NCBI GenBank assembly: GCA_951804945.1
Contig: OX638153.1
Coordinates: 22,816,001-22,880,000 of the forward strand
Direction: 5' to 3'
DNA: 64,000 nt
Origin: Podarcis cretensis
Taxonomy: Eukaryota
Under the pieces are notes generated by a model that worked only from the letters and a program-made list of their open reading frames with translations, did not search any database and was not told the DNA's origin. The first letter of the stretch is position 1. Each line of letters starts with the position of its first letter. This document shows, piece by piece, positions 1 through 64,000 of the stretch. Position numbers and translations under genes: made by a program.

Positions 1-1025
1 GCACACTTGGTAGGGATGAGGCAGAGGGCCTTCTTAGTGGCCGCCCCCAGACTTTGGAACATCCTCCCTAGAAAAGCTGGTTCCCTCCTTGTTGTCCTTC
101 CACCAGTCTTGCTCCACCAGGCTTCCGGGTTAGCACCTCCGGCAATGGCGGAGCTCCTCCGAACGGGAGGAACTTGCTCCGTGAAAAGTAGGGTCTGAAC
201 CGCCACGGCGAAGGCAGAGACCCACTGAAATCACAGGCGGAAGAAGCCTGTGAACTTGGGATTCGGCTGGCACCCTTTGCACCTCCCCTACTCATGGGGA
301 AACCCTGTTTTGGGGATCCGGAGCAACGTGGGGTGAGTGGCGCGGTGCTTTGAATCGACTGCTTCTTTCACGGAGTGAAGCCGCATTGCTGCAGCCGGAG
401 AGCGCTGACTTTTTCCTGTGGACAATTGGACTTTAAACAACAACCCGTGAGTAGTAAGGAAAATTGGATCTTTAAATACCTTAATTTGACATCGAACGGG
501 GAAGGTTCAAAACAGGAAGTCCGCCTTCCCCTTTTGTAAATAGACTGAAGCAAAGAGCTTACAAGTTAAGGTCTTGGAAAGCCTTATGTAAAGGATTAAA
601 CTTCCATCGATTGAAATTATTAGACCCCCCTTGGAAGCAGGAGAAGAGGGGGAAAATTTTGGACCGTGTATCCTGAAGGAGAGAGTAATTAGAATTAAAT
701 TGCCACTGCTCTGAACCTGGGAATGGACTGACAGTGATTGACGTTTTGGGAGAGTTCATTGACAGCAAAGAGAACGGATGTTGACAGTCGGTTGAATAAG
801 AGAAATATATTGTTTCCATTGTCCGCTTCTGCGTTTAAAAGGGAGGAAAAGTAACAAAATTGAAACCAACTTTTCTTTTTGAACTTTCTTTGAAAGGATT
901 GATACAAGTGGAGACTGTTTCACTCTAGAGGGAGCTTTTGAAACTGTTACAAGAGTGGAGCTGGGAAATCTCCAGCTGCTTGATAAGAAGTGTGGGAACT
1001 AGAGATTGACCTTGGACATTCGAGA

Positions 1026-1670
1026 ATGTCGACAGGAGAAGCCTTAGTAACTGTATTTTGTAAGATAAACTATCTGCTGGAACAGCTTCATAAAAAATTG
1101 GATGTTATGATTACTAAAACTGACATTTTGGGACCAAAAGTGAGCACCAATACAGAAATTATTCAGGATTTGACACAAAAATCTATTTTAGCAGGACAAA
1201 TTGCTGAAAAGGAGAAGGAGAAAGTTGCTGTTGTCGAACCTAAAGCAATACAAGGGGGAGCTTTAGTCTTACAGAGGCAAATCAAAGACTACAAGCTGAG
1301 GCCCTTTATTATTGAAACTAGGAAAAGTCAGACTCTGAAGATCGGAGCCTGGCCTGGACTGGAAAAGGAAAGTTGGAAAGATCTTTCTATGCAGGGATTA
1401 ACTGACTTTTGGAATATGGACTTGGGTCAGGAGGAGATTGGAGCTCGGGGGGCCTTTGGAGTTGGAGGAATTTTGAAATATGCCCTGAAATACTTTATGG
1501 ATCCTAGCTTTAATTGTGGAAATTTGGCTGACCTGTCGAGAGGGAGTGGAGGTGTCGTTGGATTGGAGTTTCCTCGAGATCTGCTCTTTAGCATCAAAGA
1601 ATATGAAGAAGAACTGCAGAAGGGATGTGGAAGAGAGTTAAGAGCCTTGGACATAAGATTTCCAGGTTGA
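1026..1670 (+). CDS. L1 ORF1p-like protein (214 aa from first ATG), diverged and probably C-terminally truncated
   Basis: Longest ORF in the window. Heptad-like N-terminus followed by 'TLKIGAWPGLEKESWKDL...FWNMDLGQEEIGARGAFGVG', resembling the L1 ORF1 RRM entry motif (NLRIxGxPE...IERAxR); position within an L1-like element. Confidence 0.55.
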   Translation: MSTGEALVTVFCKINYLLEQLHKKLDVMITKTDILGPKVSTNTEIIQDLTQKSILAGQIAEKEKEKVAVVEPKAIQGGALVLQRQIKDYKLRPFIIETRKSQTLKIGAWPGLEKESWKDLSMQGLTDFWNMDLGQEEIGARGAFGVGGILKYALKYFMDPSFNCGNLADLSRGSGGVVGLEFPRDLLFSIKEYEEELQKGCGRELRALDIRFPG

Positions 1671-1770
1671 TGGACTGTATGGAGTGGACGGAAGTGTCTG
1701 TCAGAGCCTGAGACCGGGGAGAGGAGATGGTGGAAGAAGATTGGAAGATTTAAAGTCTATATATAGAAAT
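1664..1770 (+). pseudogene. Remnant of the extreme C-terminus of L1 ORF2
   Basis: Translates RLMDCMEWTEVSVRA*DRGEEMVEEDWKI*SLYIE, like the recalled squamate L1 ORF2 end (LMDYMELAEMT..IRD.GEE..EEDWK.F); two stops. Confidence 0.6.
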
Positions 1771-2240
1771 ATTGTAAAATTAATGAGTGACAGGAAAATG
1801 TTGGAATGAATTTTCTATGGCCTTAGTAGAAATGCTATAAGGAGTTAACCTTAATTAAGTATACTAAATTTAACGGAAATAAGATTAAAAATATGTTAAG
1901 ACATTTATATGATAGAAAATAGAGAAAGATGGAAAGGAATTGCTAAAACAATTAATGGAAGTGGAATACAAAGAGGGAGGTGAGAGGAGGTCGATGATAA
2001 GGGAATGAAAGTTAGAATATGGAAAAGGTATGAAGTATGTTTCTAAATTGTTTCTGTTTTGTTTTGTTTAGTTTATTGTGTTGGGTGATATGTTGAGGTT
2101 GTGTTTTGTATGGTTTATTGTATGGTTTTATTTTTTCTTGTTCTTGTTCTTTTTTTTGTTTTTCTCTTTTCTCTCTTTTTCCTTTTTAAAAAGTAATAAA
2201 TATTATTTTAAAAATAAAAAAAGAAAATGTTAAAAAAAAG

Positions 2241-2680
2241 TCCAAGCTATCTGAAAAACTGTAGTACCTCACTGAACCTGCCTGGATTTTGAGATCTTCA
2301 GGGGAGGCTCTTCTCTCAGCCCTACCACCCTCAAAGGCACACTTGGTAGGGATGAGGCAGAGGGCCCTTCTTAGTGGCTGCCCCCAGACTTTAGAACATC
2401 CTCCCTAGAAAAGCTGGTTCCCTCCTTGTTGTCCTTCCACCAGTCTTGCTCCAACAGGCTTTTGGGAACTGACTGCTTTCAATGAAAAGGCTTGTGCCAT
2501 AATGTGTTTTTTTTAAAAAAATAATATTTGTATAGTTTAAATAGATTTTTTTTTTTAAAAAAAAAAGTGTGTGTGTGTGTGTGTGTGTAGTTTTGCTTCT
2601 ATCTATGTTTAATTCTTCTTTAATGGTTTTTTATGTTCTTATTTTTAGCTGTAAGCCTTCTTGAATCCCAGGCAAAAGTA
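2241..2680 (+). mobile_element. Old L2-type LINE 3' fragment (target of the L1 insertion; part duplicated at 1-124)
   Basis: 'agggccttcttagtggccgcccccagactttggaacatcctccct' (RAFLVAAPRLWNILP), typical L2/CR1-clade ORF2 end, followed by AT-rich 3'UTR with (TG)n. Confidence 0.6.
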
Positions 2681-4554
2681 AAGCTTCCAACTAACTCTAC
2701 TAGAATTTTTAACATTGCTGCTCTTAAGAGGCAAAACTAGCAAAGGACAAGAAACAATGAAGAACAAAACTAGTTCCTTCCTTCAACATTCTTCCCTCAG
2801 AGCACCAGGATTGGAGAGCCCTGATAAAATCCATCTGATTACAGGCTAGTCCTATCAATCACAAAGGTGCAGAAATATCATTTAAAGCTCAGTTTCCCAG
2901 GAAGCTGTGCCCATTATCACAGTCTGTACTTATTTTGCTTTGATGGAGCTACATCCTTCCAGACTAGAGATGTGCATTTAATTTTAGTTAATACAATGAT
3001 GAAAATGGAATTAGTCAATTTGATTTTGGCTATTGCATTAACTAAAACTAAATAGAAAGCAAGCAAGATTTAATTTCCATTTAACTATTATGTCACAGCT
3101 GCCTGCCCTTGGAAGGTCTGGGATGTAAAGTCTGCAGCAATTTTAAGTCAGAGGGTAGGGGCAGGAGGGGGTAAAGTAGGAATTACAAGGATTAGCATCC
3201 CTGCTGGGCAACTTGTATTGCAAGCACAGAAAAGAAATCCTGCCATAGAGCCATAGCTGTCAACTTTTCCCATTTCTTGCGAGGAATCCTATTCAGAATA
3301 AGGGAATTTCCCTTTAAAAAAGGGAAAAGTTGACAGCTATGCACAGAGATGGGGCCACAGTCTGGCAATACACAAGTGGGGCACTGTAGAATCTTTACCA
3401 CGAATGACTGTTGCTTTGAGCTCCAGTGTGCTAATTTGGATACAAAATACTTTGCTGATTTCCCCCTTTGGGGTCTGCTTCCCGAATCATACTGCCATTG
3501 TAAGCACTCTCAATTTGCCTGCGTGTTTCATTCCTGTCACTCTTTCTGACCACCAGTGATAGCATCTCTCTCTATTGTGTCAGCCGACAGTGCTTTTCCT
3601 ACTGAGGTATTAGCAGGTGTTAATTATTGGGGATGGGAAAGGATCAGAGAGGCAGCTTGAGAAGGGTTGGGATTGTTTTCCTAGACAAAGAGTGGGGAAC
3701 TGGATTGGGCCACTGGGCCAGACCTTCCTTCCACTTAACCACCTAACATCACCATGATGCCAGGTGAAGTTTTTTCCTTTGCAAGCTGGCTGGATAGAAA
3801 ATGTTGTACCCCCCACTCCCGGTTTGATTTCAGATTTCATGAGCAACAAAATATGGATTACAAACAGCTGCAGATCAGGGCTTGCTGTAAGCACCAATCT
3901 TTATACCTGCCCCACCTGTTGTCAGGTGAGGGATAGATGGGCATGGTTTGGGGGAAATGGCCCTGTGGACCAGAGGTTCTGCACCACTGCCATTGAGAAT
4001 ATTGAAAACCAAATCAAAAACAAATGTCTGCACCTAAAATTGAAATCAAGATTAAACAACAGCAAGCTCATTCTCAGAGTGTGGATTCTTATGTTGCCAA
4101 AGGGCACCTTCCATACACAAGGAGGAGGTAACAGCAAGCAATCCTGACAGTCTTGAATTGAATTTCACATTCCCCCCGGCTGCATCCTCCACTAAATGCT
4201 GTCCACTTGGCCTGCTTAGTTTGTATTTTATTTAAGCATTATTGCCGGACTGCAAATTATATACAAAATTGCTGCCAGCAATGTTAATTGGTTGGACGCT
4301 GTGCTGGAAATTATGTATTGACGAGAACAATACGCTGGAATGATGGGGTGAAATACTGTCATGGCGTCCCACTATACTGTGAATCTATAGTACAGCCAAT
4401 TTTTAATTAGTAAAATTAGAGACTGAGGAGTTGAAACCTACTGGAAAACACATAATCTGACCTCATCAGCAAGGAACAACTTTCATTGATGGGTTTTTGT
4501 GTGTGTGAAGAAGGGCTGTTTTGAATAGGTGGTGAGGGATAAGTTGGGTTGAAT

Positions 4555-4560
4555 TAGGGT

Positions 4561-4611
<51 letters not shown>

Positions 4612-4739
4612 AATATTATATTTCTATTGACTTGCCTAAGATCCAGGACAAAGCGGCACCTTTCAGAAATCCCCCCATGTCAATTCCACCTTTGAAACCC
4701 CAGTAATGTCTGGGAAATTCCAGACGTATGGTCACCCTA
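4555..4739. mobile_element. Short non-autonomous DNA transposon with internal (AT)n
   Basis: TIRs tagggttgccata / tatggtcacccta; imperfect 8-bp flanks ggttgaat / ctttgaat; (AT)n at ~4565-4608. Confidence 0.55.
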
Positions 4740-5029
4740 CTTTGAATCACCATGGCCTAGCAATTGGGTTAAGGTGGTAGGATGGAGGCAGATTGATTTA
4801 GCCCAGGGGTCTCTGGTTGCAGGGTCTGGTTGCGGTAGGGGAAAGGGGGCAATGTGTTGTTAGACACCTTGGGCAGTGCTGCATGTGGCAGCCCCCTCAA
4901 CCAGGGCTGTATCTAGACACATCAAGGAAACGTTTCAGTTAAAGGCATTGTAAACTTTGTATGAAAAATCGGGTTGGCAAAAATGGAACTCCACAGTGCC
5001 ATCTGGTGTCACAGTGTTACAATGCATAT

Positions 5030-5793
5030 TATTGTTTAGTTGTTTAGTCATGTCCGACTCTTCGTGACCCCATTGACCAGAGCACGCCAGGCACTCCTGT
5101 CTTCCACTGCCTCCCGCAGTTTGGTCAAACTCATGCTGGTAGCTTCGAGAACACTATCCAACCATCTCATCCTCCTTCGTCCCCTTTTCCTTGTTCCCTC
5201 CATCTTTCCCAACATCAGGGTCTTTTCCAGGGAGTCTTCTCTTCTCATGAGGTGGCCAAAGTATTGGAGCCTCAGCTTCAGGATCTGTCCTTCCAGTGAG
5301 CACTCAGGGCTGATTTCCTTAAGAATGGATAGGTTTGATCTTCTTGCAGTCCATGGGACTCTCAAGAGTGTCCTCCAGCACCAAAATTCAAAAGCATCAA
5401 TTCTTCGGCGATCAGCCTTCTTTATGGTCCAGCTCTCACTTCCATACATCACTACTGGGAAAACCATAGCTTTAACTATATGGACCTTTGTCGGCCAGGT
5501 ATGTCTCTGCTTTTTAAGATGCTGTCTAGGTTTGTCATCGCCTTTCTCCCAAGAAGCAGGCGTCTTTTAATTTTGTGACTGCTGTCATCATCTGCAGTGA
5601 TCATGGAGCCCAATAAAATAAAATCTCTCACTGCCTCCATTTCTTCCTCTTCTGTTTGCCAGGAGGTGATGGGACCAGTGGCCACCATTTTAGGGTTTTT
5701 TATGTTGAACTTCAGACCATAGTTTGCGCTCTCCTCTTTCACCCTCATTAAGAGGTTCTTTAATTCCTCCTCACTTTCTGCCATCAAAGTTGT
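5030..5793 (-). mobile_element. BovB (RTE) LINE, 5'-truncated, RT C-terminus
   Basis: ORFs 5476-5814 and 5048-5467 give BovB-type peptide (TTLMAESEEELK..., MVFPVVMYGSESWTIKKADRRRIDAFE...); frameshift near 5500; (CAA)-type tail. Confidence 0.95.
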
Positions 5794-7848
5794 AAAGCGC
5801 TTTTTCTTTGCCAATGTTGCTGAGGCCCAGCCTTTTGGGTAGGCCTGCCTATTCAGCAGGGACTGCTGACCTTGATATGAAACCCTGGAATTGGTATTTA
5901 CTGTATCTATGCCCCATACTCAACATGTGAGAGGAATCTAATTACATTTGAGTAAGCCTGTAAACTTGGTTACTTTTTACATGCCACTCGCAGAAGCACA
6001 GAAATGGAAGTGATTTCCACTTGTTTGTTTCCCATAAAAAATGCTAATGAGTAGATTATGCACAAATGTCTTGGGGTTTTGATGGTAATGGGATGATTGC
6101 CACTGACATGTCAAGCCACACATGGCTGGTTTATTGTTTTATGTTTTCTAATCGTCTGTTGGAACAGAGAAGCGGCAAACAGGAGGAGATAATGTAGCAT
6201 AAAACTTTTGTTTTAAAGCTTCCTCCATTTACTTGCTGGGTTGTTGTTTTTTAGATTTCCCATTTAGCTGCATTAGTCTCATTAAATGCACACCTGTTAC
6301 ATAAAAAAACCCCCAAAGCTGAATACACTTTAGCCAACTTCTCTAATCTGTTGGTCTTTGTTTTGATTTTAGCTTTTATATTAATCCTAATGATACTTTT
6401 CCCAAGTTAAATTTACACTGTGAAGTGCCAACTAAACAGAAACAGGCACTCATGCACATGTACTTCTTTGAAAAAGCACTAGCTCCATGGAAAATTTAAG
6501 AATGAGTGCTAGGAAAGGGGGGGGGTTCTTTTTTATGAAAGAGAAGGCGAGTGATTGATTATTTGGAGAATACCTTTATTTTGCATTAGAAGAAGCATGG
6601 TAGAATTGAACAAACGGGCGCTTCATATGGTGCTACAGAAACTTACTCTAATTCACCTCAGCTAAATGGAAACAAAACAACTGAAACTGTTCATCAGTTT
6701 GTTTAAATTAGGGCTAAGCCAAAACCTAGTGCAGGGTAGGTTTTACGAAATTTCCTCCACATTGTTTATTTATTTTGCCGCCACCGAGTCTGTTGTCCAG
6801 AATGCAAACATTCCAATGTTTTCCCCACTCTGGACTGAAAAACTATGAAGTTTAGCATTCACAAATGTCCAGCATTGTTGAATTTAGGTTGGGTACATTA
6901 GGTGCTACCTGATGTTGCAGTTCTTAAAAAAATAAAACAACAAGAAGAAGCACCCCCCTCCCTTGCCAGTTCACTTGCATCTTAAGAATGTGCCCTTAAT
7001 AAAAACCCGAAGCATGAGTGTCTTCCCTGCTCCAGAGAAGATAATCCATTTTTGACTGCTACGTCCCTATCTCTTAGCAGGTGTTGGTGCACAGCATGGC
7101 CATTAAGCCTTATCAGAATAGGACATTTTTTTTCCTGGTTATGTGAGTACTTTTATCTCCTCCTGGACATGCCAAGGTTTTCTCATCAACTCATTCAAAA
7201 ATCACAGCAGGGCAGTACAAAGTGTTAAATAGACTGCCTCCAGAAGCCAGACAAATTGTTTTTAATTCCAAAATCTGCATCAAGGCAACCCTTTTATTAG
7301 GCTAAGCAAAATATCACAGAATAGTTTTTGAGTTCTGCAGAATGCTTCATCACACTAGATCAGAGGTGAGGAACCTATGCCCTGAAAGCCTGATGAGTTA
7401 GACCCAGTTCACATCTCAATTTGGCCAACAAAGTCAATACTTAATCATACCTACCTGCCACAGACCTGACATCATAGATGTGGAGCAAATAAGGACATGG
7501 CTCCCATGAAACAATTGGGAGTTTACAGTGAGTTCCCACTTGTTTCTTTGCAAGCAGGGCTGGCTGGCAAGACCGACCAGCTGATTGGCACTGACGGTGA
7601 ATTCAGTCACCTGCTGAGGAACTCCTGAGCGAAGCTGATCCCTGATTCTTTTTAAAATCCCCTTTTTGATGTCATATGATCCCTAATAATAATAATTTTA
7701 TTATTTGTACCCCACCTGACTGGGTTGTCCCAACCACTATGGGCAACCTCCAAGAAAATATAAAAAACCACCTGCAAATGTGTGAATATTTGGCAAGTAT
7801 TAAATATTTAATATCACTGAAAACCGCTTTTTTAGTAGCAGTTAACAT

Positions 7849-7980
7849 GTTCTCAAAGCTACAAACATGAGTCTGACCAAACTGCGGGAGGCAGTGGAAG
7901 ACAGGAGTGCCTGGCGTGCTCTGGTCCATGGGGTCACGAAGAGTCGGACACGACTAAACGACTAAACAACAACAACAACA
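7849..7980 (+). mobile_element. BovB 3' end
   Basis: ...gggtcacgaagagtcggacacgactaaacgactaaac(aac)n; short TSD aacat. Confidence 0.9.
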
Positions 7981-9850
7981 TCTGAAAATATCTGAAACTT
8001 GACATGCACCATCGTTCTGTACTTGCGACTATCTGAAACAACATCATTTTGTTTTTATTCACATCTAAGGCCAGAATTTGAAGCAGCAGTACTTTCTTAC
8101 ATCTGTTCCAAAGCAAGTCATAATCCAACCTGATCAAGGTTGCATACTATTCTGCTATGAAAACTAAAGAGCTATGTGTATAAGCTTCTTGGCTTGGCTG
8201 TGATGTTGTTGCTCTGATTTATCTGATAACAAGCACAGTTCTATTTTTAAAAATTTTATTGGTAGTATTATTTGTATGGAGAAGCTCAATCATGGGAGCA
8301 ATCCCTAGCATGACATTTTCATGGCTGTTGTGCTCCATATGGACACATTCACTGTTTTCAGTTTTGTTTTGTTCCTAGGACCTCAGGACTGGTTAGATAC
8401 CAGCAGCAGATTATTTTATTGTAAATGTTAGTTTGAGGGATTATGTCCCAATGTATGGATGACTTTACATTTGCTTATATTGGATCTTATTTTCCATTTT
8501 GCTCATTCACTTAATTTAGAAAAAAAAAAATTTTTTTTGAGCTACTGGCAATCTTACTGGTTTTTAGCTTGAACAAAACTTTTTGGGGATATTGAGTTAT
8601 GATTGTGCCTCTTGTGTAAATGCCCCTTTCTAGATATAGAAGAGACATCAATTGCCCAATCTTGACAATAGCTTAGAGAAAGGAATAGTGACTGGAGGCT
8701 CCATCCCCTCTTCAAACTGGAAATCCAGTTGTACACCAAAGGTCTACAGAGCTCAAACCAAATACATAAATAGTTGGAATGTCTTCAATGGCAGTTTAAA
8801 AAAAAAACAAAAAAAAAACCCTAGGTGGCTTCAGACTTCTGCCTTTAATCACTTGTGCACTCTTTCATTTCTAAACCTCTTAATCCAAACAATTTTAATA
8901 GATTTTTTTGCAAGAGCACTGTTATTCCTAATATATGCCCACTGCATATCAATTATAATACCTCTTATAGCATAGTTGCAAGAACTTCCTGGATTCTCCC
9001 TCCTCCGCCCCTGCCCGCCCCCTATTTTGTTGAAATTAATAGAAATGTCTTGCCCATTTATTCTCACAAAGCTTTAGGCATAAAATGAAAATGTGGAAAT
9101 GTTTTTGGGATAATTAACAGTTCTGTCAGTAATAAAAAGTGTGCTTCTCTGATACCTAGATATTAATTGAAAAGTGGTAAATGAGTGTTGCATCATTGTC
9201 CATTAGGCTTCTAATTACTGTAAGGTGAAAACTCTGCACAATGAAGAAGTCTTGTGATTTATTTCTCTTAAGAAAGTAGGGTGAAGGGAAGGTGAAAGGA
9301 ATTATTATTACTACTACTCTGTACTGTTGAGAGTAATATATGCAAAAGGAGGGGCAGGAAGTCCCTGCTTCCAGGAAATAGTCAAAATTCTACAATGAAG
9401 AAGATAACAAAGGGACCGGAGAGAGACAGAAAGGGCAGGATAAGAAGGGATGAGGAACTGAAGTTCTACCTAATTAGGCTTTGATTCAGTTTGGCCCAAG
9501 ACTGAAGAGGTTAAGGAACAGGCATGGAATGAGTTCCCCGAATCTGTCCCAGAAAAGATTTGCACGTCTAGTGATGCCAACAACTTCACAAATAACGGCT
9601 CACAATGCCAATTATAGCTGGCGACAATGTTCCCCCTTCCACATGATCCAGGCACTCTTACCCTAGTACCCTTACTTTGTCTGTAATTGGTGATGAGATG
9701 CATTTTGAGCCGATATCCCTCCTTGAAACTTGTGGGGTCAACAATAATTAGACCAGGCTGGCAAGGCTGAGAGACACTTTTTGCTACATGCTCAGAACAT
9801 GACTACTTACGTTTTTGTGAGAATCTGCCCTTTCTTTCTGACAATACGGC

Positions 9851-10246
9851 CAGGGCCGTCTTTAGCATATGCGCCGCTGGGGTGCAAAGATCCGCCCAGC
9901 GCCCCAAAATTAGTTTAGCCACCCCCAAATTAACTTTGATTGAGCTTTTTTGTTGTTCTTTTTTAGGGGGTGAACTCAAAGTTGTTGAGCTTTTTGGGGG
10001 GAGAAATTGCTCACCTGTAACAACGACGATGTGGAAAGAACTGCTTTTGTTTCCTGACTCAAGAATATTTTTGACACTGCGGAGTAACAGAGCAACAGAG
10101 GAGGGGGACAGGGACTTTCGCTCCATTGCTTTACATTGCCGCCGATCGAGAGGGACTGGTATACAATAGGTATACATTCTGCACCCCCCAGAATTTGGTG
10201 CCCGGGTGCCCCATACCCCTTGCACCCCCAGGGAAAGACGGCACTG
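9851..10246. mobile_element. Non-autonomous hAT transposon
   Basis: TIRs cagggccgtcttt / aaagacggcactg; perfect 8-bp TSD aatacggc (9843-9850, 10247-10254). Confidence 0.9.
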
Positions 10247-11095
10247 AATACGGCTGTGTCCCATTATTCTCTCTGTATGTGTTTCCAAAATGGCCTGTCA
10301 CCCATTCCCATGATTCCCAATTGTACCAGGAAATTATTCTGTCACTTTCCTCCACAGGGAAAGGAGGAATAGAGAGGTGGTATTGGAGGACATGTGCCTC
10401 TGGAACTAGGCTGAAAGATATGTGCCTCTACTCTAGGCTAGTTGGCACTCACAGTTTGGTGGATAAGAGACTTTTGCCTCTGCTCATTCTACTCTCTCAA
10501 CATTTAATTTTGTTGACTTCCACCTTTTATTCTAGACTTAATAGGATCTTGAACTTATTGTACTTTGAGGTACTCAGATCTCATGAGAGTGTGCTGTTAA
10601 GGCTGCAGTCCTAGACACACTTGCCCAGAAGGAGCTCAGTAAATATGCATTGGGATGTGCTGTAAGTCACCTTTTGACGTGTGCTGTCGGCTATGTTGTT
10701 GTTGCCAAGGAGTTGGTTTCTTGCATGATTGGAGTTCAAATATATTTATATGCTTTGCAATGGTTGTGGTCCTCCTTGTCTCCAACTCCTACATGTTTTT
10801 GTACAGCTTTTTGCCCTCTACATCATTTTATTTTATAGTATACTTGATACTTTAATAACTTCCTGCCCCATAATATTTTTCTGCTTACATCCCAGGCACT
10901 GGAGCCTCTGACATCTTGGCCAATTCAATCTTTTTTGCCCAAATAAAAATACAAGAGGATTGAAAGAATAAAACTTGTGGCTTCTTGGAAATCTATTTCA
11001 TGGTTGCTGATAGGAATAATAAGAACAAAAGTAGTCTGGACATGGAGAACTGTGAAAGTTCACAGTATGGAATGCCGATAAAATACAACCTACTA

Positions 11096-11703
11096 CAGTG
11101 GTACCTCAGTTTTTGAACATCTCCGTTGACTAACATTTCAGTTTCCGAACGCCGTAAACCCGGAAGTAGATGCTTCGGTTTTCAAACACACCTCGGAAGT
11201 CAAACATGCAACACAGCTTCCGCTGAGTGCAAGATCCTGAGGCCTAGGTAAAGGTAAAGGTACCCCTGCCCGTAAGGGCCAGTCTTGCCAGACTCTAGGG
11301 TTGTGCGCTCATCTCACTCTATAGGCCGGGAACCAGCGCTGTCCGCAGACACTTCCAGGTCACGTGGCCAGCGTGACAAAGCTGCTCTGGCGAGCCAGCG
11401 CCGCACACGGAATGCCGTTTACCTTCCCGCTGGTAAGCGGTTCCTATTTATCTACTTGCACCCGGGGGTGCTTTCGGGGGTGCTTGCTAGGTTGGCAGGC
11501 GCTGGGACTGAACGATGGGAGCGCACCCCGCCGCGGGGATTCGAACCGCCGACCATGCGATCGGCAAGTCCTAGGCGCTGAGGTTTTACCCACAGCGCCA
11601 CCCACGTCCCTAGCTGCTGGCTATTGAGTTTTCAGTTTTTGAATGTTTCAGAACTCAAACAGTCTTCCAGAACAGATTACGTTCGAAAACTGAGGTACCA
11701 CTG
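11096..11703. mobile_element. Tc1/mariner (Tigger/pogo-like) MITE interrupted by a Sauria SINE
   Basis: TIRs cagtggtacctcagttt / aaactgaggtaccactg, TA TSD. Confidence 0.9.
11247..11610 (-). mobile_element. Sauria SINE, full length
   Basis: tRNA-like head gggacgtgggtggcgctgtgggtaaaacc, B-box ggttcgaatccc, (ACCTTT)n tail; short cctag duplication. Confidence 0.95.
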
Positions 11704-11779
11704 TATATGTTTGGGAAAGTGGTTTGTCTGTCCATTTGTTTGTTGGTTCTCTGTACATTTGGACAACTCTGACATATTG

Positions 11780-12215
11780 TCGCCAAACTTGGCAAGAGGG
11801 TTTCTGAGGTGGGGGTGGTGCTCTTCATCACCATTTAAACACAAGGCACCATTTTGAATCAAATGGCAGATCCAAAGTCACTTTGGTGTGACTTTGCCCA
11901 TTTTTTGACATAGGTTCAAACACCTCTCATGATATTGCTGGCATGAGGGTTCCTAAGGTGGAAGTGGCAGTCTTAGTCACTGTTTGGATGTGGGCGCCAT
12001 TTTGAATCAAGATGGTGGATCAAAACATTACTTCAGTGCGACTGTGCCTGTTTTTTGGCATAGGTTTGGCTGCCTCTTTGTTGCCAAACTCGGCACAAAG
12101 GTTCCCAAGGTGTGGGCGACAGCCTTCATTGCTGTTTCGATGCTGGGCACCATTTTGAGTCAAGATGGCCAACTAAAATGTGTCTTTGGATTCACTTCAT
12201 CTGATTTTTGGTGTG
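11780..12215. repeat. Degenerate ~150-bp tandem repeat (about 3 units)
   Basis: c(a/g)ccattttga(a/g)tcaa(g)atgg at 11847, 11995, 12148; gccaaact at 11782 and 12083. Confidence 0.75.
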
Positions 12216-12377
12216 ATGGGTCCAAACTCACAAATTCCACTATCCATTTAAAGAAATAGTAGTTTTTAAGCATTCCCAGGCAGGTGTCATTACTTATAAG
12301 CTTGCAAGTTCACAGAATCCTCTTTTCAAGGAATATCACCAATATTTATCCAAAAAAGGTTAAGCATATTCAATGAA

Positions 12378-12519
12378 CAGAGCTATTTTTTCTAGAAGAA
12401 GAGGTGCTGGAACTCACCATAAACACCACCCTTGTTTTCTTTTAATGGCAATGGTGCCTGCCTGAGAGGTGCTGGAAACTGAGTTCTGCTGAGTTCTGGC
12501 TGGAAAAAAAAAAGCCATG
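12378..12519. mobile_element. Small hAT-like MITE (same family as 62487-62622)
   Basis: Near-identical to 62487-62622; CAG...-type termini, internal inverted gaactc/gagttc. Confidence 0.75.
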
Positions 12520-13686
12520 TCAACAAGAATATATAAATATAACACATAAAAACAAAAACATACTGGCCAACCATTTGCAACTATTTAGCATTTCAGGGTT
12601 TATAATCAGTCATGCCTTCCACACTGACTACCTTTAATGCCTCACCAGCCCGTCCATCTCCTCATGAAGACCAATCGGTTCTTTAAAATCCAGAATAGCT
12701 CGCTTTGAATGGAAGCTGAAACTGCCTTCCATTCAAAAGCAGCACCATCACCCACCCATCATTAAATTGCTATCTGGGAAACCAGAAAGGAGCAAAATGA
12801 GCCACCACCCAGGTTTTCTAGCTTCTATTGTATTGGATGATAGAGGGGAAACTGGTTATTTGTTTCAATCCTGTTCTTTTAAAGGAGATTCTTAATATCA
12901 GCCATGTTGGTCACACACAGAAGGGGCTAAACCACCCAATTCCTCATTTGAACCTCATTTGAACTCCCTGCATGGCTTGGCATATCTGCTTTGAGCACAA
13001 TAACAAAACCTTACAGCCTTTACTAACAATTCCAAGTTTGTAAAGGCTTACCAATTGGAGCCTTTATTTCACACATTTTAATTGTCTAGAAAAGCATGCT
13101 ATGAGGATAATATCCCCCTCCCTCCTTGTTACAATACAATCAACATGATTGCACCCTGTGCTCCAGTCTTAAGTAAAATGTTGGCTTAATGTAATCTCTT
13201 AATTATATTTCTGTTGTTAATTCAACATCCATGCATTATGTGCTAAACATTCTGTTTAAAGTGAAACAATGTTGTCTTGCAGAGAACATTTGGCAATCTT
13301 AATAAAACTGCCCCCACCAGTTTAAATAGCATCAAAAAGATTTTTGTTTGTTGAATGTTCCGTAATGACTGGTGTAGTGAATTATTTCTGAAGGGTGGGT
13401 GAAGACTTCTTGCAACAACATACCTTTCAATTCTTCTCTGTAAAAGAAATAAGTGCAACCTTTTAAAAAGACTTGTCCTGGAAGGTGCAGTACTGTATTT
13501 AATTAAATCATTGTGATGTTGTGTTACTGGTTAGAGCCTGTGTCAACACTATCTTGAGGAAGAGTAGATATACTGGTACAGAATAGATCTCACAATCTAT
13601 TATGATGTCTTACATATGTTTTTTAAATACAGAATACTTGTTGGGAAGCTTTCTATTAAGTGGAGATAAGGTGTTGTGCTGTGCAG

Positions 13687-14040
13687 AAGGTAAAGGTAAG
13701 GTAAAGGACCACTGGACAGTTAAGTCCAGTCAAAGGCGATTATGGGGTTGCGGTGCTCATCTCACTTTCAGGCTGAGGGAGCTGGCGTTTGTCTACAGTT
13801 TTCCAGGCCATGTGGCTAGCAGGACTAATCCGCTTCTGGTGCAATGGGACACCGTGAAGGAAACTAGAGCGCACGGAAATGCCGTTTACCTTCCCACCAC
13901 AGCTGTACCTATTTATCTACTTGCACTAGCATGCTTTCAAACTGCTAAGTTGGCAGGAGCTGGGACAGAGCAATGGGAGCTCACCCCATCATGGGGATTC
14001 GAACTGCTGACCTTCTGATTGGCAAGCCCAAGAGGCTCAG
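13687..14040 (-). mobile_element. Sauria SINE, 5' end lost
   Basis: (AAAGGT)n tail and conserved body; followed by (ATAG)n at 14041-14091. Confidence 0.9.
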
Positions 14041-14046
14041 ATAGAG

Positions 14047-14091
<45 letters not shown>
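14041..14091. repeat. (ATAG)n microsatellite
   Basis: Direct reading. Confidence 0.95.
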
Positions 14092-16567
14092 TAACAAAGG
14101 TCTCTGGGATCGATGTTTACTAGGAATGCTAGAGTATTTTGTTCAGTTCACATTTTTTATTTAAAAAAATCCTATATTTCATTTTTTAAAATAGCAGGTA
14201 AACTGCAAATGTATATTTTAAGTGAACTGGCTTGATTCGTATTTTCTGGACTAATACACAATTTGGAATGCAGTTATCCTTCCATTTTTGCTATTTGCTG
14301 AATTTTGTGATAGTTTTTAACTTTTTAAAGAAATCAAAATGCATATAAAATATGTGTTGACAAAAATACTTATGAAAATTGCGTATTTTTGTGTAAAATG
14401 CATACAACAATGCAGACTTCATGAAAAAAAAATTCATGCAAAACAACTACAACTGTTCTTGCTTCCTTCCCTCCCCAAATAGCAGACTTCCAGATGTAAA
14501 GCTGACTTGGACCAGAAATAGGCTGATCTGTCCATCCCTAATGGGCATAAGATAAGGTCATCAGGCTTCCACTTCTACCATACTGCTTCTGGGATGGATT
14601 GAGTCTTCCCCACTTCTCATCCTTTCAGGACTTTCTGGGAAGCTGGGAATAGAAAGAAGACCCAATACTTGCTGGAAAAGGCATAATTGACACTGGACCT
14701 CCTTTCCCTCAGCATCCTAACATCATCATTGAACATGCAAATAATACTAGATGTCAATGGAAAGAGACAGGCAGCTTATTCTGAGTCCATTTGGATCTTT
14801 GGCTATTTGAGACAATTTACATGAATGGTTTGAGGAGCTGATATTTCTAGAAAACAGCATTTATCTATGGAGGAAGAACATGCTGTTTATTATGAAATCA
14901 TCAAAGAGCTACCTGATATGTTTCATGGTCAGGAGCTTTAAGGAATTTACTGAGGCCAGTGAGTGGAAAGCCCAAACTTCCAACTGCTTGGTAGTTATCG
15001 ATAACATTTTTGTAAGACTCATGACTGATAGACATATTTTTAAAAATCAGCTTGAGCATATGGCTCCGTGTGAACAAAAATATGAATTTATGTTTCAGAG
15101 AGATCATAATCCAAAACCAGACACATTTTCTATGCATTGGTTGACTTCTTATTTGTTGTTTTTGCTTGGAAAATCTCTGCACAAATCAACATCATATTTA
15201 TCTAAATATACTTGCTCAGCTATGCTTCTAAAAAGGAAGGGAAAACCTTTATGAAGGTCACTGAAAGAATTCTTTCCCCTCTTTGCCTTTGCAATATATT
15301 GAAATCCTGGGGGTATTTCTCTCAAGTAAACTGTTAATTTGACATGGTGTTGGAATACAAAATGTCAGGGCCATGAATGCCAGTAGGTGATTTCTTTTTC
15401 TTCTGCTTGTTTGTAATAGCTGCACAGTAAAAACAACAACAGAGTATTTATTTTTGAACAGTTTTCTCAACTGTGGTATAGCTGGATGTGGGATTCTGGG
15501 AGAGAGTCAACAACAGCCCCCAAAGGAATGTCCAAAAGGACAGCAATGAATTGTATTGCAGTTGTTGACAGGATAGAGTTTAAAATGGCCAGATAAGAGA
15601 AGGCTCATACTGTTTTTTTCTGGGGCTGATATGAGAAGTCCATGCATACCACTGGAAGCTAAGGATACATAAAACAAACAACTGGGCACTGATATCTCCA
15701 CTTTGCTGTCCAGCATTATCATATATTTAGGACCCTTACCTGCATGCCTATTACCATCTGCAAGTGGCTTAATTGTGCATCATTTTCCATTCAAAGCATG
15801 CTTTGATAACCTGATGGGTGTATATAAGGCAAGCCCTTTGTGTTTTTCAAATGGCTAGCTAATTTTTATACCCATTTGTGAAAACTATAGCATGTATTGC
15901 TTTAAATTAGGGCTGGATGTTTTTTGCTTTCTCCTTCCTGAATAATCTTTTGATCGACTGGAGAATAGTGTCGCATTATAATGTTATAATTGAATTTTCA
16001 CTTATTATTTTAATATTCATTTCTCATCTTCATCCCGGAATCTGAGGAAAGCAATTAGCAGAGTTAGATTAAAGAACTTGAAGGGAGGGCAAGAGGTAAA
16101 ATGTTTTGCTTGGTATTTTGTACGTGCAGACAAAGGGCCCCTCTGCCGTATCTGAAAGCAGCAGGATGAAGTGTGCTGCATTCTGCATTTCATGCAAATG
16201 GAGGCAAATTTTCCGCATACTTCGCCAGTGAGCATTCAGTGCTCCCAACTACTTTGCCACAAGAGTGCATGCTGCTCTCTGCATGGCACTTCACCTCCTC
16301 TAGTCCCTTATAAACTTGGATGATATTTACATGGACCCCCAACTTTAACCAATGCCAACCAGAATACTGAAAACAGTGCAATGAGGCTGGAGAAGCTGCT
16401 TAGGCTGCTTGCTTTCCCACCCACACAAACAGTGGGGAATTCAGGTGTACTGAGGTTGGGCAGGGTTGCAAAAACAGATCCAAGAGAGGGGCTGGTTCTT
16501 CTTTTATAAGCCACAGAAAAGCAGGACAGAGGAAGATGGAGAACCAAAGCACAATTTTGTGGAGCAC

Positions 16568-16990
16568 GGTAGAGGAGAAATTTGATTATATGTAAAGATC
16601 TACCAAATTTGCCCTACATGAAACAATATATGAACCAGCCACCCCTCAAAATAGGCACTTCTCAGAATTTCACAGTGCATTTCTCCAGCCAAGTAATGGG
16701 TGCAAAAAGTGCATGTACCAAGGTAAAGTGTGCCTGAAAATGAATACATTTATGAAAATGATATACAAAAGTGCATTACATTAGGAGAAATTGCTTGCAA
16801 GCCCTTTGTATATTAGGCTAAAGTGCCTAGAAAACTGTTTGTCAGGAGAAATGGGTAGTGAAATAATGAGTTTTTATGAGGATTTTAAGAAATAAATATT
16901 GCAAACTGATGTGGAAATGGGAAGAAATTAAGATTGAAAAATGAGGCAAAATGAGGAGGGAAATTAGAAAAAAAAAATGAGAACCCTAAG
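16568..16990 (+). repeat. Old AT-rich interspersed repeat (copies also at ~33705-33930 and ~39566-39860; reverse-oriented relatives at ~14135-14540, ~51790-52150, ~58630-58820)
   Basis: Shared blocks tagaggagaaatttgatt, ctccagccaagtaatg, aattgctt(t)gcaa, gatgtggaaatg. Confidence 0.65.
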
Positions 16991-18582
16991 ACATGACAGT
17001 AAATAATCTTCTCTCCACCTCTAGCTGGTTAACACATAAAACCATTTTGGTCTATGCTGGGTTTTCCCTCAGCTCTCATATTTATAGGCTATAACCTACT
17101 AAGGAAGCTAACTTGTGCATAACTTGTGCCCACATGAGTCACACGTTAGAGAACCTAAAACCCTTCCATGAGGATCAAAGGGATGAGTCATAAGATTGCA
17201 GGTGCAGCTCTCACAGCATGTGATTTCCCCCTGGTGTCTTGGAGATAGCCACATATCAATCACAGCTCGTGGCTTTTCTCTTTTGCATTCCTTCAGCAGT
17301 GCTAACCCTAGCAGAATTTGATAAAGTCTTTCAGGACTCCAGTCTACAACTTTACAATATTATACCTGCAGATCAGATGCTCAATCTAGGCCTGTGCCTG
17401 GGCACCAAAAAGGGATAATTGCTGAGCATCATTCCTAATCTCCTGATGATCACAACAGTCTTCTGAAAATGTCACATAACATCAAGCAATATTAAAAGTC
17501 CTACAAGCATTTTAGTAGACATGCTTTGCATCACTGCGCCTGACTCTGCAATGCTCTGTAAAATGCAAGATGGCTTATAGCTGTTCTACCAAAAGGTGCT
17601 TTCAAAACAAACACCAAAAAATGATATCCAAACAATATAATGAGTGCACTTTATGGCTGTGTATATACACACCCTAGAATAAAACACCCCCGTTTTGGAA
17701 TCATAGGCAAAATATGAGCTTTGCTTTAAATTAGATACATTAAATCCTGTAATTGTCTGCCTCCCTATGAAGGCTTACTATCATTAATGTGGTCATTTCA
17801 TCTGTGAGTAGGAAGAAAAGTGAAAGCCAGGGATTAATCCAATAACACTAGCATAATGTTCTTGCCTGCAGACAGAGCACTCCTAGCTGATGGATTCTAG
17901 AGTCCCAACTCAGTGCACAGTGGAAACAACACTAGAGTTTGTTCTGATTTGTTTTGATGTTAGACTTAAATACTATTGGCTGCATTGGACATGTCATCTT
18001 GGGGAGCCACTCCAGACATGCAACTCTGTCATACTGAAGGACACTAAGGATATGAACCTGTGCTAAAAATAGCACCAGCCAAAAATCATTTATGCTAATA
18101 GCAAACTTGTTTTCTGAATGTGGATTCTTATGCTGGCAAAATGGCACCATCTTCACTTAAGAGGGAAGTATTTAGTGGGCTTTGTGAAGAGCCACAAAGT
18201 GTTCAGATTTACAGGGGGAGGGGAACCCAACAACTATAGAAAGCTAATTGTTGTAAGAGGAAAGAAAGTAGGGAACTATTGGAAAGGGAAGATCCTAAAA
18301 CAAGGCACAGCAGGCTGGCTGGAACCCTGAACAGGAAAACCTCACACTGCAACATTTTGTTACAGGCATCACTTGGATCTGCCTATTTGAATCCACCACA
18401 CATTTAGTTTGGATTTTGCCCAGGACACGTCCAATTTTAGAAATGAATGTAGTGCCCAGATAGATCACATATCACACTGGCTAGTTGTAAAGAGATCTTA
18501 ATCAGTACTATTAAACAAGAATAATTTGTTGAACTGATGAAAGATAGCAGGAAAACACTGTAATCTTTCAGGTAAGCAGTTA

Positions 18583-19338
18583 CAGTGGTACCTCTGGTTA
18601 CGAACTTACCGTAATTCATTGTGGAGGTCCGTTCTTAACCTGAAACCATTCTTAACCTGAGGTACCACTTTAGCTAATGGGGCCTCCCACTGCCACTGCA
18701 CCGCCGGAGCACGATTTCTGTTCTCATCCTGAGGTAAAGTTCTTAACCCGAGGTACTACCTCTGGGTGAGCGGAGTCTGTAACCCGAAGTGTTGGGTTGT
18801 TGTTTTTTTAATGTTTATTTTTTTTATTTTTTACCAACAACCAAAACACAGTGAAACCCCCCAGGCGGCTGATACATTGGGTATACATAATCAATAATAA
18901 CATATTCAAATCTACCATATGTACAATTTTATATATGTTAACTCTCCTCCATCCACAAGGTTTATTTAACTTTTAACATTTAAATTGCCCCAAATTGTTC
19001 AAACCTACCCAAATAATTCAATATCTTCTCAAACCAATCCTCCTCTTTCTCACTGACCCTTAACCCTTTCATTCTGTGTATCTTCACAGTTAGATCGTCT
19101 AAATTTATAATATTATTCAGTTTTTTCTTCCATTAGTTCATCCCTAACGCTTCTGCATTTTTCCAATTACTCGCTATAGCCTGTCTGGCTGCAGTTACCA
19201 TCAATTTTACCCATTTACATTTCTCTTTTGTTTTTTAACTCGGTGCTACTCAGACTAATAAGAACCATTAATTTAGATATTCCCACCTTCCTTCGAAGTG
19301 TTTGTAACCCGAGGTGTTTGTAACCCAAGGTACCACTG
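18583..19338. mobile_element. Tc1/mariner MITE interrupted by an L1 fragment
   Basis: TIRs cagtggtacct / aggtaccactg, TA TSD; body matches 38974-39199. Confidence 0.9.
18794..19293 (-). mobile_element. 5'-truncated L1/Tx1 fragment (ORF2 C-terminus, 3'UTR, A tail)
   Basis: Minus strand translates VKLMVTAARQAIASNWK; poly(T) on +; 9-bp TSD cgaagtgtt (18785-18793, 19294-19302). Confidence 0.85.
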
Positions 19339-20894
19339 TATTTATATCTCTAACATTTCACAATATGTAAAGTTGACCATTATCTTTTCTTTTCCAAAGT
19401 TAGAAAGGGTCTTTCAACTCTAGCTGTTCAGCAAAGAGCAGACTCAAGTGAGTTGTGCTGTGTTAACTGCAGGGAGCTGAAATCAATAGTTTATTCCTCT
19501 AGTCTGCCCTGAACCTTGAAAGAAAGATTTTTGTGGGAAGCTGTTCCAGCCACCGTTGTTCCTTTGGTATTCCATTAGGGTTCTTCGGGGACTATATTAT
19601 GCAGCTCTGTTGGTGTCAGTTTTTAAAGCACTGCGAACCACCTTATATGGGAAGAAAAGGTAGTAGATTTTCCTCCCTGCATTGATTTTTCTGTCCCTTA
19701 AGGGTATGTGGAACTAGCTTCAAGCTACTTTAGGACTAATTTGCATGAATGAAAATTCATATTATTTGCACAAAGAACTCCATGAAGAACAAAGCCTGGC
19801 TGCATGGTCGAGTTAAGGTGTCATCTGAGTGCTGTCACTCTAGCCTTTCTTCAGGCAAGTGAAAAAGCACATAAAGAACTACACTGCTGGGCCAGACCAC
19901 AAGTGGCCGTTGAGATGTCCATGGAAGCTCATGAACAGGGAATGTATGCAATAGCTATCCATTGTTCTTTATTTTTTTGGCATTTTATAATCAAGTGGCA
20001 TGCCACCTATGAATACTCCTGCAATGACTACTCCCCACAATAAATGGGGGAGCACCCTTTGCATGCTCACGTGCAGCCCCCTGGACCTTATGTGGTACCA
20101 TTAGCACAGGTTAGGCTTCACCTTCCCCAGGTGGGATACCTGGAGGTCTCCGCCTACCTCAGCCAGTTGCCCAATCCCACCTGGGGAGACGTTGCCAAGG
20201 TGATCAGGCCAGGTAGGGGGAGGGACTACCTGCCCATACAATAGGGGGGTATTTTCCCAATGAAGACTGCAAAATGGTGGGAGGGGTTTATTCCCTCCCT
20301 ATAAAAATGCCTCCTTGAAACTCTTGCTCTTCCATCTAAGGGGCTTTGGCTTGGGAGATGTCCAATTAGGTGTTTTGTGGCATCATGGGCCTTAGTTATT
20401 CCTGTATCTAAAAGAAAACACATGTCTGCTCCAAAATAAAAGCCTCCAAAGCCTCCAAAATAAAAGCCTCCATATGCCTGGAGAGAAGACTTGTGAGACA
20501 TGCATTTGGAGACTAGTCCATTAGGGTCAATGGAGCATTGCTCCACCAACCCCTGACCATCCCCAACTGTCTTTCTTCTTATCTAAAACCACCTTGGGGA
20601 GTGGCCCCGGCTGTCAGCTTCCTCCTTTTCAGTCTCAGTTTTGCCCTTGGAGAATTCAGCATGGGAACAGGACCACAATACGAATTAGCTGACTCTCCCT
20701 ATCACTGGCTCTGAATCAACCTATGGTTGACCTCTCTGCCTTCCACCCTAAGATTCCCAGTGAGTATCAGCCATCACTGACATCAAACTATCAAGCAGCT
20801 TCAGCAACTATCTAGTTAACCTTGATGAGTCGTTTCTCTAGTGCCAATGGGTGTCCGTTCCTGCCCTCCCTAGAGCAGGAACATTTTCTTAGAG

Positions 20895-21132
20895 CAGGCA
20901 TTTCCAATGTCCATTTCAGGGGCCTAATCCAGCCCACTAGTCGGTTTAATCTGGCCCCTGTGGCAGTTTATTTCCCAGGCTAAAATCCTAAAATAAACCC
21001 TCAACAACTTAAATCCTAAAAGATGCTCAACAACTCCAATCCTAAAAAACTTTGGTTGGCCCTTTGGTTGGCCCCCACGGCCCTTCACTTCATCAAATCT
21101 GGCCCTCTTTGAAAAAAGTTTGGACACCACTG
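20895..21132. mobile_element. Non-autonomous hAT element
   Basis: CAG...CTG termini; 8-bp TSD tcttagag / gcttagag. Confidence 0.75.
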
Positions 21133-24100
21133 GCTTAGAGTTTCCACTGAAATTTCATCTGCAGCAAAATTCAAGCAAATGTGAAGGTCCTTAGGAGGAA
21201 TTTTTAGGAGACATCATGTTTGTAGAAGACCAGAGGCATTTTGGGATGGGGTAGAATTGCTTTCTTGAGAGGATCCCTATATCCTACTGGTGACACCCTC
21301 TTCCCCCTTTTTAATGGCTGGGATCAAACAAACATGCTCAGCTTTTGACGACTGGGGAACATTGTTTCAGTTCTGATTGTTTGCCTGTTCTTAAGACAAA
21401 GCACTTCTTTCATAGGCTTTCACAAACATACACAACTTCCCATTCACTTTTTTTTAATAGAAAAGACAACAGTATTCCTTTCTCTGTTATCATACACCAC
21501 TGTTCCTTTGAAGGAGATGGCAGATTGCCATTGAAAAGCATTGTTATTTCTGTAACGTATTTGACCCACTTTTGAAAATAAAATTTCTTTATCAGCTCTT
21601 CTGCATAGACTTTCAAAAGGAACATAGCTTGATCTTGCTTTATAGTTGAATTTCTCATTTCCTGGAGATCAGATAACATATTTTGGAAAGGAAGCAAACT
21701 ACTGGTATCTCAGCTGGTTTACCAAACCAAATAAACCATGCACAATAAATATTGTACTGTATTAGCATATTTTTTTCCTCAGACAAACACTTATGTGGAT
21801 GTCATGTATCATAACGTGGTTGAGTGTTATCTTTCAAGCACACATTGGGTGTTTGAATGCCACATATTTCTATAATTTCAAAATAAGGGTTAGTGAAATA
21901 ACCAATATGGGAACAATTGGTCAATCTATTCAGCAGCAGTTCTCCACAGTTTCAGACAGGAGTCTTTCTCAGCCCTCTCAGTGTTTCTCGGGAGTCTGGG
22001 AGATACTGAAGATGGCATCTGGGACCTTTTCCATGCCAAGCCTGTGCCCTCCTGCTGAGCTGTGACTCTTCCCTTAGCTCACAGCATAAGAGCTCATCCT
22101 TTAACAGTTCCATTGTTTGGACCTCACATGTTCATATGTCTTTAAATGAGGTTCTCCACATCTCTGGGATACAGTCCAGAAAAAGTTAGGCATGACTAAG
22201 TCCCACTGAAATCAACGGGACAAGAGTCTTGCAGCCAAATATATAGTGTCTTAATTTGAATCTAATTGTGGATCCCAGAGCACTATACTTCTCCTGCTTG
22301 TAGTCCCATCTCCTTTCTACCAGCTCTTTTCTGCCTTACCTTGACCCATGTCTCTGGGGCCTCTGGTCCTCCTTTCCAAGGCTGCTTATTGCTTATTCTT
22401 CCACCCATAGGATTTTCAGCCTGCTTCCTCTTTGACATCATAGTAAGTCAACAAGAGTCTTAAGAGTTCTAAGCCACTCTGTCATTTCAGTCAATCATTG
22501 CACATAGCCTCACCACCACTACAAATATATTTTAGAACATTACAGTGTAGGATTAAGTGGTCTGGGGTGAAAGCCATTAATTTCAGTGAAAGGTATGCCT
22601 AGCCCTTTCTAGCTATCCAACAGAGCCATTGTGTATGCTTTTGTGTATGATCAAAGTACAGCAAAAAGCAAGCCTATTTGCATGAATGATCAGTGGGCAA
22701 TATGAAATGTTTGGCAAATTATGCATCACTATGGTTATTTTCTATCAAAACACCATGGAAACTGGATTTCTGTAACTTCAAGCTATCCTGGTGAACTTTT
22801 CAGTGGGTGCAAGGGGCTTGCCTGTAGCCATTGATAGTCTGAATGACACAATGAAATTTGGTCCATCTCTTATTAACTGGATGCTCTCCAGATGCTGTTT
22901 GTCTGTTATAAAATAAACATATACTTTAAGAAGCACACATCCTGGAAACAATTCACAGGTTTGTTATCCTGAACAAGTCCCACTGAAGTGGAGATCTAGA
23001 TCAAAAGCAAATGGATCCTTTCACCCAGTAGAAATTCAAATAATGTGTTGCTCTTCATCCATTTGAAATCTTCAGGGAGGAAAGCTGCTGCTGGGGGCGA
23101 CATGGAGTGTGAAAATTGCAAGTCAGGAAAGGATTGGTGTGTTATGTGGGCCCTACAAGAGAACGTCCAGCTGGATTGTAGCCATAGCAGTGTAAAAACC
23201 AGGCTGAAAACTTATATAATGCAAGCAGATATTTGTTTCTGAAGGTTCCCGATACCACTTGGAGCTATTTCTTGTGAGATAAGCAGTGTTCTATTTTAAA
23301 TAATTCCATATAAAGCATACATGATCAGTATTCAGAGTTCTGAAGGTCTCTCTTCCAGGTGGCATTTATTTTTAGCTACTTTGGAAAGTACAGGACATTC
23401 TGAAGCATCTGAACATTGCTGAACCAACACTGCCAAACTATTGTGTGAAACACTTATGAGAAAAGCTTTTGAGGTTTGCATTGTTGCTCTCATGATGTAC
23501 CCTGCATTTCTGAGGTTGCCTAGCAATTGTAAGTTGTTTAAACGTCAAGCCAACAACAATGATAACTATGATTAAAGTACAGTCATTCAAAAGAACAGCT
23601 ACCATACCTGCAAGTATAAATTCCTACAGAATGGAGGAAAGGGAAGGAAAAGAACCTTTTGCATGAAATACATAAACAAGAAAAAAACAAAACACCAAGG
23701 GAGACGTGTATAACTGCACTGTTTCTAGACATTTCAAGTAAAGTAACCATATTGTCTTAGATAATCTTTTTCCAGGTTTTAGTTGGTGTGAAGGACCCTA
23801 AAATGGGTGATATCCTGTGAAGCAAAAGTCAGAATTCTCTTCCACAAATAACAGGGCTTTCCCTACCTCTTCTCCCCCACTGCAGTCCCACATGCCCGCA
23901 ATGCGTGTCATTTCTAAATGTATTTATTAATCATGGTGCCTTGTATTGCAATATATGTTTTTTAATATATTTTTGGAGACATGGAAAACTTCAACCTTTG
24001 GGGAATATACTTCATATACATTTGGCAACTTTTTCAAGGAAGCAGCATCTTTTGACTGTATGTGCTACGAATTCTACACATGTAGGATTTAGCGTGGAAG

Positions 24101-24325
24101 TTCCATAACAATGTTGGGGTACACTTGCTTTGATGGAGAGGTATACAAATGTTCAAATTATATGTATTGTCTATTAACAGGAATGCTTTTGGACTATATG
24201 TGCACCAAATTCTAGCATTCTAGGTCATATGGGAGTATCCTAGCAATTTTGATACATCCATGAATGAGGCTCAAATGTTTTTGTGCTTACAGCTTGTAAT
24301 AATGTATTTGGTTTCAATGGCTCCT

Positions 24326-24385
24326 TACTAATGTTTACCTTCTCTTTCTTTTGTCCTTCATTTACATGCTTTCCTTGGTGTATAG
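24326..24385 (+). promoter_or_regulatory. Branch point, polypyrimidine tract and UGC motif of the microexon 3' splice site
   Basis: TACTAAT at 24326-24332, long T/C tract, TGC at 24367-24369, TAG at 24383-24385. Confidence 0.6.
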
Positions 24386-24412
24386 CTCACCATTTAGGAA
24401 TTGAATTCATGG
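24386..24412 (+). CDS. NRG3: 27-nt internal coding microexon of a neuregulin, most likely pro-neuregulin-3 (stalk between EGF domain and TM helix), phase 1-1
   Basis: Polypyrimidine tract ...ctttccttggtgtatag|CTCACCATTTAGGAATTGAATTCATGG|gtaagc with canonical AG/GT. Translates (x)CT-CAC-CAT-TTA-GGA-ATT-GAA-TTC-ATG-G = xHHLGIEFM(E), matching recalled NRG3 'PTDHLGIEFME'. As recalled, the NRG3 exon is 27 nt while the NRG1-beta1/NRG2 equivalents are 24 nt. No EGF or TM exon found in the window, consistent with huge NRG3 introns. Confidence 0.8.
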
Positions 24413-25006
24413 GTAAGCTTTCAATTTTCTTTTAAATTTGCTGTTGGTATTTAAATTCTCAAAAAATCTATTGTGTTACACTCTGTGGAAGAATTTCAGG
24501 CACTGTGCAGGATTCCAAGCATTGCCATGACTTGTTGTGACAAGGTCTAAAGCTGCTGCGTTTAAATGAAAGTTTTGTGACTACTATCTACTATTCAGGA
24601 GTTATCGGGAATCTCAGGCTTAGATTGGGGAGAAGCTCCTTTAGATTCCTCTTCTGTCATTTTCAGCTCAAAATTTTCCTCTCTGAGTAGCCATCTCATC
24701 TCCAGAGTAGAAAGCAAAGGAAAGATGAGGGAACCCTGCATCTTTCTCCTCACAAATGAAAAAGCAGCTGTGAGAGAGCCACTTTGAGCTGAAAAAGTTT
24801 CAGGGTGATAAAAGATAAAAATTGCAACATGTATTGTGAGCTTTAGAAAATCCTTTTGAAGATAAATGAGAAGTGCCCGTATAAAACAAAGCCTTCTATT
24901 TTACAAGGAGAGACTGAAACTCAACCTTATGGGTTCATAGCCACTGGTCAGCCATATATTTTTTACAGAAGCCATGTTTTGAAGAACAGTAACAGTAGTT
25001 ACTGTT

Positions 25007-25366
25007 ACGCGGGTGGCACTGTGGGTAAAACCTCAGCGCCTAGGACTTGCCGATCGTATGGTTCGAATCCCCATGGCGGGGTGAGCTCCCGTCGTTCGGT
25101 CCCAGCTCCTGTCCACCTAGCAGTTCGAAAGCACCCCTAAGTGCAAGTAGATAAATAGGGACCGCTTTATAGCAGGAAGGTAAACGGCGTTTCCGTGTGC
25201 TGCCCTGTTGCTGGCTCGCCAGAGCAGCTTCGTCACACTGGCCACGTGACCCGGAAGTGTCTCCGGACAGCGCTGGCCCCCGGCCTCTTAAGTGAGATGG
25301 GTGCACAACTCTAGAGTCGGACACGACTGGCCCGTACGGGCAGGGGTACCTTTACCTTTACCTTTA
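25007..25366 (+). mobile_element. Sauria SINE
   Basis: Head acgcgggtggcactgtgggtaaaacc, (ACCTTT)n tail; same subfamily as 11247-11610. Confidence 0.95.
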
Positions 25367-26121
25367 AGAGTGGTTGTACAGTGGCATGTTCTGAAAAGGT
25401 GTGCCTGTCACTTCAGATGAAGGCAGCTCACACAGAAGAAGTGGAGGTGAGAAAAGAAAGCAAGTTGAAGGCTGTTGGCTCAAAGATGTTAGTTGAAGGC
25501 AACTGAGGGTTTCCTGCAATAGTCTATCTGGTGAATGAGGTAAAACATAGCAATATTGACTGTGGGGGTAAGGTGTAGGCTCAAGAGGCATATACCACTG
25601 TCTCATAAGGGTGTGGTCTATTTCAGAGTTAATCCCATATTCCTTTGAGTCTAGGGCAACTTGAAATGAGATCTGCCCACTCCTGACAGAACAGGCCCTC
25701 CCCTACCAGCCCTCCCGTTGCCAGCAAACAAATCCCATATCTCTGCAAAATGGGTAATTGGAAGTAGAGAGGCATTTGCTGACTCCTCCTCTGCAGTATT
25801 CTGTGTGGGTTGCCGTTGAAGGGGGAAAACTGTAAGAGGGGCTGAGTTGTGCAAAAGCCATTTGGACTTTTGGGTCTTCCTTTCAAATGTTGAAAGGTGG
25901 GCTGCTTGTGCTTTTTCACATCAGTACAGATGAGAAATCCAAGCCTAGAAATGGACTGGGAAAGCATACAAGTGACAGAAAAAAATGGCTTCCTTCTCTG
26001 GGGGAACAGAAGAGATGCAAATTGCAGGTGTCAGTTCTCCAATTCCAACGTGGCTTCTTGAGGACTGCCAATGTCCTCATGATGGGAAGTACATTCAGAT
26101 AGCACTGCAGGTACAAGGTAA

Positions 26122-26650
26122 GGGAGAAAATGGACAATAGGACTGTAAAATATATACCTGGCCTTTACAGTAACAGTACCGGGAAAAGAGCTTTGCCTCT
26201 TGCATTTTTCAGGAGGAGAAGTTCCAAGCAGACGTAAAATTCCTCTTTAGATTATTTGGACCCTAAAGCCAACATTAAGTTTAAAATATGTATGCTTGGG
26301 AAAGCAACATGGCCAGCTGCAGAGGGAATAGATGAATACTATATGAGGCTGAGACATTTAGCATTTGGAAACACTGATAAAGAGATCAGATCAAAGCTCA
26401 TGCAACATTGCAGTTCAGCTCATCTGACAAAGCCAGGACTCTCTAATTCTGGTGCTGTGTCAGGAGTAGCAAACATTGTGCAAATGTTGGTGGACAGCAA
26501 CTCCCATCGTCCCTGACCATTGGTCACCCTGGTTGTGGTTGATGGGAGTTGTATCTGGAGGGCACCACATTGGCTTGTGGTATAGCAACAGAACTTCTAC
26601 ATCTTGCATGTGATGTGGAAGTAACTGAAATACAAGTGGCTGGCACTGCA
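26122..26650 (+). pseudogene. Decayed Ty3/Gypsy gag fragment, split by a small MITE (~26461-26576)
   Basis: Collinear blocks GRKWTIGL*N..LLHFSGGEV / YLDPKANIKF..EGIDEYYMRLRHLAFGNTDKEIRSKLMQHCSSAHL / LLHLACDVEVTEIQVAG resemble recalled Gypsy gag motifs (W..W...FEN, LLHYAGEEV, YFxPKxN, E.IDxYxxRLRxLA, IRxQIIQxC). Confidence 0.7.
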
Positions 26651-26784
26651 CTGAAGATCAAAAGCTGCAGACTGAAAAAGGGGCATGTATTTCAAATCTA
26701 TGCATATTTACTCAGAAATACTTCCCACTGTGTTCTAAGCAACTTATTCTTAAGGTCCATGTGATTGCTGCCTTAATGTGCAAT

Positions 26785-27234
26785 CAGGCATGTCCAACCA
26801 GTCAATCGCGATCCATCGGTTGATCCTGTGGCGTTCCTTGTCGACCATGGTTGATTGCGCCGGTGCTTTAGTGAATGCCTTATTTTCCTGTGTCTGCGGT
26901 TAGTGTGTGTGAATGAGTGAGAGCTGCAGACTTTAGGGCAGGCTTCCTCAAATTCAGCCCTCCAGATGTTTTGAAGCTACAATTCCCATCATCCCTGCCC
27001 ACTGGTCCGGCTAGTTAGGGATCATGGGAGTTGTAGGCCAAAAACATCTGGAGGGCCGAGTCTGAGGAAGCCTGCTTTAGGATGAGCTATTTAATGCAAG
27101 GGTCTCTCCCTCAACAACTTAGGTCTCCCCCCCTAAAAAAGCTCAACAGCTATGTGCAATCTCAATGGGTAGATCACTCCCAGTTTTATTATACTGGGAG
27201 TAGATCACAGTCTCTATAGAGTTGGACATGCCTG
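26785..27234. mobile_element. Non-autonomous hAT element with a nested MITE
   Basis: Perfect 14-bp TIRs caggcatgtccaac / gttggacatgcctg; TSD not evident. Confidence 0.8.
26939..27074. mobile_element. Palindromic hAT MITE
   Basis: Long inverted arms caggcttcctca... / ...tgaggaagcctg; TSD ctttaggg / ctttagga. Confidence 0.9.
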
Positions 27235-29043
27235 CTATAGATGTATACTCAAAAGTAAGTCCCACTGAGTTCAATGGAGTCTATTTCCAGGTAAGCAGGT
27301 GTAGAATGGCAGCCAAAAATAGGCAAATCAAGTACCGAGACCGAGACAGAAAAGGAAGCTTTCCCTTCTGGGGTGGGGGTGATTTCCATAAAACCCATTC
27401 CCTGCATATGGGAAAGTATGGAGTTTTCTGGGGAAAAGGGAATTTATTCTTGAAGTATGCCTAAAGACGCAAAAGAAGCAAAAGCCTACAAACACAGCAC
27501 AGCTTCAAGCAAATAAAAGAATTCAAGAGCTGGGCAATGAATAAGATTATGTTTTTGGAATGAAGACAACACCAAAGAATACTGAGAAAGATACAGGCAG
27601 CCCAAAGCAACTGTTTACATGAGAAACACTGAAATATAACTGCATGTTGATAAGGAAGAACTGTAACAATTCTAGATGAAGCAATACTGGGAGAACTGAA
27701 GCAGTAACTGTTCCACACTTGAACATGCAACCATTACAGTGGATCATATGAGTCCACGGTGAAAATCCAAATTTAATGCACATTTACTACTATGGCAAAA
27801 ATTTAAAATACTGAGTACAGTACTGCTACTGTTTTCAGAGCTGAAGGAAATTAAGGCTCTCTGTTTAAGGAGCAGCCATTGCTCTGAACATCATCAAGCC
27901 TGCCTGCAAAGCAAACACATTGCCAAAGGATGAGGCAATGGATATGATGATGAATTTCAAGGAAATGAAGAAGTGAAAGATTTAAAAATTAAAATACATA
28001 TTCATGATAATGTGAAGTTAATCATATGGTCACACAGAGGTATGCAGTTCCTTATTAGGGGTGGACAAGGAAGTGGTGCCACAAAGATTAGAAACAACAG
28101 GCATCCTAGAAGTGGTTAAAGGAACAACAACAATGGCCTTCTACTACACAATACTATAGCTGTTAACTTGGAAATAAGTTGCATTGACTTCAGTGGGATT
28201 TACTCCTAGGTAAGTGTGTGTAGGATTTCAGCTTTCTTCTACCTCCAGCAGACCTCTTTCCAATGATCTAATCACCAGGCATGAGACAATAATCTGTATA
28301 CACAACCTGTTTTAGGCATTAGAAGAGAAACAGAACAAGATTTCTCAAATTTCCCTTCTAAAAGTACACATGGTTAAACATCTGAAGAACAAAGCAACAG
28401 GGCCTTTTCTTTCCAAATAAAGTTGAGGTGATGGAGTTGCATAGAGTTGAAATACTCCAGCATTCTCACCACCCCTGAAAACTTCCCTTTGAGAAATTCT
28501 GGTTTGCATAATATTGCACGAGACTCTATTATTAGCTCATATTGATGGATGGAGGAAACAGTGGACTAAAAGTAGAGTAATGGAAGGATTAGAACCAAAC
28601 CCCTTGCTGCCTCTAACCATAGTCTAATAATTCCAAATTATATTAACTGTATCCTGAAATTCTGCACCCTTTTCTCAGGTGGAGAAACTGAGGAGGATAT
28701 TTGACTCAACAGTCTCGGAAAGAAAAGAAAAATATGTCCCAAAATGGTCTTCTAAGCCATTTTTTGCTCATAGTGCAATCTGTTAGAATAGGAATGGCAG
28801 TTGATTCTCAAGAATAGGAAGTTAGATCTGCCCAAATTGCATCTTGCAAAACACTGCTGTATCTTTGCAGGCACCTGCTAATGCCTGTGTCAGTGTGTCC
28901 TAGACTATGGTGTTTTAGTCTACAAGACTTGAATCCTCATAGCTTAGATATTTAACTGGTGTGAGATTGTAGAAACCAATGGGAGGGCTGTGTTTTGTAG
29001 GGCAAAACCTCATGCGCCAGTGAATGCCTATCAGATAATATAA

Positions 29044-29045
<2 letters not shown>

Positions 29046-29080
<35 letters not shown>

Positions 29081-29081
29081 G
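29046..29081. repeat. (TTG)n microsatellite
   Basis: Direct reading. Confidence 0.95.
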
Positions 29082-29475
29082 GCAATCTCAAGCCTCTCTG
29101 GGTTAGAAAACACAGATCTGCCAGTGTTTTCCCCTGACACTTTGCCTAATCCCTTTTGAGAGTGTCTGAAATGCTCAAGGCACAGAGTCAGCTAAAATTC
29201 TCCAGGAAAAAAAAATCACAAGCGAAACATGTCACTTACCCATATTATTTCAGACAGAAGCTCTCCCACCACTGGCTCAGTTTGTTTACAGCTATGCTAA
29301 TAGTGACATGAAGTAAAGCATTGTTTTGACAAACTCGTGAGGGAACCTTATAAAAATCAGAGCAAACAGCTGTTAAGCTGTGAGTGGGAAGTTAGCTTAT
29401 TTGACAAGATTTGGACACTGGCTTCTATGATGTTTGTTTTCTACAAAAGAATAATAAAATAAAATGTTTCTTTAA

Positions 29476-29560
29476 TGCAGTCCTGCGCATGTCTTCTTAG
29501 AAGTAAGTCCCACTGCATTCAACGGGACTTACTTGCGAGTAACTGTATAGAGGGCTGCAT
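29476..29560. repeat. Ancient hairpin repeat (family also near 22190, 27250, 28170, 37850, 61890)
   Basis: aagtaagtccc-actgcattcaac-gggacttactt stem-loop with degenerate outer arms. Confidence 0.65.
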
Positions 29561-30278
29561 CTTTCATTTCCCCAGAAAATAATAGTAATAATTTCACGTA
29601 CTGCTTATTGGTAGACATTTTGGGAGCCAGCAGTAGTGGGTACTGGGTATTTTCTGAAGATTACCACATATAATCCTTTGCAATACTTTAAACCAGTGTT
29701 CCACAAACCCTGAGATTCCTTTATTGGGCACTTCTTATTAATGGTGTAATGGTGCAAAGGGATGGATGGGCCCATTTAAGCCTAGTCCATCCCAGCAATT
29801 CATGTGGCTTTCCAGGTGGAGTTTTAAAGGGAAATCCTGCAGAAACATAAAAAGTGAAGTTCTTACAAGGTGCTCTGAGGGTTGCACACTGCCCCAATCC
29901 CTCAAATAAAACAAAATCTTCTTTTGAACTTTTCCAAATAGGACATAAGGTAGCTTGCCGTCTGGAGTGGGTTGTGTGGGGGACACCTTGATGCCTCACA
30001 CTTTGAGAATACAGAAGCAAGTCCCACAGGGAGAGATGGAATGTGCTAGCGTTTTGCCACCCTCAGGCAGAATTTGACAGAAAAAGGTGTCGGGGAGGGG
30101 CAGTCATGTTTTCCCCCCAGCAAAGTTCCTCTGGAGAGAGATGGGATGTCATCAAATGACAGAGCACTTACTGCATCTGCACCCAAAGTGTGCAGCAGCA
30201 AGGAGCCCGTGTATTAGCTGCTCTAGGCTGTGGGTGACTGGCTACTCTATTTTGAAAAGAAAGAAAGAGAAGAAAAAC

Positions 30279-30392
30279 TGTTATGTACTGAGCTGAATCC
30301 TAGAACAATAGGATCCAGAATGCAGCAGTCTGATTGGTCCACAGGAGCTACCCAATCCAGCTCCAGGTGGAAGTGAATCTGCAATCTGATTG
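30279..30392 (+). mobile_element. Truncated LTR 5' part (Gypsy-type, recalled lacertid repeat)
   Basis: Starts TGTTATGTACTGAG; repeated ctgattgg/ccaatc (CCAAT) boxes. Confidence 0.5.
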
Positions 30393-30995
30393 CCGTAGCA
30401 TGAATATAGCACTTCAGCAGGTGTTTCCGCTGAACAAACTGGCATCTGGCATTTTTACAATGTCAAGATTACTGAAATAGAGCTTAGCATATATAAATCT
30501 TCCTAAAGGTTTATTTGAATCTTATTAGTGCCACTCAGGAAAAAAATCAGCAAAATCCTTCATGTTCCATGTTGGAAAATTAGTCTGGGTTATGTTGAGA
30601 GGTGCCTCTGTGGGTCTGCTCTGTGAGTTTTATAATCAAATAATGAAATGTCAGTTATGCTATATTGTATTTTTGACAATGAAGCCTCTGGCACTAATGA
30701 GCTGAGCTGATGTGATGGTTTGTAACATTCCAACTACATGAAGAACAAAACTGTCAACAGCAAAACGTTTAGAATCCAGTTTCTATGAGAAGGGATAGTT
30801 GGTCTGTTTAGCACTGTATAAACCTCATATGGGCCCTATAGATAGAGGAGTTCCCAAGTCAAGCTTTGTTTGTGTGAATATTCATCTTTTTCCTTTTCAA
30901 CCTTTTTGGTACTGCCTTTTCACTTCCTACTGTTTCTTCTTCCTTTCTGAGCTGATCAACTGAGTATGATCAGAGATCACTCAGTGAATGGGATA

Positions 30996-31093
30996 CAGTG
31001 GTGCCCCGCAAGACGAATGCCTCGCAAGACGGAAAACCCGCTAGACGAAGAGACTCGCGGAACGGATTAATTTCGTCTTGCGAGGCACCACTG
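30996..31093. mobile_element. 98-bp Tc1/mariner MITE
   Basis: TIRs cagtggtgccccgcaagacgaa / ttcgtcttgcgaggcaccactg, TA TSD; CpG-rich (young). Confidence 0.9.
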
Positions 31094-31224
31094 TAATGTT
31101 ACAAGATCAGCACTATTTGGTCATGCAAAGAAGCGACTGAAAGTGAGGGTAACAGTCAGCAAGGGAAGGTTTTCAAAAAAAATGAAGGAAAAAAAGCTAA
31201 AAGGGGAAAGTGGTGCTAGTTATG

Positions 31225-31573
31225 TGACCCCCCCGAGCGATATGGTGGAATGCTCTGTCACAAGAGACTAGGCCCTGTGGGACTTGACATCTTTCCGCAG
31301 GGCTTGCAAGATGGAGCTGTTCCACCAGGCCTTTGGCTAAGACATAGTCTGACCCCCCTCTCTCCTTCTGTAATCATAGAACTCTCATAGAACTCTAGCC
31401 CAATGGTTGCCATTAATTTGATTTTGAATTGATTTTAGAATGTATTTTAATTTATTGACTGTGATTTTATGTACACTGTGCTATTTTTACTTGTTGTTAG
31501 CCACTCTGAGCCCGGCTTTGGCCGGGGAGGGCAGGATATAAATAAAAAATTATTATTATTATTATTATTATTA
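31225..31573 (+). mobile_element. L2-type LINE 3' end with (TTA)n tail
   Basis: tggaatgctctg...gagctgttccaccaggcctttgg; gttagccactctgagccc...gatataaataaa(tta)n. Confidence 0.75.
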
Positions 31574-32219
31574 ATGCTGACATTCATTAAAAAAAACAAC
31601 CTCAGAACCATATTTAAGAGGAGACCACTACTTCCCAAAGAAACCTCAACACAATATTAAGACTTCAACATTGGAGGGACAAATTTTGCCTACAAAAAAC
31701 ATCATTGCCTCCCCTCTCCCCTCCACCAAATGTATAAAACTAAACTTCAGTTAAAGCTTGCATGCAAAAACGTGAGGGTGGGAGAAAAGGGAAAGGGTGC
31801 CTTTGTTTCATTTGCAGGCACTTCTGGAAGGCAGGGGAGAAGTGAAAATCAGTGCTTTCCTTTCTTTCGTTTTCCTCCCTTGGCTAATGTGTACCAACCT
31901 CCCCCATTTCTAAGCACACGGATAATTGCAAGTGAACATTACCGCAGTAACACTGGGAATCAGGCTCTGAAAGTACATGACATGCTTAGCTAAATTTAAT
32001 TGGTCACCTTGAATTATAACGTCAATGGTTACGGTCAAACTTTAATTTTACCAAGCCACAGAGGTTGCCTCTGCTAACGATGAGATCAGCAAAACTCTTC
32101 AAACGATATATGCTATTTTGCAACCAAAAATTCAGCTGCACAAGACATTAAATATATTTGCCTGCCCTGCTTGCTACTCTGTCCATCTTGCTGTCTAGCA
32201 TGATAAGTCTGTAACAGTA

Positions 32220-32461
32220 CAGTGGTACCTCAGGTTACATACGCTTCAGGTTACATACACTTCAGGTTGCACACTCCACTAAGCCAGAAATAGTGCTTCA
32301 GGTTAAGAACTTTGCTTCAGGATAAGAACAGAAATCAGGCTCCGGCGGCACGGCAGCAGCAGGAGGCCCCATTAGCAAAAGTGGTGCTTCAGGTTAAGAA
32401 CAGTTTCTGGTTAAGAACAGACCTCCGGACCGAATTAAGTACTTAACCTGAGATACCACTG
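32220..32461. mobile_element. Tc1/mariner MITE
   Basis: cagtggtacctcaggtta TIR, TA TSD. Confidence 0.92.
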
Positions 32462-34614
32462 TACAAAGGATTTAACATTAGAAATACCAAGGATATTACA
32501 CTGGGAATTTGTGATGAGCTGCAAGACTTACATAGTTTTTTTCTCTAGGTACTGTACTTAAGAATTCAGTATCACAAAAGTGTGACTCATGTTAGAAGGT
32601 AACAAATACATTATATTCACAACACTTTAATTCTGGTGCTATCAACATCATGTACAAAGAAATGCACAGTGCTTGATAGATGACTTAGGAATGATAACAG
32701 GTAAAAGCAATTAATTATGTTATCTATTTCTCAGAATGTTTGTTCATACTGAAAATCCAGTCCTGACAAGGGGATTTAGAGGAAAGTCCACCTAGCAGGC
32801 AGGGAGACATCCAAAATGATACCAAGCATGAGATCAGGGTATAGGCATTTAGTCCAGGTATGGAAAACAGGTTCCACCTAGCAGGCCAGAACTTGAGCTC
32901 ACCCTGACCTCCTGCAGATCACTTTGGCAGATAGGTGGGGCTGCCCATCTGTCATTTACCAGGTGTCATCATTATGTAAGGTGAGTCATCTTCAAATGAA
33001 CCAATAAGGAGCATTTTCCAAGTATTGGAATTCAGGGGAATATTATGAAGCCAACAGTCGGAGAGCCATTCATGCAGAGATTAGTAGTAATGCTTAGCAT
33101 CTGTATAGAGGTTTTGAGTGTTCAAAGGTGGAACCCTTTCAGATGTGGGCTGTTAATGCTCCTGTATGTACACTGCCAGTCAGTGTAGACAATGCCAAAC
33201 CAAGTGGACCAATGGCCTGACTTTGTATAAGCCAGCTTCCTATGTTCTTAAGGCCACCAAGTGAGTTCTTGGCAAAAGAAGCAGTGGACTAGGAACTTCC
33301 TCCTTCACAGGCCTTCTCATAAGCCTACTCACTTCACTAAATCACACCAGCTCTCCATTAATGATGAAATTAACACAGTCTTTAAAAAATGTTGCTCATT
33401 GTCTCAAGTGCTTTTTAAGGAATCGTGGTTTATGTGTTTTAAGAATGCATTTCAGATTTCAGCACTGGTGAGGATTTATGAGACAGAAGCCACTAAGTAC
33501 TTAGATTCAGAACACATTTGCTTGCACGAGTTTGGATTTCAATTGACATAATTAGGGATGGGAGAGAAATTTGATTTTCTTTACATTTTAATGATAAACT
33601 ATATAATTTGCTTTTCTTGAAACTGTATATGAACCTAGACATGATTATCCTCTGAAATTCACACACTTCCAGATTTTGTGTTGCAGGTCTCCAACTAAGC
33701 AATGGTTTAAAAATGCATACGTTAATGAATATAACATTGCAATATCACATTAGGGGGAATTGCTTACAGAAATGTGCATTTTTTTCAAAACTGCATGTAC
33801 AAAAAAAAAGGAAAAAATTGCACTCAAATGCTGAACTTCTAAAGAAATTCACAGACTGATGTGGAAATGTGGAGAAATGAATATAGGATTGGAAAAATAA
33901 GAAATGAAAGAGCTTCAAAGTAACATTCCTCCATTTGTACAAGTATTCTTGGGAGCAGTGGGTTTCTGGATTAGAACTTTAAAAGCATGAAGATCACAGG
34001 AAGACTTGCCCCTATCTTGTAACACTGACTCTTCTCTAAGTGACATTTCTTCTCAGTTAAGGCTTTGTTTAACTCATGGTGAAATATTCAGTCCCAGACA
34101 CGTGGTCAGAAGAGAAGCAGCACAGTTACTGCTGCTGCATTTTCATGGGATGTGACATTTCCTACAAAGGTAAGTAGAGACACAGCCTGTTTTGTACACA
34201 TTCTACTTTGTTTCAGTTTAAATGTGTTAATTTTTATTATCTGCTCTTAGGGGCACAGGATTTTTTCTGATAGTAATCTAGAAGTTGTCAACATTTTTGT
34301 TACATTCACACATCCAGGACTGATTCTCCACCATCATACTTCGGCTAGAAAGCAACTGCATCTTGCATTTTGCATCCAGCTACAGCAAAATGGTAAACCC
34401 CTGAATAACGCGTATGAATTCACTTTACAGTGTTACATGATTAAATGATTTTAACTGATCAGGGTTCCACCTAATCATTCCTGTAGTCAAGAGAATAAGA
34501 GACCAGCGCTACCTTAGGAGTACTTCAAACAACACATGCAGTGAGGCTTGGGAGAGGCAACCAGATTCATATAAAGCCCATGCTTTTAGCATCCAGTAAA
34601 GTCTTGTTTCAAGT

Positions 34615-34835
34615 CAGAAGGGCCTGCTGGATCAGGCCAGCAGCCTATCTAATCCAGCATCCTGTTTTCATAATGGCCAACCAGATGCCTGCAGGAAACC
34701 CACAAGCAGAATTCAAGCCCCAATCACTCTGCCTTCCTGTGGCTTCCAGCAATGGGTATTAAGCATAATGCCTACTTACTGCAGCAGCAGAGCATAGGCA
34801 TAATGGCTAACAGCCATGATGGCTCTCTCCTCCAT
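34615..34835 (-). mobile_element. CR1-type LINE 3' fragment (related copies 46782-47000, 48183-48260, 49168-49340)
   Basis: gcctgctggatcaggcca...tccagcatcctgtt...tggccaaccagatgcc block shared among copies; reverse of a (TTCTTATG) tail at some copies. Confidence 0.65.
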
Positions 34836-37800
34836 GGAAAAAAAAGTAACAAACTGAAAGAAGATAATTTCCTACAGGTAAGCGTGGAAGGAGAAAGCAA
34901 GCCCAAGGTTCTAATATGAGAGCTTTCCCGGCCCAAATTTTGGACATAGGGGTGAGATGGAAGGAGATCCAAATGGCCAGTGGAGCCAAATGTCTGAGTG
35001 CCATTCTCAACTCCCTTGTGGCAATACTCTCACACGACTTGCCAGTGCTGCTTATGGCAGCATCAAAACAACACCTTAACAAAAGGATGAAAGGCAAAAC
35101 GATGGCGCTACCCAGTCATATTGTGCCCCCAAACCACTTGGGGGGTAAGTCGCTGAAACGCACCACAAATCTGCCAGCTTAGAATTAATCAGTGAATTGG
35201 GGAGGGAAGGATTTTCAGCTTAGAAATAGTGGGTGCCGTGACTGCATATGGGACAGAAAAGAAAGTCCTATGCATCCACCAGGAGTTTTTGTTTGCTTGT
35301 TTTTGTTTTTGTTAGCTGGAAGAACAATTTAGACAATTGAAAAATCTTAGTCAACTAGTTGCTTTAAAAAAATGTTTTTCTTTTCTTTTCAGGGGAAGTG
35401 GAATGCAAGAGAAGAAAATGTGCTGTGATGTGGCTAATGTTGTTGTTGTTGCTTGCTGATGTGTGTGCTGAGTCTAAATAAAATACTCTCTCTCTTGGTT
35501 TCACTTCTTTATTTTGCGGTCTCCTTACATCATCACTACCACCCACGTCTTTCCACATTATAAATTGACAGTTGTCCCAAATATCTGTTTATTTCTACAA
35601 TGGATATACCACTTAACGCCATAGTTTCTAAGCACTGTACAACAGAAACTATTACTTTGAATGCCTGCAGGAATGATAATAGAACTTTCCCCCAAGCATT
35701 GCAATATAGTGACAGTTATAAAAAGTAATTATGGATCCATGAAAAAAGTGATTATACAAGATTTGTCTAATGAATGGAGAAATATATCCAGTAGAGTTTT
35801 CTGTTTAAACATGGATACGTTCACAGTAAGCTGAATCTGAATATCTGGTTCTGAATAGAACAATTATGTCAATATATCCATGTATCCCTATAACTTTTGT
35901 TGTTGAGGGGATATGTTTTAACAAGAAAAAGGATATGGTGTTCCTCCATATTTTATTATTATTATAAAACATCACTTCTAATCTCGAAATAATACAGTTC
36001 AGTCTGTGCTTTAGATTGATGAACCATGCCCAATTAAACAAGGCCACTGTGTCTTCAAATGGTGAACCACATACAGTACAAGTGGAAATCTTGAAAAATC
36101 CTACCCTCCTCAACACTTGTGCATCTGATTTCATGACCAGTTGCAGGTGCCTCATCTGGTATCACATTTCGACAACTTGTAAATATTCACAAAAATACTT
36201 TGGAAGGTTTTGCGCTGTCCTACATTTAATGCGTGAATGTCCTGGTGCAACTCTTAATTCTTTTCCACATATCTCTGGCAGTGCAGCCTACAAGACAGAA
36301 TCAGCCCTTGTTGTAGAGACTTTCCAGCTTGCTTTCTCTTAACATATGGGGCAAAGGGTGTCTGTGATGGGTCCCAGAGTGAACATTCAGGATGGCCACA
36401 ATTCAGGATGGGACATTAGCGTACCATGAAAGTGGCTGAAATGTGCCTTGAAAAAATGATGTGCTATGCTGGATGCATCTACTACTTTATGACCCTCTGG
36501 TTGAAGAGGATCTATCCTCCCTCTGTTTGCAAGTATATGGGTAGTACCTTCATCCTGAAGAAGGTAAGAAGAATGCACCTGGCAGCTGCCAGGCACAAGG
36601 GAATTTCAGAGCGTCACTCCAGACACTTGTCTGATGCGGGAAGAGTAGATAAATCAGAAGCCTCCCAACTGAGAGGAAGAGCAGTATGAATACAAAATAA
36701 ATATAAATAAAAAAATTAACTATCAGTCTTGTACATTGCAAGGAGGATTCCTGTCCATCATTTAGTAAGCTGATTGAGAAAATATATGTATATTTTTTAA
36801 AGCATGTGAAGCGTGTGCCCCTCCAAATTCAATCTGAAGGAACCCTATGCTTCAAGTCTTAACATTTCAGGAAATGTTGGCCCAGAGTCCTGCCTCTGGA
36901 TGTGGGAAACTCAGTTCCCCACTTGGTCAGAAATCTCATTGGGCAGCCTTGAGCAAGGTCACATTCATACCATATTTTTAAAGCACATCTGAAGCATATT
37001 TGTTCCACCATGGAATCCTGGGAACTAAACTGTTGAGAGTGCTGGGAATGGTAGCTATGTGAGAGGAATATTTCCCAGAATTCTTTGGGGGAAGCCTTGT
37101 GCTTTAAATGTATGCTGTGGATGTGACCTCAGACATTTTCTCTCTCCCCCCCCATTTCCACATAGTATTCCTGAGAGTATGTAATTAGAGAACTTAGTGT
37201 ACCATGAGCCCTTGAATGACAATTGGATACATCTAATAAATAAATGTGACATATAAATGAATATGTGCAAGAAGTAAGCAGTCTCCCCTTGCATCTCCCT
37301 TCTAGTTTGCTTTCTCTGCTTCCAGGCCTTTGCTTCCCCCCTTACTTTGCATTTCCATAAACTTAATCCATTGGTAGCTTGGATTAGTGGACTGAGATGA
37401 TGGATATTAGCCATGAAGTGCAGTTACTAGGAGTCATTGCTAAAGAACAAATTAGCTCAGACTTACTGTAATGTTGAGAGGGGCGTTTTGAAGTTTTTCT
37501 CATTTGCAGTTAGAATGTCTCCTCTTGTCACTGCAAATGATACAACTGTTGAAAAACTGGGGTTGCAACGTGAGTTAAACTGCTGAGTTCATAAAATATG
37601 AATGCCTAGAAAATGAATACACCAATGTTAAGTCGGTTAATCAGTTTTAGAGAAACAAAGGAACATTTTACTTACTATAAGATGCAGTTCCATGGGATAT
37701 TAATGAAGCCATAACAATGGCATCTTTGCCTCTGTGCTGGTCTTTTCTATATCCACTACATTTGTTCAGCAAAGATAGATTTAAATGTAGGCTTGGCATG

Positions 37801-37914
37801 GGAAAATGAGAAACTAAAATTGTTGGATTTGCCCATCCATACTCAGCAATAGGTCCGATTGAATTCAGTGGGGTTTACGCTCAGATAACAGGGTTAGGAT
37901 TGTAGAAAGAGATT

Positions 37915-38365
37915 TGTGGTTCGAGGACCCGACCCCGCGAAGTGAAATGAAGACACAAGGACACGTGATATAAGGTTAATGGGCTAGAAAAGGCCACAAC
38001 TTTATTGATTACAGCAATGAAAAGGTATTGGCTTAGGCACTGGATCGAAACAAGTGGGTTTATTCACCAGTAGGTGGAGCCTGTTGATGCTGATCCAACT
38101 ATAGTCTCACCTCCTGCTGTCACCGAGGGTCGTGCCATGGCCTCCCGCCAAGCAGGCATCGGACAGAATACACGACCGCCAGATTCCTTTAACGGAATAC
38201 CCCTAAACATTGAAGGCATAGGCGATGGCCACACCTAGCACTTCGACACACCACAACACATTATTCCAATGCCTAACCTACCCACCAATACCACAAAAGT
38301 TGTGACGATTGCTACGAGGTAGGCGAAAAAACCAAAAAGCCTAATGCCAAATGGAATTAAGAGGG
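37915..38365 (-). mobile_element. LTR-like fragment, related to 45859-46590
   Basis: TG start; shared block taaggttaatgggcta.a.aaggccacaactttattg.ttacag (AATAAA on minus); CpG-rich. Confidence 0.6.
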
Positions 38366-38973
38366 GAGGAATAAAAACAGAACATTTCAGAATGATCAAG
38401 TATCAGCAGAAACTTATGGATTAAACCAATCAGTTTTCCCAACAACAGCAATCTACTGCATGGTCACTGTGTATTTGCATGGGAGTAATAAAAGAGTACC
38501 ATTGAAGTGACAGCTTTTGAATCTAGTCTTTAAGACATCTTTCTGCAGGCTTGTGTTGAGTTTCATAAGCTTTCTGCAGGCTTTTCCATGAAGTGTAGAT
38601 GCCTGAGAGGGGTGAGTCGGGATGAGCACACCAGTTGCAGTCCCTGCCATCAACTGATCCCGGAAGTCTCAGTTGAAGGGAAGTGACTATGTGAAGCAGG
38701 GACCCAGCAGTATCTGTGAAAATTCTGGATTCCCAAAACTTCTCCTGTATCCATAGAGGCACCACACAATCTTGCTCTGTGAGTTGAGGCCTACAGAAAT
38801 GGTGATGGAGAAAGGTAGAGCAGTGTGCTCATCCCTGTGTACCACCCTTGTGTTTATTTTTCCTTAACCTCAGAACGTTTACAGAGGCTTTGGTTCCTAG
38901 TGCGACAGAATGCTGGGAAAATGCTGCTCCTTCTAATGCAGATTTGTAAAGCTAATTTTGACAGTCAGTTGTA

Positions 38974-39199
38974 CAGTGGTACCTCGGGTTAAGTACTTAA
39001 TTCGTTCCGGAGGTCCATTCTTAACCTGAAACTGTTCTTAACCTGAAGCACCACTTTAGCTAATGGGGCCTCCCACTGCCGCCGTGCCGCCGGACCCCAA
39101 TTTCTGTTCTTATCCTGAAGCAAAGTTCTTAACCTGAAGCACTATTTCTGGGTTAGCGGAGTGTGTAACCTGAAGCGAATGTAATCCGAGGTACCACTG
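38974..39199. mobile_element. Tc1/mariner MITE
   Basis: cagtggtacctcgg TIR, TA TSD. Confidence 0.92.
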
Positions 39200-42100
39200 T
39201 ATATTGATTCGTTAATTAGCCCACAAAAAGCTACTGGGCTACATTTCGTTTACTCTCCTACTTAAAGGCTGGTAGGCTGTGTTTTTATGCTGGGGGCGGG
39301 AGGGCAAACCCACTTTCCACAGCCAGCATGGAAATATAGGATATTAAGCTCTTAGCTAGCCAATGATAATAATTTTAAAAAGTCTTCTAGCTAACTGGCT
39401 GGTAGAGGAGAGACAGAACTTAAGGAAAGGCTTCTGTTCCTCCATAGCCAGTGTGGAAATCAAGTGGACTGGTTGAGGAGAATTGGACAAATCCCTTCCT
39501 CCCTTCCCCCTGCCTGCCAATTTACTTGCCTCTTTGCAATTCCTGGTCACCTGTGCCTACCAGGTAGGGATAGAGGAGAAATTTGATTCAGTTCACATAT
39601 AAAAGCAAACCCAGCTAAACTGCACTTTCTAAAGCAGCATGAAAATGAAAACAGCCGTCCTTCGAAAGTCACATTTCTCTGAATTTTGCAATGCAGTCCT
39701 CCAGCCAAGTAATGTGTGTAAAAAATGCATGGTCCAGGCTAAAGTGTGGATTAAAATGCATTCATTAGTAAAAGTAACATACACATATGCATTGTATTAT
39801 GGGCAATTGCTTTGCAAAGATTTGTATATTAGGCAGAATTGCATACAATTGCATACAAACATATCCCTTGCTGCCCAGGTGCGTCCAATGGCTGCCTGAG
39901 GGTACTTAACTGCTGCCCCAACCTGTAGTTTTTTTGACTTAATCACATGAGGCAGCTGCACCTGAAGGCAAAACATTCATGGCTATCATAGCAGTATTGC
40001 TGGCTACAATGCTAAATCCTTGCTGCTGCTGGAAGGTAAGTGCCTTGAGCCTTGTCTGCTGCAGGAGAATAACAATAATAATTTTATTATTTATAGCCTG
40101 CCCATCTGGCTGGGTTGCCCCAGCCACTCTTTCCCCCTCCCTAGAACCTTGCCCTCCACCAGGGCCAACCCCACAATTTGAGGAAATTTTTATTTATTAA
40201 ATTTCAATACCACCCTTCACCTGAGGATTACAGGGCAGTTTACAATATAAAAACACAAAAATACATAGCATGGTAACAAAACAAACAAACAAACAAAAAA
40301 AACCCCAATAGCCTTCCACCTTTATTGAATTGAAACATTGAAATTCATTGAAGCATTGAATTCTCTCTTTAAAAACATTTTTTTTAAAGTTTTCTTTTAT
40401 ATATTTTTAATTGAAGCAGGTCAAACAAATCAATATAATAAAAATAACAGAAAGGCACAAAAAAACCAAGTGAGTGACTTCTCAATTGGGTTTCAACTAG
40501 GGCACTCTGAGCAAAACATTTCCGATTTTCTGAACATTTACAGGGTTCCTCCTGTGTGTGAGCTCTCTAGTCCTGAGGTATGTTCAAAACTTTCTCCAAG
40601 CATTCACGGTTTTTTTGTCCCATGTGGAGCTTATCTTTCATTCACCTTGTTCTTTGCTCTTCCTTGTGCCTACGTCCTCTTTGATTTCAACATGGAAGTA
40701 GGCAGATCCAAGAGTGACAGAATTCAGAGGGAAGAAGGGGTGTTGCTATTTATGACTAGGGAAGCTCTGCACAAATCTGCTTTGACACACGAAAAGAGGT
40801 ATCTGCGCGTGTGATAGCTGAAGTCGTATTTTCTGCATTTATGCTTGCTTTGAAATGTGAGGAAACACAGACCTAGCCGGTTTGCAGTACCTCCCACATT
40901 TCACACCCTTGGCACTACAATTTCAGGTTATTGTTGGTAATCATTCTGCGAAGGTGATTAAGCCATTCTGTGTTATTAATATGCCTATAACATTCAGTGT
41001 TGCTGCTTACTAATAGCTGTTCATACAGAAAGCTCGCATATTCCACGAGAGTTAATTGGGCTGCAACCCACATACATTGCAAATAATGCAGCTTGAAGCA
41101 AGCTCTTAGGGATATTCAGTCAATCTCACGGAGACTGCCGTTATCTAACAGCTAGCAAACAGAAAGAGAGAATCCTTGTTAATTTGGTGAATGGCATCAT
41201 AAAGATCATGTTCTGCAGTTTTGTATATCGTGTCGGTTGGCTACGTGGCAGAATGTCAGGACAAGCCTCAGACTTTCGGAAGAAATTAGGCTTTTCTACA
41301 TAAATGCCAGTGCAAATAGGTCTCATTCACATCGGTCACCTGGGGTCGTGGTGGATGAGTAGCTTGAGCAAATAGATTTATGACCACTTAAAAGCCTTTG
41401 AAACCAATGTTACTATGGCAAGTGCTCGTGTGGATACATGCTTTTTGTTAGTCAACAATGCACCTAACAGCCCACCATCTTTAAACTGGCCCAGCACATC
41501 ACTGCTTTTGCCCAATGAGAAGCGCTTTCCCACAACTGAAGAAATATTACTGCTCTTGGGCTCTGCTTCTTTTTGTTTCTACCTCAAGCTCTTGAGAGCT
41601 TGTCTTTTCCACATCAACTGCTTAGGGCTAATTGTGAAGATACTGGGTGTGCTGTTGGGGGGGGGGGGTTGTCTGCTGTAGTGCTGTAGTGCCATTATGG
41701 CTGGACGGCAAGACCAAAGTACAACATTGGTGATTGTGTGGCACAATAATAGAGGCACAATGCACCACAGCTACATCCACCATCTTCAACTGAATCATGG
41801 CACCAGAGCAGGAGTGGCAATAGGTTCAGCCAATCAGATGCCACCTTTGGGGTATGGGGCCAATGAGGGTGCCAGAGAGTGGGGGTGGGGCTCAACCCCA
41901 GCCTTAAGCATGCAGCCACTGCAGCACAACTTTACTTGGTGCTGCACATAGCGAGAGGAGCTGTTTGCAAAGGGTGTACTGTAGGAGGGGTGTGGGGTTT
42001 TTTGAGGGGGTTGTCTTGGAGGTATAAAGAATGGCAATAGGGAGCGAGTTGGACTGATTTACTTTGGGACATGGGGAAGATGGGAATGGATGTATAGCAG

Positions 42101-42317
42101 CCATGTAGAAGGGAAGATGATTGTGCAGGCAGGGGTGGGCTTTGCTGTTTCAAATGTCAGTGATGCCCTGAGCAAGGTGAAAATTCAGCACACACCTCCG
42201 CACCTCGCCTTCTGTTCTGCTCAAATCACTATGTCATAGTTGCTGTGCCCTGGGGCACCCCCTAGCCTTGACTGGACGCACTGCCCTAAATCTGCCTCTG
42301 TTGTGGGGAGTTGTGGG

Positions 42318-42740
42318 TGTCAGGAGCTCATCCTACACTCGAGTAGGACCCTGGCAGAGACACATGCCCGATTGGCATGTTCCCTCCCCCCTGGTCGATC
42401 GTATGGGAGCTTCAAAAGCTTTCTTCAGCCCGAACATCACTGCAACACCTAGGGATCCGCAGAGTCTTCACATCTTGTGTAACAGACCTCAGGAACTCAG
42501 CATTTTGGCTAATCTACTTTATTTACATATAAACACACACGGAGCACTGCAACATGGCTCCCTCTCTCTCTAGCATCAGACAGCAAAGAGCAAAAGAACA
42601 AAGGACAATAGTCCCACTTCACGGAATACAGTAACACAAACATCCTGTCTCCGTCACTTCCCACTGTGGAGTCAAAACATATACCGTCATGTGATAGACA
42701 ACAATCCCATGACTGCAGTCATGGAGCAGGAATTCTAACA
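42318..42740 (-). mobile_element. Solo LTR (partial second copy at 63888-64000)
   Basis: TGTCAG...CTAACA termini; AATAAA on minus; 42590-42696 nearly identical to 63893-64000; TSD not evident. Confidence 0.7.
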
Positions 42741-44078
42741 TCAGGCTCAGTCCTCCAGTTTGTTGGACTCCTTCATTCTTTCTTTGTAGAAACATTTATA
42801 TTGAGGGCCCTCCCAGGACATTTTGCTGCATGACGTGGAACAGCAAATGTCCCCCACCCCAAATTAAGGTGCATAGTGCCCAAAGTTGACCAAACTATTG
42901 CAACACCTGAGGTTGAAAGTTCCATCCCCTGGGAGTGAAATTTACAATAAGAGTCATTTCAGTGCTCTTTCAAAACATCCAAGATAAGCTGCCTTGGGTA
43001 ACTGCCAGACAGAAGGGCCAGCTCTGTTTGTAGAGAATAAGATGGCAAGCTATTCTCCTCAAATACACGGGGCCTCCTACTCTCTCACCAGACCTCCCAG
43101 TTTAGCAGCCAAACCACCATGAGGAGTGAAGCAGAAAGTATCTCCTCTCCAGGAGCCAACATACTCACATGTCCATGTTAAGCTGGGGTTTGGTTGAGCT
43201 TGATGTGTGTGAGCCAAGCCAGTGTCCCCTATGGACATAAGTAGGACAAAATAATATGGTGTCACATTCAGAGGGACAGATCTTCATTTGCTCTGTAAAA
43301 GGGAAGGACGTGGATGTTTAGATAATGCAGTAGCTACATAAATCAAACATTGCATGTACTAAAATGATATAGAAAGCAGACAGAATTATTGATTATATAT
43401 GTCCCCCTACTGCTAATTCTGTGAGCAAATTGCATGGCAGATTCTCTCCTCCATATCATACCCTCATTCCAAACCAATTCATTTTTACGTTGACTCTCTG
43501 TGTTTCATTCATTCCTCTTATTTTACCTGGGTATTGATTTGTTTTGATTGCTCTATTTGATTTTAATCTTCTCCTGCCTCAGTCTGTTTAGGTGTATTCC
43601 CTTACTCCCTGTTCTTCCTAACTCGTTCCCCTCCTTGGCAGCTGGTGTTTCTGAAGCAGCCAGAATTGGACAGATATGCGAAAGATCTGTGAGCGGGATC
43701 AGCAGTAATCTCCTTGGACTTGGCAGTGTGCCACTCATCCCAAGTCACAAGCAGTTTGGGGAACTCCAACAGTGGAACAAAAAAATGGTTGCTTTCTATC
43801 CTAAGTGAGCTTCCCAGAAGCCTGTAACCTATCACTTAAGGAAGCAAGATAGTAAAGTAGAGGAGTCCTTGATCTGATCCCACTTGGCTCTCTGTATGCT
43901 CTTAGGTCATATGTGTAAATTTTCATATTGGCCTTCCACAGCCTGGTTCCTTCCACATATTTTGGACTACAGCTTCCATCAGCACCAGCCAGCGTTGCAG
44001 GACCAACTCCTAGCAGCTCAGGTGCCTTCACCACCCCCCAAAAATATTTGAGGCGGCCACCTCCCAAAGCTAATGGGC

Positions 44079-44268
44079 TTTGTTGTTTAGTCGTTTCACT
44101 TCCATACATCACTACTGGGAAAACCATAGCTTTTACTATATGGACCTTTGTTGGCAAGGTGATGTCTCTACTTTTTAAGATGCTGTCTAGGTTTGTCATT
44201 GCTTTTCTCCCAAGAAGCAGGCGTCTTTTAATTTCGTGGCTGCTGTCACCATCTGCAGTGATCATGGA
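44079..44268 (-). mobile_element. BovB insertion, 5'-truncated and internally deleted
   Basis: Tail tttgttgtttagtcgttt joined directly to RT-coding sequence; 13-bp TSD aaagctaatgggc (44066-44078, 44269-44281). Confidence 0.9.
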
Positions 44269-44296
44269 AAAGCTAATGGGCATTGCCCTTCAAATG

Positions 44297-44329
<33 letters not shown>

Positions 44330-45858
44330 GTCATGTGGTCAATTGTGTGGGGTGGAGCTTATATTTCCCCCTCCAATATTTTATTCGACTTGGCACTCCT
44401 GGCCGACATGGTGAACAGTCAGGGATGGAGTTCTAGCCCAAACATTTAGAGGGCACTAGATTGGGGAAGACTAAAATTGGGGCCCTTTGACCAACTGTGC
44501 AAAAATCAAAATAGTTCAGAACTCTGGCTCTTGAACTTATTTTGCAATCCACATCTGTGAAAGAATCTCATTCTTATTAATATTAAACATGTCAGTAATA
44601 ACATGTTAATCATCTAGTTTGGAATTCTCTACCCATAACGCTGTTTCAGAGCGCTGCACTTCCAACATCCTTTTAGTATGGTTCCAGCAGTGAACACCAT
44701 CCATCAAGTCTACTATCCCTTTGTCATATTTATTGCCTGCTCAATTTCTTCTCTTCAATCTCTTCATTTCTTCCTTCAGTACTTTGTGTGTGTGTTTAGC
44801 GTACTAACGTAATAATGCCCCTTGTGTTGATAGCTTAGTTGTGAAGATAGTCTTTCTCCCTGTGGGTTTTGGTTCAAGGAATTGCCACTTTGCTGTTCAG
44901 CTATTGTTTATAAGGGCATCTTTTTATCACAGACCTTTGCTGTTGAAGTCTTTGTCCCATTGGAATAAATGGCAAAACCCCAATGATTCTAATGAACAAG
45001 GATTGCATGTCTATCTACTTCACTGTAGAGGGCTCTTCTGCAGTTCATTATGGTAAACTTATTTGTTTACTTTTTAAAAATAATGATAATAATTTTCTTT
45101 TAGTTTCCATATTGCTTTTTTTTTTGGGGGGGGGTGGGAATCTTACCCAGAATTGTAATCTTATATTTCTTGCATTATGCATGAATGAATACATTAACAC
45201 CTTGCATTTACTTTGCTGGCCGCCTTCTTTTATTTCTTTATTGTTAAGCTATGGACTTGCTATACTGTATAATAAGACATACAATTCTGCATTTCTCCCC
45301 CATCTCATCTTCTTTCCGTCTTCATGCTCATTCTTCAGCAGCATCAAAAGTTGTGGTTTTGTATGGTCATTTTGGCGAATGCTGCAAATAAGCATGAATT
45401 CCACTTCTGGGAGTGAAATTGCTAATTTGCAGTTTCATATTAAGTATTCCAAATAAAGCAAAAGGCTTCCATACAGTTACTCCCCCCCCCCCCCCCAAAC
45501 AATGAGAGAGAGAAATGTTGCACAAGATGTTGCATATTAAGCCCAGGGCATGTAAGGATGAGAACACATTCAGTACTGGGGCAATAATGTCACCTATCAT
45601 GGAAAACCTCAGTTTGACCTGGGCTCTCAGACATCTCCGAATATGAGTCAAGCTCAACCCCACTGCCTGTCAGAACTTCCTCACACTCCCCTTTAGAGGC
45701 AAAAAAATGACAATGACAACTTTCTCTTGGGAATAGTATGGGGATAAATAAATGAATCAGTATTTATAGGCCCTGTCCTTAATTTGAAAATGATCCTCCT
45801 GCTAGGGGGCATGGGATTGTAGTTTCTGCTTCACTCTCCTTTCTCACATGTAAGGCTT

Positions 45859-46590
45859 TGCGTGGCGAGTTCCCGCCTCCCCCAGTGGAAATAATGACAC
45901 ATGACACAATTATTAAGGTTAATGGGCTAAATAAGGCCACAACTTTATTGGTTACAGGTTACAGCGGTATTGGCTTAGGCATTGGTCCTAACCGACTATA
46001 TCCGACTTCAGTCTGTCTGCTTGACGTCTGGGAAGGTTTAACCACCAGTAGGGGGAGTCCTGCTGATGCACATCAACTAGGAACTTCTCCAGGGTCACCA
46101 ATTGGGGGCGTGCCTTAGGCCCTCACCTCCCTAGGCTTTGGACAGGGCCACACCACCCAGAATCCTTTATCGGACTACCCATCAATATGTGGGGCAGGCG
46201 ATGGCGCTACCTCCCCTCTTTCATCTATAGAACAATACCAATGCCTAACCGCCACTTGAGCAAAAAGCTCGCCGCCGATACCCGCAAACCTGCAACCAAT
46301 CCCTAATCCCAGAAATTATACCAGCCAACCACACATCATTTCCCGCATCAGAAAGATGCACATCATCCTCTCGGTAGCTGGCAGGCAGCAAAGAGGGAGA
46401 TCCCCGGCGTGTCCTGCCTTAAAAAGGGCAGGCCATGCCCCCAGAGCCAGCCGAATGGCTGGCCAGCAGGTCACGTAGCCGGAAATCCCTCCAATCGTGG
46501 GCTCTAGCCACCTCGTACATGGTGGGACCTTGAAGCCCGCAATCCCACCTCCTCTGTAGGGTGGAAGTGGCTTTTTTGTTTAAGAATGAG
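45859..46590 (-). mobile_element. LTR-like element (right boundary approximate)
   Basis: TG start, AATAAA on minus, CpG-rich body, homology to 37915-38365. Confidence 0.55.
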
Positions 46591-47843
46591 GGCGGGTTCT
46601 GCAGGGAAGATGGAGCACTTGATCCATCTGTGTGGTTTTTTATTCTTCGCCAGGTTTTTCTGGAAAATCTACAAAATACCACTTGTATTGAGGAAGGGTT
46701 TAGGAATCATTGGGAAAGCTTGGGGTAGAATTAATGGATTTCAGTTTGAATCAAGGATAGTTTATTAATTGTAAAAATGTAAGAAGTTTCCTGTTGGATC
46801 TGACCAAACACTCATCTATCCCGGCACTCTGTTTTCGTAGAGGCCAACCACATGCCCATGGGAAGCCCACAACCAGAACCTGAGTGCAACAATACTCCCA
46901 CCAGTAATCAAGACATAGTACCTCCAACAGAAGTAAAATTTTAAAGCCATCCAGGTTTGTGGCCAACACTATACATTGTGGAAGAGAATTCCATAGTTGT
47001 ATTTCATATTTTATGTACTATGTGGAATCTTGTGGAATATTTCCATGATCTGTAATAATGACTTACCAGTATTTTTAAGGCAAAATAAAAACTTTGTCTA
47101 GCTCCTTATCCAAAGCAGATAGCTTTAATTTACTTCTTAATTCCTGAGCAGCACTGTAGTTTTGAAAGTAGCTTCTTTAGCTTTAGGCTATATGGTGTCT
47201 TTCATCATATGGTACTTTCATTTTCCTCTCTGTGGGTGCAATCCAGATCTATTAAAATCAATGGGTGTTTTGCCATTGTCTCCAGTGGAATGTAGATTGG
47301 ACTCTAAATCTGATGTCATGCACTTCAGGAAATGCATCTTTAAAAAAAAAAAAATACAGACAGACAACGATTTCACTTTGAATCCAAAATTCTTAGCAGG
47401 AAAGACAAATGAGTGAATATCCATTTCCCCATTTCCATCTGCTACCAGCCATTTCCAAGCCTGCACTATAAGAATTTGTTCAGCTATTCAAAGGGGAGTT
47501 TTAAAACTAAATGGAAATGGGTTTTTTGTTCGTATAATGAACCTTGAGCTGTTCAAGACTTTTCTAGTTTAGTGATTTCCCCCTGCATATGCTATCACAA
47601 ATCCAGGAAAAACACATTCGCTGTCTATCAAATTTTATATTCAGATACAGCTGTGAATGGGACATGCAAATATTCTGAAAGCTGGGAAAAGTTGGAGCTT
47701 TAGAGTTTTTAGATAAATAGGCTTTGGATTTTTCCGTTCTTGGCTGTATGTAGGCTCAGGCACCATCTTACTAAGTTTTGAAGAGTTTATTTATGTGTGG
47801 GTGGGCTGATTTCAGTTTGGCATAGTCTGCTGCTTTTCTTAGC

Positions 47844-48093
47844 CAGTCGTATCTTGGATCCCGAATGCCTTACAAGTCTAATGTTTTGTTTCCCGAACAC
47901 CACAAACCCGGAAGTGTGTGTTCTGGTTTGCGAATGTTCTTTGGAACCAAAACGTCCAATGCGGGTTCCACAGCTTCCGATTGGCTGCAGGAGCTTCCTG
48001 CAGCCAATCTGAAGCTGCGCCTTGGTTTCCAAACGTTTTGGAAGTCGAATGGACTTCTGGAACGGATTCCGTTCAACTTATGAGGTACGACTG
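47844..48093. mobile_element. Tc1/mariner MITE (second subfamily, like 11096-11703)
   Basis: TIRs cagtcgtatct / aggtacgactg-TA; internal aacccggaagt. Confidence 0.8.
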
Positions 48094-48660
48094 TACTGGG
48101 ATCCCAAGGTCCACTGCTGAGTTTTTCATTTACAAAACAAGAGAACAACAAAATCTGATTTAAGCAATCGTGTATGCATGGCTTAAGAACACAAGAAGAA
48201 CCTTACTTGATCAGATGAACATCATCATTGTCCAGTATTCTTTGCTGTTACTAGATGCTCCTGTACAAATAGGCCACAAGGAGGCTATCCAGTCTACCTT
48301 CTATCCACTAAAATTACCCTGGAATCCAGGATACGCCAGTGTCTTTTAGATTGAGTACTGGGGTTCCTTGAAATCATATGAGGGGTTTCTTAGCGAGAAT
48401 AGCAGTAATGTTGGCCAAGCTTCCCTGAAATACATTGCCTACCACAACTAGGGATGCTGGATAATTCCACTGAAGCAGAAATGGGAGTGGAAGTGGCTGC
48501 TGTTTACTTTTTCGTCCCACACCTGGAAAGGAAATCACTACAGCAAATGCAATCACTATCCACTTTTGTTGTTGCTTTAGGTCAACAAATGCTACATGAG
48601 TGATTATGCTTCCCCACCATTTTCATTGTGTTTCCTTTGTATTGAAATGAATGGGGTGGA

Positions 48661-48670
48661 TTGCTTCTCA

Positions 48671-48710
<40 letters not shown>

Positions 48711-48713
48711 AAA
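48661..48713 (+). mobile_element. Ultra-truncated retroposon insertion, essentially a (GAAA)n tail
   Basis: Perfect 17-bp TSD gaaatgaatggggtgga (48644-48660, 48714-48730). Confidence 0.7.
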
Positions 48714-49955
48714 GAAATGAATGGGGTGGAATAACATAACGATATAATTTGTGTGATTGATTTTATGAGTGACGTAACTTACATAACATTGCTACGGTAG
48801 AAAGAGAGATGGATAGCATAGTTTTGGTTGGCAGAACAGAAGCGAGGTTGCAGGTAATGAATATAGGATGCAACAGAAAACGATGCCTTCTTACATTCCT
48901 AACCACAATCACCCCCAGCAACATGCAGCCATAATGGAGTATTGGATACCTTCTAGGTCTTCTTTTCCCCTTTTTTGAAGTTGGGAATAACATTCGCCTG
49001 CCTCTAGTCTTTAGGGACCTCACCCATGAATTCTCAAAGTTTATAGACAGGGCTCTGAGATTCCTTTAGCACCCTTGGTTGTAGCTCAGCAGGCCCTGGA
49101 GATTTGAATTTGAATTTGAATTTGCTAGATTTTCCCTCAGTGCCTCGTTTAAGGGGACGGAATTTCTCATAAGAACAGCCTGCTGGCTCAGACCAATGGC
49201 CCATCTAGTCCAGCATCCTGTTCTCACAGTGGCCAACCAGATGCCTGTGAGAAACCCACAAGCAGGATTCAAGCACAAGAGCACTTTCCCCTTCTGTGAT
49301 TTCTAGCAATTGGTATTTAGAAGCATTGTTGCCTCCATCATCTCTGCCTCTGCATCTTTCCCTATTCATCTCTTTGGAAATGTCATTGTTTTTTGCTAAT
49401 AAATTTTATCTATGAAGTCTAATATAATACATTACTGTAGTGGAAATGACAAGATCACCTTAGACTTTACCTGCACCCCCATTTTATAATTTTACATTTG
49501 ATGGGCTGTTTATGAAAGGAACTGTTCCCTAGTATTCCTGATGCCTGTTTTGATTAAGATGTTTTATGACACTCTTAGGCAAGGGGTGCCTGCCCCATTT
49601 TTATGTTGATTGGGTGACAATGAACAGGCAACTGAATACATTGAAATGAAGTTCATACAGAGTTCCTTTTCTTCTGTTTCCATGACAACATTATCAAATG
49701 AGGAAAAAATATTAATGATCTCCCTTTGGGGATACATTTTCCTCCGCAGCCTTGCTTCACAATTTTTCCTGATTTCCTTTGAAAGTATTAAAGCCTTTAA
49801 AAATATATAGTCTAGATATTGTCATTCATCAAGGGTATTGTTCTTCTGCATATTTTCAGTGGCACCCAGCATGTGGGTGCTAATGTAAAATAATCACAGT
49901 GAGGAAACAATTTTGTCCAGTGTATAGACCAGCCTTGATCCACAACACTCTAGAG

Positions 49956-50139
49956 CTATGGCTCCCAATTGGTGGGCCATAGACCCCAGGGAGTCTATGT
50001 AACCCATCCAGGGGGTCCATGGCACTATTCACATAACAAAATCTACCATAGAGATATCAAAAATTTGAAAAGCGGAGGGTCCATGACTTGGCTTTTGAAA
50101 AACGGGGTTTGCAGTACCTAGCTAATTGTGAAACCACTG
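49956..50139. mobile_element. Degenerate hAT MITE
   Basis: Right end gaaaccactg; flanks ctctagag / gtctagag. Confidence 0.55.
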
Positions 50140-50196
50140 CAGTCTAGAGCAATATTATTGACTACTGAAAGTCATTGGGGTGCATATTTTCATGTA

Positions 50197-50424
50197 CAGT
50201 GGTACCTTGGGTTACAGGCACTTCAGGTTACAGATGCTTCAGGTTACAGACTCCGCTAACCCAGAAATAGTACCTCAGGTTAAGAACTTTGCTTCAGGAT
50301 GAGAACAGAAATCGTGCAGTGGCAGGAGGCCCCATTAGCTAAAGTAGTACTTCAGGTTAAGAACAGTTTCAGGTTAAGAACTGACCTCCAGAACGAATTA
50401 AGTTCTTAACCCAAGGTACCACTG
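50197..50424. mobile_element. Tc1/mariner MITE
   Basis: cagtggtaccttgggtta TIR, TA TSD. Confidence 0.92.
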
Positions 50425-53096
50425 TATAACACTAAGACCAGGGATATCCATGTTCAAATCCAAACTCAGTCCTTAAGCTTAGGCCAGTCATTCACTCTCA
50501 GCCTACCCTACCTTGCACAATGTTTCATGACCCAGAGCTCCAGTGCACCCTCCTTAAGTAAAGAGGCCACAGACATAGGCAGCCTCTAAGATCAGAAAAT
50601 CATTTGGCTTCAGAAATTGTCCTTAGATTTTCTTTACATCCTCAGAATGCCCATCATCAGAAAATATCATTTTAAAAAAGTTAATTTATTTCCATACTGC
50701 TTAATTACCAAAGTTTCTAAGCAGTGTACATAAAAATTAAAAAGCTTACAAGGGGCAAGAAGATCAGTTGAAAGTCATAAAACAGCAAAAAAAGAAATCC
50801 TGAAATAATTCTTTGTCAAGCACAAAATTTCAGCTGGGAAGCGGGGCTGTCTAATCTCAGCTGGGAGAGAGTTCACCAGAGTCAGGCCCATGAGACTGAA
50901 TCTGTGGCTTCTGGTACATGTGAGCTGTTCATCTAAGACACTCCCCCAAAGTCATTCCTTAAGGTATTCAAGGTGCATATTGCTAAGGGCCTTGCAGATT
51001 AATACACTAATGTTCTACATAAATAAATACATATCTCCATAGAGATAAATAATATGCACGAAGACCCTGAATGTAGTTTGTGTCTAGGTAAATGTTTTCA
51101 TTGATTTGGCTGTGTGCTTTTATGTATACGAAACAACTTTTGCATAATTTCTGTGACTTGCTTTGTGCAGAGAAAATCTGCATGATTTCAGCTTCTTAAA
51201 CATCACATTTTCATTTTCATCTAAACTTACCACAACACTCATTGCTCCAGCTATTAACGCAAAGCAATTCAAGGGAGAATTCCCCCTCCTCTGCTTAAAA
51301 ACCATTAAAACCATCAGCAAATTACTGATTCCATTAGTCTGAAGAATGTTTGTTGCAATTTACTCCAAGATTTGTATGCCACAATATGTGTGGCCTGCTA
51401 CTGTTTGAGTTCCCTGAACTGTTAAATTGTTGGAGGCTGTGCTCTAAACATCAAGCCTTTCTCGCTATTGGGAAAAAAATGGTTCCTTGTTCAGAAATGT
51501 GTTTGTCTTTCTTTGCACATGGGTTGTGCTGCATTCCAGATCTAATTGCTCCCCCCAGCTCTTATATTAAAATTAAATTGTATAAATAATTAAAAGCCAA
51601 AATGGGCTTCCATTTATTCTAATAGTTCAAAGCCAAGAGCTCCCCATGTGGGAAAGGGGTTTGCAGCTTGCTGTTATTGCCTCTCTCTGCTGAGGAAGTG
51701 CAACCATCAGTCAGTAAAATGGGGGTCTAGCTTCCCAGGGAGAGTAGGAAACTGGAGAGTCTCTAAATAAATAACTTGTCTGTTTAAATGAGGGGAGAAC
51801 AAATGAATTTTGTTTCATTATAAAATCCGCATCTCGTAGCTTCAGCTCTGTCGTTATTCAGTAGCTTTATAGACACAGAACCTTGCAATTTTTAAATATT
51901 TTTTAAAAATAAAAACTGGTTGAAGATAACCTGTATATTTATCTCACTGGATTGTTCATTCTATTTCTGATTGATGACAATTTCACATGGATTCATTCAT
52001 AAGTTGCTTTTGTTCTGTTGTTTCTGCATTAATCTTTATTTTAAAAATCTCCACAGATATGCATTTAAATACATATTTTATCCCAATGTACACACTTCTA
52101 AAGTTATTTTATCCTAAATTACATGTAGTGCAACACATTTTGTTAACCGTTTTTGAGCCTGTATTGCATATTTTGTAGAAGTGTGACATCTAAGTGACAA
52201 GGACGTTGCAATTAGGATCTGTAAATAAAGTCTGTTTTCTTCAGCATTTGCAAAAAAATCCACTTCCTCCAGCATCGCTACTAGATTGAGACAAAAATTT
52301 AAAATACATGGGGATCGAGCAATTCTTCCTCCAATCTTTTGCATATATATTCAGAATTAAAAGCATTCTGGAAATACTTTTCAAGAAGACATGGAAAGTC
52401 TCAAAAGTTTGTGCCAGGTTCTTTGGGACCATGGTCACCAGCTGCATAGCCTCAAATGGCAGAAGTACTTGGAGAATGGCCTCTGATGACAATAGAAGAA
52501 CTTGGCAAGGCTCAGGCAATGCAAAGGCAATCCTTTTCAAATTCCCTTGGCAATCCATTAGGTTGCTATAGCACGTTGAATTTGGGCCAGAAATGAGCAG
52601 GTAGGCAATTTCAGCACTAGCAGAATGTGTTCTGAGTAGCTCAGGAGTGGAGATGCTCAGTTCTAGGTGTCTATTGTGATCTACTTTATCTGGCCCTTGG
52701 TGGTCTCCCCACACCACACCCCCTCAGTGGCCCTGTTTCACCCCTGAGTATTTATGCTTGGCCATAATGTGTCCCTGAACTCTGATAATGCATTGTGCCT
52801 ACCCCTGCTGTAGCTTTCCTGAGTAGGTAGCCTAGCTTCAGTGTCTTGTACTGACAGAACGTTCTGGGAAGCCTTCAAAAGTTGCACCATCTCCAATGAA
52901 TTGCAATAAACCAGTTAAGAGCTCACCAAAATATTGTGGCTTGATGGAGGAATTGCAGTTCATCCACCAGCCTCCTGTTGAAAGATGTTTGGGCTTGCTG
53001 GATCTATGGAGACCCTCCAAGCTGCAAACCTGATCCTTTAGGAGGGAGTGCAATTTCATCCAGAATATATTAAACACTACCTTCAATGGCCAGTCA

Positions 53097-53445
53097 GGTA
53101 AAGGTAAAAGGTAAAGGGACCCCTGACCATTAGGTCCAGTCGCGACCGACTCTGGGGTTCCGGTGCTCATCTCACTTTACTGGCCGAGGGAGCCGGCGTA
53201 CAGCTTCCGGGCCATGTGGCTAGCATGACTAAGCCGCTTCTGGCGAACCAGAGCAGCGCATGGAAACGCCGTTTACCTTCCCGCCAGAGCGGTACCTGTA
53301 TATCTACTTGCACTTTGACGTGCTTTCTCACTGCTAGGTTGGCAGGAGCAAGGACTGAGCAACAGGAGCTCACCCCATCGTGGGGATTCAAACCGCCAAC
53401 CTTCTGATCGGCAAGTCCTAGGCTCTGTGGTTTAACCCACAGCGC
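53097..53445 (-). mobile_element. Sauria SINE
   Basis: Conserved body and tail; 13-bp TSD caatggccagtca / caatggccagcca. Confidence 0.95.
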
Positions 53446-54337
53446 CAATGGCCAGCCAAGCCAGCTACAAAGGTTCTCTGTTTTCGAGCACTTACCCAGT
53501 TCATTGCTGTCTCTACCGCCTCACAAGCCAAATGAAAAATAGAAATAGAGCTTTGTATCTTCCGTGTGTTAACAGCACCTTATTCTGAATCTCTGAATTG
53601 CTTCATTTAAAAGTTTAATGTGGAACATAGGGGTCCCTGTCACACATGCTACTGTTTCTGGTTGCATGGAGACTACAGCAGAAACAAATTTGCTTGCAAA
53701 ATAACCCTTCTCCATGAATTGTTGTAGATTTTTATTACAGATTATTTATAATGAATACATTTGTTATCATTTGCCACTATTAGGTACTTGATCAATGAAA
53801 TCTGATAGCTAACAACATGTAATAGTCTATAATATAAGACAGTATTAAGGACTGATAGTAATTTTTTCCCATTTTTGAGAACTGACAGGTAGTGTCATTT
53901 AATATCTACTGGCTATGTTAATGAGATTTCATATTGCATGCCTGTGAAAGTCAAAACAGGGCCAAAAATCTAAATTGCTTGAATGCCAAGACAAAATTCC
54001 ACAACCAAAATCAAAGTTTGAAGAATTGCATTTAAGGACTGAATTTTTTTGGAGCATTTTGAATATTTCTGAATACTCATTTCAGATCAAGGGCAGACAT
54101 AGTGGTAATTTGGAGGTGCCAGTGTCCATTTGCAAATACATATGTGAGAACAACTTTTGAGTGATAAGTATTGGGGGAAATTATTAATTTCTAGATAGAC
54201 GATATTGCAATGAACAGCCCATCTAATCAGCCTTGGAATGTTTATATGAGGATATTAATTCCCTGCCTGAATGAGGAATTGCTGGTTTTCTATTGGTTGA
54301 GAGGTTTGCCATTCTGACTCACTTGCAGCCAATAAGA

Positions 54338-54473
54338 CAGGCATGGGCAAACTTGGCCCTCCAGCTGTTTTGGGACTACAACTCCCATCACCCTTGACCA
54401 CTGGTCCTGTTAGCTAGGGATGATGGGAGTTGTAGTCCCAAAACAGCTGGAGGGCCAAATTTGGCCATGCCTG
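54338..54473. mobile_element. Palindromic hAT MITE
   Basis: Near-perfect ~50-bp inverted arms; perfect 8-bp TSD caataaga. Confidence 0.92.
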
Positions 54474-54951
54474 CAATAAGAAAACCAAATGCCAAGATAC
54501 TGTGGGGGAGTTGGCGAATGAGACAAAGAGAAGGAGACCCGTAAAAGCAAGTTAGATAGGTTAGGTTAAGGCAAATTTGAGTGCCCATTGACTTAAAGTG
54601 CATTGCTGTAGAACCTGAATTGTTTCTTTTATGAATTTTTACCCATTAGACTAGGGGTGGGGAACCTTTTAAGCCCAGTATGCCAATGTTCTTATTTTCA
54701 CAAGCCCTCTCAGCACCCATCAGCTGATGAGCGCTGAAAGGCATCACCTTTGAAGCACATTTCCAATAGAAACTGCTTGGAGATGCACTTCAAAGTGCTG
54801 TCTTTCAGTACCCATCAGCTGACAGGCGCTGAGTGACATTGCCTTTGAAGTGAATTTCCAAGTGGTTAGAAATGCAATTTCTCCAGTTCACATTATGTAT
54901 ATGGCCACTGATTTATGACATAATGTGAAATTCCAGCTTCATGTATTCTCA

Positions 54952-55053
54952 TAAATGTGTTTTTAAAAAATGTGCTGGAAACATTGACTAATTGATTGAG
55001 TTTAAATGTGTTTTTAAAAAATGTGCTGGAAACATTGACTAATTGATTGAGTT
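54952..55053. repeat. Perfect 51-bp tandem duplication
   Basis: 54952-55002 identical to 55003-55053. Confidence 0.95.
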
Positions 55054-58000
55054 TACTTATATTCCACTTTCCCACAATGAGCTGCACCCAAAGCAGCTTA
55101 CAGCAAACATTCAAAACACTGGAATACAGAGCATTGAAAATACAAATGTACAAAATACAGAACAGTAAATTAAAAAAACAACAAAAAATATCCATTTGGC
55201 AAACATGTGTTTATGTCCTGGGCATGCCTACTGATTATTATGCCACCCATTTAAATTATTAGCGGAGAAGAGGAAGAGGAACCAGTGCATTTCTCATAGA
55301 AGCTTTTGTTCATAAATTCAGATGTTGGTCTCACTCTGAGCGCTGCTCTGGTGTGATGGTTGGAAACACAGTGATGAGCTGCTGCTGCACAAGACACAAA
55401 GAAATTGTAGCATAGACCTAGATTCTGAAAGATTGTGCTGTGTGTGTATGTTTGTGCTTGTGTGTGTGTGCTTTTGTTCTGTTATCTTTAGATGCACAAC
55501 TCAAGCCCTCCAGAAAGGAATCCAATGGCATAGCCCCTATTAGCGTGACAGGCACTTACTACAGCACAGCAGCTGGTAGGTTTACAACTGCTTGCTTAAT
55601 AACGGCTCCTGCATTAGCTGCCACAGATCAAAGCTCTGTCTTTTTATCCCTGCCCAGGAGGAGCGATGGATGTGTGCTGCCCCCTGTGGTTGTCTCCTGC
55701 ATGGCAATGTTTCTCAGGTTACACATTTTCAGTCTCAAGCTGAGCAATAGTTTTGAGCCGGTGGCAAGCCCTCGGACCCCATGGTCTTCCGACAGGGATG
55801 GACTATTTATGTGCTGTCTCTTTTATTTTATCTAATGCAATTAGGAAAGAGACCATTTTCCTAACCATGGCAATGAACAAAGGAGACCTACTAAGTATGT
55901 GTGTGTGTAGCAATAGCTATGAATGAATGTTCGTAACACCAGAATTTTCAGTTGTCTTGCTCTGTTAGAGCAGACTTTCATCTTACATAAGCACAGTGTA
56001 GAAAATGGTACTTCCCCTCGAAAACATGCAGGGGAATGTAGCCCATGTCCTGAAACCATCGTGTATTTTCCTCCCACGTCAGGGGCATGCCCTCCGGAGA
56101 AAGACGATGATAAATGGCTTCAGCTTTCTACAAAAGACTCATCCTTTTTACCGTGCGTCATTCCATCCTTCAAAGCGTTCTATTTTAACATGGTTCTTTT
56201 CTCACCATTTTTGCATAATGATGGTGATGATTCTCACCACTTGGCCATTATCTCCCGTGCCAAAAAAGAGAGAAAAAACTAGTTCATCATGGATTAGAAA
56301 CATCGAAGAAGTTTGTAATTCCCTGGCTGAGAATGCAAAATGTACCGGCTTGTAATGCTCACTGTCAGTACAAACGTGAGCATTCTGCTTCTTGAGTTCT
56401 GCAGCTCTTATTGTAATCCAGACTCCAGAAGAACTCCTAAATCCCTCCAATCCATTTTCCCCACCCTTATCTGCTTACCTGGCTGCTGCAGCAGCTGCTG
56501 TGATGGTGATAGCAGATATAGGACCTTTCATCCTTTGGGAGCATGCAGACTAGAATCCTAGAACTGTAGAGTTGCGGGTCCTTTAGTCCCATGCCCTGTA
56601 ATGCTGTTCCTGCTATGTCAGGAACCTACCTGCCAGGCCTCTTGAGCAAACAACATTTCCTAGGTGGGCTCACTGGATCAGATGCCACATTCCCAGTGAT
56701 CATGTTGGGACGCTGATGGGACCTGAAGGTGCTCATACATATGCTCAGAAGTCAGAGGGTTTTCCCCCCTGCAAAAAGTAAAATAAGAAAAAAAAGCTAG
56801 GATATCAATTGAACCCAGGAGTGGGATTTCCTTTGTCTAGTATGGAGGATGGTGAGAAACACTGGAGAAGGAACTGGTGCGTTCAGCTGATTTATGTTAA
56901 GCAATTGGATACATATGCAAAATTTAGACTACTGTAAAATCCTATGTAAAGCAGAGCTTTCAGCCTGTTTACTTGTTCCAATAATAAGTCAAATGAATTA
57001 AATACGTTTACAAAACTGCAGGTAAGTGAAATTTTCAGACTGAATGAGTATTTAAAAAGGTACAGTTTAATAATCAAAAACTACTCCAATGGTTAGAGCA
57101 ACATTTACCATCTCTACATTCAAAAACATTATAGAAGGAAAATGGCTTCAAACAATAAACAGGTTTGCTTTTCAGTCTTATCCCTACCAATTAAAATTTG
57201 CTATCAGTAATCACTAAAGCTTTAGTTGAGTAAGCAGCCGATTAAACTGATTAAGCCCTGACTTTCAGTAAATAAGAGTTTTATCCTGCAGAGTGTAAGA
57301 GAGTTTCTTTATTGTATAATCACCTTCTGATTATATTGAGCTGTTCCAATTCACTTGGTGAATCCAGTGTTGGGTTAGACTGTGCGTCTCTGAGGGTATG
57401 GCTATCTGTTCTCCAAATACTTGTCCCAGGGGGTGCACTGTAGAAAATCACCAGTAGCTAAATATCAGGATGTGTTATAATGGTTTTTTATGATGGTCAT
57501 CTAGAGTTCTAGATGTGCTTCTGCAACAAAAAATAAATGAGACAACAGGTGGCTCTTATGATATGTTCAAATTAACTTCTTTGTCCTGGTTTACCGTAAG
57601 TTGAAAACTAATGTTCAGCAAATACGGGATTCAAATTGCATGTGTCGTGCACATTTTCATTTGATTATTTCATTTGATTCTATGTTAAGATCCAATATGT
57701 CAATTTATGAAATGGTGCGGAATGTATGGCTGTCCAGATATTGTTGGACTACAACTCCCTTCAGCCATGACCATTAGCCATGCTGGCTGAGGCTGATGGA
57801 AAATGGAATCCAACAATATATCGAAGGCCACAGCTTGTCCATCCTTGATTGATGAAAGCTAGTAAGACACCCTCAGACTTGTTGCTGAAAAATGGTACAA
57901 AAATTATTTGACAGGCAAATGATCCCACACTGCACCCCAGGATCTTCTCCAAAGCACATGACAAATAGCATTAGCACCTTCCACCCTTGTGAACCGAGGT

Positions 58001-58835
58001 TAGCACATATGTGCTAGAATTGGGTCCACTAAGAATGGAGGAGCTTGAAAGTGTTAGGCGGTCATTCACCCACCGTCCCCGCCAACTCGGAGGCAGGCTT
58101 TTGAGCAAGGCCAAAATTTGGCATCCCCAAATGGATGTTTTCAATTTCGTTCCCCCTTGGCTCAGTGCCCTGTACCAGGGAACTGCCCGCACCACCCTAA
58201 ATCTGGTGCTGCTTGCCCCCACAACCCACACCATTTCCCACCCATTCCCAAACTTCTGGTGAGCAAGGATCAGCTGCACAACCCGTTGTGCCATATATTA
58301 CCGGAGTCTCCCACCTCCTGCGGTTCTTGCCCTACACCCCAAAAGCCAGGTGGATAGCTTGGATGAGCCACAAAGGGCTCAGCTGGAAAATGGCACAGGG
58401 AATGCTGCACCTGTTCCTATGAGTCACTGCCAAAGCACAGCATCTCAAAACTATGCAATGAGAGGTTGAGTGGCTGAACAAACACTTATTTGCACCTTTG
58501 ATAGCCTGTGCATATGAAACTTCCACCTTCTATCATGTCTTCAAGGATTGGGGGTCTCCACTGTGTTGAAGCAGAGCTTGTCAATTGGGGTGGGGAGCAA
58601 CACATATGATAAAACGGCACCATGCAGATTAGGGGTAGCAGGATCTCTCCAGTTCAGTTTGCTCATGGTCTACATTTTGTAATCTGAAAATCAGTTCTCC
58701 ATATTTCTGCAGCAACTTGAGATTTTTTCTGTAAAGAAACCATAAAACTTCAGCATTTTCTCCCCTAATGAATGCATTTTTGTATGCACTTTTGACTAAG
58801 TTACAAATTTTGCAAGCTGTTTTTATATATGTATA

Positions 58836-59061
58836 CAGTGGTACCTCGGGTTAAGTACTTGATTCGTTCTGGAGGTCCGTACTTAACCAAAAACTGTTCT
58901 TAACCTGAAGCACCACTTTAGCTAATGGGGCCTCCTACTGCTGCTGTACCGCCGGAGCATAATTTCTGTTCTCATCCTGAAGCAAAGTTCTTAACCTGAA
59001 GCACTATTTCTGGGTTAGCGGAGTCTGTAACCTGAAGCGTATGTAACCCGAGGTACCACTG
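58836..59061. mobile_element. Tc1/mariner MITE
   Basis: cagtggtacctcgggtta TIR; TA on left, TG on right; (TG)n follows at ~59076-59110. Confidence 0.9.
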
Positions 59062-59067
59062 TGTGTA

Positions 59068-59111
<44 letters not shown>

Positions 59112-60559
59112 TGCATTTTTTTTTGGGGGGGGTAATTTTAATGCTTCCATTCTTAAGCATTTTCTTAATCAGATTTGTTTGAGGGAAGCAAGTTGATAGT
59201 AAAAGCAACAAAGAGGCTTATGGCACCTTAAAAATTAACACATTTTCTCATGGGAGAAGATTTCAGGGATCAGAAAACTTCCACTTTATTGTTTTTGCTG
59301 CATCAGACTAAGTTACAACCCCCTGGAAAGAGATAGAAGTATTTTTTGATGTCCCGTCGCAAGAGAAATCTCTAATTCAAACTCTCTTTATTTGCATACT
59401 GCTATTCTGTACGCATTACACTCAAAGCAGTGCAGCTTGCAGAACAAGCAAGATATATTGTTACACACTACTCCTCTGTATAAAAGATAATTCAAAACAG
59501 TTTCCTAATAGATTCATAATAACCCCAGTATCATAATATCAAAATAATTCATTCATAATTCATAACTAACAGGAATAAAGTATGACATCCTTTGATCTAG
59601 ATGGTCAGAGTGGCAGAAGGAGCCCATTTTTACAGGAATGGATAGATCATTTTATTTCCAGTCTGTGCCATTCTCATGTGTTCATTCATAAGCCCATTCC
59701 ATCCCATTTCCATATAAATATAATAATGATAATAATAATAAGCACAACACAAATTAAAATTTGGGTTTAAATATACTTCTAATGTTAACATATGCATTTT
59801 ATCCAAAAATATGTTTTAAAGATTTTTTTTGGTTATGCTTGAGCAGAGGAGTGTTTCACAAAATTTGCAAAAGTGCAAAATCTGAAGAATAAATACATTT
59901 TACTCAGCATAGAACTTTAAGAGGCAGGGGGCAGGGCAGTTTGCATCTCAATGCATGGAAATCCATTTCCTCAAATATCCCTACTTTTAAAGAGCAGGTA
60001 AAGCCTCTTCTCAGTCCCAGGTATTGGTAGGAACAGGCAAAATGCTCTTGGAGTCAGGGGGAAATAGCAAAAGCTTTCTCCTTTAGCATAGTTCACCAGA
60101 TTTAATATGAAATAGTTAGGGTGTGGTGCTAGCAGTTTTCCAAAATACTGAATTCACTGACAGTTCTGTATGCCTAGAGAGATATGGCATGTTCATGGTG
60201 ATTGCAAAGGAATAGCAAACAGCATGAAAGAAACATAGGAATAGCACACTAGCCCATATTTACTCCTGATGCATCTCTGGTGGTTTCACAGAATTCACAT
60301 TTTACTTATAGCATGAAAAGGAAGTGTCAGAAAATAATGGATAAATTCTTCAGTCAATCATCAGCTGTTCTTTGAAACAACAATAGAGATTGGGATGGTC
60401 TCATTTGCCCATGTTATTCCTCTGAAATTCACCAAGCCGTGTTAGTTTACATTATCAGTAGTTTCCAAACTGATTTCTAGGGAAACCTGGAACTTCTTTG
60501 AAGCTTGTTTCCTTTCCTTTTTAGAATTGTGAGCTTTATATGTTTTTAAGATGCCACAA

Positions 60560-60932
60560 GGGGACGCGGGTGGCACTGTGGGTTAAACCACAGAGCCTAG
60601 GACTTGCTGATCAGAAGAAGGTTGATGGTTCAAATCCCCGCAATGGGGTGAGCTTCCATTGCTTGGTCCCTGCTCCTGCCCACCTAGCAGTTCGAAAGCA
60701 CATCAAAGTGCAAGTAGATAAATAGGTACCGCTCCAGCAGGAAGGTAAACGGCATTTCCGTGTGCTGCTCTGATTCGCCAGAAGCGGCTTAGTCATGCTG
60801 GCCACATGACCCGGAAGCTGTCTGCGGACAAACGCCAGCTCCCTCGGCCTATAGAGCAAGATGAGTGCCGCAACCCAAGAGTCGGCCACGACTGGACCTA
60901 ATGGTCAGGGGTCCCTTTACCCTTTACCTTTT
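60560..60932 (+). mobile_element. Sauria SINE, full length
   Basis: gggacgcgggtggcactgtgggttaaacc head; 11-bp TSD agatgccacaa. Confidence 0.95.
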
Positions 60933-61342
60933 AGATGCCACAACAGGGCCTACCCATTAATGAGACAAACAGAGGCAGATGCCTCAGGTGGCAAAATCCA
61001 AAGGGCATCTCAGCAGGTGCTCCCTACCCCCACCCTTGGGCACTGTCAGAGAAGCAAGGATAAGTGGTTACAGTAGTACCCAGGTTCTGGTAATATCTTG
61101 TGGGGTTCCCATGCAATTTCGCCAGAACTCAGCAACCCTGCTAAGTGAGGGTTTGGTGGGGCTGGACAGCACCTTCCTGGTTTGCTTCAGGTGGCAAAAT
61201 GGGATGGGCAACCCACAATGATTCCTTAGTGGGTGAATTGATAATGGTGGAGAAGCTTTACCCAAAGTCAGCTTGCCCTCCATTACGCTGGCTGAATTAG
61301 TCTCTCTCCCTCTGTCCCCCCAAATGAAGAACAGGTAGGATA

Positions 61343-61568
61343 CAGTGGTACCTCAGGTTACATACGCTTCAGGTTACAGACTCCACTAACCCAGAAATAG
61401 TGCTTCAGGTTAAGAACTTTGCTTCAGGATGAGAACAGAAATCAGGCTCCAGCAGTGCGGCAGCGGCAGGAGGCCCCATTAGCTAAAGTGGTGTTTCAGG
61501 TTAAGAGCAGTTTCAGGTTAAGAACGGACCTCCGGAACGAATTAAGTACTTAACCTGAGGTACCACTG
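61343..61568. mobile_element. Tc1/mariner MITE
   Basis: cagtggtacctcaggtta TIR, TA TSD. Confidence 0.92.
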
Positions 61569-62486
61569 TAATTTCTAAATGTCTCTGTCACAGAGGAGCT
61601 GGTAGCTCAGGGATCCCATCAAGAAGGAACTGATTTGAACAATGCACAAGCAAATTTAGAGCTCAGTTGTTGAGCTAATTCAGTGAAGAATATTAGGTGA
61701 GGATGCTGTACCCTTTTGCTGTATGGGTGACTTTATGCTGCATTTCATATTCATTTTTTCTCTCATATATATTTATCATCTATATCTATCTATCTATCCA
61801 CACACACACACACTTTGATTGTATAAAAATGAAGAAAAAATAAACAAAAAGCAATGAGAGATCAGGGACTGCTGTAATTGGCAGCACAGTTACTTGGAAG
61901 AAAGTCCTATTAAAATTAATACGACTTGCTTCTGAATAAATATAGTTAAGATTGGGTTGTGAATGCAATCTGTTCATTTAATCCAGTTTAATGCTACCCT
62001 TTCAAATGGCTGGGGCATAGTTCCTCAATTAAACAGTGCCTCTGTGGCTGCTCCCATTTCACAAAGGTCCCATCTAAAACCTCTGCCCACAAGCTATGGG
62101 CACTTTGTGTGGTTCTAAACCAGACCTTCATTGGTTGCCAGGACAACTAAGTAAGAGATGTGGGATAGAAAATATATGCCTCCTCTGAAATCAGATGCCT
62201 GAAGCTGGACTATGTCAAATCTTCTGATATATTTCTCTCGCTTTATCAAAACTTTTTAATGGTTTCCCACCACATTCTTCTGATACTTTTCCCTGAGCTG
62301 TAACAAGCACATTCACTTTCAAAATTCACTTTCAGTCAATTCAGAAATGTTTTGGACATACTGCAAAATCCCTCCAGCCTCGTAGAAACACTTTTGCTTT
62401 CTTGTGGTGTGGAGGGGAAGGAACTGCTAGTTTTGCTTTGAGTTCTGCTTTAGACATCTACTTGACGTTACACATTTACCTTTACT

Positions 62487-62622
62487 CAGTGCTATTTTTC
62501 TAGAAAAAGAGGTGCCAGAACTCACTATGAACACATCGCTTGTTCTCTTATAATGGCAATGCTGCCCACCTGAGAGGTGCCAGAACTGAGTTCCGGTGAG
62601 TTCTGAATGAAAAAAGGCCCTG
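62487..62622. mobile_element. Small hAT MITE
   Basis: cagtgc.../...gccctg termini; 8-bp TSD cctttact / ccttcact. Confidence 0.85.
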
Positions 62623-63887
62623 CCTTCACTTTTAAAAAAACAGCCGGGTTTTTTTTAACCCTTACAAAAAAAACAACCCTGTAGACTAGCAAAACAAATT
62701 GTGACTGACATTGATTTGCAAAGGAGTGGTGCACACCAAAATGCTAAATTATCAAGATTTGAGAAGTCAAACACCAGTTTGTTGCTAACCCTTGAAATAC
62801 ACATTTGGTTTCAGACCTGGAATCAGGGAACCTGGGTCATCACCAAACAGCTACAAAATGATGAAGTGGGGAGCTTGAGTTGCAGTGGGAAAGTTTTCAA
62901 AACCCTCCTCCTCTCCCCCCCCCCCCCCGATCCCATTCTGCCTGCCTGGGATCTGGAGACATGTTTGCAGCCGCATGTGGTAAAGACCCAATTCTGCTCC
63001 CAAATATATAGTTCTAAATATTAATTTGAGATTACCATCATGACAGATGCACCTGTCAGTCTTTTGTGAACGATAAAGTGGGAGCGTATTTCCCTCCACT
63101 AAGGAAATTATTTGTTAGTAGTGTGTTCACAAATAGGTTCTGAGTATGAAATAGATTGTGATAGAAAAGAAGACAATCTACAAACTCCTTCCCTCCACCA
63201 CACAGATGTAAATCTGTTTATTCTTTGTCATGATAAAAAGGAATTTTCATAACAACTGCACATTTGATCGGGATGCTCAAACATTCAGCTGCATTAATAT
63301 TTATGATTGCCTCCCCCCTTTCTCTTCCATATCTCCTAATCTTAGCCTTATATTGAAATGAAATTTTCTTTTAAAAAAGGTAAAGAGGAAAAATGTGCTC
63401 TTTTGATAAGGAACATGGCTGACCTTGGTTGTTAGGGTTTTTGCTTAAGGTTGTCTGGTAACAAAGGTGCATCCTACATGCACTTACTGGGAAACTGTTT
63501 TATACTGGGTGCAGGATCTGTATTTATGAGTAACTGTGACACATAGAAACAGGTGAGATTGTGATGATTTAATGCTCCCATGCAACACGCATAGACAGCA
63601 GTTATTACTTGTAAATGGGGGGGGGAGAGACATCTCTATTCAGGCTAGTAATGGTACAAGCTTGGCAGGAGTCACAATTCAGGAGTTCAAGGACAATGGA
63701 AGAAGTTCAGAATTGAATGGAAGCAATGAAGGTGTCCCAACAAGGTCCTACATCCCACCTGCCAAGCTGTTAAGATGAAGAATGATGCACTAACTTCCAC
63801 TAGACTTCCTCACTTTGCAGCAAAGTTGGGATTGCAAGCATGCACTCCCATGAGGGCGGGTGGGTCTCTAAGGAGTTCAGCCTACAC

Positions 63888-64000
63888 TCAAGAAAAAGAA
63901 CAAAGGACAATAGTCCCACTTCACGAAACACAGTAACACAAACATCCTGTCTTCGTCACTTCCCACTCTGTGGAGTCAAAACATATACCATCATGTGATA
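63888..64000 (-). mobile_element. LTR fragment, same family as 42318-42740, runs off the window
   Basis: Direct sequence match. Confidence 0.75.

Follow-up and report, generated by a model that had tools for sequence, protein, structure and literature searches.

A half-L1-like family in the lizard Podarcis cretensis keeps an open ORF1-derived frame while its RNA-binding domain erodes

An abundant half-L1-like family in the genome of the lizard Podarcis cretensis is notable for having kept an open reading frame derived from L1 ORF1 while the RNA-binding domain within that frame erodes. Despite cuts into the RRM the family has grown to at least 1,844 copies, spread over many lineages in parallel, and it is the frame that has been kept rather than the residues. 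Excerpts of a preprint on human L1 call the route by which Pol II transcripts (HAL1, SVA and mRNAs) reach L1 ORF2p against cis-preference unresolved, and give as a working model that an ORF1-only element needs its own RNA-binding ORF1p (bioRxiv 2024.05.03.592410). The family seems to be a reptilian L1 family with ORF1 alone, which the literature searched does not describe: we found no reptile HAL1 or ORF1-only L1 there, including in the excerpted text of PMC5203782 and PMC7397244, and a Dfam or Repbase entry is possible.

Anatomy and copy number of the element

The window analysed here is the whole 64,000-nucleotide stretch of contig OX638153.1, and all features given below lie on its forward strand. 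A full-length copy of a non-autonomous, L1-derived element, which we assign to lineage A, occupies positions 122..2239. It opens with an L1-derived 5'UTR (122..1025) that is 75% identical, over window 115-1014, to L130, the closest of 20 further L1 loci in the genome and colinear with the element. The CpG-rich start of this 5'UTR (positions 122-430: GC 58%, CpG observed/expected 0.77 versus 0.25 for the whole window) is likely an internal promoter, putative from its sequence. Two motifs in it, CTTCCGG at 122-128 and ATGGCGG at 145-151, which we take to be ETS-like and YY1-like, are both also present in the L130 5'UTR. The initial annotation had recognised this CpG-rich, motif-bearing end but began the element at 125; the character of the end stands, and the start moves to 122. 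The leader before the long frame measures 904 bases, in line with the ~900 bp first estimated, and contains five short upstream ATG frames (1-19 codons); near its 3' end the parental ORF1 start codon and N-terminal codons have been deleted.

The 214-aa frame (1026..1670), uninterrupted as annotated, begins at an internal Met of the parental ORF1. Its first part (1026..1331, residues 1 to ~102) retains the coiled coil, as indicated by heptad periodicity and a trimer model. Two in-frame loss sites follow, one of ~42 codons in the second half of the RRM (1466..1472, from alignment to L130) and one of 17 CTD codons (1596..1602) that are present in lineages D, F and G. The ORF1/ORF2 deletion junction (1655..1673, with the break at 1665/1666) leads into the decayed end of ORF2 (1667..1793), which in this copy carries one stop and one frameshift; the decay had been noted correctly, although alignment to genomic L1s extends the remnant from ~35 to the last ~41 codons. 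An L1-derived 3'UTR (1794..2208, delimited by sequence and L130 alignment) holds a T-rich tract and the AATAAA at 2195-2200, and a degenerate A-rich tail (2209..2239) closes the copy, both signal and tail being present as first read. At window 1667-1672, TGATG overlaps the stop of the ORF with an ATG of the ORF2 remnant in a stop-restart shape that the junction likely produced incidentally. The surrounding 19 bases are identical across lineages that are very different elsewhere, an identity partly due to sampling.

In place of a short target-site duplication (TSD), a 222-bp duplication borders the window copy. The upstream copy of this duplication (1..124) starts 96 bases ahead of the window and is identical to the downstream copy (2240..2461) at 217 of 222 positions. 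The last bases of the upstream duplication overlap the first bases of the element by 4 (GCTT). This is probably an unusually long TSD, those of sibling copies measuring 14-32 bp. Outside the element, an inverted repeat of 24 bases (96% complementary, arms 42 bases apart) at window 3252-3341 is possibly a small DNA transposon.

The window copy belongs to a multi-copy family that has moved as one piece and bears TSDs and A tails. When the same genome was searched with the DNA sequence, 40 of 5,659 candidates were scored, and the best 29 other loci were 93-96% identical over most of the element length. An exact 19-base pattern across the ORF1/ORF2 junction matched the genome 1,844 times, with no match for the reversed control, and a 27-base pattern from the 5' end matched 442 times. 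A junction unique to this locus had been named beforehand as speaking against a family; it is not unique, and the proposal of a family rather than a one-off deletion is further upheld by the TSDs. Among 30 fetched lineage-A copies 27 are full length, and 22 of these have their own TSD of 14-32 bp; three others have one of 9-10 bp, for one none was found, and the last is the window copy. Between TSDs the other copies measure 2065-2189 bp, with A-rich target starts in 17 and a mean divergence among lineage-A copies of 3.8%. Across lineages the element spans 2.1-2.45 kb between TSDs and contains neither endonuclease nor RT, for which the initial annotation had rightly seen no room. The 5' end is retained in 31 of 60 junction loci with long flanks.

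Some observations on individual copies may be added. A lineage-C copy stands shortly after a D1 copy in the same orientation (L058/L042, G000:C1:53227838-53231680), and nested L1 or other insertions lie inside copies L031, L035, L037 and L059. Contigs of family relatives, one spanning 1336-1693, occur in two runs guessed to be RNA, and were not counted as evidence.

Origin from a resident L1 and erosion of ORF1

Like the lacertid autonomous L1 represented by L130, the element runs colinearly through 5'UTR, ORF1, ORF2 end and 3'UTR (65-79% identity to the window copy). Beyond the 5'UTR, identity to L130 is 65% at 1024-1469, 66% at 1469-1622, 79% at 1600-1665 and 74% at 1666-2227; the ORF2 remnant and 3'UTR together are 74% identical to L130 over 593 columns and 61% identical to genomic L1s over 504 nt. 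L130 positions 1620 to 1746 are absent at window 1469, and the RRM segment lost there aligns inside the human RRM of PDB 2LDY. At the protein level, a family profile aligned to a profile of 18 lizard L1 ORF1 sequences (hhalign 99.7%, E 2e-25), the 214-aa protein is 50% identical to L130 ORF1 in aligned columns, and the lizard ORF1 profile matches the human ORF1p RRM-CTD structure 2LDY (E 6e-4). The initial annotation had allowed for a protein with no similarity to ORF1p, which is not what these alignments give.

L130 itself is without an intact ORF2. A young L1 family with intact ORF2 (endonuclease and RT by Pfam) shares the element's 5' end, ORF1 (E 3e-14) and 3' end; four of its loci (L052-L055) are 98.6-99.2% identical over 6.2 kb, and a 1256-codon ORF2 frame is present in 13 of 150 scored L1 loci. 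This young family and lineage A are only 73-74% alike in the ORF2 remnant, and many other diverged L1 ORF1 lineages occur in the same genome. Unlike the element, the lacertid L1 has a full ORF1 (omega 0.16), with endonuclease and RT in the ORF2 of intact families. A UniRef protein of Podarcis lilfordi named 'L1 transposable element RRM domain' (P0004) provides a lacertid-type L1 ORF1 comparator, and those relatives of the resident L1 ORF1 that carry names are from Podarcis, in keeping with a lacertid host.

By these comparisons the 214-aa frame is ORF1-derived, and the window lineage arose from a resident L1 by internal deletions, which removed the ORF1 start and N-terminus, ~42 RRM codons, 17 CTD codons, and the stretch from near the end of ORF1 to the last 41 ORF2 codons. 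The last of these deletions created the stop codon of the ORF. Since the family derives from a lizard L1 of the same genome, it arose independently of mammalian HAL1, as the initial annotation had supposed in proposing an independently evolved squamate half-L1. The 'own diverged ORF1' of that proposal holds for the derivation but not for an intact ORF1p, ~42 RRM codons being gone.

Pfam contains no family for the 214-aa protein, and its L1 ORF1 models miss intact lizard L1 ORF1s too (L130, L052-L055, P0003-P0022), so these blanks say nothing about the protein; Pfam-based L1 surveys would miss these lizard ORF1 proteins. A genome search with Transposase_22 gave no match, and its control matched nowhere either. 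The ESM Atlas returned no usable match for the 214-aa protein, the protein collection gave one match to the single protein and three to the family profile, all unnamed, and AlphaFold2 monomers of the family protein had a pLDDT of 32 and 35. Separately, Pfam assigns RING/B-box domains to two Podarcis muralis database proteins (P0008 and P0009, one of them annotated as 'TRIM39-like E3 ligase') that also match lizard L1 ORF1, at 57% across 69% of the ORF1 length. They could represent a TRIM-ORF1 fusion gene or else an error of annotation.

Across lineages, ORF1 has eroded stepwise and in frame. Intermediates were found among loci chosen by the junction alone, and all lineages in the series are in frame from the same Met start to the same stop, with frames of 276 aa in F1, 261 in F2, 233-241 in D, 221 in C, 214 in A, B, H, I and K, and 198 in G. 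The coexisting lineages (276, 261, 241, 221, 214 and 198 aa) may constitute a natural deletion series from a protein-coding LINE to a SINE-like passenger. At its near end, F1 (2.4-2.46 kb, 24 loci fetched, F1 loci being L165-L187) is ~86% identical to the autonomous L1 L130 and is without only 15 RRM codons. F1 keeps the parental ATG, but its copies have in common a stop at codon 10, ahead of the coiled coil. Because the parental ATG runs into this stop, the long frame starts at the internal Met; the parental start would form a 9-codon upstream frame, and ribosomes would have to reach the long frame by re-initiation or leaky scanning. A fixed stop in this position indicates that stops can be fixed where they are harmless. 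In F2 the N-terminal stop region of F1 is gone and two heptads are lost. Lineage E was encountered incidentally and sampled at the DNA level; its protein is 39-45% identical to those of A-D, and 9 of its 13 copies have the full frame between the same start and the same stop. In lineage A the frame is uninterrupted in 17 of 30 copies under a strict start-to-stop pattern.

These losses bear on the mechanism classically proposed for HAL1, in which the protein binds and chaperones in cis the RNA that encodes it. Here the shortened protein would have to do so with its CTD and half an RRM, which we consider unlikely. RRM codons are missing in every sampled lineage (at least 15, mostly ~42, and more in G, which makes up 8 of 90 sampled loci), and lineages A-C, E and H-K have also lost the 17 CTD codons. 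Counting from the shared Met, L1 ORF1 has 52-60 K+R residues, whereas every lineage except F1/F2 has 25-38. The arginine that, by alignment to lizard ORF1, corresponds to what we take to be R261 of human ORF1p is a serine in the window's lineage. Against these losses stands the C-terminal third, which has the lowest omega of the frame (0.55 in the 15-lineage set), a value that includes codons fixed by the search pattern. Excerpts of PMC3627910 and PMC2241872 also give binding in cis as the reading for mammalian HAL1, and it accords with the behaviour reported for a human HAL1 proxy in excerpts of bioRxiv 2024.05.03.592410. The RRM loss, together with the near-neutral residues described below, makes it unlikely that the mammalian mechanism applies unchanged.

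Selection on the frame and on the residues

We judged selection from pairwise and codon-model counts and from counts of shared versus private changes. Once inserted, copies decay neutrally: the non-CpG changes confined to single copies of lineage A comprise 113 replacements, 35 synonymous changes and 9 stops, with 102, 38 and 8.6 expected from the UTR spectrum. Changes common to several copies mostly reflect source elements. Of 61 junction-chosen copies that span the ORF, the shared-versus-private test covered 45, grouped in 8 clusters of at least 4 copies, with a UTR control in 6 of the 8 clusters. None of the 38 stops and frameshifts in the ORF was shared (0 shared, 38 private), compared with 67 shared and 148 private synonymous changes (p=4e-6), whereas replacements were shared about as often as synonymous changes (124 shared, 307 private; OR 0.89, p=0.58). 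Non-triplet indels gave the same picture (0 shared and 24 private in the ORF versus 14 and 19 in the 5'UTR, p=1e-4), and disruptions behind codon 105 were likewise never shared (0 of 20, p=0.0016). The ORF2 remnant carries a stop and frameshifts common within lineages, which bears out the initial reading that ORF1 stayed open while the ORF2 remnant decayed.

A full frame is present in ~23 of the 61 ORF-spanning copies of the junction sample. There were exceptions to the pattern of private disruptions. One stop in a CGA codon (CpG) occurs in 3 of 29 lineage-A copies, probably recurrently since these lie on separate branches; two F2-like copies (L146, L152) share a stop; and of the six singletons in the junction sample five are broken and might belong to unsampled non-coding lineages.

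Codon models gave a whole-frame omega of 0.68 for 7 lineages and 0.72 for 15 (the latter set leaving out lineage E), near the values for arbitrary frames of the non-coding 5'UTR control (0.74, 0.96 and 0.89), while nine L1 ORF1s over the same regions gave 0.16. With disruptions purged and replacements near-neutral, selection acts on the frame and hardly on the sequence; coding capacity has been maintained over time, and the amino-acid sequence evolves close to neutrally.

Alternatively, chance or constraint on the RNA might account for the open frame, the element being in effect a non-coding bipartite LINE. Nucleotide conservation is indeed fairly flat along the element (0.65-0.90, with the peak near the junction, in a profile that leaves out lineages D4 and E), and protein searches, which are biased towards open frames, were the first to turn up several lineages. 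Yet the junction-chosen sample, with no selection for the frame, still contained not one shared disruption among 38, where stops would make up ~6% of substitutions under neutrality. Among 30 loci chosen by their 5' end there was no case of the 5'UTR passing directly to the 3' end with the ORF missing (23 continue into the ORF region for as far as the retrieved sequence goes, and 7 break off at varying places). The shared-versus-private count largely refutes this explanation, to which we assign a very small probability. Classification as an ORF-less bipartite non-autonomous LINE was rejected on the same grounds, namely the maintained frame and the 30 loci chosen by 5' end, among which no ORF-less form was found.

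Within the frame, a 3.5-residue hydrophobic periodicity extends over the first 51-60 residues in 14 of 15 lineage representatives, lineage G being without it (p=0.29). The omega of the coiled coil was 0.60 for 7 lineages and 0.79 for 15, and the notion that it is clearly under purifying selection, based on the lower value, was weakened by the additional lineages and the non-coding control. Codons 1-60 of lineage A have fewer shared replacements (OR 0.23, p=0.04), and the coiled-coil codons of the junction sample show no such deficit (OR 1.20, p=0.62; lineage E is left out of this count by region). Indels in the coiled coil come in sevens, which slippage could produce without selection because the heptads resemble each other in DNA. 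A predicted mixed trimer of two L1 ORF1p chains and one family chain scored 0.66 against 0.02 for the best control, with runs agreeing in at least 84% of contacts and a partner pLDDT of at least 73; of 78 solved pairs 51 attain the score mark, as do 2 of 108 mismatched pairs (39 of 65 and 2 of 126 in eukaryotes). As the family protein is a close relative of ORF1p, the model may pass from likeness to ORF1p alone.

Possible route to ORF2p and comparison with known elements

The element is almost certainly copied in trans by an L1 ORF2p, given the missing enzymes, the TSDs and A tails, and the intact L1s in the genome. We propose that its RNA would be transcribed from the L1-derived promoter and translated from the internal Met, where the coiled coil begins, to the junction stop. 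The emerging coiled coil would join the ORF1p trimers of a helper L1, a co-assembly that could draw the RNA to the helper's ORF2p, and the ORF2p of an intact L1 would then copy it in trans. The sequence behind the coiled coil would act as a spacer that holds the ribosome and nascent chain on the RNA, or that stabilises the RNA, a role in which length and frame matter more than residues. That start-to-stop translation plus a coiled coil joining helper ORF1p explains the kept frame is suggested by the position at which translation would begin, by the periodicity kept in 14 of 15 lineages and by the trimer model (0.66); against the coiled-coil step, the omega of both coil (0.79) and frame (0.72) falls within the range of the non-coding control, and lineage G lost the periodicity yet multiplied. 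On balance we give this explanation about even credence.

A tentative alternative, less probable but of some weight, is that translation alone is selected, the RNA being kept on ribosomes near newly made ORF2p or protected from decay, with the peptide as waste and the ORF1 traits as leftovers. The equal sharing of replacements and synonymous changes would fit (OR 0.89, p=0.58), as would an omega of 0.72 near the control when L1 ORF1 itself has 0.16, the purging of disruptions behind the coiled coil as well, and lineage G, which lost its heptads and more of its RRM but stayed in frame and multiplied. A ribosome-association model of this kind is described for Alu in excerpts of bioRxiv 2024.05.03.592410, yet the HeLa assays excerpted from the same preprint fit translation alone less well than they fit co-assembly through the coiled coil: an ORF1-only reporter with an open frame but the R261A/R262A change gave no colonies, and EGFP mRNA moved only rarely, the driver there supplying ORF2p only. 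Also speaking against translation alone are the statement in the abstract of PMC8201931 that intronless pseudogene RNAs do not trigger canonical NMD, and the persistence of heptads in 14 of 15 lineages.

Somewhat probable, in our view, is a 'frame-only' half-L1, a retrotransposon parasite that would depend on translation but no longer on a working RNA-binding protein. Access to the ORF2p of a helper would come by way of the ribosome, with a coiled-coil hook as the most that the protein adds. The natural variants could separate translation, coiled-coil co-assembly and RNA binding in one assay.

HAL1 (half-L1) of mammals was reportedly described by Smit in 1999 and by Bao and Jurka in 2010. As with HAL1, the lizard family is L1-derived by ORF2 loss, keeps the 5'UTR, a single ORF1p-homologous frame and the 3' end, forms a multi-copy unit whose coding capacity is kept over long divergence, and has its own origin from a local L1. 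It differs in its lizard host and in an ORF1 that is missing its N-terminus, a portion of its RRM and often some of its CTD, so that the intact RNA-binding RRM-CTD of HAL1 would be wanting (15 to ~42 RRM codons missing). It differs also in selection on the frame and hardly on residues, mammalian HAL1 being compared here through excerpts of later descriptions only. According to such excerpts, HAL1 derives from L1, has ORF1 only and originated on several occasions within mammals (PMC5753468, PMC13756887), and a human HAL1 proxy required an intact RNA-binding ORF1p (bioRxiv 2024.05.03.592410). Judged from its sequence, the family would therefore resemble HAL1 in anatomy and dependence but depart from it in the intact ORF1p.

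ORF1-present non-autonomous LINEs of other clades and hosts include HeT-A (Jockey clade) and Ag-Sponge (CR1 clade), whose proteins Kojima (2018) expected to multimerise with those of the autonomous partner, as excerpted from PMC5786205. The present family likewise has one ORF1-like protein, no RT and a proposed multimerisation with the partner's protein, although the excerpts mention no deletion series in an RNA-binding domain for HeT-A or Ag-Sponge. A splice origin was considered and rejected: only the first deletion can be read as GT..AG, and the RRM and ORF1/ORF2 deletions cannot. Spliced L1 insertions (SpIREs) share with the family an internal L1 loss that includes the ORF1 start and the use of a downstream AUG, and are described as dead ends in excerpts of PMC5860796; unlike them, the lizard family has amplified in many lineages.
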